64,000 nt of DNA, from assembly GCA_017479385.1 (NCBI GenBank), contig JAFVCE010000024.1, positions 21,179 to 85,178 of the forward strand, in the 5' to 3' direction. Each line of letters begins with the position of its first letter. The first letter of the stretch is position 1. The notes beneath the pieces are model-generated. The model was not told the origin of the DNA. It made no database searches and saw nothing but the letters and a program-made list of their open reading frames with translations. This DNA comes from Bacteroidales bacterium (lineage in GTDB: Bacteria > Bacteroidota > Bacteroidia > Bacteroidales > P3). The position numbers and the translations under genes are program-made. Positions 1-64,000 of this stretch are shown here, piece by piece.

Positions 1-534
1 GACCACTATGCAGCGGCTGCCAACAAAGCAGTGGTCTTCGACGATGACGGGGGCAGCTTGAACCGGCTCGAGCACCCCGCCAATGCCAACTCCGCCACTG
101 AGGTGCACGTTGCGACCAATCTGGGCACACGAGCCCACGGTGGCCCATGTGTCGACCATGGTTCCGCTGTCTACATAGGCGCCGATGTTGACGTAGGATG
201 GCATCATCACAACGCCTTGGGCCAGGTAGGCGCCGTGGCGCGCAACGGCGTGGGGTACAACGCGAACACCCTGCTCGGCATATCCTTTCTTTAGGGGAAT
301 TTTGTCGTGGAACTGGAACGGGCCGACCTCGATGGTCTGCATTTGTTTTAGTGGGAAATAGAGCAGAACGGCTTTTTTTACCCATTGGTTAACTTGCCAG
401 CCGTTGGTGCTTGGTTCGGCCACACGCAGTTGGCCGCGGTCCAACTGGTCTATCACGGTTTCGATGGCTTCGGCCACCTCGCAATTGTTTAGCAGGGAGC
501 GGTCCTCCCAAGCTTGTTCGATTAGTTGTTGCAT
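1..534 (-). CDS. dapD: 2,3,4,5-tetrahydropyridine-2,6-dicarboxylate N-succinyltransferase, first ~178 codons (gene runs off window start)
   Basis: Not in the ORF track because it is open at position 1. Hand translation of the reverse strand from ATG at 534-532 gives [60 protein letters not shown]...[42 protein letters not shown]. This matches the DapD N-domain plus the hexapeptide-repeat pattern. Confidence 0.85.
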
Positions 535-542
535 AGCGACTG

Positions 543-550
543 CAAAATTA
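543..550 (-). promoter_or_regulatory. Bacteroidota-type -7 box TAATTTTG upstream of dapD
   Basis: The reverse complement of caaaatta matches TAnnTTTG. It lies only 9 nt from the dapD ATG, implying a very short leader. Confidence 0.55.
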
Positions 551-601
551 CACAAAAAAATTGATTTATGAACTTTTTTTCGCTGTTTCTGAAAAAATGT
601 G

Positions 602-609
602 TAAATTTG
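602..609 (+). promoter_or_regulatory. Bacteroidota-type -7 box TAAATTTG upstream of the phosphonate operon
   Basis: TAAATTTG lies 30 nt upstream of the ATG at 639. The 19-nt context gaaaaaatgtgtaaatttg is identical to the ileS promoter context at 47551-47569. Confidence 0.6.
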
Positions 610-638
610 CATTTTATTTTGGTAATCATTAAAAGAAA

Positions 639-1133
639 ATGAAAAACACTTTTGAAATCAGCCGTAGTTTGGTTTTGCGCGACTCTGCAATGGTCGCCAT
701 CTTTGTTGGAGCAGTGTGTGGCCTTTCTGCTATGAGCCACCTGATAGCCCTGCCTGTCAAGGCATTGAACCCGATGCTCATAGCTCTCGTGGCCGGGTTA
801 GCGCTGTTGCGCGACCGCCGCTTTGGCTATATTTTGGCCGTGGCTTTACCGTTCGTTTCCTGCCTGCTGACCGGTATGCCTACCCCCCTCACTGCCCTCT
901 GTATGGCTGCCGAATTTGCAACCGTTGTCGCCCTCGTGTCGCTGCTCGAGAACCGCATGAGCCACCTGTCTGCCATTGTTTCTGCCATTGCTGGTGGCAA
1001 GGTGGTTTACTATCTGATAAAGGCCGTTGTCATTTCCCCTGTTGCCTTATTCGGCACAAGCTTTGTGTGGCAACTGCTGTCGGTGGCTATTGCCGCAGGC
1101 CTCTATTATTTAATATCGGCCAAACGCCAATAA
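639..1133 (+). CDS. small polytopic membrane protein, function unknown (first gene of phosphonate operon)
   Basis: 164-aa ORF with about 5 hydrophobic helices and no catalytic motif that I recognise. Its stop is 3 nt before the next start, which suggests co-transcription. Confidence 0.7.
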
Positions 1134-1136
1134 AAA

Positions 1137-1820
1137 ATGAATATCGCTGTCGTATTAGCCGGAGGGGTAGGTCACCGTATGGGGGCCGACAAGCCTAAGC
1201 AGTTCTTGCAACTGGCTGGTAGGCAGGTTATTGAATATTCTATTAGTACTTTCGACGCTCACCCTGGAGTCGATGAGGTTGCAGTTGTTGTTCACCCCGA
1301 CTACCGTGCTGACTTGCAGGCCATAGTAGAGCGCAATAATTGGCCAAAACTGAAAAAGATTATCGAAGGCGGTAGCGAACGCTATCTTTCCACTTTGTCC
1401 GCCATAAGGGCCTATGCTGACCAACCCGAGGCTAACCTTTTGCTGCACGACGCGGCACGCCCGCTGGTTTCGGCCGAGGTGGTGACGAGATTGATTAAGG
1501 CTTTAGCTACAAACGCTGCGGTGGCGGTAGTCCTGCCTTCTGTCGACACTGTTTTTTGTGTCGAAAGTGGAAAAATAATCGACGTGCCACCCCGTAGTTC
1601 GATTATGTGCGCCCAAACACCTCAAGCTTTTCGCCACAAAGTAATTTCCCAAGCCTACACTTTGGCCCTGAAAGACCCTGCCTTTACCGCTACCGATGAC
1701 TGTGGTGTGCTCCACCACTACTTACCAGAAGTGCCAATCGCAGTGGTCGAAGGCGAACCACAAAACATGAAAATAACCCATCCAGCCGATATTGACATCT
1801 TGTCCAAATACTTTCAATAA
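1137..1820 (+). CDS. IspD/TarI-family cytidylyltransferase (GT-A fold nucleotidyltransferase)
   Basis: 227 aa. The N-terminal AVVLAGGVGHRMGADKPKQF motif and the HDAARP and TDD segments are typical of IspD-like CDP-alcohol/CMP-forming transferases. Its substrate cannot be read from the sequence. Confidence 0.8.
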   Translation: MNIAVVLAGGVGHRMGADKPKQFLQLAGRQVIEYSISTFDAHPGVDEVAVVVHPDYRADLQAIVERNNWPKLKKIIEGGSERYLSTLSAIRAYADQPEANLLLHDAARPLVSAEVVTRLIKALATNAAVAVVLPSVDTVFCVESGKIIDVPPRSSIMCAQTPQAFRHKVISQAYTLALKDPAFTATDDCGVLHHYLPEVPIAVVEGEPQNMKITHPADIDILSKYFQ

Positions 1821-1832
1821 ACAAATATTGCT

Positions 1833-3137
1833 ATGAAACAGGTTTACGTCGGTATGAGCGCCGACATGATTCATCCGGGACACCTTAATATAATACACGA
1901 AGCCGTCAAGTTGGGCAGCGTCACCGTGGGCGTACTCACCGACGCGGCCATCGCCAGCTACAAGCGTCTGCCGTACCTCACCTACGAGCAACGCGCCGAG
2001 ATTGTAAGTAACATTAAAGGTGTAGACCGTGTGGTTCCGCAAACAACGCTCGACTATGTGCCCAACCTGCGAGAACTGAAGCCCGATTATGTTGTTCATG
2101 GCGACGATTGGAAAGAGGGTGTGCAGCAAAAGACTCGCCAACGTATTATCGAAGTGATGGCAGAGTGGGGTGGCAAGGTAATCGATATACCTTATACACA
2201 GGGTATTAGCAGTACCGCTATGAACCAACGCTTGAAAGAGATTGGCACCACACCCGAAATTAGGATGAAGCGTCTGCGCCGCCTTATTGGGGCTAAAAAG
2301 ATTGTCCGTATACTCGAGAGCCACAGCGGTTTGACGGGTCTCATTATCGAAAATACCAGCGTCGAAGTTAACGGCAAGAAAGAGGAGTTCGACGGTATGT
2401 GGGCAAGCAGCCTCACCGACAGTACCAGCAAAGGTAAGCCCGACATCGAGGCGGTGGACATAACAACGCGTCTGCACGACCTGAACGACGCCCTCGAGGT
2501 CACTACCAAGCCTGTAATATTCGATGGCGACACTGGCGGCAAAGTCGAGCACTTCGTTTTCACTGTCCGCACCCTCGAGCGCCTCGGCATTTCGGCCGTG
2601 ATTATAGAGGATAAGGTAGGGCTGAAACAGAATTCGTTATTCGGCACCGATGCCGTCCAAACACAAGACACCATCGAGGGCTTTAGTGCTAAAATCCGCG
2701 CCGGTAAGAACGCCCAAATCACCGAAGATTTCATGATAATTGCCCGCGTAGAGAGCCTAATTGCTGGTAAGCCGGTCGAAGACGCCCTCGAGCGCGCTCA
2801 TGCCTACGTAGCCGCTGGCGCCGACGGCATTATGATTCACAGCAAAAACAAAGACGGGCAAGACATTAAAGAGTTCTGCCAACGCTTCCGCGCAACCGAT
2901 GTTGAGACCCCAATTGTGGCTGTCCCAACAACCTATAATCAGTTTACAGAAGACGAGCTGGCCTCCTGGGGCATTAACGTCGTTATTTACGCCAACCATA
3001 TGCTCCGTGCTGCCTACCCGGCAATGGTCGACTGCGCAAGGAGCATACTCACCCATCAGCGTAGCCTCGAAGCTTCGGAACAGTACTGTATGCCTATCAA
3101 AGAAATACTTACCCTCATTCCTGGAACTAAGAAATGA
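1833..3137 (+). CDS. aepX: bifunctional cytidylyltransferase-like domain / phosphoenolpyruvate mutase (PepM)
   Basis: 434 aa. Residues 1 to about 130 carry an HxGH (HPGH) TagD/ECT-like cytidylyltransferase fold. The rest carries PEP-mutase motifs ([29 protein letters not shown]). Confidence 0.85.
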
Positions 3138-4258
3138 TTGATACACAGTTCTTTGTAGAAACGTTGCGCAGTGGTGGAATCGACTTTTTTGCCGGCGTCC
3201 CAGACTCGTTGCTCAAAAATGTTTGCGCCTACATAACCGACCACCTCGACGCAGCGCATAACATCATAGCCGCCAACGAGGGTGCTGCTGTGGCGCTGGC
3301 TGCTGGTCACTACCTCGCAACTGGCTCCCCAGCCTGCGTCTATATGCAGAACAGTGGCGAGGGTAACGCCGTCAACCCACTTGCCTCGCTCACCGACCCC
3401 GAGGTATACAACATCCCACTGCTGCTCCTCATAGGCTGGCGTGGGCGCCCGGGAGTTCACGACGAGCCGCAACACATCAAGCAGGGAAAAATAACCATGG
3501 GCTTACTCAATGTGCTGGGAATCAACTACGATGTGCTCTCTAAAGACGAATCGGTAGCCGCACGTCAGCTCGCCGTTGCGCTCGCGGCCGTCAAGTCGGG
3601 CTCGACCTACGCTATAGTGGTCGAAAAAGATACTTTCGACGCCTACCAACTCCAATCAAAAACCGAAACCAACCTCGCGCTCGGTCGCGAAGAGGCCATT
3701 GGCTACGTGGCTCGCGCCATAGGTTCTAACGACGTGATTGTCAGTACAACGGGAATGATTAGTCGCGAACTTTTCGAGTACCGTGTGGCCATGGGGCAAG
3801 GGCACGAACGCGACTTCCTTACAGTTGGTTCGATGGGTCACGCCTCGCAGATTGCTCTCGGCATCGCTTTGGCACAACCTCAGCGCCGAGTTTGGTGCTT
3901 CGATGGCGATGGTGCAACAATAATGCACATGGGGTCTATGGCAATTTTGGCCTCTAAAAAGGTCGAAAACTACGTCCACGTGGTGTTCAACAATGGCGCA
4001 CACGACTCGGTTGGAGGTCAGCCCACCGTTGGGCTGCAAATAGACCTCCCTGCTGTTGCCCGCGCAGTTGGCTATAGCCACGCTATGAGTGTCGAAACGG
4101 TAGATGACCTTGCTAATTCTCTCAAAGTTATTGAAAATCAGAAAGGTGTAATTTTGCTCGAGGTCAAGGTCCGCAAAGGTAACCGCAAAGACCTCGGCCG
4201 CCCAACCACAACGCCGGTGCAGAACAAGGAAGCTCTGATGAACTTCCTTCGCAGTTGA
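3134..4258 (+). CDS. aepY: phosphonopyruvate decarboxylase (ThDP-dependent)
   Basis: 374 aa with ThDP-binding motif FDGDGA...[11 protein letters not shown] and an N-terminus typical of Ppd ([11 protein letters not shown]). It overlaps the PepM gene by an ATGA overlap. Confidence 0.85.
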
Positions 4259-4281
4259 GTTCGCCCACCAATATTAATATA

Positions 4282-4339
4282 CCAGCCAACAAGTGTGTTC
4301 GCGTTAGTCTGAATTTGCTTGTTGGCTGGTTTAGTTTTT
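4282..4339 (+). terminator. hairpin plus T-rich tract after the phosphonate operon
   Basis: ccagccaacaag (4282-4293) pairs with cttgttggctgg (4318-4329) and is followed by tttagttttt. Confidence 0.6.
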
Positions 4340-4429
4340 GGCTTGGGTAGTGTTTGGCTCGAAACGTAGGCCCAAAATCGTTGTAATTTTTACCTCTTCT
4401 GGAGGTGCTTCGTGCGATAAAAATCGTTG

Positions 4430-4484
4430 GAGTATTCGATGTTAATACGACCTTAACCCGACCTTAACCCGACTATGACCCATT
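4430..4484 (+). repeat. 11-bp phased repeat array, short member of the dispersed family (copy H)
   Basis: Units are gagtattcgat gttaatacgac cttaacccgac cttaacccgac tatgacccatt. The array overlaps the ohrR stop codon at 4473-4475. Confidence 0.7.
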
Positions 4485-4934
4485 GACATTTTTTTGTCGA
4501 GAGTCGAGTCGGGCGATGAGTTTGTCGAGCAGGTTGGCCATCTGTTTCAGTTCCGAAGTGTCGTCGGTTGTACATTGCAAAGTGTCTATCATGCATTCGG
4601 GTATCTGTTGCGCTCGCTCTTCGAGCTCGCGCCCGCGCCATGAGAGGCTCACAATGGTCTGCCGGCTGTCGGTCTTGCCCTTGCTGCGGTCGAGCAGGTT
4701 AGCCTGTTCCATACGCTTTATGAGAGGCGTGATGGTGTTTGTTTCGAGTTTGAGCCGCCGAGCAATGTCGCCCACTGTCTGGTTATCGCGCTCCCAGAGC
4801 ACGAGCATCACCAGATATTGGGGGTAGGTGAGGCCCAGCGGCTCGAGCAGCGGGTGGTAGGCCTGGGTGATTAGGCGCGACGCTGTGTAGAGCCTGAAAC
4901 AGAGTTGGTTATCGAGTTTCAACGAGGGGGTCAT
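4473..4934 (-). CDS. ohrR: MarR-family, OhrR-type peroxide-sensing repressor
   Basis: LDNQLCFRLY (the OhrR sensing-Cys motif) plus a winged-helix MarR core. I place the start at MTPSLKLD (ATG 4934-4932), 7 nt after the gpx stop. The longer track ORF up to 5009 overlaps gpx. Confidence 0.8.
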   Translation of the reverse strand: MTPSLKLDNQLCFRLYTASRLITQAYHPLLEPLGLTYPQYLVMLVLWERDNQTVGDIARRLKLETNTITPLIKRMEQANLLDRSKGKTDSRQTIVSLSWRGRELEERAQQIPECMIDTLQCTTDDTSELKQMANLLDKLIARLDSRQKNVNGS

Positions 4935-4941
4935 CGTCAGG

Positions 4942-5430
4942 TCAGGCTTGCTTGTTGAGCATGGCTTCGATGTCGGCTTCGATTTTTTCGGGTGCGGTGG
5001 TGGGAGCAAAACGTTTGATGGTCTTGCCGTCGCGCGAGATAAGGAATTTGGTGAAGTTCCATTTCACAGCGTCGCCCAGCAGTCCGCGAGTCTCTTTGCG
5101 CAGATATTTGAATATAGGATGAGCGTTGTCGCCGTTGACGTCGATTTTTTGCATGATTTGGAAGCTCACTCCATAGTTCACCTGGCAGAAACTCTCGATT
5201 TCGCTATCGGTTCCGGGGTCCTGGTTGGCAAACTGGTTGCATGGGAAGCCGATGACCACCAAGCCGCGGTCGCGATACTTCTCGTTCAACTTTTCGAGCC
5301 CTTCGAACTGCGGGGTGAAGCCACATTTGCTGGCTGTGTTGACAATTAGTAGCACCTTGCCTTCGAACTGTGCAAAGTCGAGTTCGGTGCCTTTGCTGGT
5401 GTTTGCTTTAAATGTGTGGATTGTTGCCAT
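4942..5430 (-). CDS. gpx: glutathione peroxidase family (BtuE/Gpx-like thiol peroxidase)
   Basis: 162 aa with NTASKCGFTPQ catalytic Cys motif and GFPCNQF. Confidence 0.9.
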   Translation of the reverse strand: MATIHTFKANTSKGTELDFAQFEGKVLLIVNTASKCGFTPQFEGLEKLNEKYRDRGLVVIGFPCNQFANQDPGTDSEIESFCQVNYGVSFQIMQKIDVNGDNAHPIFKYLRKETRGLLGDAVKWNFTKFLISRDGKTIKRFAPTTAPEKIEADIEAMLNKQA

Positions 5431-5640
5431 AATATCTTGAAGTTTAATGATTAATGTTTCGTGTGGGTTGAATTTTGTATTGTGTGTTTATTACTATGTT
5501 GTTATCAAATTTATATCGTTCACGATGCAAATTTACAAATTTTTTTTGATATAACTGTCTGTAGTGTAAATTTTAACAATATTTAACATTGTGTCGTGCG
5601 CGATATAAATCGTAAATATGTCATAATGAGCGTTTTATTG

Positions 5641-5683
5641 TATAAAAGAAGAGTGCTGCAAACATTGAGCTTGCAGCACTCTT
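5641..5683 (-). terminator. rplS terminator hairpin
   Basis: 13-bp stem, aagagtgctgcaa (5649-5661) with ttgcagcactctt (5671-5683). On the minus strand it is followed by cttttata. Confidence 0.7.
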
Positions 5684-5711
5684 GTGCCAAACATATCGGG
5701 TGGCGCTAATT

Positions 5712-6065
5712 TTAGCGACGTTTTTCTTTAATACGGGCTTTCTTACCGGTGAGATTGCGCAGGTAGAAGATGCGAGCGCGACGGACAGAACCGTACTTGT
5801 TCACGTCGATTTGTTCGATAAACGGGCTCGCGATGGGGAATATTCTTTCCACACCAACTCCGTTGGCAATTTTGCGGACAGTAAAGGTCTCAGTCGATCC
5901 GCTTCCGCTGCGTTGCAGCACAACGCCCTGGAAGTTTTGGATACGTTCCTTGTTTCCTTCTTTAATTTTGTAATGGACAGTGATGGTATCGCCAGCCTTG
6001 AAGTTGGGGAACTCTTTGCGCTCGACCAAGTTCTCGACGAATTGCATTAATTCAGTTTTTCCCAT
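5712..6065 (-). CDS. rplS: 50S ribosomal protein L19
   Basis: 117 aa with [28 protein letters not shown] and RRARIFYLR motifs. Confidence 0.95.
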
Positions 6066-6118
6066 GACATTAAGTTTTTAAAAGTTTGACGACTCGTGTT
6101 GCTTGGTTTGGTTCATTA

Positions 6119-6463
6119 CTATTTTACCATCTTCACAACGGCGCTAAAAGCCTCGGGATGGTTCATGGCCAGGTCGGCGAGGACTTTGCGGTTGAGTTCG
6201 ATGTTGTTTTTGTGCAAACCACCCATGAAAACAGAGTAGGATATTCCGTTGATGCGGCAGCCGGCGTTGATACGGTTAATCCACAGGGCGCGGAACTCGC
6301 GCTTTTTGTTCTTTCTGTCGCGGTAGGCGTAGGTCTGACCTTTTTCCCATTTGTTTTTGGCTACGGTCCATACGTTTTTGCCTCTACCCCAATAGCCTTT
6401 GGTGCGGTTGAGGATTTTTTTTCTGCGTGCTCTTGAGGCGACGGCATTGACTGATCTTGGCAT
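6119..6463 (-). CDS. rplT: 50S ribosomal protein L20
   Basis: 114 aa, [18 protein letters not shown]...[21 protein letters not shown]. Confidence 0.95.
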
Positions 6464-6622
6464 AGTTTAATTGATTTTTCGTTTAAGCGAAGGTCTCTTT
6501 CCGATGTTCCGCCACTCGGGGGCGGAGGGTTGTTCGGTTTCCTTTCTTTGGTGCTCTAAACAATGGTTAATAACTCCGTTTGTTGTTTTGGCGCAACTGG
6601 CGGTTGCGCGCTTACTTTTTTG

Positions 6623-6817
6623 TTAGGCGAGGAGCATACGTTTGACGCGTTTCTCGTCGTCACGGCTGACCAAGGCGGTGTGGTCCAGATTGCGTTTCTG
6701 GGTGGTCTCCTTTTTGGTCAGGATGTGGCTGTGATAAGCATGCTTTCTCTTGATTTTGCCGGTGCCGGTGAACGTGAAGCGCTTCTTGGCAGCGGCTTTG
6801 GTCTTCATTTTGGGCAT
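6623..6817 (-). CDS. rpmI: 50S ribosomal protein L35
   Basis: 64 aa, [14 protein letters not shown]. Confidence 0.95.
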
Positions 6818-6876
6818 TACTTTACTGTTTTTTAAGTTGACTTATATTATTGCGGTATGTTTGGTTTCGTGTGTGG

Positions 6877-7395
6877 TCAGCCCTGTTTTTTTGGGGCGAT
6901 TATCATAAGCATACGTTTACCTTCGAGGCGTGGCATGACTTCTGGTTTGCCATAGTCGAGCAGCGCTTCGGCAAATTTGAGCAGCTGGGCTTCGCCTTGC
7001 TCTTTGTAGACTATGGCGCGGCCGCGGAAGAAGACGTCGACCTTCACCTTGTTCCCTTCTTTGAGGAAGCGGATGGCGTGGTTGAGCTTGAACTCGAAAT
7101 CGTGGTCGTCGGTCTGCGGACTGAGTCGGATCTCTTTGATGACGATTTTTGCCGAGTTGGCTTTGCGCTCTTTCTCTTTCTTTTTTTGCTCGTAGAGGTA
7201 CTTTTGGTACTCTATGATGCGGCACACGGGCGGTGTGGCGTTGGGCGAAATCATCACGAGGTCGAGTCCTTCGTCGTATGCCATCTTCAGGGCATCGCGG
7301 GTGTTCATAATGGTGGCTTCCTTACCTTCGGCCACGACGCGTACCATTGGCACGTCGATTCGCTCGTTGGTTAGGTGTTCGGGCTCTTTACGCAC
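6877..7395 (-). CDS. infC: translation initiation factor IF-3
   Basis: 172 aa starting from GTG at 7395, with ISPNATPPVCRIIEYQKYLY. The frame stays open upstream to 7467, and an in-frame ATA at 7455-7453 is the only other near-cognate start. Confidence 0.9.
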   Translation of the reverse strand: MRKEPEHLTNERIDVPMVRVVAEGKEATIMNTRDALKMAYDEGLDLVMISPNATPPVCRIIEYQKYLYEQKKKEKERKANSAKIVIKEIRLSPQTDDHDFEFKLNHAIRFLKEGNKVKVDVFFRGRAIVYKEQGEAQLLKFAEALLDYGKPEVMPRLEGKRMLMIIAPKKQG

Positions 7396-7502
7396 TGGGC
7401 CGCGGTTGCGTCCGCGTGGGTTAGGTTGGCCGTTGGATTTGTAGGGTGCTGCTATGGCTTGGGTCTCCTATATTAAGTGAATATTCTTTGTTTTTCAGTT
7501 TG

Positions 7503-9434
7503 TTACATCAATTGTTGGATTTCGGCATTTACCATTTCGGCAAAAGCTTTGGGTGTCATTGCGCCGAGGTCGCCTGCGCCTTGACGGCGAACGCTCACCG
7601 TGCCGTCGGCTATCTCTTTCTCGCCGAGTATGAGCATGAAAGGTATGCGTGCCAGTTCGGCATCGCGAATCTTGCGACCGATTTTCTCGCTGCGCTCGTC
7701 GATGGTTCCGCGGAGGTCCATGTCGTCGAGTTGTTGCTTGAGGGCTTGGGCTTGTTCGATGTATTTTTCGCTGACGGGGAGCACGATGAATTGCTCAGGG
7801 GTGAGCCACAGTGGGAATTTGCCAGCGGTGTGTTCGATAAGTACAGCGCAGAAGCGTTCCATCGAGCCGAAGGGGGCGCGGTGAATCATCACGGGGCGGT
7901 GTTTCTGTCCGTCGCTGCCAATGTATTCCAAGCCGAAGCGCTCGGGCAGGTTGTAGTCTACCTGAATGGTGCCCAACTGCCAGCGACGGCCGAGGGCGTC
8001 TTTGACCATGAAGTCGAGTTTGGGACCGTAGAAAGCGGCTTCGCCGTACTCCACTTTGGCTTTGAGGCCTTTTTCTTGGCAAGCGTCGACGATGGCTTGC
8101 TCGGCGCGTGCCCAGTTTTCGTCGCTACCCACATATTTGGTTTTGTTGTTCGGGTCGCGGAGCGAGATTTGGGCCTCGAACGATTCGAAGCTGAGGGCTT
8201 TGAAGATGATGGCAATGATGTCCATCACTTTGATGAATTCGTCCTTAACTTGGTCGGGGCGGCAGTAGATGTGGGCGTCGTCTTGAGTAAAAGAACGCAC
8301 GCGCGTGAGCCCGTGGAGTTCGCCGCTTTGTTCGTAGCGATATACTGTGCCGAATTCGGCATAGCGCAGCGGTAGGTCTTTGTAGGAGTGGGGCTCGTTT
8401 TTGTATATCATGCAGTGGTGGGGGCAGTTCATTGGTTTGAGTAGGTAGACTTCGCCCTCTTCGGGTGTGGTGATGGGGCGGAAACTATCCTCGCCGTAGT
8501 GCTCCCAGTGGCCCGAAGTTTCGTAAAGGCGTTTGCCACCGATGTGGGGCGTGATTACTTGCTGGTAACCGTAGCGTTTCTGGATTTTGGTGAGGAATTG
8601 TTGTAGGCGTAGGCGCAGTTCGGTGCCTTTGGGCAACCAGATGGGGAGGCCTTTGCCAACGGTCTCGTTGAACATGAAGAGTCCCAGTTCTTTGCCAATT
8701 TTGCGGTGGTCGCGTTTTTTGGCTTCTTCGAGCAGGGTGATGTATTCGTCGAGTTCTTTCTTCTTTGGGAATGAGATGGCGTAGATGCGAGTGAGTTGTG
8801 GACGGTGTTCGTCGCCACGCCAGTAGGCGCCAGCCAAGTTGATGAGTTTGACGGCTTTGATGGGGCTGAAGTCGACCAGGTGGGGGCCACGGCAAAGGTC
8901 GGTGAACGAGCCGCTTTCGTAGAACGAGATGGTGCCGTCTTGGAGGTCGTTGATGAGTTCTACTTTGTAGTTCTCGCCACGGCCTTCGAACTCGTTAAGA
9001 GCCTCGGCTTTAGAAACTTCGCGACGGGTGATAGTGGTTTTGGCGCTGACGAGTTCCTGCATCTTTTTCTCGATTTTGGGGAAGTCGTCGCTCGAAATTT
9101 CGTATTGGCCAAAGTCGATGTCGTAGTAAAATCCGTTTTCGATTGCGGGGCCGATGCCGAATTTTATGCCTGGGTAGAGCTCGTTGAGGGCTGTGGCCAG
9201 GAGGTGGGCCGAGGTGTGCCAGAAGGTGTGTTTGCCATCCTCGTCGTTCCAGGTGAGGAGTTGAACTGTGGCGTCGTCGTTGATTGGACGGTAGAGTTCG
9301 GTAACTTTGTCGTTCACTTTGGCCGCCAACACGTTGCGTGCGAGGCCTTCGCTGATGCTTTTTGCTATGTCGAGAGGGGTTGTCCCTGCCTCGTATTGGT
9401 GCACAGAACCGTCTGGTAATGTGATGTTTATCAT
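7503..9434 (-). CDS. thrS: threonine--tRNA ligase
   Basis: 643 aa with an N-terminal TGS domain, a class II core and an anticodon-binding C-terminus. Confidence 0.95.
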
Positions 9435-9471
9435 TGTTTCTCGGTGTTTTTCGTGTGTTCTATAGTTGTTG

Positions 9472-9479
9472 CAAAGTTA
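9472..9479 (-). promoter_or_regulatory. -7 box TAACTTTG upstream of thrS
   Basis: The reverse complement of caaagtta lies 38 nt upstream of the thrS ATG. Confidence 0.55.
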
Positions 9480-9529
9480 CAACATTTTTTCGAATTGGCA
9501 AAAAAAACATTTTTTGTTGTTTTTTTGTC

Positions 9530-9565
9530 AAAAAAACAAGACGACCTTTTTTGTTGGTCGTCTTG
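9530..9565 (-). terminator. intrinsic terminator after tRNA-Glu
   Basis: On the minus strand, caagacgacc - loop - ggtcgtcttg is followed by a run of 7 T (plus-strand A-run 9530-9536). Confidence 0.75.
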
Positions 9566-9570
9566 TTGTG

Positions 9571-9644
9571 TACCGCATATGAGAGTCGAACTCATGATCT
9601 TCTGCGTGAGAGGCAGATGTCCTGGACCACTAGACGAATGCGGC
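9571..9644 (-). tRNA. tRNA-Glu (anticodon CUC)
   Basis: The reverse complement GCCGCATTCGTCTAGTGGTCCAGGACATCTGCCTCTCACGCAGAAGATCATGAGTTCGACTCTCATATGCGGTA folds by hand into a cloverleaf. The anticodon loop is CT-CTC-AC, the T-loop is TTCGACT and the D-arm resembles tRNA-Glu. CCA is not encoded. Confidence 0.85.
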
Positions 9645-9683
9645 ATTCTCTGTGATGGTCGATTTCTCTTTCGAAATCGGCTG

Positions 9684-9691
9684 CAAAATTA
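9684..9691 (-). promoter_or_regulatory. -7 box TAATTTTG upstream of tRNA-Glu
   Basis: The reverse complement of caaaatta lies 40 nt upstream of the mature tRNA 5' end. Confidence 0.5.
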
Positions 9692-10026
9692 CTAACTTTT
9701 TTTTGATTGGCAAAATTTTTCTGCAAAAAAATATCTAACTATCTGATTCATATGACAATATTTTTCTCGAGAGTTTTATCGCGGCCCCACTTTTCTGTTT
9801 TTTGTGGGTGCTGTTTGGTCCCGTTTTGATTGGTTTTGCACCGTCTGTATTTCTTTTTGTGGGGCAGAATTTGTTTTATCGCAAGTTTTCCATAGGGACC
9901 GAGTGCGGCCGGCCTCACAACCATAATGTTCGGATTATGATTACTGTAGACGCCGATTTTTTGTGATATAAGAATGGTCCAAAATCGCCAAAAATAACGC
10001 ATTTTTGGGCGAAAAATGGCAGTTTT

Positions 10027-10129
10027 GTAACTGCCTGAAAATCAGTAGTCGAGAAATATCATCTCTTACTCATCTCTTACTCTTCTCTTAATCAACTCTT
10101 AGTATGCTCTAACGATTGTAAGAGTTGAT
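10027..10129 (+). repeat. AT-rich diverged member of the dispersed 11-bp-phased repeat family (copy X)
   Basis: It starts with gtaactgcc, as copy B does, followed by 11-nt units atctcttactc atctcttactc ttctcttaatc. It also contains an 11-bp inverted repeat, atcaactctta (10091-10101) with taagagttgat (10119-10129). Confidence 0.55.
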
Positions 10130-10249
10130 ATAGGAATGACTATGTTTTGTATACTTTTTTGATAGTTTTTTGACTGAATGAGTTGTGCGAAATGAGCCCG
10201 CGGTGGGTGGCAAAAGCTTGTTCTTTTTTGAGGGGAGGGGCTTTGGGGG

Positions 10250-10288
10250 ATAAAAAATAAGGCGGCGAACTCGTGCGAGTTCGCCGCC
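10250..10288 (-). terminator. intrinsic terminator of yebC transcript
   Basis: Hairpin ggcggcgaactcg/cgagttcgccgcc (10261-10288). On the minus strand it is followed by ttatttttta. Confidence 0.75.
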
Positions 10289-10400
10289 TCAATGGTCCGG
10301 CTCGTGGCCTGGTGGAGCGTGTTGTTGTGGCCTCAATGGTCCGATTCGTGGCCTGGTGGAGCGTGTTTTTGTGGCCTCAATGGTCCGGCTCGGGGCTCAG
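10287..10400. repeat. 44-bp tandem repeat, about 2.6 copies
   Basis: cctcaatggtccggctcgtggcctggtggagcgtgttgttgtgg (10287-10330) is repeated at 10331-10374 with 3 mismatches. A partial third copy starts at 10375. The repeat lies between the yebC stop and its terminator. Confidence 0.9.
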
Positions 10401-10414
10401 AGTGGGGGTGATGG

Positions 10415-11125
10415 TTAGGCCATATTGTGGAAGACGTTGACCACGTCGTCGTCGTTCTCGAGGCGTTCGATGAGGCCATTGACGTCGTTCTGTTCCTCTT
10501 CGGTAAGTTCGCGCATGGTGAGGGGTATGCGCTCGAACTTAAAGCTCTTGATTTCCAGACCTTTGTCTTCGAGGTATTTGCTTATGGGGCCGTAGTTGGC
10601 GAAGTCGGCGTAGATAAGAATTTCGTCGCCGTCGCGGAACACCTCGTCGATGTCGCAGTCGATGAGTTCGAGCTCCAGTTCGTCCATATCGATACCTTCG
10701 TGCCAGGCCACAACGAACGAGCATTTGCGCTCGAAAAGGAAGTCGTTCATGCCCATGGTGCCGAGTTCGCCTTTGCCGCGGACGAAGGCGGCGCGCAGGT
10801 TGGCTACGGTGCGCGTTGGGTTGTCGGTAGCGGTCTCGACCACGATGGCTACGCCGTGGGGACCTTTGCCGTCGTAGACCACCTCTTTGTAGGCCGAGCG
10901 GTCTTTCTCGGTGGCGCGTTTGATGGCGCGTTCTACGTTGTCTTTTGGCATCGACTCGCTCTTGGCGGTCTGCATAAGGAGTCGGAGACGGAGGTTGCTC
11001 GACGGGTCTGGACCGCCGGCAATGACAGCCAATTCTATTTCTTTGCCAATCTTGGTAAAAGTGCGGGCCATGTGCCCCCAACGTTTCAGTTTTCTTGCCT
11101 TGCGGTATTCAAATGCTCTTCCCAT
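10415..11125 (-). CDS. yebC: YebC/PmpR-family DNA-binding regulator
   Basis: 236 aa, MGRAFEYRKARKLKRWGHMARTFTKIGKEI. Confidence 0.9.
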   Translation of the reverse strand: MGRAFEYRKARKLKRWGHMARTFTKIGKEIELAVIAGGPDPSSNLRLRLLMQTAKSESMPKDNVERAIKRATEKDRSAYKEVVYDGKGPHGVAIVVETATDNPTRTVANLRAAFVRGKGELGTMGMNDFLFERKCSFVVAWHEGIDMDELELELIDCDIDEVFRDGDEILIYADFANYGPISKYLEDKGLEIKSFKFERIPLTMRELTEEEQNDVNGLIERLENDDDVVNVFHNMA

Positions 11126-11359
11126 TTTTTGAAGTAGAATTAAGAACGATGAACTATGAAGTTTTGTTTATTGCGTTTTTGTGGTGTTCTGCTGTTGGTT
11201 ATATTTTTGTTTGAGAGGTTCGGTTTCGGTTTTGATTAGTAGTGTTTTGGTTGCTTTGGTATGTTTGCTCAAAAAAAGGGCTGCCAGACTTTGGGCGAAG
11301 CGGCTGTAGCTGGAGTATTAGTTCTCAGCTTTTGCGTTTCCCTTTCGTGTTGCGCATTT

Positions 11360-13087
11360 TTAGTTCTTGGCTTTTACTTCTTCTTTCAAGAATTCGGTGC
11401 ATTCCTCGAAGGTCTTGAAGGTGTGTTCTTGTGGCACCACCTCGGGTATGAGCTTCATTTTTGTGAGCATATACATGGGTTGGGGCTGGATGATGGTCAT
11501 GAGCACCATGCAACCACGCGTTTGTAGGTCTTTGATGGCCTCCTCCATGGCGTAGAGGCCACTTTGGTCCATGAACGACACGAGCCGCATTCGGATGATG
11601 ACTATCTTGGCGTCGGCTGGTACGTCGGTCATTACCTCCTTGAACTTGTTGATAGTGCCAAAGAAGATGGGGCCGTTGAGTCGTTGAACGTATATTTTGT
11701 GGGCCACAGTGTCGGGCATACTGTGCTCGTCGTCCCACGGGCTTTCTTTGTCGAAGTTGGTCATCTCTTGGCTGCTGTAACCGCCTTCCACGAGGTCTGA
11801 CGCGCGTTTCATGAACAGCACGCAGGCAATGACCATACCGATTCCGACAGCTGTGAGCAGGTCTACAAACACCGTCACGAGCAGCACCACGATGAGCACC
11901 ACGGCGTCGGCGCGCGGAATATTGAGCAGGTCTTTGAAGCCTTTAAAGTCGATTATTCCCCAACCCACGGTGACCAGAATGCCAGCCAACACAGAGAGGG
12001 GTACGTATTTAACCAACGAGCCGAGGCCGAGCAGCACGGCCAGCAGCACCACGGCGTGAAACATACCGCTCAGCTGTGTGCGGCCACCGCTTTTGACGTT
12101 GACCACGGTACGCATTGTTGCGCCTGCGCCAGGCAGTCCGCAGAAGAGGCCTGCCATGGCGTTTCCTATGCCTTGGCCAATGAGTTCGCGGTTGCTGTTG
12201 TGTTTTGTTTTAGTAATATTGTCGGCCACCACCGAGGTGAGCAGCGTGTCGATAGAGCCCAAGCCAGCCAGCGTCAAGCCTGGTATTATGGCGGCCGAGA
12301 GCACGGCTGCCCAGTCCAGTCCTGCCAGGTCTACACCCTCTTTGGCAAAGAAAGGCATGGGTAGCCCCGAGGGTATCTCGCCGATGGTGGGTACCTCGGC
12401 AAGGCCAGGTATGAGCGACACGCCAGTCATGACCAGCAGGGCCACCAACGTGGATGGCACTTTTTTTGTTATGAGTGGGAAGAGGTATATGATGGCCACC
12501 GTGCCCAACCCGAGCAACAGAGCGGTGAGCGAGAGGTGCGTAACGGCTTGTGGCAGACCGGTGAGCAGGTGCAACATCGAGCCGCTACCGCTCTGACCCA
12601 CAAGTGGGTAGAGCTGTTGGATGATGATAATGATGCCAATGCCGCTCATAAAGCCGCTGAGCACGGGATAGGGGATGTAGCGCACGTATTTGCCCAGCTT
12701 TATCAGCCCGAACAGTATCTGGAACAGGCCGCAGAACACCGCTGCCAGCGTCATGCTCACCATCACTTCGGCCAGGTTGCCGCCACTCGAGGCGAAAGCG
12801 CCCGAAACCAGGGCTGCCGTTACCACCGTCATCGGCCCCGTCGGGCCGCTAATTTGGCTCGGCGTACCGCCAAAAAGGGCTGCGAAGAAACCCAGCAGTG
12901 TGGCACCTACCAGTCCGGCGTAGGCGCCCAGCGAGGCTGCCGAGGGGTCGTTAATTCCGCTAAAAGCCTGAATGCCGAAGGCCAGTGCCAGCGGCAAAGC
13001 CACGATTCCGGCGGTGATGCCGCCAAAAAGGTCGCCCTTGAGGTTGTCTGTTCTCAGTAGTTTCATTCCTAAATATCTGTTTTTCAA
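11360..13087 (-). CDS. SulP-family anion transporter with C-terminal STAS domain
   Basis: 575 aa with the N-terminal motif GDLFGGITAGIVALPLALAFG, many TM helices and a STAS-like tail. The start could instead be the internal MKLLRT. Confidence 0.9.
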   Translation of the reverse strand: MKNRYLGMKLLRTDNLKGDLFGGITAGIVALPLALAFGIQAFSGINDPSAASLGAYAGLVGATLLGFFAALFGGTPSQISGPTGPMTVVTAALVSGAFASSGGNLAEVMVSMTLAAVFCGLFQILFGLIKLGKYVRYIPYPVLSGFMSGIGIIIIIQQLYPLVGQSGSGSMLHLLTGLPQAVTHLSLTALLLGLGTVAIIYLFPLITKKVPSTLVALLVMTGVSLIPGLAEVPTIGEIPSGLPMPFFAKEGVDLAGLDWAAVLSAAIIPGLTLAGLGSIDTLLTSVVADNITKTKHNSNRELIGQGIGNAMAGLFCGLPGAGATMRTVVNVKSGGRTQLSGMFHAVVLLAVLLGLGSLVKYVPLSVLAGILVTVGWGIIDFKGFKDLLNIPRADAVVLIVVLLVTVFVDLLTAVGIGMVIACVLFMKRASDLVEGGYSSQEMTNFDKESPWDDEHSMPDTVAHKIYVQRLNGPIFFGTINKFKEVMTDVPADAKIVIIRMRLVSFMDQSGLYAMEEAIKDLQTRGCMVLMTIIQPQPMYMLTKMKLIPEVVPQEHTFKTFEECTEFLKEEVKAKN

Positions 13088-13123
13088 TAATCAATAGGCT
13101 CGGCATATATGTCAGCCATTCTG

Positions 13124-13131
13124 CAAAGTTA
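13124..13131 (-). promoter_or_regulatory. -7 box TAACTTTG upstream of SulP gene
   Basis: Reverse complement of caaagtta. Confidence 0.5.
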
Positions 13132-13161
13132 CGCAAAAAAATTCAAACCGCAGAAAAAATC

Positions 13162-14514
13162 TCACTCTGCAACGTTCGGTGTGGCCTTGGCGTACACGTC
13201 GCGGCGCAGGCGGGCGGCTTGCAGCAGGCCTCGCATTGCGAGGTAGGCCATGAAGGCGACCCACAACACGTTGTTCCACCGCTCGATAGAGAGGCTGTCG
13301 TTGATGAGCAGCACTTTTTTCAAGCCAAAATAGAGGGCGAAGAAAACCGCTGTGGCTACAAACATGGTGTTGCGCATGGTGCGTCCGGCCGTGGCGCCCA
13401 CAAAAATGCCGTCGAACAAAAATGCAGCGAAGCCGCACACCGGTATCACGAGTGTCCAGAACATATAGTCTCCCGCCCCGGCCACTATTGCTGGGTCGTC
13501 GCTAAACAGACGTAGGAAATACTCGCCACCGATGGCGTATAGCGCTGTAAATACAATTGTTAGCAGCAGCCCCCACACCAGCAGCCAGCGCACAGAGAGG
13601 CGCAGTTGGGCTGGTTCGCGAGCCCCGATGTAGCGACCCACGAGGCTCTCGCCAGCATAGGCAAAGCCATCCATGATGTAGCTGAAGAGGGTGAAGAACT
13701 GCAGCAATAGGGCGTCGATAGCCAGAACCTCGTCGCTCATGCGGCCGCTGGCCGCGGTGATGAAGGTGAACACCGAGGCCAAGCAGAGCGTGCGTAAGAA
13801 TATGTCGCCGTTGAGTTTGAAGAAGGCGCGCAACTCGTTCCACCTCATCGATTCGCGCAACAGTTGCCCAAAGTCGTAGTGGCGATTGCGAGCGCGCAGG
13901 GTGCGTCGCACAAAGACCAAGCCTATTGCCAGCCCCGAGTATTGCGCTATGACGGTACCGAGGGCCACGCCGGCTATATCCCAGTGGAATACGAGCACAA
14001 ACAGCAGCGAACACAGTATGTTAACCACATTGAGTATGATAGCAATCCACATGGGTAGGCGCGAGTTTTGCAGGCCGATGAACCACCCTTTGATGGCGTA
14101 GAGTCCCAGGGTGGCCGGCGCAGCCCAGATGCGGACAAAGAAGTAGGTCATAGCCATGCTGAGCACTGCGGGACTGCCATCGAAGATTAGTAGTGCCAGT
14201 CGACTCAATGGCCACTGCAGTAGCAGCAGCGCAGCGGCGATGGAGAGGGCTACTGTGGCGGCGCGAACCAGCAAGCGAGTGGTTTCGTCGAGGTTGCCAG
14301 CGCCATAGGCTTGGGCGGTCATGCCCGAGGTTCCCATGCGCAGAAAGCCGAAGTTCCAGTAGATGAGGTTGAATATAGATGAACCGATGGTTATAGCGCC
14401 GATGTGTGCGGCCGACAGGTGCCCAACAATAGCCATATCGACCATTCCGAGCAGCGGTACGGTGATGTTGGTTATGATGTTGGGCAGTGCGAGCGAAAGT
14501 ATGCGTCGGTTCAA
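13162..14514 (-). CDS. MATE-family efflux transporter
   Basis: 450 aa with ILSLALPNIITNITVPLLGMVD and a 12-TM pattern. The apparent start codon is TTG. Confidence 0.85.
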   Translation of the reverse strand: MNRRILSLALPNIITNITVPLLGMVDMAIVGHLSAAHIGAITIGSSIFNLIYWNFGFLRMGTSGMTAQAYGAGNLDETTRLLVRAATVALSIAAALLLLQWPLSRLALLIFDGSPAVLSMAMTYFFVRIWAAPATLGLYAIKGWFIGLQNSRLPMWIAIILNVVNILCSLLFVLVFHWDIAGVALGTVIAQYSGLAIGLVFVRRTLRARNRHYDFGQLLRESMRWNELRAFFKLNGDIFLRTLCLASVFTFITAASGRMSDEVLAIDALLLQFFTLFSYIMDGFAYAGESLVGRYIGAREPAQLRLSVRWLLVWGLLLTIVFTALYAIGGEYFLRLFSDDPAIVAGAGDYMFWTLVIPVCGFAAFLFDGIFVGATAGRTMRNTMFVATAVFFALYFGLKKVLLINDSLSIERWNNVLWVAFMAYLAMRGLLQAARLRRDVYAKATPNVAE

Positions 14515-14615
14515 ATGTCGGGTTGTTTAGTTGTTAAAAATATTTGGTGTGGAACTTTTCTGAAAATAATAATCGCAGAGATGATATGAAGCAAAGTCGA
14601 TTGTTAATTCTCGAT

Positions 14616-15461
14616 TTACTCGATAGAGCATTGGGCAGCATTGAGAACTTGGCGTGTGTTTGCATTGGTTGCAAAAGCCACAATATGAGCGTTTTGCAGG
14701 TCTTGTATAGACCTCAATACGACCTTAATACGACCTTGATAGGTCTTACCTGCTGGTGCCGAGGTTGTTACGGTGTTGCCCCAAAGGTCGGTTACCACTT
14801 GGCGTAGTATGTGGTTGTGGCGATAGTCGCTTATTGGGGTCGAGTTGGTGAGTTGGGGGTATGCGAGCGAGTCTTCGGTGGTGACGATGGTGATGTTGAG
14901 AGGGTAGTCTACCGCGTCGAGCAATTCGAGGTTGAGGGTGATGTCGGTCGAGTCGCCCTGCTGTGTGGCGTGGCAGTCGAGGGCGACGAGTGGCGTTTGG
15001 GCGTTGGCCGATTCTATGGCTGGCGTCATGCCGCTAATGGCAGGCGAACCGGTAAAGAGGTCCCACTGGCCGTCGTTGTTGGTGCGGTTGAGCATGGCGG
15101 TTGGGCGGAAGCTCACACCGAAGAAGCGAGCCCAAGTCGAGCCGTCGTCGGTGCGAGTGTCGAGTGATGCGCCGAGAGGTTCCTCGTCGGGATGGGTGAT
15201 AGAGACGAGCACGAGTCGGTCGCCGACTTGCTCGTGGGCCAGCTCCAGTGCTTGGTCGGCCACTGGGCAGTTGCTGCAACGTGGCCCTGTGTATTTTTCG
15301 ACCAGGGCTTTGTGGCTGTGGTCGGATAGGGCGGTGCCGTCGGTCCAGCTGATTTGTGGCCCGGCATAGGTGGTGTAGTTGCCGTTGGCGTCGGGCTCGA
15401 TGGTGTCGCACGAGGTGGCCAAGAGGGCTATCATTATTATGGGTAGTGCTATTTTTTTCAT
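14616..15461 (-). CDS. Omp28-related outer-membrane lipoprotein with thioredoxin-like CxxC
   Basis: I place the start at MKKIALPIIMIALLATSC (lipobox, ATG 15461-15459). It has a YTGPRCSNCP CxxC motif. The track ORF extension to 15818 is Arg/Pro-rich antisense of the next gene and I reject it. Confidence 0.8.
   Translation of the reverse strand: MKKIALPIIMIALLATSCDTIEPDANGNYTTYAGPQISWTDGTALSDHSHKALVEKYTGPRCSNCPVADQALELAHEQVGDRLVLVSITHPDEEPLGASLDTRTDDGSTWARFFGVSFRPTAMLNRTNNDGQWDLFTGSPAISGMTPAIESANAQTPLVALDCHATQQGDSTDITLNLELLDAVDYPLNITIVTTEDSLAYPQLTNSTPISDYRHNHILRQVVTDLWGNTVTTSAPAGKTYQGRIKVVLRSIQDLQNAHIVAFATNANTRQVLNAAQCSIE
14710..14745 (+). repeat. three 11-bp units of the dispersed repeat inside the Omp28-like CDS (copy G)
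   Basis: Units gacctcaatac gaccttaatac gaccttgatag gtc. Positions 14710-14728 are 19/19 identical to 24110-24128 of copy A. Confidence 0.8.
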
Positions 15462-15517
15462 GACGGTTGTGATTATTGGTGATGTATGTGTGTTGATGGA
15501 TTGGTTTTTAGCAGGTT

Positions 15518-17182
15518 TTAGAAACTGGTTGTCAGGCTGAAGGTGAGGCCGTTGGTGGCTGGCACTTGGCGACATACGCCACCAATGCAGAGCAGGCCTT
15601 CGCGTTGTTTGCCATAGCCGAGGGTGAGGCGGGTGGCGCCCTGGCTGTAGCCTGCGGCGAGGTTGTAGTAGTTGCCTACGCCGTCGTTGTAGGCATATTG
15701 GTCGGAGGCGGAGATGAACCAGTGGCGGCCGATGTTCCACTCGACGAGGCCCATCACCCAGTCGCCGGCGCGGCGGTCGGCCGAAGCGGCGGTGTAGCGC
15801 GAGTCGCTGCCGAGCCATTCGGCTTCGAAGCGAAGGCGGTTGCGTTTGTTAACTTTCCAAGTGAGGTCGGCAATGGCAATGGCATTGTGGTGCAGGTCGC
15901 CTCCATGGCCTTCGACAATGGGGTTGAACACCTGGTAGGCGACTGTGGCGGTGAGTTTCAGTTTGGGCGAGAGTTTTTTAGCCACCTCGAGCGAGAGGTC
16001 GCCATAGTAGAGGTCGCCCGTGCCGAAGAATGGCGAGGTGTAGCCCTCGGTGCCGCGTTCGCCCACCTGTGTGGTGTCGAGGCCAGTGATGACGGCGCAG
16101 TTGAGGTTGATGTCGGTGCCGTAGTGTCCGCCGAGCGGCGTGCCGGCATCGATGCTATAAATAATGTCGGCTTGGAGGCCCATTTCGCCAGTTGTCTGGG
16201 TGGCGTAGGGGTACATGGAGAGGAATGTGTAGGCGTGCTGGCGATTGATGGCTGGGATGTAGTTTATGTAGAGCATTTGGCCGCTCTGGCTGCGCACCGA
16301 GCGGAAGCTCATGTTGTCTACACGCTTGGCCTGCACTTGGGCGCTGAAGCCGCTTTGGGCATAGCCTGCGCTGAGTGTGAGGGCTTCGCCGTGGCGGTAT
16401 ATGTAGTCGTTGTCGGCACTTGGGTCTTGGCCTTTGCGTGCATACTCGGTTTGGAGCGAGAAGCCGCCGTAGCTCAGGTCGAGTCGGGCTGCGCCGGCAC
16501 CAACGTTGAGCGGCAGGTTAAGTTTGTATTCGGGGTTGGAGGGCTGGTAGATGGTTTCGTCCTCTTCGTATTTGCTCACATAGCCAGCACCGATGGTGAG
16601 GTGTAATGGGCTTTCGGCAAGTGGTTTGACGACGCTGTTGAGGTTGACCTCTGCGTCGAGTCCGCGCACCAGTCCGGCACCATAATCCCAGTAATAGCGC
16701 TGCTTGCCAGCCACGGCTTTGAGGGTTACGCCGTTGACAGGGCGGTAGGTGATGGTAGCGCCGAGGAGGGCGTTGTCGAGTCCGAGGTAGCGGTCTTCGT
16801 AGGCGCGCAAAATCATGCCGCTACCAAACTGCTCGTAGAAGTGGCCAGCGGTGATGCTAAACCGCTGTGTGCTGTAGTTCATAAAGTAATGGGCTATGCC
16901 TTGCCCTTTGTAAAGGTTTTTGGGTTCGAAGCCGAGGAGTGGGTTTTGATAGGCTTCGAAACGCAGACCTGCGCGGAAGTTTCCGTTTTGGTATAAGATG
17001 TCGGCGCGGGTGTTGATTAGTAGGCGCTCCTCTACGTCTTGGGCGCCGATAACGCTGTCGGCGTGCGACATTTGGATGTCGGTCTGGAATGCTCCAGTTA
17101 CGTGGCCTCCAGCAATGCCTTGGGCCGAGGCCGAAAGGCCTATTGCGCTGAGGATTAACAATATGGGTAATGCTTTTCTCAT
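15518..17182 (-). CDS. DUF6029-like outer-membrane beta-barrel protein
   Basis: 554 aa with a signal peptide (ILSAIGLSASAQ), alternating beta-strand-like sequence and a C-terminal ...LTTSF aromatic end typical of OMPs. Confidence 0.8.
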   Translation of the reverse strand: MRKALPILLILSAIGLSASAQGIAGGHVTGAFQTDIQMSHADSVIGAQDVEERLLINTRADILYQNGNFRAGLRFEAYQNPLLGFEPKNLYKGQGIAHYFMNYSTQRFSITAGHFYEQFGSGMILRAYEDRYLGLDNALLGATITYRPVNGVTLKAVAGKQRYYWDYGAGLVRGLDAEVNLNSVVKPLAESPLHLTIGAGYVSKYEEDETIYQPSNPEYKLNLPLNVGAGAARLDLSYGGFSLQTEYARKGQDPSADNDYIYRHGEALTLSAGYAQSGFSAQVQAKRVDNMSFRSVRSQSGQMLYINYIPAINRQHAYTFLSMYPYATQTTGEMGLQADIIYSIDAGTPLGGHYGTDINLNCAVITGLDTTQVGERGTEGYTSPFFGTGDLYYGDLSLEVAKKLSPKLKLTATVAYQVFNPIVEGHGGDLHHNAIAIADLTWKVNKRNRLRFEAEWLGSDSRYTAASADRRAGDWVMGLVEWNIGRHWFISASDQYAYNDGVGNYYNLAAGYSQGATRLTLGYGKQREGLLCIGGVCRQVPATNGLTFSLTTSF

Positions 17183-17292
17183 GGTGGCGGTTCTCTTTTT
17201 TATATTCTTTAATAATGATAACGCAAAAGGGCTACCGTTATTGTGCGGTCTCCCAATAAAAAAATTGCAAGGCTAAAAGAGCTGCCGCAGAG

Positions 17293-17793
17293 TTAGTCCT
17301 GCAGCAACTCTCTCACTTTTTCTATCAGGTCCTCTTCGTCGCCTTCGACGTAAGAGGTATGCTGGTAAACTATTTCGCCTTTGCCGTTGATGATAAATGT
17401 GTGAGGAATGTCGCCCACGTTCATGGCGCGCTTGAGGTCTTGGTTGGGGTCGAGGTAAATCTCGTAGGGCCATTTTTTGCCTTCGGCATGGGGTTTGACG
17501 CGGTTGGTGCTGCGGGCGTCGTCGATAGAGATGGCCACTATCTTCACACCAGTCTCTTCTTGCCACTCGGGATAGACGTCCTTCATGGTGTTGAGCTCGA
17601 GGTTGCAGGGCTTGCACCATGTGGCCCAGAAACTTATGATAATGGGGCGTCCATCGTTTTGAATTACCGACGTGGTGACGGTTTGGCCGTCGAGGGTTTT
17701 GATGTTTATGTTGTCGGGGAATTTTGCGTTTTGGGCGCAGACAGAGACCATTGCCGCGATGGCGAAGAGGGCTGTGATGATGGATTTTTTCAT
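17293..17793 (-). CDS. TlpA-family periplasmic thiol:disulfide oxidoreductase
   Basis: 166 aa with a signal peptide and a FWATWCKPC CxxC motif. Confidence 0.9.
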   Translation of the reverse strand: MKKSIITALFAIAAMVSVCAQNAKFPDNINIKTLDGQTVTTSVIQNDGRPIIISFWATWCKPCNLELNTMKDVYPEWQEETGVKIVAISIDDARSTNRVKPHAEGKKWPYEIYLDPNQDLKRAMNVGDIPHTFIINGKGEIVYQHTSYVEGDEEDLIEKVRELLQD

Positions 17794-17812
17794 GGTTGTT
17801 GTGTTTTTAATG

Positions 17813-18553
17813 TTATTTATTAATTAATTTGTTCGTCATAGAGCGCAATTCTTGCACAAAAGGGCTACTTTTTATTTTGTCGAGTTCGGCGATGGCGAGG
17901 CTGACTTCGGTGTCGAGCATTTCGGCGGTGAAAGGAGTGGCCTCGTTGTCGTCAATGTCGTCGCGCAGTTGGAACGCCATACCGTAGTGCAGTCCGAAAG
18001 TTTCGAGTGTGGGGTTACCGTAGTAGCAGCATGTAGCCATGAGCGAGGCTGTTTTACAGCGAGTAATGGTGGCGTAGGTGTCGCGGTTTGGGGCAGAGTT
18101 TTGGCATTGCATTTGTATCAATTCGCCTCGAGTCATGTCGGCCACCGTCTCGGCCATCTTGCGCGTGGCTTGGCGGTCGCCTACTTCTTCCATCAGCAGC
18201 ATGATTTGTGCCAAGAAGAAGTCGCCTGCCAAAATGGCAGTACGGTTGCCCCATTGGCTGTTGGCGCTGGGTTGTCCGCGTCGGTATGGTGAGTCGTCAA
18301 CCACGTCGTCGTGCAATAGCGAGGCGTTGTGTAGCATTTCGGTGGCAGTGGCAAGTAGAATTGTGCGAGGCGCTGCGATGTCGGCCTCGTTTGCCGTGGC
18401 AGTGGCCAGCAAAACCAGCTTGGGCCTCAGCATTTTGCCGTGCAACTCGGCAAGGTGGTGTCCCACCTGCTGCAGCAGGGCCGTAGGGTCGTTGTCCACA
18501 CGCCGACCATATTCCTTTGTAACTGTCTCCAACGCTTGTTCGAATGTTGTCAC
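17813..18553 (-). CDS. polyprenyl synthetase-family protein, short form
   Basis: 246 aa with both Asp-rich motifs (LLHDDVVDD, FQLRDDIDD). Only about 40 aa follow the second motif. Confidence 0.75.
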   Translation of the reverse strand: MTTFEQALETVTKEYGRRVDNDPTALLQQVGHHLAELHGKMLRPKLVLLATATANEADIAAPRTILLATATEMLHNASLLHDDVVDDSPYRRGQPSANSQWGNRTAILAGDFFLAQIMLLMEEVGDRQATRKMAETVADMTRGELIQMQCQNSAPNRDTYATITRCKTASLMATCCYYGNPTLETFGLHYGMAFQLRDDIDDNEATPFTAEMLDTEVSLAIAELDKIKSSPFVQELRSMTNKLINK

Positions 18554-19440
18554 TGTTTTATTTTTTCGTAGATAGAAGCAATTTTGTTGTATAGTTGTTT
18601 AGAACTTTTTACCAGCGGCAGTCGTAGCACGTTGCTAATCGAGCCCTGAATTTCGAGCAGGGCTTTGATTCCGGTTGGGTTACCCTCTTCGAAAATGGCG
18701 TTCATTAGTGGTAATAGTCGGTAGTGTATTGGGAGAGCTTTCTTCAAATCGCCCTTCATGGCAGCTTTTACCATCGTCGACATTTCGCGTGGCATGGCGT
18801 TGGCAATCACGCTGATAACGCCTTCGGCTCCGAGGGCAATCATGGGGTAGGTGAGGGAGTCGTCGCCAGATATTACTTTGAAACCAGCAGGCTTGTTGTG
18901 TATTATTTCCATCACCTGACCAAGATTACCGCTGGCTTCCTTAATGCCAACCACATTGGGGCATTCGGCTGCTATTTGGAGCGTGGTGTCGGCGGTGAGG
19001 TTTACGCCGGTGCGTCCCGGCACGTTGTAGAGCAGCACAGGTACAGGCGAGGCTTCGGCAATGCATTTGAAGTGTTGCGCCAGTCCTCGTTGATTGGGCT
19101 TGTTGTAGTATGGGGTAACAGAGAGTATGCCGCTAATGCCGTCGAAATTGGTGCGGGCAATGGTATCGGTTACGTGTAGGGTATTGTTGCCTCCCATGCC
19201 CAGCACGATGGGGCAACGCCCAGCCACATTCTCCACAATGAAGTCTTGCACCGTGCTCAGTTCGTTGGCAGTCATTGTCGCGGCCTCGCTGGTGGTTCCG
19301 AGTGCCACAATGTAGTCGGCTCCGCCTGCTATGATATTTTCAATAATATTTTCGAGTTTGCCGAAGTCTATAGTTTCTTGTTTCCGGAAAGGGGTGATGA
19401 GGGCAACTCCTGTACCGGTGAATAATTTATTGTTGGCCAT
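18550..19440 (-). CDS. dapA: 4-hydroxy-tetrahydrodipicolinate synthase
   Basis: 296 aa with TGVALITPF, GTTSEA and the YNVPGRTG motif. Confidence 0.95.
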   Translation of the reverse strand: MANNKLFTGTGVALITPFRKQETIDFGKLENIIENIIAGGADYIVALGTTSEAATMTANELSTVQDFIVENVAGRCPIVLGMGGNNTLHVTDTIARTNFDGISGILSVTPYYNKPNQRGLAQHFKCIAEASPVPVLLYNVPGRTGVNLTADTTLQIAAECPNVVGIKEASGNLGQVMEIIHNKPAGFKVISGDDSLTYPMIALGAEGVISVIANAMPREMSTMVKAAMKGDLKKALPIHYRLLPLMNAIFEEGNPTGIKALLEIQGSISNVLRLPLVKSSKQLYNKIASIYEKIKQ

Positions 19441-19445
19441 GACGG

Positions 19446-19991
19446 TTATTTTTTTATCATTCCTAAATAGTTGATTATGTTGTTGAAAAATGGTTTTAGT
19501 TCAAGTTGACCTTTGCCCCTGATGATGAGGTCGTAGAGTTCGGATGGCTCGTCAGAGGTGTCGGCATAGACTGTTTTGAGGTCGGCCAAAGTTTTGAGAG
19601 TGATGTATTTGGCGAAGAAATTGTCGTCGCCAGTGGTATCGATAAGCAGGTCATAGTGTTCGTCGATAAAGTCGTGAATGGCTTCGTCGCGAGGTATGCC
19701 CCAAAAGTCGAAGTCGTCTTTCTCGTGGCAGATATATGTCTGACGATGGGTTATTACGTAGTCGAGGTTGAGCTCTTTTGGTTGCAGACCAATCATGCGG
19801 ACTTGTTTGCCATCGCTCTCCATGGCACGGGCAAAGTGGTTGAGTATGTTCCACCGAGTGTCGTCGCCAAGTATGAAAATGACTCCGATGGTTTTTATGT
19901 CGCAGATGTTCTCAATGCGCTTGGTGCGTTTGATGTTCTGTAGTTGTTTCAGAAGGTGACGTCGTCGGTATTCTTTGATGTATTCAAACAT
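19446..19991 (-). CDS. conserved hypothetical cytoplasmic protein
   Basis: 181 aa with no motif I can name. It is tightly packed between rnhB and dapA. Confidence 0.6.
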   Translation of the reverse strand: MFEYIKEYRRRHLLKQLQNIKRTKRIENICDIKTIGVIFILGDDTRWNILNHFARAMESDGKQVRMIGLQPKELNLDYVITHRQTYICHEKDDFDFWGIPRDEAIHDFIDEHYDLLIDTTGDDNFFAKYITLKTLADLKTVYADTSDEPSELYDLIIRGKGQLELKPFFNNIINYLGMIKK

Positions 19992-20015
19992 AGTAGCAAA
20001 TGTGTGAAAGGTTTG

Positions 20016-20663
20016 TTAGAAAGATAATTCCATTTGTCGGTCGAGTTTGAACGAGCGGCGATGAAAGGGGGTGGTGCCATATTGGGCAATGGCCGAGTAG
20101 TGGGCGGCGGTGGGGTAGCCCTTATTTCTGTCCCATCCGTATTGAGGATAGTCGATGTTGAGCTGTGTCATGTGTTCGTCGCGATAGGTTTTGGCCAGTA
20201 TGCTCGCGGCGGCAATGGCCATAAAGCGCCCATCGCCTTTCACGAAGCATTCGTAGGGGATAGGTGTTTCGTTATAGAATCGGTTGCCATCAATTAATAG
20301 AAGTTGAGGAGCTAATGGTGTAGGAACTGTTCCGCCTATTGCCACACATTCTGGTGAGGGGTTTCCGCAAATGGCGTTGACTGCTACGCACATGGCGTGT
20401 GTCGAGGCGTGCAGGATGTTGAGTCTATCTATCTCTGCTGGCTCTACCGCGGCTACGGCCCATGCTGTGGCTGTTTGTTCAATTTCGTGGCGAAGGTGGT
20501 TGCGCTTGATGGCTGTTAGTTGCTTCGAGTCGTTGAGCTTTTCGTTTGCGTAGCCGGCAGGCAGAATTACAGCTGCTGCATAAACAGGGCCGGCAAGACA
20601 TCCCCGTCCAGCTTCGTCGCAGCCGCACTCTATGGTATTGGGTTTGTAGTGTTGTGCCAGCAT
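20016..20663 (-). CDS. rnhB: ribonuclease HII
   Basis: 215 aa with GCDEAGRGCLAGPVYAAAV. Confidence 0.92.
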   Translation of the reverse strand: MLAQHYKPNTIECGCDEAGRGCLAGPVYAAAVILPAGYANEKLNDSKQLTAIKRNHLRHEIEQTATAWAVAAVEPAEIDRLNILHASTHAMCVAVNAICGNPSPECVAIGGTVPTPLAPQLLLIDGNRFYNETPIPYECFVKGDGRFMAIAAASILAKTYRDEHMTQLNIDYPQYGWDRNKGYPTAAHYSAIAQYGTTPFHRRSFKLDRQMELSF

Positions 20664-20666
20664 TTG

Positions 20667-21653
20667 TTATCGTATGAAGTTATAGACTATGGCTGCTATC
20701 AGGGTGAGGATGAAGACAATGTCCCATATCCACGGCCTGCGGCTGCGAGTTTGATGAAGGAAGAATAGTGTGGCCTGCAGGGCGAATGGAAGTGCCAACA
20801 TCTGCATATCGACGGGGAAGATTCTCGAGTAGCACATGATTATTATTCCAGCCACCATGAGGAGGCTGATGGCCGTCATGTTTTTTTGGTAGACCACTGG
20901 CCGCTCGTTAGCTACAGCCAAACTGCCTAACAGCGAAATTAAGGTGACAGCTATTATGTAGCTGTTGGTGATATTTGCTGCTGTGTTAGAGCTGTCGACC
21001 TCGATGTTCAGTCGGCTGGCTTCTGTAATCATTTCTTGCCAAGTCTCGACCAAATTGTCGGTTATGAAGAGATAGGTGGCAAAGGCAATGTAGGGGGCCA
21101 AAAAGCCAAGTATCATCACCACCCAGTCGCGCCAGTTGTAGAGGCGATAGATGATGACCACGAGCATGAACGAAATTATAAGGCTATAGGTAGGCATATA
21201 GACGAGCGTGCACATACCCACAAGGGCCATAATGCCGAATGTCTTTTCGGGTGGGATGGTTAGCAGTGCACCACGAAGTAGCAGTAGGTGGGTGCATATA
21301 ACGAGCACAAAATCAACTATCACCATTGGGGTCAGCGTTTGCCCATGAGGATTCACGCTCATGGCTACGATGTAGAGCAATGTTGGCAGCAGTGTGTTGT
21401 TTGGAATGATGTGGGTGTCGGCCAATATAATATTAAATAGTATGGCCGAGGCAACAACTACTATTAGGGCTATGGACGACGCCAGTCGTGGCAGAGGCGA
21501 GAGCCAGGTGTGGAGGAGGTCGAAGATTGGTGAGTAGCTACCAGTCTCGGGCATTGGAACTGGGGTGACAAATGCCGGAATCCACAACGCAGCCGTGATG
21601 ACCACAATTGCGGCCATTTGCATTACTGTGTTGGTGTGGAAATTGCGTAGCAT
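20667..21653 (-). CDS. polytopic integral membrane protein, unknown function
   Basis: 328 aa with about 9-10 hydrophobic helices. It starts 3 nt from the rnhB start region. Confidence 0.65.
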   Translation of the reverse strand: MLRNFHTNTVMQMAAIVVITAALWIPAFVTPVPMPETGSYSPIFDLLHTWLSPLPRLASSIALIVVVASAILFNIILADTHIIPNNTLLPTLLYIVAMSVNPHGQTLTPMVIVDFVLVICTHLLLLRGALLTIPPEKTFGIMALVGMCTLVYMPTYSLIISFMLVVIIYRLYNWRDWVVMILGFLAPYIAFATYLFITDNLVETWQEMITEASRLNIEVDSSNTAANITNSYIIAVTLISLLGSLAVANERPVVYQKNMTAISLLMVAGIIIMCYSRIFPVDMQMLALPFALQATLFFLHQTRSRRPWIWDIVFILTLIAAIVYNFIR

Positions 21654-21673
21654 TGTCTTTGTTTGTGACGTGT

Positions 21674-23836
21674 TTATTGTTTGACAAATTTTGCCACACG
21701 AGTGCCAACGCGCAGGGCGTATACGCCTCGGGGCAAACGACTAATGTCGATATCGGTTTCGCCAGTCACGGTTTGCGAGGCAATCATGCGGCCGTCGGCG
21801 GCAAAAACGGTGAGAGTCATAGGCGTGTCGGTTCCTGTCATGACGGTGACGTTGCTGCTCGCAGGATTGGGGTAGACCATGAGCGGCGTGGTGATGGGGA
21901 TGGCGGGGGTTATGCCGAGTTTGCGTATGGCCATATTGACGGCGCGCAGTGCGTCGACTTTGCCCCATCCCCATCTCGAGCTTATGCTGTCGCTTTCGCG
22001 TATCGGACCGGTGGTAATGTCGTTGCGGGTGGTGGTGAAGAGGCATTCGCGCACTTGGTCGACGTTGAGGTTCGGGTTGGCTTGTAGCAGCAGTGCAACG
22101 ATGCCGCTCACGGCTGGCGACGACATTGAGGTGCCGTCGAATGCTGCCCATTCGTAGATTTCTCCATTGAAGGAACTGGTGTAGCTCACATGTTCGTCGC
22201 GGTCGGTGCGGTAGGAGTTGAGCGACGAAACGACAGCCTTGCCGGGAGCCGATATTTCGGGTTTGTCTACGCCGTTGATGAGTGGCCCAATGCTGCTGAA
22301 CGAGGTGATTCTGCCAATGGTTACGGTCGAGTCGAGGTGCATGACGTCGGCAGCGTGTGCGGCAACGGTGATACATTTCGAGGCGCATGCCGGTTCGCTA
22401 ATGCCGTAGGTGTTGCCACCACTGACGTAGTTTGGTTTGTTGTTGTCGTAGAAGTTGCAACCGGTGTTGCCAGCATGGTTCTGGAGGTTCCAAACGTTCC
22501 AGGCGTGGACTGTACCCGACTGGGCGGTGATGAAGAGTTCGAGTGTGCCGGTGCTGGTCTTGCCAGCGTCGATTTGTATGTGGGTGCGGTGGCTAAAGCC
22601 GTAAGGGTAGTCGTGTTCGGCCATGACGGTGATGGGAATGGTTTCGGTGCCGAGGGTGATGGTGTCGAAGATGATGGTGATAGAGTCGGTCGAGTACCAC
22701 GGCGAGGTCCACTCGGTACTGTCGTCAAGCTGGTAGCGGATTTGGGCTTTGAAGTCGCGTTCGGGTTCGCCCCACATTATCAGGGCTTGGCCAGCTTCGC
22801 CATAGTCGTGTGCGGCTGGCGAGCGGAAGATGGTGGCAAAGGTGCGAAGGGTGTCGCCTTGGGTTTGGCTAAAGTCGTGGACAAGGTGGAAGTTGACGTC
22901 GCCGTTGTTGCCGGCGCTGGTGCAGAAGATGACACCTTGGGATGCCATCGTGTCGATGGTTTGGCTGAGGAGAGACTGGCCTTCGAGGCTGCTAAAGGTG
23001 TACATACCCCAACTGCTGTTGATGACTATGCGTCGGCCTTCGTCGTTGGCCACGCGCTGCATCCACGCGGCGGCGTCTATCCACGAAGCTTCGTCGAGCA
23101 GGAACGACGACATTAGCAGGTCGGCGTAGGGGGCTTGGCCTTGATATTCGTAGGTGCCATCGCTGCCACGCACACCGCGGCCGGCGGCAATGCCTGTCAC
23201 GTGGGTGCCATGGGTGCCATGCTTGTAGATGTTGAGGGTGTCGCACTCGGCTTCGAATAGGGCGTCGGTGCCAATTATCTCGGTTCCATAGTCGTAGCCT
23301 TGTGGATGTGGTTGGGCAGTGCGAAACTGGTCCCAAACTCGTTTTATGCGGCGGTTGTCGTTGGCACGGTTATTGTAGTTGATGTGTTTGTAGTCGAAGC
23401 CCCAGTCGGTGATACCTATATAGACGCCGCGGCCGTCGAAAGCCGTGTCGCCAATCACGCCGAGGCCTCGTTTAACGCTGTCGGTGCGGGTGTCGAAAGT
23501 GGTGTTTTGGCAGTATGTGCCGCCGATTGGGTGCGAGATGGTGTACTGTTCGACCATGCGGCTGGTGTCGAGCCACGTCAGCGCGGTTTGCGGCACGGTG
23601 AGGGTGACCATTTGGCCTATTTTGGAGCCGATGCGGATGCCTGTTTTTTCGACTGCCGAGGGGTCGTAGCCGGGTGCCATTTTGGCAATCATGCGAAATT
23701 GGGTCGAGCCGGCGGCGGCTTGCTGTTTGACGAGGGCAAGTGTGCTAACGTCGCACTTCGCCGATTGGGCAAAAATCGAGCCTATGAGGCTCATTGTTAG
23801 GATGATAGAGATGGTTCTTTTCATATCCATATTCAT
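21674..23836 (-). CDS. S8 (subtilisin-family) serine peptidase with T9SS C-terminal sorting domain
   Basis: 720 aa with a signal peptide, the motifs HGTHGTHVTGIAAG and GTSMSSPAVSGIVALL, and a C-terminal VYPNPASSNVTV...GVYALRV Por-secretion tail. The start could be M1, M3 or M5. Confidence 0.88.
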   Translation of the reverse strand: MNMDMKRTISIILTMSLIGSIFAQSAKCDVSTLALVKQQAAAGSTQFRMIAKMAPGYDPSAVEKTGIRIGSKIGQMVTLTVPQTALTWLDTSRMVEQYTISHPIGGTYCQNTTFDTRTDSVKRGLGVIGDTAFDGRGVYIGITDWGFDYKHINYNNRANDNRRIKRVWDQFRTAQPHPQGYDYGTEIIGTDALFEAECDTLNIYKHGTHGTHVTGIAAGRGVRGSDGTYEYQGQAPYADLLMSSFLLDEASWIDAAAWMQRVANDEGRRIVINSSWGMYTFSSLEGQSLLSQTIDTMASQGVIFCTSAGNNGDVNFHLVHDFSQTQGDTLRTFATIFRSPAAHDYGEAGQALIMWGEPERDFKAQIRYQLDDSTEWTSPWYSTDSITIIFDTITLGTETIPITVMAEHDYPYGFSHRTHIQIDAGKTSTGTLELFITAQSGTVHAWNVWNLQNHAGNTGCNFYDNNKPNYVSGGNTYGISEPACASKCITVAAHAADVMHLDSTVTIGRITSFSSIGPLINGVDKPEISAPGKAVVSSLNSYRTDRDEHVSYTSSFNGEIYEWAAFDGTSMSSPAVSGIVALLLQANPNLNVDQVRECLFTTTRNDITTGPIRESDSISSRWGWGKVDALRAVNMAIRKLGITPAIPITTPLMVYPNPASSNVTVMTGTDTPMTLTVFAADGRMIASQTVTGETDIDISRLPRGVYALRVGTRVAKFVKQ

Positions 23837-23849
23837 TATATGCGATATG

Positions 23850-23857
23850 CAAAGTTA
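23850..23857 (-). promoter_or_regulatory. -7 box TAACTTTG upstream of S8 peptidase
   Basis: The reverse complement of caaagtta lies 14 nt from the first ATG. Confidence 0.5.
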
Positions 23858-23894
23858 CGATTTTTTTTTATATAATGGAAAAAATATTGATGTT

Positions 23895-24080
23895 TGGGGC
23901 GTATTTGGGTCGCGGAGGGGTGTGATTGACGTTGGATTTGGGTCTGTGGGGGTAGGGTTTGGGGTGCAGATGGATTGTGATTGGCGAGGTTTTGGGGTCG
24001 GGCAGTGGAGGGTATGAGGAGGGGTAGAGTAGCGGAAAAGGTTGCGAAAAAATGGTGTTTGGGAGGGGTATAAATCGGGG
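23895..24080 (+). other. G-tract-rich spacer (G-quadruplex-prone) next to repeat copy A
   Basis: At least 13 runs of 3 or more G on the plus strand in about 185 nt, counted by eye. Confidence 0.7.
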
Positions 24081-24081
24081 C

Positions 24082-24167
24082 GTAAGTGGTTCAGTATCAA
24101 GCGTTGTTCGACCTCAATACGACCTTAACCCCTCTTTAACACGACTCGACCCCTGTGTTTCAATCAG
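24082..24167 (+). repeat. dispersed 11-bp-phased repeat, copy A
   Basis: gtaagtggt, then tcagtatcaag cgttgttcgac ctcaatacgac cttaacccctc tttaacacgac tcgacccctgt gtttcaatcag. Confidence 0.85.
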
Positions 24168-24192
24168 TTACAAGGGCGGTGTTTAGGGGTTT

Positions 24193-25797
24193 TTAGGGGG
24201 CGGTGCGGGGGGTGATAGAGATGTGGGTTATCTCGATGCGCCGGGCGCGCATGGCGTCGAGGCTGAAGATGGGGTCGTGGCCTGGGGCTACGGTTTGGTG
24301 GTCGGAGCCGTCGGGTCGCGCTTCGAGCGAGAGTTGGCCGTCGTCTATAAAGTCTTCAAGTTGGCCGTCGCGCCATTGTCGCAGGTGGTTCAGGAGTGTG
24401 GCTATGCGGCGTTGCGAGAGGCGCCGGTTGTAGGCCGAGGTGTGGCGCGGACTGGCATAGCCGCCCACGACGAGGGTGACGTTGCGGCCGGCTTCGAGGC
24501 TGTCGGCGAGTATGGCTACGAGGCTGTCGAGGCGGGCATAGGCGGTTGGCAGCTCGTGGTCGAAGAAGTGGGCCACACCTTCGCGTGCCGAGTCGGGCTG
24601 GGCATCGATGTAGGTTTGGCGCAGGGTGGTGTAGGATTGGTAGCACTGGGCATAGGCGGTTGTTGTGGTTGTGGCGCGGCTGCGCGGGTTGGGCTCGTCG
24701 TTGTGGAAGTAGAGCGGCAGTGGCGGCACAACGAGGCGCTCGAGCAGCCTACGCAGCGAGTCGGCACGGGCCAGGGCCTGCCCAGCGGTGTCGGGCGGTG
24801 GGGGAGTGGTGGGGGTGGTATCGACCAAGAGGGTGGTGTCTAACGCCCAGTGGTAGAGGTCGTTGCAGCAGGTCGAGTCGGTAACAAAGTACGAGTCTTC
24901 GCGGTTCGAGGAGAGGTAGCCCTCGACTGGTTGTTGGCCCACGTGGCGGGTTATGGTGAAGTAGATGTCGTTGTAGGCGCTTTGCATACAGTGGCATATT
25001 GGTGCTGGTTCGACCCAAGTGTTGCGGCTACCGTGAGAGTAGTATATGTCGAACCCGCCGGCGCCGCCAGGGCGGTCGCTGCTGTAGTAGAGGGTGTGGT
25101 TAGGGTTGTCGTAGAAAGGGGTGATTTCGTCGAACGGGGTATTGACGGGCATACCGAGGTTGGTGCTGACGCCTGGGCGGCCAGCCACGATGAGGCTGTA
25201 CCAGATGTCGAGTCCGCCCACGCCACCCGGACGGTCAGACACGAAGTAGAGTATCAGTGTCGAGTCGTTCACACGTTCCACGGCTGGGTGGGTGGCTGTG
25301 TAGCCATGCATATTGATGTCGCCCCCCAGCGGCTCGGGTTTGAGCCACTGGCGTTTTTGGCGGCGTGCCACGTAAATCTGGCTGCGGAGGGCGGTGTCGC
25401 GAATGTCGGCACGCGTAAAGTAGAGGTCGCCCGTGGCTGGGTCGAGGGCGGCGTTGCCGGTGTGGTATCGGCTGTTGTTCAGGTTCCAGCGGTTGGGTAT
25501 GGGTTTCGAGAGGCGGCCGCTGCGCGAGTGGCGAGCTTGGACCAGTTGCATGACGCGCGGATTGTAGCGAAACATTCGGTTGTTGGTCGATAGCTCTTGG
25601 GTCGAGGCGTAGAGTAGCACCGTGTCGCCCACCATTATGGCGCCCGTTTCGCTGCCAGGTGTGTTGTATGGTTTTTTGAGGTGGGTTACGTTGAACTGCG
25701 CCGAAGCCTGCCACACGGCTGCCACAGCGGCCACGGCGAGCAAGGCGCGGCGCGTGGCGGCGATTAGGGCGGTTGTGTTGTGGCTTGGGCGGCTCAT
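24193..25797 (-). CDS. OmpA-family protein with TolB-like beta-propeller repeats
   Basis: 534 aa with a signal peptide, repeated Y(F/Y)xSDRPGG(x)GGxDI(W/Y)YS motifs and a C-terminal OmpA-like peptidoglycan-binding segment (GYASPRHTSAYNRRLSQRR). Confidence 0.85.
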   Translation of the reverse strand: MSRPSHNTTALIAATRRALLAVAAVAAVWQASAQFNVTHLKKPYNTPGSETGAIMVGDTVLLYASTQELSTNNRMFRYNPRVMQLVQARHSRSGRLSKPIPNRWNLNNSRYHTGNAALDPATGDLYFTRADIRDTALRSQIYVARRQKRQWLKPEPLGGDINMHGYTATHPAVERVNDSTLILYFVSDRPGGVGGLDIWYSLIVAGRPGVSTNLGMPVNTPFDEITPFYDNPNHTLYYSSDRPGGAGGFDIYYSHGSRNTWVEPAPICHCMQSAYNDIYFTITRHVGQQPVEGYLSSNREDSYFVTDSTCCNDLYHWALDTTLLVDTTPTTPPPPDTAGQALARADSLRRLLERLVVPPLPLYFHNDEPNPRSRATTTTTAYAQCYQSYTTLRQTYIDAQPDSAREGVAHFFDHELPTAYARLDSLVAILADSLEAGRNVTLVVGGYASPRHTSAYNRRLSQRRIATLLNHLRQWRDGQLEDFIDDGQLSLEARPDGSDHQTVAPGHDPIFSLDAMRARRIEITHISITPRTAP

Positions 25798-25856
25798 GGA
25801 GGTGGGTTGTTGGGGATGTTTATGAATGAGTGTATAATGGTCTTGCTATCAGTTGG

Positions 25857-26858
25857 TTAGATGATGGGGCAGGGTAGGGCGCGGTAGCGTTGGGCGGCTT
25901 TGGCCAAGCGGTAGACTATGCCCACCTCGAACGAGCCAATCGAGTGCGACGCCTTGGCCAGACGCGAGAAGTTGGCGTCGTAGCTAAAAGCGAAGGTGAA
26001 AGGCCCGCGCTCGAGGGCGGCAGTGACCACCGCCGCGTCGGCATGGCGCAGGGTGACGCCGGCCGTGAAGGCTGTGTAGTGGAGTGGCGATTCGTTTATG
26101 TACCACCTCACGTCGGCGCCATAGAAGGCCTCGTTGTATTGGCCTTGCCTTTGGTAGCCGGCAATGGGCATGAGCGACACCCGTGGCCAGCATTGCCACT
26201 CGGCGCGGACGTAGGTGTTGAGCCTGCGCGCAAGGCGATTTTCGTCGCTGCCGAGGTAGCTGTAGGAGGGTTGGTTGAGGTTGAAGGCGGCCACGCCTGC
26301 CTTGAGGCAAAGCTCGTCGGTTAGTTGTCGGAACCAAGCCGCGCCTATACCCATCGTGAAGAGGTTGGCGCGTGTGGTTTCGAAGTTCTCGTGGCCTTCG
26401 GCAAGGTCTATGTTTTCGTCGTCGAAACCCACTTGAGCAACGCCCCCTTGCAGCGCCACCGAGAGCAGGTTGTCGCTGTGGCCGTTGAGCGAGATGAAGT
26501 AGGCCGCAATGACCTCTGCACCGCCGCTGCCGTAGTTGAGCGAGCCTGCACGGTCGGCATTGGCCACCACGCCGAGGCTGAAGCCCGAGAGAGCACCTCG
26601 GCCGTGGATTAGTGGCACTTCGGCCGTGGCGGCCAAGGTTTGGAATGGGCGGCTCACCGAGGCCCACTGGTTGCGATAGGTGGCGCCGAATCGGCCTTCG
26701 CCGTCGAAGAAACCGCAGTAGGCGGGGTTGTAGAGCACGGGGTTGATGTCGATTTGCGAAAAATGTATGTCCTGTCCGTTGGTAACATAATTAAGCGCCA
26801 TCGCGACGGCAAAGATGAGCGTCGTGGCGACCTGGCGTGTCGAGAGGCTGCCGGCCAT
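25857..26858 (-). CDS. type IX secretion system membrane protein, PorP/SprF family
   Basis: 333 aa from MAGSLSTRQ (ATG 26858-26856), with QDIHFSQIDINPVLYNPAY, typical of PorP/SprF. I reject the 668-aa track ORF because it extends antisense into tsaD. Confidence 0.85.
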   Translation of the reverse strand: MAGSLSTRQVATTLIFAVAMALNYVTNGQDIHFSQIDINPVLYNPAYCGFFDGEGRFGATYRNQWASVSRPFQTLAATAEVPLIHGRGALSGFSLGVVANADRAGSLNYGSGGAEVIAAYFISLNGHSDNLLSVALQGGVAQVGFDDENIDLAEGHENFETTRANLFTMGIGAAWFRQLTDELCLKAGVAAFNLNQPSYSYLGSDENRLARRLNTYVRAEWQCWPRVSLMPIAGYQRQGQYNEAFYGADVRWYINESPLHYTAFTAGVTLRHADAAVVTAALERGPFTFAFSYDANFSRLAKASHSIGSFEVGIVYRLAKAAQRYRALPCPII

Positions 26859-26884
26859 GGGGTGTGGTATGAGCCGGCGGGTTT

Positions 26885-27892
26885 TCAACTTCGGGTGTAG
26901 GGGGGTAGCGAGAGGTCGGCTGTTTCGCCGCGTAAGAATTTGAAATAGGCCGCTATGCCTACCATGGCGGCGTTGTCTGTGCAGAACTGTTTTTTGGGCA
27001 AGAACACCTGCCAGTGGTGGCGTTGGCCCATGGCTTCGAGGCGGCTGCGCAGGCACGAGTTGGCCGATACGCCTCCGGCAATGGCCACGGTGCGCACACC
27101 GGTGGCTTTGGCGGCTCGTTCCAGCTTCGAAAGCAGGAAATTGACTATGGTGCTCTGAATCGAGGCGCAGAGGTCGGCCTTGTGATGCTCGATAAAGTCG
27201 GGCTGCTCGGCCAGTCGGTCGCGCAAGAAGTAGAGGAACGACGTCTTCAGCCCGCTGAACGAGTAGTCGTAGCCCTCGATGTGTGGCGTAGCAAAGCGGT
27301 AGGCGTCGGGGTTGCCCTCCTGCGATAGGCGGTCGATGATGGGGCCACCCGGGTAGCCGAGGTCCATGATTTTGGCGGCTTTGTCGATGGCTTCGCCGGC
27401 GGCATCGTCGATGGTTTGGCCCAGCACCTCCATATCGAAATGCGAGCGCAGGAGCAGTATCTGCGTGTGTCCGCCCGAAACGAGCAGGCACAGCATCGGG
27501 AACTGGGGCACAGGGCTGTTGTCGGTTTCGCGAATAAAGTGCGAAAGCACGTGGGCTTGCAGGTGGTTTACCTCGACCAGCGGGCGGTCGAGGGCAATGG
27601 CCAAGGCTTTGGCAAACGACACCCCCACCATGAGCGAGCCGAGCAGGCCGGGTCCGCGGGTGAAGCCGATGGCGTCGATAGCCGAACGCGCAATGCCGGC
27701 GTTGGCAATGGCGGCATCGACAACCGGAATTATGTTCTGCTGATGAGCGCGCGAAGCCAACTCGGGCACTACGCCCCCATATTGTTCGTGAACTTTCTGA
27801 GAGGCAATGGTATTCGAGAGCAGGCGGTCGTTGCAGAGAACGGCTGCCGACGTGTCGTCGCACGACGATTCGATAGCGAGAATAGTAGTCAT
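26885..27892 (-). CDS. tsaD: tRNA N6-adenosine threonylcarbamoyltransferase
   Basis: I place the start at MTTILAIESSCDDTSAAV (ATG 27892-27890). It has the GVVPELASRAH and HLQAH motifs. Confidence 0.93.
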   Translation of the reverse strand: MTTILAIESSCDDTSAAVLCNDRLLSNTIASQKVHEQYGGVVPELASRAHQQNIIPVVDAAIANAGIARSAIDAIGFTRGPGLLGSLMVGVSFAKALAIALDRPLVEVNHLQAHVLSHFIRETDNSPVPQFPMLCLLVSGGHTQILLLRSHFDMEVLGQTIDDAAGEAIDKAAKIMDLGYPGGPIIDRLSQEGNPDAYRFATPHIEGYDYSFSGLKTSFLYFLRDRLAEQPDFIEHHKADLCASIQSTIVNFLLSKLERAAKATGVRTVAIAGGVSANSCLRSRLEAMGQRHHWQVFLPKKQFCTDNAAMVGIAAYFKFLRGETADLSLPPYTRS

Positions 27893-27900
27893 ATCGTTTG

Positions 27901-27908
27901 CAAAGTTA
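27901..27908 (-). promoter_or_regulatory. -7 box TAACTTTG upstream of tsaD
   Basis: The reverse complement of caaagtta lies 9 nt from the ATG, so the transcript is near-leaderless. Confidence 0.55.
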
Positions 27909-27940
27909 CATTTTTTTTTTGACATATCAGAAAAAAAAGT

Positions 27941-30900
27941 GTGTCGCTGCCCAGATGTGGCTTTTTTAAACATTTTTTTGCCATTCGACGTAATAAAAAA
28001 CGCTTTTTTGAGTTATTATTTAATAAACCTGCACTGTTGAAGACGGTTTGGAACATACTGAAACGAGTGTTGCTGGCAGTGTTTCTGCTGGTCTATGTGG
28101 CTGTAGCTCTGGTCAATAGCTCTATTGTTCAGTCCTATCTTGGCACCTACGTGGGCCGATACTTTTCGCGCGAGTGGGGCGGAACGGTCAAGGTTGGTTC
28201 GCTCCACGCCACTCCGTTCGACCACGTGATTTTAGACAACCTGCTGCTGGTTGCGCCCGACGGCGACACCCTGGCCGTGGCCGACCACATCACGGCGCGG
28301 TTCCGCAAGTTCCCGTTCCATAAAGGCGGCCTCGACTTCGACCGCGTCTATATCCGCAACACCTATTATCATCTCGAAGCTCATAACAAACTAACCAACC
28401 TGCAGTACATCATCGACTATTATAATCCCGACCACATCCGCCACAAGCCCACGGGCAAGCATTTCGTTGTCAAGGTTGGGCAGGTGGTGCTCAACGGGGT
28501 GCACTTTAAGCTCGACATAGACCAGCATCCGCGCTACGTGGTGCCCGACACCGGCGTCGTCATTCCTCACATGGAATTTCGCGACATAAAGGGCAAAATC
28601 CGCAACGTGAGGGTCGATAACGACTATGTCGACTGTCGCGTTGTCCACCTCGAAACCACCGAGCGGTCGGGCTTCCGCCTCGAATCGCTCTCGGCCGATG
28701 TCAAAGTTTCGCCCTACATCATATCTGCCCACAATGCCGACATCGTTACCGGCTCGAGCCACATACTCTGCGACGCAGAACTAACCTACGACACTTGGCT
28801 CGCCATGCGTGGCCTTGACTATTGTAATAACGTAAACCACGACGTTTTATTGCGCGAAGGCACAACAATTTCTCTCGCCGACGTAGCCTACTGGGCCCCA
28901 GTGCTTTGGGGCGCCGATGGCCAAATCGAGGCTCTTGGTCGCTTCTCGGGCCCTGTCAACAACCTCCACGCCGAGGGGGTACACTTCAGTTTTGGCGACA
29001 TGAGTGTGGTCGACCTCTTTGGCTCGGTCGTAGGCCTGCCTGTGGTAGACGACCTCGAGTTCGATATACGTCTCGAACGCCTCCTAACCAACTTTGCCGA
29101 CCTGCAAGGTTTGGGGTTTGGCAAGAGTCAACTCAAACTCAATTTCCCATCAGTGCTGGCCAAACTTGGCAACGTCGAGGCTTCGGCCAATATGCTTGGC
29201 GGCCTGCAACGCTGCACCGCCACGCTCCAAGCCATCACAGGGCTTGGCGACGTCGAAGCCTCTGCCTCGCTCGCCCAAGTCGGTGCCGATGGCAACTATG
29301 CCTACTCAGCCAACCTCTCCTCGGACGGTTTTGGCATTGCCGCACTTGTACCCAACGAGTGGGTGGCGCGGACGGGAATAGACATAGCCGTCAACGGCGA
29401 AGGATTCGACCTCGCCACGGCAACGGCTTCGCTCGACGGTAGGCTATTCAACACCACCTTGCACGGCAAACGCATAGCTTCGACCTCGATTTCGGCACAG
29501 ATGCAAAACAGCAACCTCACTGCCGATATTGCAATGAGCGACACCCTGGGCAACGTCAGCCTCAGTGGCAACGCGGGCTGGGCAGACTCGACGCTTTCGG
29601 CCTCCGTAGACCTTGCTGTTGCCGACCTTTGCCTCTCCGAATTTGGCATTATGGAAGGCGACAGCCTCGTGGTGAGCACACAGTTGCGTGCCGACATCGA
29701 GGCGCAAGATATAGAACACTTGAATGCTACCGTTTCGCTCGATAATACCAACATCAATCAGGTGGGCCGTCGCCTCGACCTTAGCAACGTCACCCTCAAA
29801 GCCACCGAAAAAGATGGTAGAAAGTCTGTGAACCTCAGTAGCGACATTGTCCGTGCCTCGCTCGACGGCTACTTTAGCTATGCCAACATCGGTTTGACGC
29901 TTCGCAACATGATTGACCGCTTTGTACCAACCGAATATAACCCCTACGTCGACAAGCCAGAGCCCGACTATCAGCCTGCCATGGCAGATGTGTTCAACTT
30001 TAGCGTGGTCATCGACGACGAATACAACCGCCTCGGTTCGTTCGTGCCAAACATTGGCGTAGCCAACCACACCACGCTCACGGGTAGTTACAGCTATGCC
30101 GAAACGCTCAAGATGGTGCTGCGGTCCGATTCGGTGCGCTTCGGCTCTGTGCGTCTGACCAATCTGTTTGGCAACAGTCGCTCCATTGGTAGTGGATACC
30201 GTATGTTGCTCGAATCGGACGAGCTGCTGATTGGTAACCGCGAGGTGGTTCAGAACATAGACCTTGCCGCTACGAGCGACACGGCTGGCATCGTTGCCTC
30301 GCTGCGGTGGGACGACGACCTGGCCACAACCCTCAACGAGGGCGACCTTTCGTTTCGCCTTGCCGACAACCGCATTGACGTTGCCAACCACACCTTTTAT
30401 ATTAATGGTGACCAATGGGACATTGCGTGTCCCGAAGGCATAGCGCTTGCCAACGGGGGACTGAGCGTCGCCTCGTTGGGCATTGGTTCGGACGGAAGCG
30501 GCATCAAGGCCTCGGCTTCGGTTACGGGGCAATATAACGACTACGTCGAATTGCAGTTCGACCGGCTCGGCCTACAGCGCCTCACAGGAGTTTTGCTTCA
30601 GAGTAGCCCGCTCGACGTGAGTGGCGATTTGAGTGGCCGTTTCAGTCTTTATGGCATTACAGACCGACCCTATTTCAACGCTATTCTCAAGGTAGATAGT
30701 TGCTTGCTCAACTCGTACCAGTTGGGCGATGTCGACATACAATCGAGTTGGAACTCCGAGTTCAATATCCTTAACCTCTACCTCACCTCCTTGCCGCTCA
30801 TGGCCGACGGCTATGTGGCTCTTGGTGGGAGCGAAGCCGAAATGGATTTTGCGGTTGATTTTCTGAACCTCAACCTCTCGATGTTCGAACCGGTGTTGGC

Positions 30901-32446
30901 CAACGTGGCTTCACGTTTTGGAGGCATACTGCGTGGCGGAATCAATGTGAGCGGCACCCTGCAATCGCCCGAAATACGTGGTGCTGCCATTGTAGACAAC
31001 GGTATCATCTCCCTCCCGATTACAGGCGTGACATATACTTTTAACGATAGCGTCGAGTTCGACAGCAACGTGGTGCGGCTCGAAAACTTCCGTATCGTCG
31101 ACCCTCAGGGCAACATTGCTGCCGTGAGTGGCGAAGTGGCCTACAACGGGCCCGACAACGTGGCCATAGCAGCCGAGTTGCACACCGATAACTTTATGGT
31201 GCTCAACAGCAGGCCCAACGGCGACTCGTTCTACGGAACGCTCTATATCGAAGCCGACGGCGTAGCCACAGGCTCGCTCAACGGCCTCGATGTCAACCTC
31301 GAAGCCCGCACAGCGCGCGGCAGCACCCTCACAGTGCCCATCAGCAACCGTCGCCAGGTGCAAGCTCAGAACTACATAACCTTCGTCTCTGATTCGCCAG
31401 AGCCAATCGCAGCCGTCTCGAAACGAAACCAACGGCAGCAGTCAGGAATGCTCACTTTGCAGGCTTCGCTCGACATAACGCGCGACCTTATGCTCAACCT
31501 GCCGATGGATTTTTCGGAGGTGAAAGCCAAAATGTCGGCTACGGGCGCTGGAGACATCCTTTTCTCGCTCGGCAACGATGGGCAACCCAACGTTCTTGGC
31601 TCATACATCTTCAACTCTGGCAGCATGAAACTGAACTTGGCTTCTATTCTCGAAAAGAGTTTCACCATCGATAATGGCAGCTCGCTCACCTTCCAGGGCG
31701 ACGTGATGAGCACCATGTTCGACATTAATGCCGTCTATTCGCAGCGCGTCAGCCTCAACTCGCTTACCGGTATGCAGGCTTCGGAAACAACGCAAAAAAC
31801 CGTTCAGGTTGAAGATGTTATCAACATTGCCGGCACTCTGCAAAACCCCGAAATAGGGTTCGATATTCGCCTGCCTAACACAGACCAGAGCGTACAGGAG
31901 GAGGTTTACTCGTATATAGACCGCAGCAACGAGCGCGATATGCTCAATCAAGCCATGTCGTTGTTACTTTTTGGCCGCTTTGCCAACAATTCTACCACCT
32001 CGCCCGTCACGGTGGGCGACGCCGCTTCTGTCAACGGAGCCTCGGTGGTGGCCGACGCTTTGAGCAGTGTTATTTCTGACATGGTGCAGTTTGTCGACGT
32101 AAATGTGGATTATCGCGGAGCCACCAGCCTCACCACCGAGCAAGTCGAGGTCGACATCAGCAAGGAGTGGCGCAACGTCTACTTTACCAGTTCGTTAGGC
32201 TATGGCGGCGAAACCCACGAACTCAGCTCTGAGGCCGAAGGTAGTACACTGGTGGGCGACCTGCTGGTGGGTTGGCGAGTGACACCGGCGTTGCACCTAT
32301 TTGCCTATAACAGAAGCAATACCAACGACTACACGCGCGTCGATATGCCTTTCAAGCAGGGTGTCGGCCTCAAACTGACCAAAGACTTCGACCGGTGGAG
32401 TGAACTTTTTTTTCGCAAGAAAAAACAAAAACAAGGTACTAAATAA
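27941..32446 (+). CDS. tamB: translocation and assembly module protein TamB (DUF490 family)
   Basis: 1501 aa with an N-terminal TM anchor (LLAVFLLVYVAVALV) and a long beta-rich body. It is divergent from tsaD. The start is uncertain: GTG at 27941 or in-frame TTG at 28037. Confidence 0.8.
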   Translation: MSLPRCGFFKHFFAIRRNKKRFFELLFNKPALLKTVWNILKRVLLAVFLLVYVAVALVNSSIVQSYLGTYVGRYFSREWGGTVKVGSLHATPFDHVILDNLLLVAPDGDTLAVADHITARFRKFPFHKGGLDFDRVYIRNTYYHLEAHNKLTNLQYIIDYYNPDHIRHKPTGKHFVVKVGQVVLNGVHFKLDIDQHPRYVVPDTGVVIPHMEFRDIKGKIRNVRVDNDYVDCRVVHLETTERSGFRLESLSADVKVSPYIISAHNADIVTGSSHILCDAELTYDTWLAMRGLDYCNNVNHDVLLREGTTISLADVAYWAPVLWGADGQIEALGRFSGPVNNLHAEGVHFSFGDMSVVDLFGSVVGLPVVDDLEFDIRLERLLTNFADLQGLGFGKSQLKLNFPSVLAKLGNVEASANMLGGLQRCTATLQAITGLGDVEASASLAQVGADGNYAYSANLSSDGFGIAALVPNEWVARTGIDIAVNGEGFDLATATASLDGRLFNTTLHGKRIASTSISAQMQNSNLTADIAMSDTLGNVSLSGNAGWADSTLSASVDLAVADLCLSEFGIMEGDSLVVSTQLRADIEAQDIEHLNATVSLDNTNINQVGRRLDLSNVTLKATEKDGRKSVNLSSDIVRASLDGYFSYANIGLTLRNMIDRFVPTEYNPYVDKPEPDYQPAMADVFNFSVVIDDEYNRLGSFVPNIGVANHTTLTGSYSYAETLKMVLRSDSVRFGSVRLTNLFGNSRSIGSGYRMLLESDELLIGNREVVQNIDLAATSDTAGIVASLRWDDDLATTLNEGDLSFRLADNRIDVANHTFYINGDQWDIACPEGIALANGGLSVASLGIGSDGSGIKASASVTGQYNDYVELQFDRLGLQRLTGVLLQSSPLDVSGDLSGRFSLYGITDRPYFNAILKVDSCLLNSYQLGDVDIQSSWNSEFNILNLYLTSLPLMADGYVALGGSEAEMDFAVDFLNLNLSMFEPVLANVASRFGGILRGGINVSGTLQSPEIRGAAIVDNGIISLPITGVTYTFNDSVEFDSNVVRLENFRIVDPQGNIAAVSGEVAYNGPDNVAIAAELHTDNFMVLNSRPNGDSFYGTLYIEADGVATGSLNGLDVNLEARTARGSTLTVPISNRRQVQAQNYITFVSDSPEPIAAVSKRNQRQQSGMLTLQASLDITRDLMLNLPMDFSEVKAKMSATGAGDILFSLGNDGQPNVLGSYIFNSGSMKLNLASILEKSFTIDNGSSLTFQGDVMSTMFDINAVYSQRVSLNSLTGMQASETTQKTVQVEDVINIAGTLQNPEIGFDIRLPNTDQSVQEEVYSYIDRSNERDMLNQAMSLLLFGRFANNSTTSPVTVGDAASVNGASVVADALSSVISDMVQFVDVNVDYRGATSLTTEQVEVDISKEWRNVYFTSSLGYGGETHELSSEAEGSTLVGDLLVGWRVTPALHLFAYNRSNTNDYTRVDMPFKQGVGLKLTKDFDRWSELFFRKKKQKQGTK

Positions 32447-32451
32447 TTGCT

Positions 32452-33303
32452 ATGAATAACGACTCGCGCATACCTCAATCCGTCTATCGGCTCAAGAACA
32501 ACATCGTTTTTGGTGTTGGCACAACGCTTTTTGTCTTTCTTTTTGCCGTAATCTATACCCCCACGTTTGGCTTCGACACCCCCGATACTTGGTATGCCCA
32601 CAGTTCGCTCACCATTCCGGTAACGGCCGTTATTGTGGCAGCCGTCATAGCAGTATCGCGTATGCTCCTGCTGCTCACCACGCGCCGGTTGCGCCTGCGC
32701 CCGCTCGAGTACCTCGTGTGGCAGGTGGGCGAAGTGGCCGTTATTGGCATTTTTGCCAACCTGTTTGTCTCTATTTTCTTCCGCCTCAACTACTTCAGAA
32801 TGCTCCCAACGGCGCTGCTCATAGCTGTAGCCATACTGGCTTTCCCCTACATCGTTTACTGGCTTTTTATCGAGTTGAGCGACCGCACCGCACAACTTGT
32901 GGCTACCACTATCGAGCTGGCCGAGCTGCAACAGAGCGCCACCACTGGCGAGGGCGTTACGATGCGCTTCGCCGACGAGAAAGGGGTGGTACGCCTCGTA
33001 GTAGGCTCGGCCAACGTCATTGCCGTCGAGTCGTCGGGCAACTATGTTACCATAACCTACGACAGCAGCGGCCAGGTAGCGCGCTTCAGCCTGCGCAACT
33101 CGCTCAAGAACGTCGAGGACCTCTGCCGTGTGGCGTCGCTCGTGCGTTGCCACCGCTCTTATTTCATCAATTTGCGCCGCGTCAAGCTTTTACGCAAGGA
33201 TTCGGATGCCATCTATGCCGAAATCGATGCCCCAGGAGTGGCCGACATACCTGTGTCGAAAACCTATTCGGCCGAAGTGGTAAAACTCTTCGGTGCCCTT
33301 TAA
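32452..33303 (+). CDS. membrane-anchored LytTR-domain DNA-binding protein (no receiver domain)
   Basis: 283 aa with about 4 N-terminal TM helices, then a LytTR-like C-terminus (IAVESSGNYVTITY...RCHRSYFINLRRV). It starts 5 nt after the tamB stop. Confidence 0.8.
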   Translation: MNNDSRIPQSVYRLKNNIVFGVGTTLFVFLFAVIYTPTFGFDTPDTWYAHSSLTIPVTAVIVAAVIAVSRMLLLLTTRRLRLRPLEYLVWQVGEVAVIGIFANLFVSIFFRLNYFRMLPTALLIAVAILAFPYIVYWLFIELSDRTAQLVATTIELAELQQSATTGEGVTMRFADEKGVVRLVVGSANVIAVESSGNYVTITYDSSGQVARFSLRNSLKNVEDLCRVASLVRCHRSYFINLRRVKLLRKDSDAIYAEIDAPGVADIPVSKTYSAEVVKLFGAL

Positions 33304-33330
33304 ACCAAACACGATAATCCCACCTTTGCC

Positions 33331-34239
33331 ATGAAAAAAACTATACATAATAACATCTTGAGCCGCCTCGTAGTGCTGCTAATGACGCTTGTCGCGGTCG
33401 AGTTCTCGGCCTGCGCCCAACCGCTGGCGGTCGACCGCTCGGTCGATTCGCTCCGCGTTGTTGGCGCCGAGTGGCGCGTTGACAGTCTCGACGGCTTTGT
33501 GCTCAAGCGCTATCACTTCGACGAAGGGCAACTGTTCAGCGCCGCCCAAAACCTCTGCCTCATCGAGATTCCGGCTGGCTCGCCACGGCGCTTGCGCTTT
33601 GTGGCCGACAGCGTGGCCCGACCCGTCTCCGAGTTGGCTTCCGAAGTCGGCGCCCTGGCTGCTGTCAACGGCTCGTACTTCGATATGCGCAGCGGTGCCC
33701 CCATTTGCTACCTCCGCATCGGTGGCCGCCAACTGGGCGAAAATATACCCAACGTCGGCGATTCGGTGCGTCGCAAATACTATCAGCACGCCACACTCAC
33801 TCTGCGCCAGGGTTTGCCGCTCATCGTCACCCCCGACACCAACCGTTTTTGGGAAGACAGCCTCGACTGCCGCAACGTGATGACGGCCGGCCCCATGTTG
33901 CTCAAGAGCGGAGCATTGGTGCCGCAGCGCGACGACCGCACCTTTGTCACCCATCGCCACAATCGCACCGCCATTGGCTTGCGGCCCGACGGCACGGTGG
34001 TTATTTTGGCCGTCGACGGACGCTTCCGCCACCGCTCAGAAGGGTTTACACTCAACGAGTTACAACTCGTTATGAAGTGGTTAGGCTGCGTCGACGCCAT
34101 CAACCTCGACGGCGGCGGCTCGACCACCATGTTTGTTGCTGGGCAAGACAGCAACGGGGTTGTCAACTACCCGTCCGACAACAATCGCTACGACCACCAG
34201 GGCGAGCGCCCTGTGGCCAATGCGGTAATCATCATTTAG
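33331..34239 (+). CDS. secreted phosphodiester glycosidase family protein (NAGPA-like, DUF2233)
   Basis: 302 aa with a signal peptide and the motifs AVNGSYFDM, RTAIGLRPDGTVVILAVDGR and AINLDGGGSTTM. Confidence 0.8.
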   Translation: MKKTIHNNILSRLVVLLMTLVAVEFSACAQPLAVDRSVDSLRVVGAEWRVDSLDGFVLKRYHFDEGQLFSAAQNLCLIEIPAGSPRRLRFVADSVARPVSELASEVGALAAVNGSYFDMRSGAPICYLRIGGRQLGENIPNVGDSVRRKYYQHATLTLRQGLPLIVTPDTNRFWEDSLDCRNVMTAGPMLLKSGALVPQRDDRTFVTHRHNRTAIGLRPDGTVVILAVDGRFRHRSEGFTLNELQLVMKWLGCVDAINLDGGGSTTMFVAGQDSNGVVNYPSDNNRYDHQGERPVANAVIII

Positions 34240-34315
34240 CATACCCTTCGGCACCGATAACACGATGCCTCTGGTTCGAGCGATGGTCGCCCGAAAGACC
34301 TATTTTTGGCGTGTC

Positions 34316-34401
34316 GTAACTGCCTCAGTATCAAGCCTTATTCGACCTCAATACGACCCTAACCCCTCTTTAATACGACTCTAACCCTGTAAATCAAGCA
34401 G
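34316..34401 (+). repeat. dispersed 11-bp-phased repeat, copy B
   Basis: gtaactgcc, then tcagtatcaag ccttattcgac ctcaatacgac cctaacccctc tttaatacgac tctaaccctgt aaatcaagcag. It lies between convergent gene ends. Confidence 0.88.
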
Positions 34402-34420
34402 TTATGAGCGCGTTTCGAGC

Positions 34421-34684
34421 CTATTTTGTGGCAATCGAACCTGGGTCGGGCTGGCGCTCGTCGCTCTCGGTGCAAACGCGCGAGCCGTAGCTGCCGTCGG
34501 TGCCGCGGTTGAGGGCCGAACAGGGGTTCGATGCGTCGGTGTAGACGGTGTTGGGCAGTGCGCCCTCGGCAGTGTAATCGTAGCAGTAGCAAGCCTTTGT
34601 GTCGCACGAGGTCATGGCCGTGGCGGCCATGGCGACCACGAGGGCTGCTGCGAGCTTGAGGCGGATGTGGTATTTCTTTGTCAT
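34421..34684 (-). CDS. small Cys-rich lipoprotein, unknown function
   Basis: 87 aa with lipobox AMTSC and five further Cys, including CYCY. Confidence 0.6.
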   Translation of the reverse strand: MTKKYHIRLKLAAALVVAMAATAMTSCDTKACYCYDYTAEGALPNTVYTDASNPCSALNRGTDGSYGSRVCTESDERQPDPGSIATK

Positions 34685-34719
34685 ATTGGTGGTGTGTTTT
34701 TTCTATTTTTGTTCTGAAC

Positions 34720-37500
34720 TTATTTCACGGTTATTTCGTCGGCAAAGAGCCAAGCCTGGTTGCCGGCGCTGATGTGCCAGTCGGGCAGGGGCCCAAAATT
34801 GCGTGCCATGACGCGAATGTAGCGCGCTTGGGCAAGCCCGTCGATGCGTAGGTTGTGGATGGAGGGTGTGCCCGAGTGGTCGGGTTCGATGTGTACTGGC
34901 AGTATGCCGAACGGCCGAAAGTCGACGCCGTCGGTAGAGTATTCGGCCACCACAAAGCGGGGCAGGAATATCCAACTGCGGGTGTTTTCGAGGCAGGTTA
35001 GTTCCACGCTGCTCACCTTGCGTTGACCAAGCAGGTCGATTGTCACATCCAGGTCTTCGCGCCATCCCTGCCAGCCGCCAATGAGGTAGTTCGAGGTGGC
35101 GTGCGTGCGGTCTATGAGGCCCGTTTTTCCACCGTCGAAGTATTGCGGGTCTGGCCATGTTTTGTAGGTCAAGGTGCGGTCGGCCACATAGCGGTTTAGG
35201 GTGTGTGCCACCACGGGGCTGGCTCCGCTGGTGGGGCTCAAGGCTATGGCGTTGACCACGCAGCTGGCGTTAATCTCGAAGGGGTGTGTGTAGCGTGTGG
35301 CGCGTTGTGGGTTGATGGTTGCGAGGGCGCTGTCGGCAATGGTGTAGTAGATTTCGGCCGTTGTGTCGCTACACATAAGGCCCACGATGGTCTTTTTGTC
35401 GAACTGCCGCTCCGAGTTGCCGAAAGCTGGTGCCGGGGTGGTGGCAATGGCGTCGTAGCGCAATGGTTGGTCTGTGAGTCGTCCGGTGGCCATATTGTAG
35501 CCTTTGCCTGCCTGCCAGTTGCGAGCGTCGATTTCTATGTCGGTGCCACTTGGGCGATGTATCACCACGTGGTTGAACAGTGGGCTAACAGTCACCCACT
35601 CGCCGCTGCCTGGGCACACGGGGTAGAGTCCGCAAGAACTGAGCACGTACCAGGCACTCATCGCCCCGCAGTCGTCGTTGCCGCAAAGGCCATCGGGTTC
35701 GGTGCTATACATCTGGTTCAGAATTAGATGAACCAACTCGTCTACCTTCTCTGGTTCAAAAAATGAATAGAGGTAGGCGGCGTGGTGCGAGGGCTCGTTG
35801 CCGTGGGCATATTGGCCAATTAGGCCGGTTATGTCGCTCTGGTCGCGTCCGGTGAGGGTAGAGGTGCCATAGAATAGCGAGTCGAGCATTGCGCGTGCCC
35901 TTTCTTGTCCCAAAGCGGCCACCCAACCGCCCACGTTGTGAGGCACATAGGTCGAATATTGCCAAGAGTTGGCCTCGGTGTAGTGGTTGTTGACCTCGGT
36001 GGGGTTGAAGGGTAGGAGGTAAGCGCCGTTTTGTCGCGGGTGCATAAAGCCGTCGTCGTCCATCAGGTTGCGCCACGAGTCGGCTCGTTTCATATATACA
36101 TTATATATACTGTCGCGTCCAAGCCGCTTGGCATATTGGGCAATACACCAGTCGTCGTAGGCGTATTCGAGGGTTTTCGAAACCGATTCGTTGTCAATTT
36201 CGCTGCTCAAGTAGCCCTGCATGGCATAGGCTCGATGGGCCTCGGTGCGGTTCGAGGTGGCAATGAGGGCCTCGAGCAATTCGTTGTCTACAATGCCAGA
36301 CTCCAAAATCACGGGTGCGGCGTGGTAGCCAATCATGCAGTGGGTCTCGTGTGCGGCCAGTTCCCACATGGTCAGTTCGCCTCCTTGGCGGTAGTGTTGG
36401 CGGAAGGTGTATACAAAGTCGGCGGTGCGCTTGGGGTCAATCACGGTAAGTAACGGGTGCAGAGCGCGATAGGTGTCCCAAAGCGAGAACACGGTGTAGA
36501 CCTCGTGGCCGCTGTCGGCGGTGTGGATTTTGCCGTCTGTGCCACGATAGCGGCCGTCGGCATCGCTCCAAAGATAGGGCGACGTCATGCAGTGGTAGAG
36601 GGCTGTGTAGAACATGGTTCGCTGCTCGTCCGAGCCCCCTTCGATTTCTATTTTGCCCAACTCGCGCTCCCATTCGGCGTTGGCTCCGCGGCGGGCGGCG
36701 TCGAACGATTTGTATTGGGCCGCGTTGAGGTTGGCGAGGGCACCGTCTATGTCAACACCCGAAATGGCCACTTTGAGGTTGACGATGATGGTGTTTTCGG
36801 GGAATACGGCAATAGCCTGTGTGCTGTCGGGACCGTAGATGAGGGTATCGATTTTGGTGTCTGATTTGATGGCGAAAAAGAGTTTCTGGTCGGGGTTCCA
36901 AGAGCTGCTGCGGCGATGGCCAACGAGGGTCTTGTTGTCTGTCATCGAGAGCGAGGCGTCAATCAGTGGGTCGCGGTGGCGCAGGTCTACTACTACGGCG
37001 CGCAGCCCCTTGCCGTCGAATGTGTAGCTATGGTAGGCCACACGGCGGTCGGCCGTTAGTTCGGCAATGATGCCCGAGCGACTGAGCATAACGCTGTAGT
37101 ATCCGGCGCGGACGTTCTCTTTGCGGTGAATGAAGGCCGATTTGTAGTGGTTGCGCATACCGAGGCTGTCGGCCAACATGGCTTCAATCTCGTTTTGGGT
37201 CATGGTGACAGGCATGAGCAGCAGGTCGCAGTAGTCTTCGACTCCGGTGCCGCTGAGGTGGGTGTGGCTGAAACCGTAGATGGTGTCGTCCGAATAGTGG
37301 TAGCCGCTACAGCCGTCCCAACCCGAGAGGCGCGTGTCGGGGCCTGGCTGAATCATGCCGAAGGGTACGATGGCGGCTGGTGTGGTGTGGCCGTGGCCAT
37401 CGGTGCCGATGAGGGGGTCGACATAGGTGGTCAGGGTTTTCTTGGTGCAGCCCGACAGCAGTAGGGTCGCCGCGGCGAGGCAGAACATCAGCTTTTTCAT
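34720..37500 (-). CDS. GH92-family alpha-mannosidase with C-terminal F5/8 type C (discoidin) domain
   Basis: 926 aa with a lipoprotein signal (LLLSGC), the N-terminal YVDPLIGTDGHGHTTP motif characteristic of GH92, and a C-terminal discoidin-like ~140 aa. Confidence 0.88.
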   Translation of the reverse strand: MKKLMFCLAAATLLLSGCTKKTLTTYVDPLIGTDGHGHTTPAAIVPFGMIQPGPDTRLSGWDGCSGYHYSDDTIYGFSHTHLSGTGVEDYCDLLLMPVTMTQNEIEAMLADSLGMRNHYKSAFIHRKENVRAGYYSVMLSRSGIIAELTADRRVAYHSYTFDGKGLRAVVVDLRHRDPLIDASLSMTDNKTLVGHRRSSSWNPDQKLFFAIKSDTKIDTLIYGPDSTQAIAVFPENTIIVNLKVAISGVDIDGALANLNAAQYKSFDAARRGANAEWERELGKIEIEGGSDEQRTMFYTALYHCMTSPYLWSDADGRYRGTDGKIHTADSGHEVYTVFSLWDTYRALHPLLTVIDPKRTADFVYTFRQHYRQGGELTMWELAAHETHCMIGYHAAPVILESGIVDNELLEALIATSNRTEAHRAYAMQGYLSSEIDNESVSKTLEYAYDDWCIAQYAKRLGRDSIYNVYMKRADSWRNLMDDDGFMHPRQNGAYLLPFNPTEVNNHYTEANSWQYSTYVPHNVGGWVAALGQERARAMLDSLFYGTSTLTGRDQSDITGLIGQYAHGNEPSHHAAYLYSFFEPEKVDELVHLILNQMYSTEPDGLCGNDDCGAMSAWYVLSSCGLYPVCPGSGEWVTVSPLFNHVVIHRPSGTDIEIDARNWQAGKGYNMATGRLTDQPLRYDAIATTPAPAFGNSERQFDKKTIVGLMCSDTTAEIYYTIADSALATINPQRATRYTHPFEINASCVVNAIALSPTSGASPVVAHTLNRYVADRTLTYKTWPDPQYFDGGKTGLIDRTHATSNYLIGGWQGWREDLDVTIDLLGQRKVSSVELTCLENTRSWIFLPRFVVAEYSTDGVDFRPFGILPVHIEPDHSGTPSIHNLRIDGLAQARYIRVMARNFGPLPDWHISAGNQAWLFADEITVK

Positions 37501-37527
37501 CGCGTGAGAGTTGTTGTTTTTCGGGGG

Positions 37528-38466
37528 TCAGACTTTTTGTTGTTTCATTTTGATGAGGGCGGCAGCGCCGAGTATGGCCACCTCGTTGGCTTTGAGCTGC
37601 GACATCATGATGCGGCACGTGTTGTGGAAGATGTATAGTGTGTTGGCTTCGAATTCCTGGCGCAAGGGTACCAGCAGTGGGTCGCCCACCTGGGCCGGCC
37701 CACCCATGAGGAAGATGGCTTCGGGCGAAGAGAAGCCCACGGCGTTGGACATGGCTATGCCGAGCCAGTGTGCGGTTTGGTGCCATGTTTCGAGGGCTGT
37801 TGGGTCGCCCTCGTGGGCTTTTTGGCCAACGAGTTTGCTGGTGATTTCTTGGTCGGGTTCGGCGCCATGGGCTGCGCGATAGAGTTCGCGATAGGTCTGG
37901 ACTATGCCGCGCGCCGAGGTGTAGGCTTCGAGGCAACCGCACCGGCCGCAGCTGCATTGGCGCCCACCGGGGACAAGGATGTTGTGGCCCAACTCGCCAG
38001 CGGCTCCGGTCGAGCCGTGAACCAGCCGCCCATCTACCACTATGCCGCTGCCCACGCCGGTGCCGAGGGTGAACATGACGAAATGTTTCATCCCACGTGC
38101 GCCGCCGTAGACGTATTCGCCATAGGCGGCGGCGTTGGCGTCGTTCGAGAGGGCTACCGGCACGCTGAAGCGGCTGCCCAGCGCGTGCTCAAAATCGAGA
38201 TTCCCCTTGATGGTGAGGTTGGGGGCGTTGTCGACACAACCGGTATAGAAGTTGCCATTTGGGGCACCGATGCCGATGCCGTCTATCTCGACCCCGGCTG
38301 CCGACGTCATGGCTTGCAGTTCGCGACTTATGTCGTTGATATATAGGTCGAAGTCGGTGTAGCGGTTGGTGGGCAGGTTGCGCCTTGCCACTATGATTCC
38401 GTCCTCGTTGATGAGGCCCATGTCGGTGTTGGTTCCGCCTATGTCGATTCCTATCGAGTGTGCCAT
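37528..38466 (-). CDS. ROK-family sugar kinase (glucokinase-like)
   Basis: I place the start at MAHSIGIDIGGTNTD (ATG 38466-38464). It has the zinc motif CSCGRCGCLE. Confidence 0.88.
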   Translation of the reverse strand: MAHSIGIDIGGTNTDMGLINEDGIIVARRNLPTNRYTDFDLYINDISRELQAMTSAAGVEIDGIGIGAPNGNFYTGCVDNAPNLTIKGNLDFEHALGSRFSVPVALSNDANAAAYGEYVYGGARGMKHFVMFTLGTGVGSGIVVDGRLVHGSTGAAGELGHNILVPGGRQCSCGRCGCLEAYTSARGIVQTYRELYRAAHGAEPDQEITSKLVGQKAHEGDPTALETWHQTAHWLGIAMSNAVGFSSPEAIFLMGGPAQVGDPLLVPLRQEFEANTLYIFHNTCRIMMSQLKANEVAILGAAALIKMKQQKV

Positions 38467-38496
38467 TTTTGTTGCGTTTTTTATTATAATAATGTG

Positions 38497-38504
38497 CAAA
38501 ATTA
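38497..38504 (-). promoter_or_regulatory. -7 box TAATTTTG upstream of ROK kinase
   Basis: The reverse complement of caaaatta lies 31 nt upstream of the ATG. Confidence 0.55.
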
Positions 38505-38546
38505 CTATTTTTTTTTGATTTGTACGTTTTTTTGAATATTATTTTG

Positions 38547-38554
38547 TAATTTTG
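38547..38554 (+). promoter_or_regulatory. -7 box TAATTTTG immediately upstream of phoH
   Basis: TAATTTTGcagcATG, only 4 nt between the box and the start codon, which predicts a leaderless mRNA. Confidence 0.55.
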
Positions 38555-38558
38555 CAGC

Positions 38559-39563
38559 ATGAACGAAACTGCCATAGAGAAGATTTTTTCGCTCGAAAGT
38601 GTTGATTATGCGGACTTTTGGGGCGCCAACGACCGTATGCTCGACTTTGTGAGACTGCTTTTCCCAAAGCTTAAGTTGGTGGCTCGTGGCGAGATGCTTA
38701 AGGCCATCGGTTCGGCCGAGGATATTGCCCATTTCGACGGCAAGTTGCAGGCCATGTTGACTTACTACGAAAAGTTTGGCCGCCTGACCGAGAACGCCGT
38801 GATGCAGATTTTAGAAAACGGCGGCTCGTCGCCCGAGGCCGAAGTGAGCGACGAAATCCTCGTCCACGGCCGCAACGGCTTGTTGGTCAAAGCCATGACC
38901 CGCAATCAGCGCCGCTTGGTCGACGCCGTTCGCCACAACGATATGGTCTTCGCCGTAGGTCCTGCAGGCACGGGCAAGACCTACACCGCCGTGGCCCTCG
39001 CCGTCCGCGCGCTGAAAAACAAGGAGGTGCGCCGCATTGTCCTCACCCGTCCGGCCGTCGAGGCTGGCGAGAACCTGGGCTTCCTCCCTGGCGATTTGCG
39101 CGACAAGTTAGACCCCTATTTGCAGCCGCTCTACGACGCTTTGCGCGACATGATTCCGCAGCAAAAACTGCTCGCTCACTGGGAGGATGGAACCATCGAG
39201 ATTGCACCGCTGGCCTTTATGCGTGGCCGCACACTCGACAACGCTTTCGTCATTCTCGACGAGGCTCAGAACGCCACTCCTGCCCAACTCAAGATGTTCT
39301 TAACGCGAATGGGACGCAATGCCAAGTTCGTGATTACCGGCGACTTAACCCAAGTCGACCTGCCTCGCCACCAGCAAAGCGGCCTGCTCAACGCCACGCG
39401 TATTCTGCAAGGCATTAAGGGCATCGAGGTGGTCGAACTGGACCAAAGCGACGTGGTTCGCCACCGCTTGGTGACCGACATCATCCGTGCCTATGAACGC
39501 CATGCCGAAGCTCTCCGCACCGAAAACCAACCTAAAACCGAAAGCAATGAAGACCCGTCCTAA
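38559..39563 (+). CDS. phoH: PhoH-family ATPase
   Basis: 334 aa with Walker [17 protein letters not shown] and Walker [10 protein letters not shown]. Confidence 0.92.
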
Positions 39564-40332
39564 CTGCAAAATCAACCTCGGCCTCCACGTCGTTGGTCGT
39601 CGCGCCGATGGCTACCACGACATCGAGACCATCTTCCTGCCTGTCTTCAGCCTGTGCGACGAGCTCGAAATAACCCCAGCTCCAGCCTCGCAAGGGCAGC
39701 CCACAATGGTTCAGCAAGGGATAGAACTCGACAACGCGCCCGACCAAAACCTCTGTGTGCGTGCTTGGCAATTGTTACACGACGAGTTCGATATACCACC
39801 GGTCAACATTCTGTTAACCAAGCATATACCTTTCGGAGCCGGACTCGGCGGCGGCTCGGCCGACGCCGCATTCACGCTCCGAATGCTCAACGAGATGTTC
39901 TCGCTCGGGCTCGACCAGGCGCAGCTCGAACTGCGCGCTGCGCAACTGGGTGCCGACTGCCCATTCTTCGTGGCCAACCGCGCTGCCTACGCAACCGGCA
40001 TTGGCGACCGCCTCGAGCCCATCGACATAGACCTTTCGCGTTACGACATCTGCATCGAAATGCCAGAAGGCGAAACCGTGTCCACGCGCGAGGCCTATGC
40101 CAACCTCGCCGTCGATTTCGGCCAGCCCCGTCCCGACCTGCGCCAAGCCGTCAAACAACCCATTGTTGAGTGGAAAAAATTGATAGTCAACGATTTCGAG
40201 AAGTCTGTCTTCCCGCTTCACCCAGCTATTTCGCGCCTCAAAACGCGGCTCTACGAGCGCGGTGCACGCTATGTATCAATGACCGGTTCGGGGGCAGCCC
40301 TCTTTGCCATATACGACAAGTTTATGAGGTAG
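39547..40332 (+). CDS. ispE: 4-(cytidine 5'-diphospho)-2-C-methyl-D-erythritol kinase
   Basis: I place the start at [24 protein letters not shown] (ATG 39547). It has the GHMP motif [14 protein letters not shown] and overlaps the phoH 3' end by 17 nt. Confidence 0.9.
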
Positions 40333-40432
40333 CGCCACTCACTGCACCTCCGTTTTTCGAACATCAAAACGTCGAAATCGCGCACCAATCCACACATCGA
40401 CCCAATGAAGACACTCGACACCTGAAGCAATC

Positions 40433-40462
40433 GGCCCCCGCCAACCAGGGTTGGCGGGGGCC
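40433..40462. terminator. GC-rich 12-bp hairpin between ispE and tRNA-Gly (terminator-like, no U-tract)
   Basis: ggcccccgccaa (40433-40444) pairs with ttggcgggggcc (40451-40462). It lies 5 nt beyond the tRNA-Gly 3' end. Confidence 0.5.
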
Positions 40463-40467
40463 TTGAG

Positions 40468-40543
40468 TGGAGCGATAGACGGGGGTCGAACCCGCGACCT
40501 GCGGCTTGGGAAGCCGCCGCTCTGCCAACTGAGCTACTATCGC
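40468..40543 (-). tRNA. tRNA-Gly (anticodon CCC), CCA encoded
   Basis: The reverse complement GCGATAGTAGCTCAGTTGGCAGAGCGGCGGCTTCCCAAGCCGCAGGTCGCGGGTTCGACCCCCGTCTATCGCTCCA folds by hand into a cloverleaf. The anticodon loop is TT-CCC-AA and the discriminator is U73. Confidence 0.88.
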
Positions 40544-40730
40544 GCAAAAACTTAACTCTTAAATAACGCCAGGTTTTAACATTTATTGTGTCCAAAATCA
40601 AAAAAAATGAAAATTTTTTCTGATTTTGCTCGTATCGGTTTGATTATCAATATTTAAAGTCGCGAAAAAAAATTTCCGAACCCCTATTTTCACCCTCCCC
40701 AACGGTGGCGCCGCAGTTGCCAACGCGTAA

Positions 40731-40817
40731 AAGCTTGAAAAACAGGGTTGAGGAGGGGTTAAAGAGGGGTTAGGGTCGTATTGAGGTCGAATAAGCATTG
40801 ATGTTGAGGCGATTAGC
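40731..40817 (-). repeat. dispersed 11-bp-phased repeat, copy D (reverse orientation)
   Basis: The reverse complement reads gctaatcgcc, then tcaacatcaat gcttattcgac ctcaatacgac cctaacccctc tttaacccctc ctcaaccctgt ttttcaagctt. Confidence 0.88.
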
Positions 40818-41057
40818 CCCCAATTATTACCCCTCCCAAACTCCCGGTTTTTGGCTCCAAATTCCCTCACAATGCGCTGCATATCACATCGTTATCCCTC
40901 TCTGTCGCCTCTTTTTATCGACCAAACTCAATCTCGAGTAGTTCTTCTCCCTTTCTAACCACCACGAAACCCCTCGCAAAGTGCGCTCAAACTTTCTTAA
41001 TAAATGTTAAAAATGCGAAAAATTACAGAAAAAACTCGCTATTTCGAAAAAAAGTAG

Positions 41058-41065
41058 TAATTTTG
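41058..41065 (+). promoter_or_regulatory. -7 box TAATTTTG upstream of rpsO
   Basis: It lies 51 nt upstream of the rpsO ATG. Confidence 0.55.
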
Positions 41066-41115
41066 CAACCCGAAAAGAAACAAAAAATTAACAAACCAAA
41101 AGATAACAAACCGCT

Positions 41116-41385
41116 ATGTATCTTACAAAAGAGAAGAAAGAAGAAATCTTTGCCCAGTATGGCAACTCGGTTAAAAACACCGGCTCGGCCGAGGCTCAAA
41201 TCGCCCTTTTCACCTATCGCATTCAGCACCTCACCGAGCTGATGAAGAAGAACAAAAAGGACCAAGTTTCGGAGCGCGCCCTGGTGGGCTTGGTCGGTAA
41301 ACGCCGCAAAATGCTCGACTACCTGAAAGAAACCGACATCGAGCGCTACCGCTCCATCGTCAAACAACTCGGCCTGCGTAAGTAA
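41116..41385 (+). CDS. rpsO: 30S ribosomal protein S15
   Basis: 89 aa, MYLTKEKKEEIFAQYG...GSAEAQIALFTYRIQHLTELMKKNKKD. Confidence 0.95.
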   Translation: MYLTKEKKEEIFAQYGNSVKNTGSAEAQIALFTYRIQHLTELMKKNKKDQVSERALVGLVGKRRKMLDYLKETDIERYRSIVKQLGLRK

Positions 41386-41612
41386 GCCTGTGTGCGATTC
41401 GGCTTGCGAAAGCAGGTCCGGTCCAATCAAGAATAGTGTCATCTGCAGCCCTGTGCTTCGGGTGACGCTTCTTTTTTTGCGCGCCACAAGTGACGGCTAT
41501 AGTACTAATTGAGAGGCCCATCTTTCGAGTTTCGCTGCACCTTTCCGCCTACAAAATTACACAAAAATTTGCAAAGAGTAAAATCTTTTTTTCATATTTC
41601 GGGAAAATATAG

Positions 41613-41620
41613 TAAATTTG
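41613..41620 (+). promoter_or_regulatory. -7 box TAAATTTG upstream of pnp
   Basis: It lies about 129 nt upstream of the pnp ATG, implying a long leader. Confidence 0.5.
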
Positions 41621-41748
41621 CACATCCTTTTTGCCGGTCACAAGCTGCCTGTAGGAAGAGATAAAGCACTGAATATTAACACTTTTATGAGTCGTGGGGA
41701 TGGTCCCCATGGCTGCGGTAAAGTAAACGAAAACAATATAAAAACCAA

Positions 41749-44022
41749 ATGAACGAACACATCATCACTAAACGTTTCGACCTCGGCGATGGCCGCACAA
41801 TCGAAATCGAGACTGGCAAACTGGCCAAGCAGGCCGACGGTGCCGCCGTGGTGCGCATGAACGACACCATGCTCTTAGCCACCGTATGCGCAAAGAAAGA
41901 AGTTGGCGAAAACGTCGACTTCATGCCCCTCACCGTTGACTATCAGGAAAAATACGCCGCCATGGGCCGTTTCCCCGGCGGTTTCTTCAAGCGCGAAGCA
42001 CGCCCCTCCGAGCATGAAATCCTCATCGCCCGCCTGGTCGACCGCGCCCTGCGCCCCCTCTTCCCCGACAACTTCCATGCCGAAGTGCAGGTACAAATAA
42101 CCCTCATCAGCGGCGACCACGACACCATGCCCGACCAGCTGGCAGCCCTGGCAGCAGCCTCGGCCCTGGCTGTGAGCGACATACCCTTCAACGGCCCCGT
42201 TAGCGAGGTCCGCGTCAGCTTCCTCGATGGCCAGTACGTCATCAACACCCCCATGCAGGACATCGACCGCGCCGACCTCGACCTCATCGTCGCCGCCACC
42301 GAAGACAACATCATGATGGTCGAAGGCGAAATGAAAGAGGTTAGCGAAGACATCATGCTCGGAGCCCTCAAAGCCGCCCACGAAGCCATCAAGATACAGT
42401 GCCGCGTGCTCAACGAACTCACCATCGAAACCGGCAAAACCGAAAAACGCGAATACTGTCACGAGGTGAACGACGAGGAACTACGCGAACGTGTGCGCCA
42501 AGCCGTCTACCAAAAATGCTACGACTTCAGCAAGCAAGGTATCGCCAACAAGCATCAACGCGAAGATGGTTTTGCTGCCATCAAACAAGAATTTATCGAC
42601 GCAAACTATACCGAGGAGACCCTCACCGACGACATTAAGTTCATGATAGACCGCTACTATCACGACACCGAGCGCGAGGCCATGCGCGACATGGTCCTCA
42701 ACGAGCGCACCCGTCTCGACGGCCGTCAACTCGACGAAATTCGCCCCATTTGGTGCGAGACCGACTACCTGCCCTCGGCTCATGGTAGCGCTATCTTCAC
42801 CCGTGGCGAAACCCAGTCGCTCTCTACTTGTACCCTCGGTACAAAACTCGACGAGCAGAAAATCGACGGCGCCGTCATCGAAGGTATGCGTCGCTTCCTG
42901 CTTCACTACAACTTTCCTGCCTTCGCCACTGGCGAGGTCAAACGCTCTGGCAGCGTCAGCCGCCGCGAGGTCGGTCACGGTCACTTGGCTTGGCGTGCCC
43001 TCAAAGAGGTGCTTCCCACCGACGCCGAATGCCCCTACACCATCCGCGTTGTGAGCGACATCCTCGAAAGTAACGGCTCGTCCAGCATGGCCACCGTCTG
43101 CGCTGGCTGTATGGCACTGATGGACGCTGGCGTCAAAATCCGCAAACCTGTTGCCGGTATTGCCATGGGCCTTATCAGCAAAGGCGACAAGTGGGCCGTG
43201 CTGAGCGACATACTTGGCGACGAAGACCACCTCGGCGATATGGACTTCAAGGTCTGCGGCACGCGCGACGGCATTACCGCTTGCCAGATGGATATCAAGG
43301 TAGACGGCCTCAGCTACGACGTGCTGGCCAAAGCCCTCGAACAAGCTCGTCAAGGCCGCCTTCACATACTCGACAAGATTGCCGAAACCATACCTCAGCC
43401 CCGCGAGGACTACAAGGACTTCGTGCCTCGTATCGAACAAATCCAAATTCCGAAAGACTTCATCGGTGCCGTCATTGGCAAGGGTGGCGAGGTTATTCAG
43501 AAAATCCAGTCCGAAACCAACACCATCATCAACATCGAAGAGGTTGGCGAATTTGGCATTGTCGACGTGGCATCGCAGAACAAGGACGATATTGCTGCAG
43601 CCATCAAGTGGATAAAAGAAATATGCACTGTGCCCGAGGTTGGCCAAATCTACGACGCCAAAGTCGTTTCGATAGTCGAGTTCGGCGCCTTCCTCGAGTT
43701 CCTACCTGGCAAAGAGGGCTTGATGCACATCAGCGAATACCAGTGGGGTCGCACCGAGACCCTCGAAGGTCTCATTGCCGAAGGCGACGTCATCCGCGTG
43801 AAAATCATCAACATCGACGAGAAGACTGGCAAACTCAAACTCAGCCGCAAAGCTCTGCTCGAAAAGCCCGAAGGCTACGAAGAGGAGAAGCCTGCCCGCT
43901 CCGGCAATGGCGGTGGACGTGGTGGCGACCGCGGTGGTCGTCGCGACGGCGACCGTAGCCCACGCCGCGATGGCAATGGTGGTGGCGAACGCCGCTCTGG
44001 CAATAACGGCCGCCGCAGATAA
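41749..44022 (+). CDS. pnp: polyribonucleotide nucleotidyltransferase (PNPase) with Arg/Gly-rich C-terminal extension
   Basis: 757 aa with two RNase PH domains, KH and S1 domains, then a ~45-aa tail [40 protein letters not shown]. Confidence 0.95.
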
Positions 44023-44041
44023 AAATTAGCCAACAAACAAC

Positions 44042-44073
44042 AAAACTGGAAGGTTCGAGAGGACCTTCCAGTT
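44042..44073 (+). terminator. pnp terminator hairpin
   Basis: aaactggaaggt (44042-44053) pairs with accttccagttt (44062-44073). There is no clear U-tract. Confidence 0.6.
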
Positions 44074-44215
44074 TCTATTACCCAAGTGCTCGATACCAAC
44101 GACTGGTTGCTGAACAGCATTTGACCTCACACAATTTTTTTTACTAATTTTTGTCGTGCCAACATAATAATTAGCCGCTTTGAACGTTATTATAAAAATA
44201 TGATACGCTAAAAAT

Positions 44216-44821
44216 ATGGAATTAGGCTACCAAAAAATTGACCAATACGATGAGCAATGTGTCGCCCAACTGGCCGAGCACTACAAGGCCATTCTGCGCC
44301 TGCTGGGCGAAGACCCCTCGCGCGAAGGCCTCGTCAAATCGCCCGAACGCATTGCCAAAGCCATGCTCTTTTTCACCAACGGCTACGACCTCTGCCCCGA
44401 AGATATACTGCGCAGCGCCATGTTCCACGAGGACTATCGCCAGATGGTAGTCGTGAAAGACATCGAACTCTACTCGCTTTGCGAACACCACATGGTCCCA
44501 TTTGTCGGCAAAGCCCACGTGGCCTACATCCCCAACGGCACCATTGTGGGGCTGAGCAAAATACCGCGCGTGGTCGACGCCTACGCCCGTCGTCTGCAGG
44601 TTCAAGAGCGTCTCACAAAGCAAATAAAAGACTGCATACAAAACACCCTCAACCCCCTCGGCGTGGCCGTGGTAATCGAAGCGCAGCATATGTGCATGAG
44701 TATGCGCGGAGTTCAGAAACAAAACTCAGTTACCACAACCAGCGACTTCACTGGCGCATTCCTCAACTCGCCCAAAACGCGCGAAGAATTTATGAACATT
44801 ATCGGAGTTAAACTCCATTAA
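44216..44821 (+). CDS. folE: GTP cyclohydrolase I
   Basis: 201 aa with LCEHHMVPF and [10 protein letters not shown] motifs. Confidence 0.93.
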
Positions 44822-44832
44822 AACAGGTGGTT

Positions 44833-45483
44833 ATGAAAAGGTTGACAACATTGCTGCTTTTTATCATCGTCGCCCTCGGGTCGCTCCAAGCCCAAATTTC
44901 GCACACTGCCAACGGCGATGTGGACAAGAAAGCCGACGAAATTCTGAAACGAGCTGCCTCCAAGCTCAATCAGCCCGTCATGTTCGACGTTGCTGCCACC
45001 GTGACCAACGCCGACAAGCAAACAACCGCCACGGCCAAAGCCTCGGTGCTTTACAGCAAGGGTAAATACCGCATGACCATGCCCGAACAGGTGCTCTACT
45101 GCGACGGGACGGCCACTTACCACTGGCAGGTCGAAGCCAAAGAGCTGGTTGTCAGCCCAATGGAGCAGGATGGGATAAACCTCATGAACCCAGGTTCTAT
45201 CGTTACAAACTACGCCAAAAACTTCCGCCCGAAATACATCCGCACCGAACCCGACGGCACCGCTATCGTCGACCTCCAGCCGCGCCAGGCTGCCTCGTAC
45301 CACAAGGTTCGTCTTTTTGTGGTCGAAAAAACTGGTTTGCTCAAACGCATGGAGGTCCACCGCTACGACTCCTCGCGCGAAGAATTTGTGGTGACCAACT
45401 TCAAGACCACACGCGCCACAGACTCCGACTTCCGTTTCGACGCTAAAGCCCACCCCGAGGTGGAGGTGATAGATATGCGTTGA
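44833..45483 (+). CDS. LolA-like outer-membrane lipoprotein carrier/sorting protein
   Basis: About 216 aa from ATG 44833 (MKRLTTLLLFIIVALGSLQAQ signal). The family assignment rests on size and general resemblance only. Confidence 0.6.
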   Translation: MKRLTTLLLFIIVALGSLQAQISHTANGDVDKKADEILKRAASKLNQPVMFDVAATVTNADKQTTATAKASVLYSKGKYRMTMPEQVLYCDGTATYHWQVEAKELVVSPMEQDGINLMNPGSIVTNYAKNFRPKYIRTEPDGTAIVDLQPRQAASYHKVRLFVVEKTGLLKRMEVHRYDSSREEFVVTNFKTTRATDSDFRFDAKAHPEVEVIDMR

Positions 45484-45530
45484 ACCACATCAACTGCCAC
45501 ATTCTGAATATTTTAAAAGAACATAACGCA

Positions 45531-46235
45531 ATGACCATACTCCTGCTCGAAACCGCCACCGAAGTCTGCTCGGCCGCCATTGTAGCCGACAGCAAAGTGC
45601 TTGCCCAGCGCCGCTCCGACGAGCCCAACGCCCACTCGTCGCGTTTGGCTGTTTTTATCGACGAAATGCTCGCCGAGTTGGGCCTAAAAGCCTCTGCCCT
45701 CGACGCTGTATGTGTCTCGTCTGGCCCCGGCAGCTACACCGGTCTGCGCATCGGTGTCAGCACCGCCAAAGGCCTTTGCTACGGCCTGCAAGTGCCACTC
45801 CTATCCGTCCCAACGCTCAGCTCTATGGCCCTATGGTACTATGCTCAACATCCTGACTATCAGGGTGCTGTCTGCCCAATGGTCGACGCTCGCCGTATGG
45901 AGTGCTACACCCTCATCGCCAAGCGCGACGGGCAGCAGTTAGTTGAGCTCAAGCCAACCTCGGCCGATATTGTGGAGGAGGGTATCTACGACCGTTACCT
46001 CGATGACGGCGAGGTTGTCTTCATCGGCAATGGTGCCGCCAAGACTCGCCAAGTGCTGGGCAGCCACCCCAACGCCCGTTTCGACGACTCGTTTGCCATA
46101 TCCGCCATCGGCATGGCCTCAGAGGCCGAGCGTCGCCTCGCGCAGGGTAGGGTAGAGGATGTGGCCTACTTCGAGCCTTTCTATCTGAAAGATTTTGTGG
46201 CCAAAAAATCTATCGTCAGAGGCCTTCGTAACTAA
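45531..46235 (+). CDS. tsaB: tRNA threonylcarbamoyladenosine biosynthesis protein TsaB
   Basis: I place the start at MTILLLETATEVCSAAIV. It has the GPGSYTGLRIGVSTAKGL motif. Confidence 0.88.
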   Translation: MTILLLETATEVCSAAIVADSKVLAQRRSDEPNAHSSRLAVFIDEMLAELGLKASALDAVCVSSGPGSYTGLRIGVSTAKGLCYGLQVPLLSVPTLSSMALWYYAQHPDYQGAVCPMVDARRMECYTLIAKRDGQQLVELKPTSADIVEEGIYDRYLDDGEVVFIGNGAAKTRQVLGSHPNARFDDSFAISAIGMASEAERRLAQGRVEDVAYFEPFYLKDFVAKKSIVRGLRN

Positions 46236-46266
46236 TTGTTTATCAATCTATAAAACGCCAATAGCC

Positions 46267-47349
46267 ATGCTTCGCTACGTCACCAACCGGCTCCTCTACG
46301 GCCTCCTCGTCGTCTTCGGCGTGGTGACGTTGGTATTCTTCCTTTTCAACATCCTGCCAGGCGACCCCGCGCGCATGATGCTCGGACAGCGTGCCGACGC
46401 CGAAAGCATCGCTATCATCAACCGCGACTTGGGTCGCGACAAACCCATGGGGCTGCAGTATCTGAACTATCTTAACGACCTGGTACCCATATCGTTACAT
46501 AATTCTTCCGACCCCGAAGCCTACTTCTACCTCGACCCAGCCAAGTATGCGCCATTCGCCCGACTGCTCACCATTGGCAACACCACTGTTGTGGCAAAAT
46601 GGCCATACCTGCGTCGCTCCTACCAAAGCAAGCGCAAGGTGAGCGAAATCATCGCCAACGCCTTTCCTCAAACCGCTCTTTTGGCCGTGGTGGCCATGAC
46701 TTTTGCGCTCGTGGTTGGCGTAGGGTTAGGCATTGTGGCTGCGCTGCGGCGCGGCTCGTGGGTAGACCGTTTGGTGCTGGTTCTCTCCACGCTTGGAATG
46801 TCGCTCCCCTCGTTTTTCGCGGCCATACTCATTGCGTGGCTCTTCGCCTACGTCATGGCCGATTGGACGCACCTCAATATGTTTGGCAACCTCTTCACGG
46901 TCGACGACTATGGCAGCGGCGAGTACCTTGACCTAAAAAACCTCATACTCCCAGCCCTCACCCTCGGCATTAGGCCGCTGGCCACCATAACACAACTCAC
47001 CAAAAATTCTATGCTCGAAGTGATGGGACAAGACTACATACGCACCGCGCGTGCCAAAGGCCTCAGTTCCAGGCAGGTAGTGCTGCGCCACGCCCTGCGC
47101 AATGCGCTTAACCCCGTGGTTACTTCGGCCTCGGGCTGGCTTGCGGGATTGCTGGCCGGAGCCGTGTTTGTGGAGTATGTTTTCGACTGGAAAGGGATGG
47201 GCATTGTCATCGTCGACGGGCTCGAAAAATACGATTTCCCTGTGGTTATGGGTTCCATCCTATTCATCTGCCTGTTGATAGTGATAATAAACATCATAAC
47301 CGATATAATCTACGCCCTGCTCGACCCGAGAGTGAGGCTTACTACCTGA
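46267..47349 (+). CDS. ABC transporter permease, DppB/OppB-like, with no partner genes nearby
   Basis: I place the start at MLRYVTNRLLYGLLVVFGVVTLVFFLF. It has the EAA-like region DYIRTARAKGLS. Confidence 0.85.
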   Translation: MLRYVTNRLLYGLLVVFGVVTLVFFLFNILPGDPARMMLGQRADAESIAIINRDLGRDKPMGLQYLNYLNDLVPISLHNSSDPEAYFYLDPAKYAPFARLLTIGNTTVVAKWPYLRRSYQSKRKVSEIIANAFPQTALLAVVAMTFALVVGVGLGIVAALRRGSWVDRLVLVLSTLGMSLPSFFAAILIAWLFAYVMADWTHLNMFGNLFTVDDYGSGEYLDLKNLILPALTLGIRPLATITQLTKNSMLEVMGQDYIRTARAKGLSSRQVVLRHALRNALNPVVTSASGWLAGLLAGAVFVEYVFDWKGMGIVIVDGLEKYDFPVVMGSILFICLLIVIINIITDIIYALLDPRVRLTT

Positions 47350-47417
47350 AATTCAAGCACTCAGCATCGCTCAACCATCGCCCAGCAGTCGCTGCACGAT
47401 GGGCTTTTCGTCGAATT

Positions 47418-47503
47418 GTAAGTGCCTCAGTATCAAGGCTTGTTCGACCTCAATACGACCCTAACCCCTCTTTAACCCCTCTTCAACCCTGTAAATCAAC
47501 CTT
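47418..47503 (+). repeat. dispersed 11-bp-phased repeat, copy C
   Basis: gtaagtgcc, then tcagtatcaag gcttgttcgac ctcaatacgac cctaacccctc tttaacccctc ttcaaccctgt aaatcaacctt. Confidence 0.88.
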
Positions 47504-47561
47504 TTATCTGCCCCAAACTAAAAAAAATGCACCTCGTGGCCGGTAATTCCGAAAAAATGTG

Positions 47562-47569
47562 TAAATTTG
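47562..47569 (+). promoter_or_regulatory. -7 box TAAATTTG upstream of ileS
   Basis: It lies 68 nt upstream of the ileS ATG, in the same 19-nt context as the promoter at 602-609. Confidence 0.6.
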
Positions 47570-47636
47570 TAAACTTATCGCAGCCCTATCGAACCAGATA
47601 AAGGCCTGAAAACTAACGAAATAACATTATTTCTCG

Positions 47637-50600
47637 ATGAAATATAACGAATATAAGCAGCTCAATTTGACCCAAATCGGCGAGCAAGTGCGTCGTTACT
47701 GGGAAGAAAACACCATTTTCGAAAAAGGTCAGCAACTCAGCCAGGGCCATCCCTCGTTCGTCTTCTACGACGGTCCCCCATCGGCCAACGGCAAGCCCGG
47801 AATCCACCACGTCATGGCTCGCACCATCAAGGACATCTTCTGCCGCTACAAAGCGCAGCGTGGCTACCATGTGGAACGCAAGGCTGGATGGGACACCCAT
47901 GGCCTGCCGGTCGAACTCGGTGTCGAGAAAAACCTCGGCATCACGAAGGAAGATATTGGCAAAAAAATATCGGTCGACGAGTATAACCACGCCTGCCGCA
48001 CCGAGGTGTTGAAATATAAAGACCTGTGGGACGAGCTGACGCGCCAGATGGGCTACTGGGTCGACCTCGACCACCCCTACATCACCTTCAACAACGAATA
48101 TATCGAAACCCTTTGGTTTCTCCTTAAGAAGCTCTACGACAAGGGGTTACTATATAAGGGCTACACCATACAGCCCTACAGTCCGGCCGCTGGCACAGGT
48201 CTTTCGAGCCATGAACTGAATATGCCAGGCTGCTATCGCGACGTTAAAGATACCACCTGCGTGGCCATGTTCCGCCTTGACGAAGATGGCGAAAAATTGA
48301 GCTCCGTTTTTGGTGCCAACCTCGCCGAGGCAGACTGCCAGCTGCCTGCCTACTGCATTGCTTGGACCACCACGCCGTGGACCCTCCCAAGCAACACCGC
48401 GCTCTGCGTGGGTCCAGCAATCGACTATGTTCTTCTCAGAACCACTCATCCCCAAACCGAGCAACCCTGCCTTATAATTATGGCTAAACCGCTGATTGGC
48501 AGTATGTTCAAAGAGGAACCCGAGGTTTTGGCCGAGTGTAAAGGCCGTTCACTCGAAGGATTGCGCTACGAGCAACTCATTCCGTGGGTGAAGCCAACTG
48601 GCGACAATAATTTCCGCGTCATCTTGGGCGACTACGTAACCACCGAGGACGGCACAGGCATTGTCCACATAGCGCCAACATTTGGTGCCGACGACGCCCG
48701 AGTGGCCAAAAAAGCCGGCATAGGCGAGCTTCTGCTTTTCGACCGCGACGGTCACCAAATGCCGATGGTAGACAAAAAAGGCCGTTTCGCATCTATCGAA
48801 GACCTTGACCCACTGTGGGTTGCTGCCAATGTCAACACCGAGCTATACAACCAATATGCCGGCAAGTTTGTCAAAAACGCTTACGACCCAACCAAGACCG
48901 AGAAGGACATGAGCCTCGACGTCGAGCTCGTCATCATGCTCAAAGGCCAGGGCAAACTCTTCAAGAGCGAAAAGCACACACACAGCTACCCACATTGCTG
49001 GCGCACCGACAAACCCGTCCTTTATTACCCGCTCGATAGCTGGTTCATCCGCACCACAGCCCTCAAAGAGCGCATGATTGAGCTCAATCGCACAATCAAC
49101 TGGAAACCAGAAGCTACAGGAACCGGACGCTTCGGCAATTGGCTCGAAAACATCGTAGACTGGAACCTCTCGCGCAGCCGCTACTGGGGCACTCCGCTCC
49201 CGATTTGGCGCACCGACGATGGTCGCGAAGAACTGTGCATTGGCAGCGTCGACGAGCTTCGTGCCGAAATCGACAAAGCTATTTCGGCTGGTTTTATGAC
49301 CGAAAATCCTTATGCTTCAGATGATTACGAGGCATTTGACCTCCATCGCCCATATATCGACAACGTTATCCTGGTTAGCCCCACTGGCCGACCCATGCGT
49401 CGCGAACCAGACTTGATTGACGTTTGGTTCGACAGCGGTGCCATGCCATATGCTCAAATTCACTATATGGGTGAACCGCTGAAAGACGACCAATTCCCTG
49501 CCGATTTCATTGCCGAAGGCGTCGACCAAACGCGCGGTTGGTTCTACACGCTGCACGCCATAGCCACGATGTGTTTCGACAGTGTTGCTTTCCGCAACGT
49601 CATCAGCAACGGTCTTGTGCTCGACAAAAATGGCAACAAAATGTCGAAACGCCTCGGCAACGCCGTCGACCCCTTCGAGACCCTTGCCAAATATGGCCCC
49701 GATGCCACGCGCTGGTATATGATTACCAACAGCCAGCCGTGGGACAACCTGAAGTTCGACGTTGAGGGAGTTGACGAGGTGCGCCGCAAGCTGTTCGGCA
49801 CTCTATACAACACATATTCGTTCTTTGCGCTCTATGCCAACCTCGACGGATTTAGTTATTCGCAGGCCGACATCCCAATTGCGGAGCGCCCAGAAATTGA
49901 CCGTTGGATTTTGTCGGAGCTTAACACGTTGGTCAAGACCGTTGGCGAAGCCATGGAGGACTATGAGCCTACGCGCGCAGGGCGCGCCATCGGCACCTTC
50001 GTCGACGCGTACCTCAGCAATTGGTATGTGCGCCTATGCCGCCGCCGTTTCTGGAAAGGCGAGATGACAACCGATAAGATTTCGGCCTACCAGACGCTCT
50101 ATACCTGCCTTGAGACCCTTAGCAGACTCATGGCCCCGATTGCACCGTTCTTCAGCGAGCGTATGTTCCTCGACCTCAATGCAGTGACCTGCCGCTTCAA
50201 GGTTGAGAGTGTTCACCATCTGCCATTCCCAGAAGTTAATAATGAGTTGATAGACAAGTCGTTGGAAGAACGTATGCAGCTGGCTCAAAAAATATGTTCG
50301 ATGGTGCTTGGCCTTCGCAAGAAGAGCAACCTCCGTGTGCGTCAGCCGCTACAAAAAATTGTAATACCAGTGGGCAACGACGAGACGAAGAGTCAGATAG
50401 AACGTGTTCAGCACTTGATTTGCTCTGAGTTGAACGTTAAGTCTGTAGAGTTTCTTTCTGCCGATAACGACCTGTTGGTCAAGAAGATAAAGCCAAATTT
50501 CAAGACACTCGGTCCACGTTACGGCAAGGTAATGAAAGCCCTCGGCGCAGCCATTGTAGCGTTCGACCAATCTCAAATAAACAACCTCGAGGCCACTGGC

Positions 50601-50996
50601 CGCTGTGAGGTCACGGTCGATGGCCAAGTGTGCGAAGTGTTGCTTGCCGATGTTGAGATTACGACCCAAGACATACCGGGTTGGGTTGTGGCTAACGATG
50701 GCTCGCTGACCGTGGCGCTCGACATTACGCTAACCGAGGCTTTACGCAACGAAGGTATTGCTCGCGAGTTGGTTAACCGCATACAAAATATCAGAAAGGA
50801 AGCTTTCGAGGTAACCGACCGCATCAGTGTAGAGTTGCAGAGTGGCGAGTGGGATGCTGCCGTCGAAGCTCATCGCGAGTACATTTGCAGCGAGACTCTT
50901 TGTACAGACTTGCGTCTGGTAAATCAGGTTATCGATGGCCAGCCAATCGATTTGCTCGATGGTCAGAATACTGTGATTAAGATTACGAAGAATTGA
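47637..50996 (+). CDS. ileS: isoleucine--tRNA ligase (long, type 2-like)
   Basis: 1119 aa with a HIGH-type motif (GKPGIHHV) and KMSKRLGN. Confidence 0.95.
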   Translation: MKYNEYKQLNLTQIGEQVRRYWEENTIFEKGQQLSQGHPSFVFYDGPPSANGKPGIHHVMARTIKDIFCRYKAQRGYHVERKAGWDTHGLPVELGVEKNLGITKEDIGKKISVDEYNHACRTEVLKYKDLWDELTRQMGYWVDLDHPYITFNNEYIETLWFLLKKLYDKGLLYKGYTIQPYSPAAGTGLSSHELNMPGCYRDVKDTTCVAMFRLDEDGEKLSSVFGANLAEADCQLPAYCIAWTTTPWTLPSNTALCVGPAIDYVLLRTTHPQTEQPCLIIMAKPLIGSMFKEEPEVLAECKGRSLEGLRYEQLIPWVKPTGDNNFRVILGDYVTTEDGTGIVHIAPTFGADDARVAKKAGIGELLLFDRDGHQMPMVDKKGRFASIEDLDPLWVAANVNTELYNQYAGKFVKNAYDPTKTEKDMSLDVELVIMLKGQGKLFKSEKHTHSYPHCWRTDKPVLYYPLDSWFIRTTALKERMIELNRTINWKPEATGTGRFGNWLENIVDWNLSRSRYWGTPLPIWRTDDGREELCIGSVDELRAEIDKAISAGFMTENPYASDDYEAFDLHRPYIDNVILVSPTGRPMRREPDLIDVWFDSGAMPYAQIHYMGEPLKDDQFPADFIAEGVDQTRGWFYTLHAIATMCFDSVAFRNVISNGLVLDKNGNKMSKRLGNAVDPFETLAKYGPDATRWYMITNSQPWDNLKFDVEGVDEVRRKLFGTLYNTYSFFALYANLDGFSYSQADIPIAERPEIDRWILSELNTLVKTVGEAMEDYEPTRAGRAIGTFVDAYLSNWYVRLCRRRFWKGEMTTDKISAYQTLYTCLETLSRLMAPIAPFFSERMFLDLNAVTCRFKVESVHHLPFPEVNNELIDKSLEERMQLAQKICSMVLGLRKKSNLRVRQPLQKIVIPVGNDETKSQIERVQHLICSELNVKSVEFLSADNDLLVKKIKPNFKTLGPRYGKVMKALGAAIVAFDQSQINNLEATGRCEVTVDGQVCEVLLADVEITTQDIPGWVVANDGSLTVALDITLTEALRNEGIARELVNRIQNIRKEAFEVTDRISVELQSGEWDAAVEAHREYICSETLCTDLRLVNQVIDGQPIDLLDGQNTVIKITKN

Positions 50997-51048
50997 GTTT
51001 GTTGCCGAGTTTTGTGCTCGTATCAAGCTCGAAGAATAAGTTTCCAAG

Positions 51049-51081
51049 CACTGGCTGCCACGTTTAGGTTGGCAGCCAGTG
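51049..51081 (+). terminator. ileS terminator hairpin
   Basis: cactggctgcca (51049-51060) pairs with tggcagccagtg (51070-51081) and is followed by ttgtgttgattg. Confidence 0.65.
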
Positions 51082-51082
51082 T

Positions 51083-51169
51083 TGTGTTGATTGTCAGTAC
51101 TTTGGAGGGGTTAGAGAGGGGTTAGGGTCGTATTGAGGTCGAATAAGCATTGGTATTGAGCTATTTACG
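51083..51169 (-). repeat. dispersed 11-bp-phased repeat, copy E (reverse orientation)
   Basis: The reverse complement reads cgtaaatagc, then tcaataccaat gcttattcgac ctcaatacgac cctaacccctc tctaacccctc caaagtactga caatcaacaca. Confidence 0.85.
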
Positions 51170-51296
51170 ACCTATAGTTTTAGCGATGTCTACCCCTCGG
51201 CAGGGCGAAGCCAGGGCGACAAAAATATATAGAAATAAAAAACATTGCCACAAATTTTAGTATCTGCAGCAGTGCCAAATGTGTGGATGTTGGCTG

Positions 51297-51419
51297 TTAT
51301 TGTTGCTCTACGTTTTCGACAACCGAGCCGCGATAGGCGGGGCAAGTGTGGTGTGTGCAAGAGGCTGCGAGCACTGCCAGAACGGCGATGGCGAAGAGGA
51401 TGGTGGCGTTTTTCTTCAT
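51297..51419 (-). CDS. 40-aa putative lipoprotein (below the ORF-track size cut-off)
   Basis: Hand translation gives MKKNATILFAIAVLAVLAASCTHHTCPAYRGSVVENVEQQ*, with lipobox LAASC. It lies just downstream of the ftcD terminator. Confidence 0.5.
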   Translation of the reverse strand: MKKNATILFAIAVLAVLAASCTHHTCPAYRGSVVENVEQQ

Positions 51420-51427
51420 TGTGGTTT

Positions 51428-51470
51428 AAAAAAAATTTAGTTAGGCGCGGCGCTTCGCGCCGCGCCTAAC
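51428..51470 (-). terminator. intrinsic terminator of ftcD
   Basis: Near-perfect 13-14-bp GC hairpin gttaggcgcggcg...cgccgcgcctaac (51440-51470). On the minus strand it is followed by a run of 8 T. Confidence 0.8.
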
Positions 51471-51478
51471 ATTCTGGT

Positions 51479-53176
51479 TTATAGTCCTATTTTTTCGTTA
51501 ACGATTTTGATAATCTCGGCTTCTTCGCGTATGGCGTCGGCCTCGATTTGGGCTGCGCGAGCAAGGATGTCGGCCTTGAAGGCTTCGTCGGTGAGCGAAC
51601 TGGCGTTGATTTTGACGTTGAGGTGGGCTCCCATCACGGCGCTGCGGGCTGCCAAGGCTCCAACTCCGCCGTCGGTGACGCTGGCGGGATTACCCCATTC
51701 CACCATAGCGCGGCACACTTTGAAAGCCTCGAAACTCTTCTGCATGGTGCGGAATGGAACCTCGGTGGCGAACTTTGTTGCCTCTTGAATGGCGGCTGTA
51801 CGGGCTGCTTTCTCCTCGTCGGTCTTTTTGGGCAAGCCAAAAGCGTTCATAATACGGTTAAAGGCGTTGGTGTCTTCGTCGACAAGGTGCAGCAATTCGT
51901 CCTTGAGGGCTTGGCCACAGACGGCCACGTCGCTGAATTTCTCCCATTGGTCGTCATAGGCAGCTTTACCGCCTGTGAGGTTGGCAACCATGGTGCCGAG
52001 CGAGGCGGCGAGGGCTCCCATATAGGCACTCACCGAGCCACCACCAGGGGCGGGACTTTCGCTGGCGGTCTCGTTGCAGAAACCGGTGCAGGTAAGGTCG
52101 ACTAACTTCTTTTGGCTATGGTCTTCGATGAGAAATTCGATGACTTTCTCCTTGGGGTCGAAGGGTTTAAGGTCGTCGAGGCCCATACTCTTTATGGCGA
52201 CTTTCATGATTTCGTCTTCGCTGACGCCGAGCGAGCGTTGTTGTTTGGCAAGGTAGTATTTGCCGGCATCGATGAGGACACTCTTGGGAATGAGGCCCAC
52301 AATTTCGCAACCAGTGACGCGCAGGCCACGGTTTTGGGCGGCACGACACACCTCGTCGAAGCAGAGGTGGACGGGGGCAACCTTGATAGAGGTAATGTTC
52401 ATCGACACTTGTGCAATACCATAATCCTCTATGTACCAACCAATTGCTTTGGTTCCTTTGAGGGTACCAGGAATCATCACGGTTTTACCGTTTTCGTCTT
52501 TGATGATTTTGCCCGAAGGCTTGCCTCCTTCGCGAGCGGGGCGACCTTTTTCGCGCACGTCGAAAGCGATGGCGTTGGCGCGACGTGTGCTGGTGGTGTT
52601 GAGGTTGTAGTTGATGGCGACGAGGAAATCGCGTGCGCCAACTTGTGTAGCACCAGTATGAGCCACGTGGTCGTTCCAGCAGTTGGGACCGAAATCGGGT
52701 TTCCACTGCTCGGTGCCGAGACGGCTCGAGAGGCTTTCGTATTCGCCTGTGCGACAGTAGGCAAGGTTGCGACGCTCGGGGATGAAAGCGGCCGATTCGT
52801 AGCAGTAGATGGGGATGTCGAGTTCTTCGCCCAGACGTTTGCCAAGGCGATGGGCATACTCAACAACCTCTTCCATAGTGATGTTGCTCACGGGGATGAG
52901 GGGGCACACGTCGGTTGCGCCTTGGCGTGGGTGAGCGCCATGATGTTGGCTCATGTCGATGAGTTCGGCTGCTTTTTTCACCACGCGGAAAGCGGCTTCG
53001 AGCACTGGCTCGGGCTCGCCAACAAAGGTGATGACGGTGCGGTTGGTTGTCTGACCGGGGTCGACGTCGAGCAGTTTGACGCCTTCCACTTTCTCTATCT
53101 CTGCAGTTACCTGGTTGATAATGTTCTGATTACGGCCCTCGCTAATATTGGGCACGCATTCGATGAGTTGTTTCAT
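51479..53176 (-). CDS. ftcD: bifunctional glutamate formimidoyltransferase / formimidoyltetrahydrofolate cyclodeaminase
   Basis: 565 aa with the N-terminal motif IECVPNISEGRN and a helical cyclodeaminase-like C-terminal domain. Confidence 0.88.
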   Translation of the reverse strand: MKQLIECVPNISEGRNQNIINQVTAEIEKVEGVKLLDVDPGQTTNRTVITFVGEPEPVLEAAFRVVKKAAELIDMSQHHGAHPRQGATDVCPLIPVSNITMEEVVEYAHRLGKRLGEELDIPIYCYESAAFIPERRNLAYCRTGEYESLSSRLGTEQWKPDFGPNCWNDHVAHTGATQVGARDFLVAINYNLNTTSTRRANAIAFDVREKGRPAREGGKPSGKIIKDENGKTVMIPGTLKGTKAIGWYIEDYGIAQVSMNITSIKVAPVHLCFDEVCRAAQNRGLRVTGCEIVGLIPKSVLIDAGKYYLAKQQRSLGVSEDEIMKVAIKSMGLDDLKPFDPKEKVIEFLIEDHSQKKLVDLTCTGFCNETASESPAPGGGSVSAYMGALAASLGTMVANLTGGKAAYDDQWEKFSDVAVCGQALKDELLHLVDEDTNAFNRIMNAFGLPKKTDEEKAARTAAIQEATKFATEVPFRTMQKSFEAFKVCRAMVEWGNPASVTDGGVGALAARSAVMGAHLNVKINASSLTDEAFKADILARAAQIEADAIREEAEIIKIVNEKIGL

Positions 53177-53195
53177 TGCGAATGGGGTGAAAAAA

Positions 53196-53735
53196 TTATT
53201 TTTTGTAGTAATTGAAACTCAAGCCACCCTGGGCGTTGATGTAGGCAAAGGCCGCGGCCAGAATGGCGTTGGTGTCGGCACCAGGTATGAGGTCTTGGGT
53301 TATCTTGATGTTGATTTTGTTGTTGTTGTAAGAGAAAGGCAGGTCGTTGCCATCGAAATCGGTCGATGCGAGTGTGCCACCTTTAACTCCGTCGAATGTG
53401 TAGGTATAGTTCATCGTGTCGGTCCGGCCAAAAATGTCAATCATCATCGTGTAGAAGCCGTCGGTAGCCGAGGTGAAGTTGAGGGTCGAGGTGAAATCGA
53501 ACGACATATTGGCAAGTTCTTGAGGAATGGGGAAGCCCGGGATTGAGGGTACAGCCCAGTTGGTATCAGCAACCCAACGGGTGTTGACAAGCGAGACTTT
53601 TTCGGGCTCTTGGTTCCCACCTTGCTGAGGGTTGTCGCTTTTTTTCTCGTCTCCGCACGCTGCAAACACCATTGCCGTTGCCGCAAAAATGCAGATAGCG
53701 AACATTTTTCTTGCTGCAAAGTTGTTGATTTTCAT
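53196..53735 (-). CDS. lipoprotein, unknown function
   Basis: 179 aa with lipobox VFAACG. Confidence 0.65.
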   Translation of the reverse strand: MKINNFAARKMFAICIFAATAMVFAACGDEKKSDNPQQGGNQEPEKVSLVNTRWVADTNWAVPSIPGFPIPQELANMSFDFTSTLNFTSATDGFYTMMIDIFGRTDTMNYTYTFDGVKGGTLASTDFDGNDLPFSYNNNKINIKITQDLIPGADTNAILAAAFAYINAQGGLSFNYYKK

Positions 53736-53771
53736 AATTTTAAGTTTTATTTGTTTTTATTAATATTCCTG

Positions 53772-53779
53772 CAAATATA
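53772..53779 (-). promoter_or_regulatory. -7 box TATATTTG upstream of the lipoprotein gene
   Basis: Reverse complement of caaatata. Confidence 0.45.
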
Positions 53780-53805
53780 CGTATTTTTTTTAAATTATGA
53801 TAATT

Positions 53806-55086
53806 TCAATATAAAAAATTATTGTAGGGGTAGCGAATGGCGTGTATGCGGCTAACCTCGTCGTAGAGCGTTTGGCGCAGCTGCTCGATGTTTTCTTTGT
53901 TTGCCGCCGATATGAAGATGGCCTTGCCTTCCTTCGATTGCCAGCTGTTTTTCAGCATCTCCATAGTCCAGTTGGCGCGCGTCATTGGGGTTAGGTCGTC
54001 GGCCTCTTTTTCGATGTAGGTATATGCATCTATCTTGTTGAAAACCATTATTGTAGGCTTGTCGTTGGCTCCGATTTCTTCGAGAGTTCGGTTCACGGCC
54101 TCGATTTGCTCTTCGTGGTTGGGGTGCGATATGTCTACCACGTGGAGCAGGAGGTCGGCTTCGGTCACCTCGTCGAGGGTCGATTTAAAGCTCTCGACCA
54201 GCCCGTGGGGCAGTTTGCGGATGAAGCCCACCGTGTCGGTCAGCAAGAATGGCAAGTTGCCAATCACCACTTTGCGCACCGTGGTGTCGAGGGTGGCGAA
54301 AAGTTTGTTCTCTGCAAAAACGTCGCTCTTCGAAAGAAGGTTCATTAGCGTCGATTTTCCGACGTTGGTGTAGCCCACAAGTGCCACTCTTACAAGACTT
54401 TCGCGGTTCTTGCGTTGCAGGGTCTTCTGCTTGTCGATAGACGATAATTGTTGTCGCAGTAGGCTTATTTTTTCTTTGATAAGTCGGCGGTCGGTCTCTA
54501 TCTGGGTTTCGCCCGGGCCACGCATACCTATGCCTCCGCGCTGGCGTTCGAGGTGTGTCCACATACGTGTCAGGCGTGGGAGCATATATTGCAGTTGAGC
54601 AAGTTCGACCTGAGTTTTGGCAATCGAGGTTCGTGCGCGTTTGGCAAAAATATCGATAATGAGCGACGTGCGGTCCAAAATTCTCACCTCGAGCTCTTTT
54701 TCGAGGTTGCGCAATTGGGCTGGTGAGAGCTCATCGTCGCACACAACAAAGTCGGCGTCGAGAGCGTGAATGTATTCTTTCACCTCTTCGAGTTTTCCGC
54801 TGCCGAGGTAGGTGCGCGAGTCTGGACGTTCGAGTCGTTGAATTACCTTTTTCACAGAGATTCCACCTGCTGTTTCGAGCAGAAAAGCCAGTTCGTTTAG
54901 GTACTCTTCGGTGCGCTCAATTGATGATTGTGCGGTGCATACCGATAGTAAGATGGCTTTTTCGGGCGCGACTTCGGTCGATATGGTATTGCGTTCTTGC
55001 GGCGTTGGTCGCTTGGTATTTGTAGGACTGCCGTCGAGGCTGTTACGCCATTTGCCGCGGTCGGTTTTCCAGTTTTGTTGTTTCAT
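53806..55086 (-). CDS. hflX: GTPase HflX
   Basis: 426 aa with GYTNVGKSTLMN (G1) and DTVGF (G3). It overlaps the upstream glycosyltransferase gene by ATGA. Confidence 0.92.
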   Translation of the reverse strand: MKQQNWKTDRGKWRNSLDGSPTNTKRPTPQERNTISTEVAPEKAILLSVCTAQSSIERTEEYLNELAFLLETAGGISVKKVIQRLERPDSRTYLGSGKLEEVKEYIHALDADFVVCDDELSPAQLRNLEKELEVRILDRTSLIIDIFAKRARTSIAKTQVELAQLQYMLPRLTRMWTHLERQRGGIGMRGPGETQIETDRRLIKEKISLLRQQLSSIDKQKTLQRKNRESLVRVALVGYTNVGKSTLMNLLSKSDVFAENKLFATLDTTVRKVVIGNLPFLLTDTVGFIRKLPHGLVESFKSTLDEVTEADLLLHVVDISHPNHEEQIEAVNRTLEEIGANDKPTIMVFNKIDAYTYIEKEADDLTPMTRANWTMEMLKNSWQSKEGKAIFISAANKENIEQLRQTLYDEVSRIHAIRYPYNNFLY

Positions 55087-56264
55087 TTTTGTGCGGCGTT
55101 GATGAGTGTTTGTTCCAGTTTGGCTGTAGCCGCTTCCCAGCTGTAGTTTTTAATAACAAAGTTGTGGCCTGCAGTTGCGAGCAATCTGCTCTGGGGCTCG
55201 TTCTGAAGCAGGGTTACGATGTGTTTGGCCAGGGTTTGTGGGTCGTTGCCGACGAGTATTTCTTGGCCGTCGGTGGCTTTCAGCGACGCGTTGGCGATGT
55301 CGGTCGTTATGCAAGGAAGGTTCATTGCCATGGCTTCGAGCAGTTTGTTCTGCAATCCAGACCCGATTCGCATAGGTGCAACGAAAAGTCGGCTTTGGGC
55401 GTAGCATTGGCGCATATCGTCTACCCAGCCGCTTATTGTAACCTCTTCCGACGCCAGATTTCTGACGCTGGCAGCGGGTGAAGCGCCTGCAATTAAGACT
55501 TTGACCGATGTCAACACGACCTTAACCCGAGGCAATACCTGCTCTATGAGGTAGCGAGCGGCGTCGATGTTTGGCGCATATTGCATATTGCCACAGAAAA
55601 GTATGTCGTATTTTTTTTGTATATTGGTTGGAGCGAAGTGCTTGGTATCCACCCCGTTAGGTACGATGACGATGTTGCTATTGTTTTTGTGCAAAATGGC
55701 ATCGCGGTCGGTTTCGGCTATGATAGTTTGTCGGTCGAAAAGGTCGCACGCCAGATGTTCGGCTTTGCAAAGAGCCTTGTATTCATAGCGCAATGCGCTG
55801 CGTAACAGGATATTGCGAGTGCTCTCCATGCGACGTTGAGTGTTCATTGAGAGTGCGTCCTGGAAGTCGATGACTTTGGGTGCATTGGAACCTTGAACGA
55901 TGGGCATGGTGCGAACCATTTGGCAATAGACCACATCGGGTTGAACTCGTTTTTCGAATTGCCGGTAGAGTTGTCGTGCTTTGTTAGAGTACCAGTATCC
56001 GAGTTGTAATGGTTTGGAAGTTAAGATGTTGCGTACTGTGTTTGCATAGCTTACCAACTTTGATGGGTGGGCAATGACGATTTCTTTGCAGTAGGGGCGC
56101 ATAGCGTTGTACCACTCGTTGGCCACTTTGGTGTGCGAAATGCAGAAGAGGTAAATATCGTTGTTTGCCGACATCAACCTTATTTGGTGAAAAGCACGCA
56201 GTTTATCGCCTTTCTCCAAAGGGTAGGGAAATCGTGGCAGAACGACTAATATTTTCATTATCAA
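55083..56264 (-). CDS. GT-B fold glycosyltransferase (GT4-like)
   Basis: 393 aa with a C-terminal GSGLQNKLLEAMAMNLPCITT E-x7-E-type region. Confidence 0.8.
   Translation of the reverse strand: MIMKILVVLPRFPYPLEKGDKLRAFHQIRLMSANNDIYLFCISHTKVANEWYNAMRPYCKEIVIAHPSKLVSYANTVRNILTSKPLQLGYWYSNKARQLYRQFEKRVQPDVVYCQMVRTMPIVQGSNAPKVIDFQDALSMNTQRRMESTRNILLRSALRYEYKALCKAEHLACDLFDRQTIIAETDRDAILHKNNSNIVIVPNGVDTKHFAPTNIQKKYDILFCGNMQYAPNIDAARYLIEQVLPRVKVVLTSVKVLIAGASPAASVRNLASEEVTISGWVDDMRQCYAQSRLFVAPMRIGSGLQNKLLEAMAMNLPCITTDIANASLKATDGQEILVGNDPQTLAKHIVTLLQNEPQSRLLATAGHNFVIKNYSWEAATAKLEQTLINAAQK
55507..55530 (+). repeat. fragment of the dispersed repeat inside the glycosyltransferase CDS (copy I)
   Basis: gatgtcaacacgaccttaacccga matches gatgttaatacgaccttaacccga at 4438-4461 in 22 of 24 positions by hand alignment. 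Confidence 0.7.
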
Positions 56265-56267
56265 TGT

Positions 56268-58886
56268 TTAGAATAGTTCGGTTTGTGTTCCTTCGGCAAA
56301 ACCCACGTTGTCTGCACTGTCTGTTGCGGGTGTTGGTTCCTCCTCTTCAGCCTCGGGGCTGGGTTCGGGCTCTGGCAGTGGTTCGAGCCATCTCAGGGTG
56401 TCTATATCGGTGGTAGTGAGTCGTTTACCTTTGGCTTTGTATCCTTTAACGGCTATGAACTCTGCTATATCGATGGTTTCGGAAGGCGTTTTTTTGTTGC
56501 TCTTCTCGCTGTATACTATTTCGAGTTGCGGATAGGTGTCGATGGCGAACGACAGCAACTTGGCGCCGTCGTCGATAAATGCAGTTTTCTTGTCGCCAGC
56601 CTCTGGCTGAAAACGTTTCACGTAAGGAAATCCTGATTCTGGGTCGGTGTAGATGGCAGTTATGATAGTGGCAGGGTTGTATTTGCGGATGTCGATAAGG
56701 TCGTCGTCGAAGTGGTTCGAAAGGTCGAAGTTGGTTATGCGATAGCAGCCCGACTGCATGATTGTGAGTATCTTGTCGCTTCCCTTAAATTCGCCAAGTA
56801 GTCGGCCTGCCTCGTTGACATTGAGGCGTTTAACGCTTTCGTCGAACCATATTTTGCGAGCTCCGAGGGTCGATATGCCCTCGCCTTTGAGGTTGATGCT
56901 TCGCACTGCGTTTCGGGTAAGAATGTTGCCAATAGACTGGCGCCCTTTTATGGCGAGCGAAGCAAAATCGAAGTCGAAACTGACTTTGCGCAGCCCTGGT
57001 TTCGAGGCGTGGTGAATCGTTACCACTTCGGCCTCGCCGTTCGGGTTAGCGGTGAAGTATAGAATTTTTGTTCCTTTTGTTCCTTTGGTGAGTTGGTAAT
57101 CGCGGTCGCGCGTTATGCCGATGACGGAGAAGCGTTTGACGTAGGCAAAGCCGAACGAGCCGTCGCGATAAATCATGTTATAGACTGTGCGCTCGTCGTT
57201 TTTGCGGAATATGGATATGAAGAGGATTTCTTTGCACTCTTGCGACCCAACAAACCCTTTTTCTTGAATTTTGGTGACCATCATTGTGCCGTCGCGGCGG
57301 AAGACGATGATGTCGTCCATTCGAGAACAGTCGCAAACCGTCTCAACACCTTCTTCTTTTTTCAGACCGTAGCCGGCAAATCCAGTGCTGCGATTGACGT
57401 AGAGTTTCTCGTTGGCCACGGCCACAGTAACTGCTTGAATATCTTCGAAATTGCGAATTTCGGTGCAGCGTTCGCGGCCTTTGCCGTATTTTTCGAGCAG
57501 GTGTTCGAAATAGCTCACGGCATAGTCGGTCAGGTTGGCCAAGTGGTTTTTTACCTCCTCGATGGTCATTTCGATGTTGGAGAGTTCCTCTTCGGCCTTT
57601 TTTATGTCGAATTTCGAAATTTTTCGGACTGGTTTTTCGCACAGTTTTAGTATGTCGTCGCGCGTGATTGTGCGTTTGAAGAGTTTGCGATAGGGGTCGA
57701 AGGCGCGTTCTATCTCGGTTACTTGAGCCTCCCACGAATCGCTGTCGCGTTCGAGGACTTTGTAGATTCGTTTTTCGAAGAATATTTTTTCAAGGTTCAC
57801 CCAGTGCCATCGGCCTTCGAGTTCGTCGAGTTGGATTTCGAGTTCGCGCCGCAGTAGGTCGCGGGTGCGCATAGTGGAGTGTCGCAGGATGTCGCTCACC
57901 GTCATGAATACGGGCTTGTTGTCGACTATGACGCACGTTTGGGGCGAGAACGAGGTTTGGCAGTTGGTGAAGGCGTAGAGGGCGTCTATGGTTTGGTCGG
58001 GCGATATGCCAGCTGGCAGGTGGACCACAATTTCGACGTCGGCAGCCGTGTTGTCGTCGACTTTTTTTATCTTGATTTTTCCTTTTTCGTTGGCTTTGAC
58101 AATGCTGTCGATTAGGACATCGGTCGTTATGCCGTATGGTATTTCGGTGATAATGATGGCTTTACGTTTTTCGTCGTAGTGCATCTTGGCGCGAATGCGG
58201 AGTCGTCCGCCCTGGGCGCCGTCGTTGTATCGACTCACGTCGATTAGGCCTCCGGTGGGGAAGTCGGGGTAGATTTCGAAGGGTTGGTTGCGGAGGATTT
58301 TGATGCTGCTTTCGAGTAGTTCGCAGAAGTTATAGGGGAGGATGACCGAGGTGAGGGTGACGGCAATGCCTTTGGTGCCTTGGGCAAGGAGCAGTGGGAA
58401 CTTGACGGGTAGGGTAACGGGTTCTTGTTTGCGGCCGTCGTAGCTGGGTTTCCACTCGGTTGTTTTGGGGTTGAAAACCACGTCTTTAGCAAATTTTGAG
58501 AGCCTTGCCTCGATGTATCGGCCGGCGGCGGCGTCGTCGCCGGTGAGTATGTTGCCCCAGTTGCCCTGGCAGTCGATGAGTAGGTTTTTTTGGCCGAGGT
58601 TGACGAGTGCGTCTTTGATGGAGGCGTCGCCGTGGGGGTGGTATTGCATGGTGTTGCCCACGATGTTGGCCACTTTGGTGAAGCGTCCGTCGTCGGTTTC
58701 CTTCATGGCGTGGAGTATGCGACGTTGAACTGGTTTGAGGCCGTCGTCGATGTCGGGCACGGAGCGGTCGAGGATGACGTCGGAGGCATAGTCCACCCAG
58801 TAGTCGCGGAACATGGTGTTGAGCGACATGGTTTGGCCTTCTTGGGGTGGCTGTGGGGTGGGGTGGGGGGTGAGGTTTTCGTCCAT
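56268..58886 (-). CDS. parC: DNA topoisomerase IV subunit A (GyrA/ParC family)
   Basis: 872 aa with GLKPVQRRILHAM and the active-site region AAGRYIEARL. It has a Pro-rich N-terminal extension and an acidic C-terminal extension. Confidence 0.88.
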   Translation of the reverse strand: MDENLTPHPTPQPPQEGQTMSLNTMFRDYWVDYASDVILDRSVPDIDDGLKPVQRRILHAMKETDDGRFTKVANIVGNTMQYHPHGDASIKDALVNLGQKNLLIDCQGNWGNILTGDDAAAGRYIEARLSKFAKDVVFNPKTTEWKPSYDGRKQEPVTLPVKFPLLLAQGTKGIAVTLTSVILPYNFCELLESSIKILRNQPFEIYPDFPTGGLIDVSRYNDGAQGGRLRIRAKMHYDEKRKAIIITEIPYGITTDVLIDSIVKANEKGKIKIKKVDDNTAADVEIVVHLPAGISPDQTIDALYAFTNCQTSFSPQTCVIVDNKPVFMTVSDILRHSTMRTRDLLRRELEIQLDELEGRWHWVNLEKIFFEKRIYKVLERDSDSWEAQVTEIERAFDPYRKLFKRTITRDDILKLCEKPVRKISKFDIKKAEEELSNIEMTIEEVKNHLANLTDYAVSYFEHLLEKYGKGRERCTEIRNFEDIQAVTVAVANEKLYVNRSTGFAGYGLKKEEGVETVCDCSRMDDIIVFRRDGTMMVTKIQEKGFVGSQECKEILFISIFRKNDERTVYNMIYRDGSFGFAYVKRFSVIGITRDRDYQLTKGTKGTKILYFTANPNGEAEVVTIHHASKPGLRKVSFDFDFASLAIKGRQSIGNILTRNAVRSINLKGEGISTLGARKIWFDESVKRLNVNEAGRLLGEFKGSDKILTIMQSGCYRITNFDLSNHFDDDLIDIRKYNPATIITAIYTDPESGFPYVKRFQPEAGDKKTAFIDDGAKLLSFAIDTYPQLEIVYSEKSNKKTPSETIDIAEFIAVKGYKAKGKRLTTTDIDTLRWLEPLPEPEPSPEAEEEEPTPATDSADNVGFAEGTQTELF

Positions 58887-58930
58887 TGGGTAGGGGGTTG
58901 AGTGGGGTTGTGGTCGGGGGTTAGTGGGCT

Positions 58931-58978
58931 GATTATCAATGCTTGTTCGAGCTCAATACGACCTTAATACGGTCTCAG
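58931..58978 (+). repeat. dispersed 11-bp-phased repeat, truncated copy F
   Basis: gattatcaat gcttgttcgag ctcaatacgac cttaatacggt ctcagg, preceded by G-tract-rich DNA at 58850-58930. Confidence 0.75.
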
Positions 58979-58979
58979 G

Positions 58980-59807
58980 CTATTGTTGGTGCTGGTTTTC
59001 AGGTGGTTGCGATGGCGTTTGTGGTGGTTCGGATATGGGGCAGTTGGCGAGTGGGGTGGGTTGCCTGTTGTCGAGCAAGGTGAGTCCTTGGCCGGGGGCG
59101 AAGTAGGCGTAGTTGCGATTGATGAGCCAGTCGCCGACGTTGATGTAGGTTGTGCCTTGTTGCAGTTGGCGGGCGAGTGGGGTGTGGCGGTGTCCGAAGA
59201 CGCAGTAGTCGAAGTGTTCTTGGGCCAGGCGTTGGTGGCAGTATTGTACTATGCCTTCGCGTTCGTCGCCGAGGTAGCGCAGGGTGTCTTGCTGAGCGTG
59301 GCGCACCTTGTTGTTATCGCTCCATCGGTGGGCTATGCCGAAGGTGAAGGCTGAGGGGAGCAGTTTGAACATTCGTTGGCAGAATGGCGAGCGGAACAGT
59401 CGGCGCAGGCGGTTGAACGAGGGGTCGGTGTTGCCCAAGCCGTCGCCGTGGCCTATGAGGAAGGTGCACTCGCCGAAGGTCAGTGTGGCTGGTTGTTCGT
59501 GTTGGGTGAGGCCTATTTCGTTGGTCAGGTAGTCGAAGAGCCACATATCGTGGTTGCCTGTAAAGTAGTGTATCTCGGTGCCGTTGTCGGCCATGGCGGC
59601 CAGTTTGCCGAGCAGGCGCACGTGGCCTCGTGGCACGAGGTGGCGGTAGGTGAACCAGAAGTCGAACATATCGCCAAGCAGCACGAGGGTGTGGCAGTGG
59701 GGCTCGATGTTGTCGAGCAGTGTGCATAGTTCGCGCTCGCGTTGGGGCGAGTCGGGGCCGCTGCCAAGGTGTGCGTCGGTTACGAAGTATAGGCGGTCTT
59801 TCTGCAT
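58980..59807 (-). CDS. lpxH: UDP-2,3-diacylglucosamine diphosphatase
   Basis: 275 aa with metallophosphoesterase motifs (YFVTDAHLG, LLGDMFDFW, GNHD). Confidence 0.88.
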   Translation of the reverse strand: MQKDRLYFVTDAHLGSGPDSPQRERELCTLLDNIEPHCHTLVLLGDMFDFWFTYRHLVPRGHVRLLGKLAAMADNGTEIHYFTGNHDMWLFDYLTNEIGLTQHEQPATLTFGECTFLIGHGDGLGNTDPSFNRLRRLFRSPFCQRMFKLLPSAFTFGIAHRWSDNNKVRHAQQDTLRYLGDEREGIVQYCHQRLAQEHFDYCVFGHRHTPLARQLQQGTTYINVGDWLINRNYAYFAPGQGLTLLDNRQPTPLANCPISEPPQTPSQPPENQHQQ

Positions 59808-59814
59808 TTAGGGG

Positions 59815-61095
59815 TCAAGTTTTACGAAGCCATTCGCGTGGGTTTTGCGAGTTGGTGCCGCGCCACAGTTGGAAGCTGAATTCGGCCACTCCGTCGCTGT
59901 TGGTGTAGACGGTGCCGAGGTTTTGACGAGCTGTTACTTTGGTGCCTTCGCTCACGGTGACGGTGCCCATGTTGGCGTATACGGTCATGTATTCGCCGTG
60001 GCGTACGATTATGCCTTTGGTGCCGTTGGGACAGGTGAAGACGCGCGTTACGGTGCCGCCGAATATGGCGTTGACTGCTGTGCCCGAGGCGCAAACGAGG
60101 TCGATGCCGTGGTTCATGTTTTGTCCGCCCGAGGAGTGGGTGTAGCGGCCATATTCGCGAGCCACACTTTTGTAGTATACTGGCCACGAGAAGCGTCCTT
60201 TGTTCGACGCAAAGTCGTCGCTCAAGGCTGCGTCGGCTGTCGAGGCAGCTGGCGACGACACTGTTCCGCCGCCTTTACCGGTCGAGGTAGGTGTTGCCTT
60301 TTTGGCTTTTTGCGCTTTGGCTATTTCTTCGTTGATTATGCGCTGAATTTGCTGTTGCAGCTGGTTCTTTTGTTTTTCTTTGTCTTTGATTTGCTGTTGC
60401 AGGTTTTTTTCGCGCTGTTTTGAGTTGTTGAGCAGGCGTTGCTGCTGTTTTTGCTCTTTGGCCAGCTCGTCTTGCTGGCGTTTTTCTTGCACTATGAGGG
60501 TGCTTTTTTCGCGTTGTTGGCGGTGCAGGTCGAGGGTGGTGCTGAATAGTTCGTCTTCGCGCTGTTTGATGTAGCCGGCCTGAACGCGGCGGTAGCGGCT
60601 GTAGTCGCGGAAGTATTTGGTGCGTAGGTAGGCGGTGTTGTACGACTTGGTGTCGAGCACGAGCACAAGTTTGTCGAGGTTGCCTCGCTCGCCATAGAGC
60701 TTGCGGGTAACGGCGGCATATTCGTTTTTCAGACTGTCTATGCGCGACCGCATGACGGCCAAGCTGTCTTGGGTTTGGCCAATCTGGATGTTGAGCAGGT
60801 TCATCTGGCCGTTAAGGTTGTTGATGAGGCGTGTGCGCTCGTTGATTTTGCGGTTAAGCAGCTGCACCTGGTTGGCGCTTTGCTTGCTGCCGCGCTTGGC
60901 TTTGGCCAGTTCGCTGTTCAGGTTTTTGATTTCTTGTTCCACTCGGGCCTTGTCTTTTTCGAGCTGCGATTTGGATTGGCCCATAGTGGGTGTGCACGAA
61001 AAGTGGAAAATCATGCCGGCGCAGGCCAGCACGATGATTTTCCACTTTTTGCTATAGAGCGGTTGGTTACCAGTTGAGGATTTTTTTGAAGTCAT
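59815..61095 (-). CDS. coiled-coil M23 peptidase family protein (EnvC-like murein hydrolase activator)
   Basis: 426 aa with long Q/K/E-rich coiled-coil segments and a C-terminal M23 domain (HGIDLVCASGTAV...HGEYMTVYANM). Its start overlaps the pfk 3' end by 29 nt. Confidence 0.85.
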   Translation of the reverse strand: MTSKKSSTGNQPLYSKKWKIIVLACAGMIFHFSCTPTMGQSKSQLEKDKARVEQEIKNLNSELAKAKRGSKQSANQVQLLNRKINERTRLINNLNGQMNLLNIQIGQTQDSLAVMRSRIDSLKNEYAAVTRKLYGERGNLDKLVLVLDTKSYNTAYLRTKYFRDYSRYRRVQAGYIKQREDELFSTTLDLHRQQREKSTLIVQEKRQQDELAKEQKQQQRLLNNSKQREKNLQQQIKDKEKQKNQLQQQIQRIINEEIAKAQKAKKATPTSTGKGGGTVSSPAASTADAALSDDFASNKGRFSWPVYYKSVAREYGRYTHSSGGQNMNHGIDLVCASGTAVNAIFGGTVTRVFTCPNGTKGIIVRHGEYMTVYANMGTVTVSEGTKVTARQNLGTVYTNSDGVAEFSFQLWRGTNSQNPREWLRKT

Positions 61096-62296
61096 ATTCC
61101 TCGGGGTTGGAGAGGTATTGTTTTGCGGCCTCGTAGTCGGTGGGGGTAATGTAGTCCATAATGTCGTCGACGTAGGAGGTTACCTTGTTGCTGTTCACGT
61201 TGACCAGGCGGGGCGGTATCTTGCCGGTGGTGGGGTCTTGCAGGTCTTTGAGGAAGAGGGGCGAAACGTTGCCTTGGTGGTCCACATAAACCATGCAGCC
61301 GGTGGCGCCCTCGTTGTAGAGTTTGTGTACTCCCATACCCATAAGCGAGCAGTATGTCAAGTCGAAGGCGATGGGGGTGTGGCAACGAATTTCGTAGCCA
61401 ATCTCTACGGGGCGGCTTTTCACCTTGAGGCCCAGTTGCTTCACCTTGCGCTCCAATAGGTCGTTGAAGATGTGAGCTTTCGACACTTTGCCCAGTTCGG
61501 GGTGGCCGTGCTCGTCGTAGGAGAAGTGTATGCCCGAGTTTTTAATCTCGTCGTCGCTCAAGCTGTGGAATACGCCCTCGCTAATCATGGCGGCTCCATA
61601 GTTTATGCCCATCAGCTTGCGCTTCACGATGCAGGAGATAACCATGTTGATAATCTTGTCGACGGTTATTTCGGTCTTGTTGAAGAATTCGGGGATGATG
61701 ACCATCGGGTAGTGGCAGGCGCCGGCAATGCCGAGTGCGAGGTGGCCAGCCGAGCGGCCCATGGCGCTGACCACGAACCAGTTTTCGCTGGTGCGAGCGT
61801 CTTCCATAACGGCTGTGGCTAGCACGCAGCCCTGGGCTTTGGCCGAGTTGTAGCCAAAGGTGGGCGAACTGTTGGGCAGCGGCAGGTCGTTGTCGATGGT
61901 TTTGGGAACGTGGATGTTGGCAATGTGGTAGTTTTTCGAGGCCAGGAACTTGGCAATGCGGTTGGCGGTCGAGGCGGTGTCGTCGCCGCCAACGGTTACC
62001 AGCAGCTTGATGTCGTTGTCGGTAAAAAGCTTCAGGTTGAAGCGTTGGTCAAAGTCCTCGTCGGTGGGTTTGAAGCGGCTCATCTTCAAAATCGAGCCAC
62101 CTTTGTTGAATATTTCGTCGGCAGTCAGGAAGTCAATGTCCTGCATTCGGGGCTTGTCGGTAAAGAGCGAACTGTAGCCGCCATGGAGGCCGATGACTCT
62201 GAAACCGTCGCGCAAAAATGTTTTGGCCACCGAGGCCACTACGGTGTTCATTCCCGGCGCGGGGCCGCCGCCTGTCAGAATCGCTATACTTTTCAT
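61067..62296 (-). CDS. 6-phosphofructokinase family, probably PPi-dependent
   Basis: I place the start at MKSIAILTGGGPAPGMN (ATG 62296-62294). The motif is GGDDT rather than GGDGS, the substitution classically associated with PPi-PFKs. Confidence 0.85.
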   Translation of the reverse strand: MKSIAILTGGGPAPGMNTVVASVAKTFLRDGFRVIGLHGGYSSLFTDKPRMQDIDFLTADEIFNKGGSILKMSRFKPTDEDFDQRFNLKLFTDNDIKLLVTVGGDDTASTANRIAKFLASKNYHIANIHVPKTIDNDLPLPNSSPTFGYNSAKAQGCVLATAVMEDARTSENWFVVSAMGRSAGHLALGIAGACHYPMVIIPEFFNKTEITVDKIINMVISCIVKRKLMGINYGAAMISEGVFHSLSDDEIKNSGIHFSYDEHGHPELGKVSKAHIFNDLLERKVKQLGLKVKSRPVEIGYEIRCHTPIAFDLTYCSLMGMGVHKLYNEGATGCMVYVDHQGNVSPLFLKDLQDPTTGKIPPRLVNVNSNKVTSYVDDIMDYITPTDYEAAKQYLSNPEEYDFKKILNW

Positions 62297-62335
62297 GATT
62301 TGTATCGTCGTTTTGGTGATTAATGAAAATTTTTG

Positions 62336-62343
62336 CAAATTTA
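62336..62343 (-). promoter_or_regulatory. -7 box TAAATTTG upstream of pfk
   Basis: The reverse complement of caaattta lies 40 nt upstream of the ATG. Confidence 0.55.
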
Positions 62344-62431
62344 CACAAAAATTTTGGATTTTGGCTCGAAAAGAGCAAAAATATGTTTTTTTGTCTCTTT
62401 TTGCCACATTTGGGCCCTTGCGAGTGGCCTA

Positions 62432-63289
62432 TTAGTGGCTAATCCAGCGTGCTGTTTTCATGTATTTGCGCAACCATGTGAGTTGCTTTTTTGCGTAGTG
62501 CCAAGTGTTGATTTTGATGTCGGACACAGCCTTGTCGAGGCTTATGGTGCCATCGGCGGCAGCCATCAGTTCGCGGTAGCCCACGGTGTTGAGGGTGTTG
62601 AGGTGGCGCAGCGGCAGCAGCCCCTCCACCTCCTCTTTCAGGCCGGCGGCCATCATGGCGTCTACGCGGCTGTCTATTCTTTGGCGCAAGGTGTCGGTAT
62701 CGGCTGTCAACACGGTGGCGTCGACTTCGAACGGTGGCTGTTCTACTGGCTGGCGCAGCAGTTCGCTGTATGGGCGGCCTGTGGTGAGGCACACCTCGAG
62801 GGCTCGCTGAATGCGTGCTGGGTTGGCAAGGTCTACTCGGGCGTAGTAGTCTGGGTCTAACTGCTGCAGTTGCCGGCGCAGGCTCTCGAGACCTTCGTCG
62901 CGCAGGCGCTGTTTCAGCTCGTCGCGCAGTCCGGGTGCGGGGTCGGGCATGGCGGCTATGCTGCCTGTCAGAGCCTGGATGTATAGCCCACTGCCACCAG
63001 CTGCGATAACGGTGTCGTGGCTTTCGAATAGGCGGGCAATCGTTTTTCGCGCGTCGGCACCAAAGCGGTAAACGTCGTATGGCTCGCTCACCGAGCGGCA
63101 GGCTACATAGTGGTGTCGGGCTGCCGCCTGCTCGTCGTCGGTGGGACGGGCAACACCAATTTTCAGTTCGCGATAGAATTGGCGCGAGTCGCACGACACT
63201 ATTTCGGTCCCCAGTTTTTGGGCCAACTCCACAGCGTAGGCCGTTTTGCCCACCGCTGTGGGGCCTGCAATTATTATCAGTCGGCTCAT
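62432..63289 (-). CDS. miaA: tRNA dimethylallyltransferase
   Basis: I place the start at MSRLIIIAGPTAVGKT (P-loop). It overlaps the aroA stop by 4 nt. Confidence 0.9.
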   Translation of the reverse strand: MSRLIIIAGPTAVGKTAYAVELAQKLGTEIVSCDSRQFYRELKIGVARPTDDEQAAARHHYVACRSVSEPYDVYRFGADARKTIARLFESHDTVIAAGGSGLYIQALTGSIAAMPDPAPGLRDELKQRLRDEGLESLRRQLQQLDPDYYARVDLANPARIQRALEVCLTTGRPYSELLRQPVEQPPFEVDATVLTADTDTLRQRIDSRVDAMMAAGLKEEVEGLLPLRHLNTLNTVGYRELMAAADGTISLDKAVSDIKINTWHYAKKQLTWLRKYMKTARWISH

Positions 63290-64000
63290 AGCAGGGTGTT
63301 GAATTGTTGCCAAAAGGTTGGGAACGATTTGGTTACGACCTCTGGGTTCTCGATTTCGAGGCTCGGAAACAGCAACTTGAGTGGCGCGAAGGCCATTGCC
63401 ATGCGGTGGTCGCCATAGGTTTGTACCGCCCCTTTGGGGCGGAGGGTGGAAGGGAAGATGGTTAGTGTGCCGTCGCTAACAATGGTGCGGACGCCGAGGC
63501 GTTGCAACTCGGCGCTAACGGCCGACAGACGGTCCGACTCTTTGGCACCCAAGTTGTGAAGTCCGCGCAGTGTGGCCTTTACTTTAAGCGCAGCGCAGGC
63601 CACAGCTACGGTCGGCATAAGGTCGGGATTGTCGATTAGCGAGAGGGTGATTTGTTTGGCGCGTTCGCCACCGCCGGTGAGGGTGAGCGAGCGCACGTCG
63701 CGCCGATAGGGCTGGCGCACTTCGCGGCAACTCACGCCCAGTCGGGCAAAAATTTCGTTTGTTGTCGCATCGCCTTGCAACGAGTTGAGGGCCAGGCTTT
63801 TGAGTCGAATGCGCAGGTCGGGGCGCAGGGCCGCTGCAGCAAAGAAGTAGGAGGCGGCAGTCCAGTCGCGCTCGATGGTTATGGTTTTGGGTGGGGCAAA
63901 GGTGTCGCAATGGTCTACATAGATGGTACGGCCGTTCGAACTGAACCTGACCCCAACGCCGCATTGGCGCAGTATTTCGCAGGTCATGGCTATGTAGGGG
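63286..64000 (-). CDS. aroA: 3-phosphoshikimate 1-carboxyvinyltransferase, C-terminal part (gene continues past window end)
   Basis: It has LMPTVAVACA, LRGLHNLGAKESDRL and GDHRMAMAFAPL motifs. Confidence 0.9.
   Translation of the reverse strand, partial: PYIAMTCEILRQCGVGVRFSSNGRTIYVDHCDTFAPPKTITIERDWTAASYFFAAAALRPDLRIRLKSLALNSLQGDATTNEIFARLGVSCREVRQPYRRDVRSLTLTGGGERAKQITLSLIDNPDLMPTVAVACAALKVKATLRGLHNLGAKESDRLSAVSAELQRLGVRTIVSDGTLTIFPSTLRPKGAVQTYGDHRMAMAFAPLKLLFPSLEIENPEVVTKSFPTFWQQFNTLL

Follow-up and report, generated by a model that had tools for sequence, protein, structure and literature searches.

Small dispersed repeats are well described in Proteobacteria, Firmicutes, and cyanobacteria. 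The BOX elements of Streptococcus pneumoniae and the BIME/REP sequences of enterobacteria are short, modular intergenic repeats that lie at gene ends or between convergent genes, occur in both orientations, and can form hairpins. BOX elements possess a variable internal module, the 45-nt boxB; for REP/BIME sequences, binding of gyrase and IHF has been reported, as have effects on termination and mRNA stability. The STRR sequences of heterocystous cyanobacteria are dispersed, strand-asymmetric loci made of a few tandem 7-nt units. An 11-bp spacing, finally, is known from the iterons of the plasmid R1 parC centromere and the pMV158 origin, and from the direct-repeat sites of OmpR/PhoB-type regulators, where it serves the cooperative binding of protein.

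Here, we describe a family of dispersed repeats from a metagenome-assembled genome (MAG) of an uncultured rumen Bacteroidales bacterium; "the window" refers to the whole 64-kb stretch of DNA that was analysed. The element is non-coding and ~90–125 bp long overall, and its body consists of five 11-nt units. As with BOX and REP, it is short, modular, intergenic, present in both orientations, and capable of forming a hairpin. It differs in that its internal module is built from 11-nt units and not from a 45-nt boxB or a 35-nt palindrome, in that the GTAG/CGTC-tagged palindrome of 20–40 nt is absent, as is any sequence similarity, and in its Bacteroidales host. REPIN/RAYT systems resemble it in length (~100–125 nt), in having two inverted arms and many intergenic copies, in being restricted to a lineage, and in being most conserved in the part presumed to be recognised by a mobilising enzyme. 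The arms of our element, however, are ~15 nt long (GGGG..GGGG / CCCC..CCCC) and enclose a loop of ~48 nt that holds the conserved core, several copies lack the left arm, and no RAYT was present among the window ORFs scanned. The family shares with STRR sequences the dispersal over chromosomal loci of a few tandem, very short units and the strand asymmetry, but its unit is 11 nt and sits within a conserved element of 90–125 nt, whereas STRR sequences have no conserved flanking modules.

The likeness to iterons lies in the head-to-tail 11-bp period, which places the sites on one DNA face. Iterons, in contrast, are single-copy arrays of near-identical units beside their cognate genes, whereas this family occurs about once per 10 kb of chromosome, with dissimilar units and no cognate gene nearby. 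The analogy with plasmid centromeres drawn in the preliminary description is therefore not upheld: the context is one of chromosomal housekeeping genes (pnp, ileS, rpsO, parC-like, and hflX), the units differ from one another, and there was no plasmid match. In combining an 11-bp-phased architecture with an inverted module and a conserved core, the family is unlike REP, BOX, MITE, and STRR elements, and it is still another kind of small dispersed intergenic repeat.

The preliminary description had listed six colinear copies, and alignment and nhmmer found all of these (A to F) where they had been placed; a seventh member (copy G, 4430–4481) had been missed. With a profile made from the five full copies, nhmmer recovers those copies at E = 1e-22 to 3e-27, copy F at E = 3e-9, and copy G at E = 4e-7. 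A longer profile reaches E-values down to 3e-34 and spans ~123–127 nt in the long copies (e.g., 24053–24175 and 40721–40845), which replaces the ~77-nt element with a 9–10-nt flank that was originally proposed. The 18-mer TTCGACCTCAATACGACC occurs exactly five times in the window, and nine times if up to three mismatches are allowed, where shuffled sequences predict 0.03. Recomputing the pairwise identities gave the same 66/77 for copies B and C, and 88% over 88 nt for D and C (68/77 in the earlier hand count); similarity between copies is only ~80–88%. The window thus holds seven copies (five full, one truncated, and one variant).

Beyond the window, three copies lie within 20 kb on contig L028, which is probably part of the same MAG (the assignment runs via L029, a contig from the same sample with an identical ORF). 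One more is found on contig L016, from another rumen MAG, at an unrelated locus (metG / restriction-modification genes). The L016 copy was discovered by scanning genome contigs for exact occurrences of TTCGACCTCAATACGACC; of L005, L009, and L016 among the matches listed, only L016 is a true copy, and the matches listed are mostly chance single ones. In L007 and L017, the family profile produced no more than weak partial matches, a 23-mer scan of metagenomes gave 0 matches, and relatives with 90–94% PNPase identity lack the main family in the 12–22 kb available from each. Contigs 99.996–100% identical to the window occur in ruminant gut metagenome assemblies. Two short-read contigs terminate inside copy G, which we count as repeat behaviour.

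By its gene content (thrS-infC-rpmI-rplT, rpsO-pnp, ileS, a parC/gyrA-like gene, hflX, T9SS-related genes, and GH92), the window is ordinary chromosome, and the ORFs scanned in it include no mobile-element gene. Intergenic DNA makes up 4701 nt of it (7.3%), and all seven window copies lie inside this fraction, for which the chance is ~0.073^7. Relative to the neighbouring genes, the 11 copies are divided into five at convergent sites, two co-directional sites with the C-rich strand in the sense direction, three co-directional sites with that strand antisense, and one divergent site.

The convergent sites are those of copies B, E, and G and of two L028 copies. Copy B, the reported locus (34288–34411, + strand, nhmmer E = 3.7e-31), has a degenerate left module and lies between the NAGPA gene (+, ends 34239) and an 87-aa ORF (-, ends 34421). 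Copy E (51073–51199, -, E = 3.5e-27) is of the long form; it is positioned between ileS (+) and a 40-aa ORF plus the FTCD gene (-), and its right end adjoins the terminator-like hairpin of ileS at 51050–51082. Copy G (4430–4481, +, E = 4.8e-12, period 11 according to TRF) is a variant array with the units GTATTCGATGT TAATACGACCT TAACCCGACCT TAACCCGACTA, and it overlaps the stop codon (4473) of a MarR gene.

The sense orientation is seen in one L028 copy and in copy C (47388–47510, +, E = 4.9e-33), which lies between an ABC permease gene (+, ends 47349) and ileS (+, starts 47637), ~50 nt upstream of the ileS -7 box TAAATTTG. The antisense orientation is that of the L016 copy (downstream of metG) and of copies A and F. 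Copy A (24053–24175, +, E = 1.5e-33) is a long form consisting of the left G-rich module, GTAAGTGG..ATCAAG, five 11-nt units, and the right end CAGTTAC; it lies ~20 nt (18–26, depending on the right end chosen) beyond the stop of a PD40 gene (24193–25797, -) and ~170 nt from the promoter of an S8 peptidase gene. Copy F (58899–58970, +, E = 7.5e-13), truncated or diverged after unit 2, is placed between the stop of a metallophosphatase gene (58980, -) and the start of the parC/gyrA-like gene (58886, -). The divergent site belongs to copy D (40721–40845, -, E = 3e-34), the long form with the best hairpin, located in a divergent promoter region with a tRNA gene (40471–40543, -) on one side and rpsO (41116–41385, +) on the other. 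The earlier statement that copies are intergenic therefore stands, while the position at gene 3' ends does not extend to copy D. The right end is often found 0–27 nt past a stop codon (A, B, F, G, the L016 copy, and L028:5872–5992).

Copies A, D, and F each adjoin a degenerate C-rich tract of ~11-nt period on the opposite strand. Beside copy A, and opposite to it in orientation, is a degenerate array at 23890–24052 (-), C-rich on the minus strand with G-runs on the plus strand and with a period-11 signal at 24007–24050. The tract next to copy D, recognised by direct reading, is at 40846–41000 (+), again in opposite orientation.

Anchored on the core, the 11-nt reading is (ATCAAGGC..), TTGTTCGACCT, CAATACGACCC, TAACCCCTCTT, TAACCCCTCTT, CAACCCTGTAA, with the unit consensus YAAYMCGACYY / TAACCCCTCTT. 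At the position of unit 4, TAATACGACTC replaces TAACCCCTCTT in copies A and B. The periodicity first noted by eye persists: counts of self-matches peak at lag 11 in every copy (21–28 of 48, versus 6–23 at other lags), TRF and an independent repeat search both give a period of 11, and the phasing is kept in 10 of the 10 copies examined and in variant arrays of other MAGs. Arrays of period 11 also exceed those of periods 8, 10, 13, and 14 in the window, L022, and L016. In intergenic DNA with the family masked, the lag-11 value is 0.310 versus ~0.29, a difference of only ~2.6 standard errors. The units themselves are dissimilar (e.g., TAATACGACCT vs. TAACCCCTCTT), and the pattern common to them, YAAY.C..C, would be a weak basis for a single recognition motif.

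Conservation is concentrated in a 29-nt core, TTCGACCTCAATACGACCYTAACCCCTCT, which is not palindromic. Only 1 of its 29 columns is variable, versus 41 of 56 in the flanks (p = 2e-10), and the pairwise difference is 1% versus 28–41%. This invariance is in part a product of the way copies were selected, since the L016 copy was found by an exact 18-mer; the variant copies F, G, and L028:1472–1596 do differ in the core.

A left G-rich module, GTTTGGGAGGGGTAWWAATYGGGG, is present in copies A, D, E, and F and in the L028 copies. The module (GGGAGGGGTAWWAATYGGGG) is an inverted version of CCCCTCTTTAACCCC (units 3–4), with which it pairs, and when the duplex between module and array is compared with shuffles, z is -3.9 in copy D and -2.95 in copy E. 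Because the left module is inverted relative to units 3–4, the long copies can form a large imperfect hairpin. The fold of copy D has an energy of -54.2 kcal/mol (z = -3.16), and its stem is bordered at the foot by an A-run and a T-run. The 8-nt termini of copy B, GTAACTGC...GCAGTTAT, match as an inverted repeat at 7/8 positions, and the corresponding figures elsewhere are 7/9 in copy A and at most 5/9 in C, D, and E. The earlier claim that the element is neither palindromic nor provided with terminal inverted repeats is correct only in part; the stronger of the inverted repeats is the internal one, left module against units 3–4. Reading the flanks of the copies revealed no consistent target-site duplication, as had been noted before. 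A GGTGTTT(G/A)GG..GGGG repeat around copy A is apparently a second left module and not a duplication. G-quadruplex or i-motif formation was considered and rejected: four G/C runs with short loops exist in C and D only, and are absent from A, B, and E.

The possibility of intrinsic curvature, which had been raised at the outset, finds some agreement in a wedge model whose parameters we take to be those of Bolshoy et al. (1991). This predicts 49–82 degrees per 90 bp for the main family, where the window background is 30 ± 17 degrees per 90 bp (99th percentile 74).

Periodicity scans of the same and of related MAGs revealed other 11-nt arrays that have different units and a similar layout: a series of direct units, after which, in most arrays, the last unit recurs in inverted form. 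One such sister family is seen in the window at 10027–10130 (+); it has the same left motif as the main family, GTAACTGCC, and four different 11-nt units (TCATCTCTTAC), and it ends in a hairpin formed by the last unit (ATCAACTCTTA...TAAGAGTTGAT). The wedge model predicts no curvature for it. Its second copy is located 9 kb upstream of the window (L025, ~960–1045). Further sister arrays were found on L022 (two) and on L030, L033, and L016 (one each), and two on L034 are without the inverted copy. Sister arrays lie in both orientations, and divergent promoter regions are included among their sites.

Contig L034 is from a relative and has a ten-gene syntenic block in common with the window. The S8 peptidase gene is separated from its next neighbour by 70 nt in L034, which include a 3.5-unit array (TTAACCCGACC CAAACCCGTCT TCAACCCGACC), and by an array-free 20 nt in the window; from this difference, we conclude that such arrays are gained or lost over evolutionary time. 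No filled/empty orthologous site for the main family was found among the relatives compared, and the closest of those found (PNPase orthologues with 94% identity) show no synteny beyond rpsO-pnp. A look-alike in the Omp28 gene (14707–14746) was considered as an in-frame insertion, and this was rejected as homologues keep its peptide YQGRIKV and the DNA is conserved in L034.

A metagenome scan produced at least 120 contigs (GC 0.24–0.75) with 11-nt arrays of a AACCCGAC core, and none of these matched the family profile. Among viral contigs, 16 have 11-nt arrays with this core, and shuffled-core controls gave 11 and 4. The idea of a universally conserved AACCCGAC unit was abandoned because the numbers for shuffled cores are comparable and the core is not demonstrably special; the matches reflect a general background of 11-nt tandem repeats and not the main family. 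By period, the core gave 16 matches at 11, 4 at 10, and 0 at 13; the numbers are small but hint at a general preference for the 11-nt period.

The family matches nothing described in the resources searched. Rfam returned only two tRNAs for the whole window (gathering score and E <= 1) and noise only for 40400–41100 (E <= 10), a null result that bears on multicopy Bacteroides sRNAs only if the Rfam copy searched holds them. Searches of plasmids and phages with blastn gave no meaningful similarity; initially, too, no described REP, BIME, MITE, or Rfam family had been recognised. The sole viral 18-mer match, in ordinary non-repeat sequence with the rest of the element absent, was taken as chance. 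Our literature search returned nothing on 11-bp direct repeats in Bacteroides, only papers on Porphyromonas/Prevotella repeats or transposons. Likenesses to a T7 promoter (TAATACGACTC in copy B), boxA (CTCTTTAAC), and the Haemophilus uptake sequence (AAGTGC), all of them short motifs, were treated as coincidence.

The preliminary statement that every frame has stops requires correction, since one frame is open across copies A, C, and D. In B, E, and G, the frame contains interruptions; it lacks a conserved start and corresponds to no gene in the gene calls for an identical contig. A protein-coding element was rejected because the frame is open in some copies only and because its translated profile, searched against 5.8 billion proteins, returned one spurious 71-aa ORF. 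It was this ORF that led to contig L028.

The explanation that we tentatively prefer is that of a REP/BOX/MITE-like, non-autonomous dispersed repeat, the phased units of which would serve as a protein-binding array of bent DNA. The preliminary idea of a phased array that binds protein or is curved has partial support. Copies would arise via some copying process, either transposition or recombination, and would persist only in gene-free gaps, chiefly between gene ends. The head-to-tail 11-bp units would bring the same bases back to one face of the duplex at every helical turn, and the array, being intrinsically bent as predicted, could act as a cooperative platform for a protein, most plausibly a mobilising enzyme or else a nucleoid protein. 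Such a putative platform would explain why the 29-bp core is near-invariant while the rest drifts. As single-stranded DNA or RNA, the long copies may fold into the large imperfect hairpin and, at some sites, this could incidentally hinder transcription. Mobility, protein binding, and bending are what we infer for the element; the family itself, its copy density, its 11-nt phasing, the hairpin module, the core, the confinement to intergenic DNA, and the absence of an orientation rule are observed. A register kept strictly at one helical turn and a core conserved so sharply argue, in our view, for a periodic reader of the array, while the inverted left module, the 29-nt core, and the sister families point towards a REP/BOX/MITE-like repeat and away from a dedicated iteron array.

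Several observations are best fitted by a repeat. There are many diverged copies in either orientation, these are enriched between convergent genes and restricted to a lineage, a second MAG has a copy at an unrelated locus, assemblies break within the repeat, and an array has been turned over at an orthologous site. Others count against it: conservation falls off from the middle towards the ends, whereas a typical MITE shows the opposite; target-site duplications are missing, and the terminal inverted repeats are short and degenerate, copy B alone having good ones; the ORFs scanned in the 64-kb window, within ~100 kb read of this MAG, include no gene for a transposase, RAYT, or integrase; and copies are only ~80–88% alike, so that a recent burst has not taken place. 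Against the bent array in particular, one can point to the presumed parameters of the curvature model, to the sister at 10027, which is not predicted to be curved, and to the dissimilarity of the units.

A transcription-boundary element that works on RNA is an unlikely alternative. It would take the form of a Rho-loading (rut) strand, a hairpin plus T-run terminator or insulator, or both. In the rut version, a C-rich, G-poor, unstructured strand would offer a YC dinucleotide every 11 nt over ~60 nt, an idealised site for loading the Rho hexamer; in the terminator version, the hairpin and T-run of the long form would constitute an intrinsic, partly bidirectional terminator or insulator. The Rho primary site covers ~57 nt and has six YC dimers with ~9-nt linkers, i.e., an ~11-nt period (PMC6144790), with which the unit period agrees. 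The array strand indeed contains 25–33 C and 7–15 G per 86 nt in the window and L028 copies (21 C and 19 G in L016), lacks a significant fold (z +0.18 to -1.58), and has a YC dinucleotide at a fixed phase in every unit. Five of the 11 copies lie at convergent genes, the stem of copy D is bordered by an A-run and a T-run, and the opposite-strand C-rich tracts adjoining copies A and F are on the sense strand of the upstream gene.

Rut sites, however, are not conserved sequence families, and they act on the sense transcript only, whereas the orientation of this family is unrelated to transcription. The C-rich strand is in the sense transcript at just two of the five co-directional sites, and the five convergent sites would satisfy the requirement in any case. 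The 5/2/3/1 split obeys no rule, as the preliminary description had already judged from fewer copies, and fits a role at the DNA level better than one in sense RNA. Copy D lies in a divergent promoter region, and several neighbouring genes possess hairpin-plus-T terminators of their own (FTCD at 51440–51470, ileS at 51050–51082). Since the coding strand is C-rich genome-wide (skew -0.13), an excess of C over G is not distinctive for the array, and regularly spaced YC dimers are frequent in random sequence (PMC13613805). Nor is a 29-nt invariant sequence necessary for terminator function.

We likewise regard it as unlikely that the family is a functionless relic, the decayed remains of an old burst of a minisatellite-bearing element whose units would have multiplied by slippage and whose conservation would be due to gene conversion. 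The copies are 80–88% alike with degenerate ends, and slippage or conversion within arrays is suggested by unit 4, which copies unit 2 in A and B, and unit 3 in C, D, and E. Public data contain many generic 11-nt tandem repeats whose units are arbitrary (in viral contigs, 16 for the real core vs. 11 and 4 for shuffled ones). On the other hand, unless there is constraint or very local conversion, a difference of 1% in the core and 28–41% in the flanks within 85 nt would be difficult to produce, the same core is present in another MAG (L016), and the strict 11-nt register is preserved in all variants.

A more ambitious proposal, and in our judgement a rather improbable one, is that the main family and its sisters belong to a class of elements so far unrecognised in rumen Bacteroidales, arrays phased helically at 11 bp that would have a dedicated function. 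In each member, a left motif would be accompanied by three to six units in phase, of which at least one recurs as an inverted copy. The arrays might be there to bind a nucleoid protein, a topoisomerase, or a protein of transcription boundaries, or else to load Rho as idealised modules, and would organise the gaps between transcription units, with the 29-nt core as recognition site.

The weakest candidate is an RNA-level regulator, in which transcribed copies would be 3'UTR-derived or independent sRNAs and the core a shared seed or protein sponge: in its favour are the conserved, unstructured core, the position of many copies directly behind stop codons, and the precedent of Bacteroides FopS, an sRNA family of 14 copies that have a conserved single-stranded motif and bind RbpB (PMC11697453), but we consider this reading very improbable, and independent sRNA genes were rejected, given that reading the flanks revealed no consistent Bacteroidetes promoter (TAnnTTTG) upstream on either strand, that no common terminator was found at the copies, that the strand transcribed from the upstream gene varies among copies, and that Rfam, in which the FopS structure has been deposited according to the same paper, gave no match at E <= 1, provided that the copy searched includes FopS.

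Little was found on small dispersed repeats of Bacteroidales in the literature searched. From a practical point of view, the repeat breaks short-read assemblies of these MAGs and could serve as a strain-typing marker. The family represents a defined sequence with which the recruitment of a protein can be tested, be it a mobilising enzyme, a nucleoid protein, gyrase, or Rho, and it lets one ask whether, in Bacteroidales of the gut and the rumen, such repeats influence supercoiling or the boundaries of transcription.

The main family of dispersed intergenic repeats, with its five 11-nt units, shares the left motif GTAACTGCC with a second repeat family, which occurs in this genome at least twice and in which the motif is joined by four 11-nt units, TCATCTCTTAC. 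In the window copy (10027-10130, plus strand), a hairpin made from the last unit lies 3' of the four, and the left edge carries a perfect 7-bp hairpin, GGCAGTTttgtAACTGCC (10020-10037). A further copy is found 9 kb upstream of the window, at about 960-1045 of contig L025. The window also contains a 44-nt tandem repeat (10286-10373), comprising two copies that are 93% identical and a partial third. On one side of it is the stop of a yebC-like gene (10415), and on the other a strong hairpin (10261-10288) that reads as a minus-strand terminator.

Ten genes, with MatE at one end and the S8 peptidase gene at the other, are syntenic between the window (21654-24192) and L034, a contig of a related MAG (1543-3930), and this synteny stops exactly at the intergenic region with copy A of the main family (24053-24175, plus strand); there, L034 possesses a POR gene in place of the PD40 and PorP genes. 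Copy G, a variant array of the main family (4430-4481, plus strand), is where the independent short-read (Logan) contigs L026 and L027 both end (window 4465), as expected of a multicopy repeat that breaks assemblies. Upstream of copy G, the genes for a PEP mutase and a phosphonopyruvate-decarboxylase-like (TPP) enzyme (1833-4258) suggest a phosphonate biosynthesis operon (e.g., for 2-aminoethylphosphonate).

Tandem arrays of two to nine NNNAACCCGAC units are present in at least 120 metagenome loci (L036-L155) and in viral loci (L156-L171), on contigs of widely differing GC content (0.24-0.75 among the matches listed). The 3-nt spacer is constant inside each array and differs from array to array, and in some of the arrays the repeat codes for KPDINPT, the C-terminal tail of winged-helix-like ORFs. 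Controls suggest that these arrays belong to a generic 11-nt-repeat background. At 34373-34383, copy B contains TAATACGACTC, with which the T7 promoter begins (its first 11 nt). In every copy, units 3-4 contain CTCTTTAAC, a match to 9 nt of the Escherichia coli boxA consensus. Both likenesses are probably coincidences.

The coding strand is markedly C-rich across the whole window (C 31.2%, G 24.0%, GC skew -0.13), and the transcribed strand of intergenic DNA follows the same trend. Between co-directional genes at 58840-58930 and 23890-24080, GGGG runs recur every 11-12 nt or so on the plus strand, the transcribed minus strand being C-rich; these tracts could fold into G-quadruplexes or act as Rho-loading tracts.

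Array-like DNA also occurs inside genes, at 14707-14746 (antisense, Omp28 gene) and 55495-55528 (GT1 gene), where the encoded peptides are GRIKVVLRS and PRVKVVLTS; in one of the two stretches, 19 nt are identical to copy A. Coincidence, gene conversion, or a source of the unit could each account for them. Insertion into the Omp28 gene is ruled out, since a relative has kept the Omp28 peptide together with most of the DNA encoding it.

In two different relatives, an 11-nt array lies approximately 160-170 nt downstream of pnp (L022, 12419-12487; L030, 12450-12514). The unit sequences of these two arrays are unrelated and their orientations opposite, and their placement could mark this position as a hotspot or point to a role that is conserved there.
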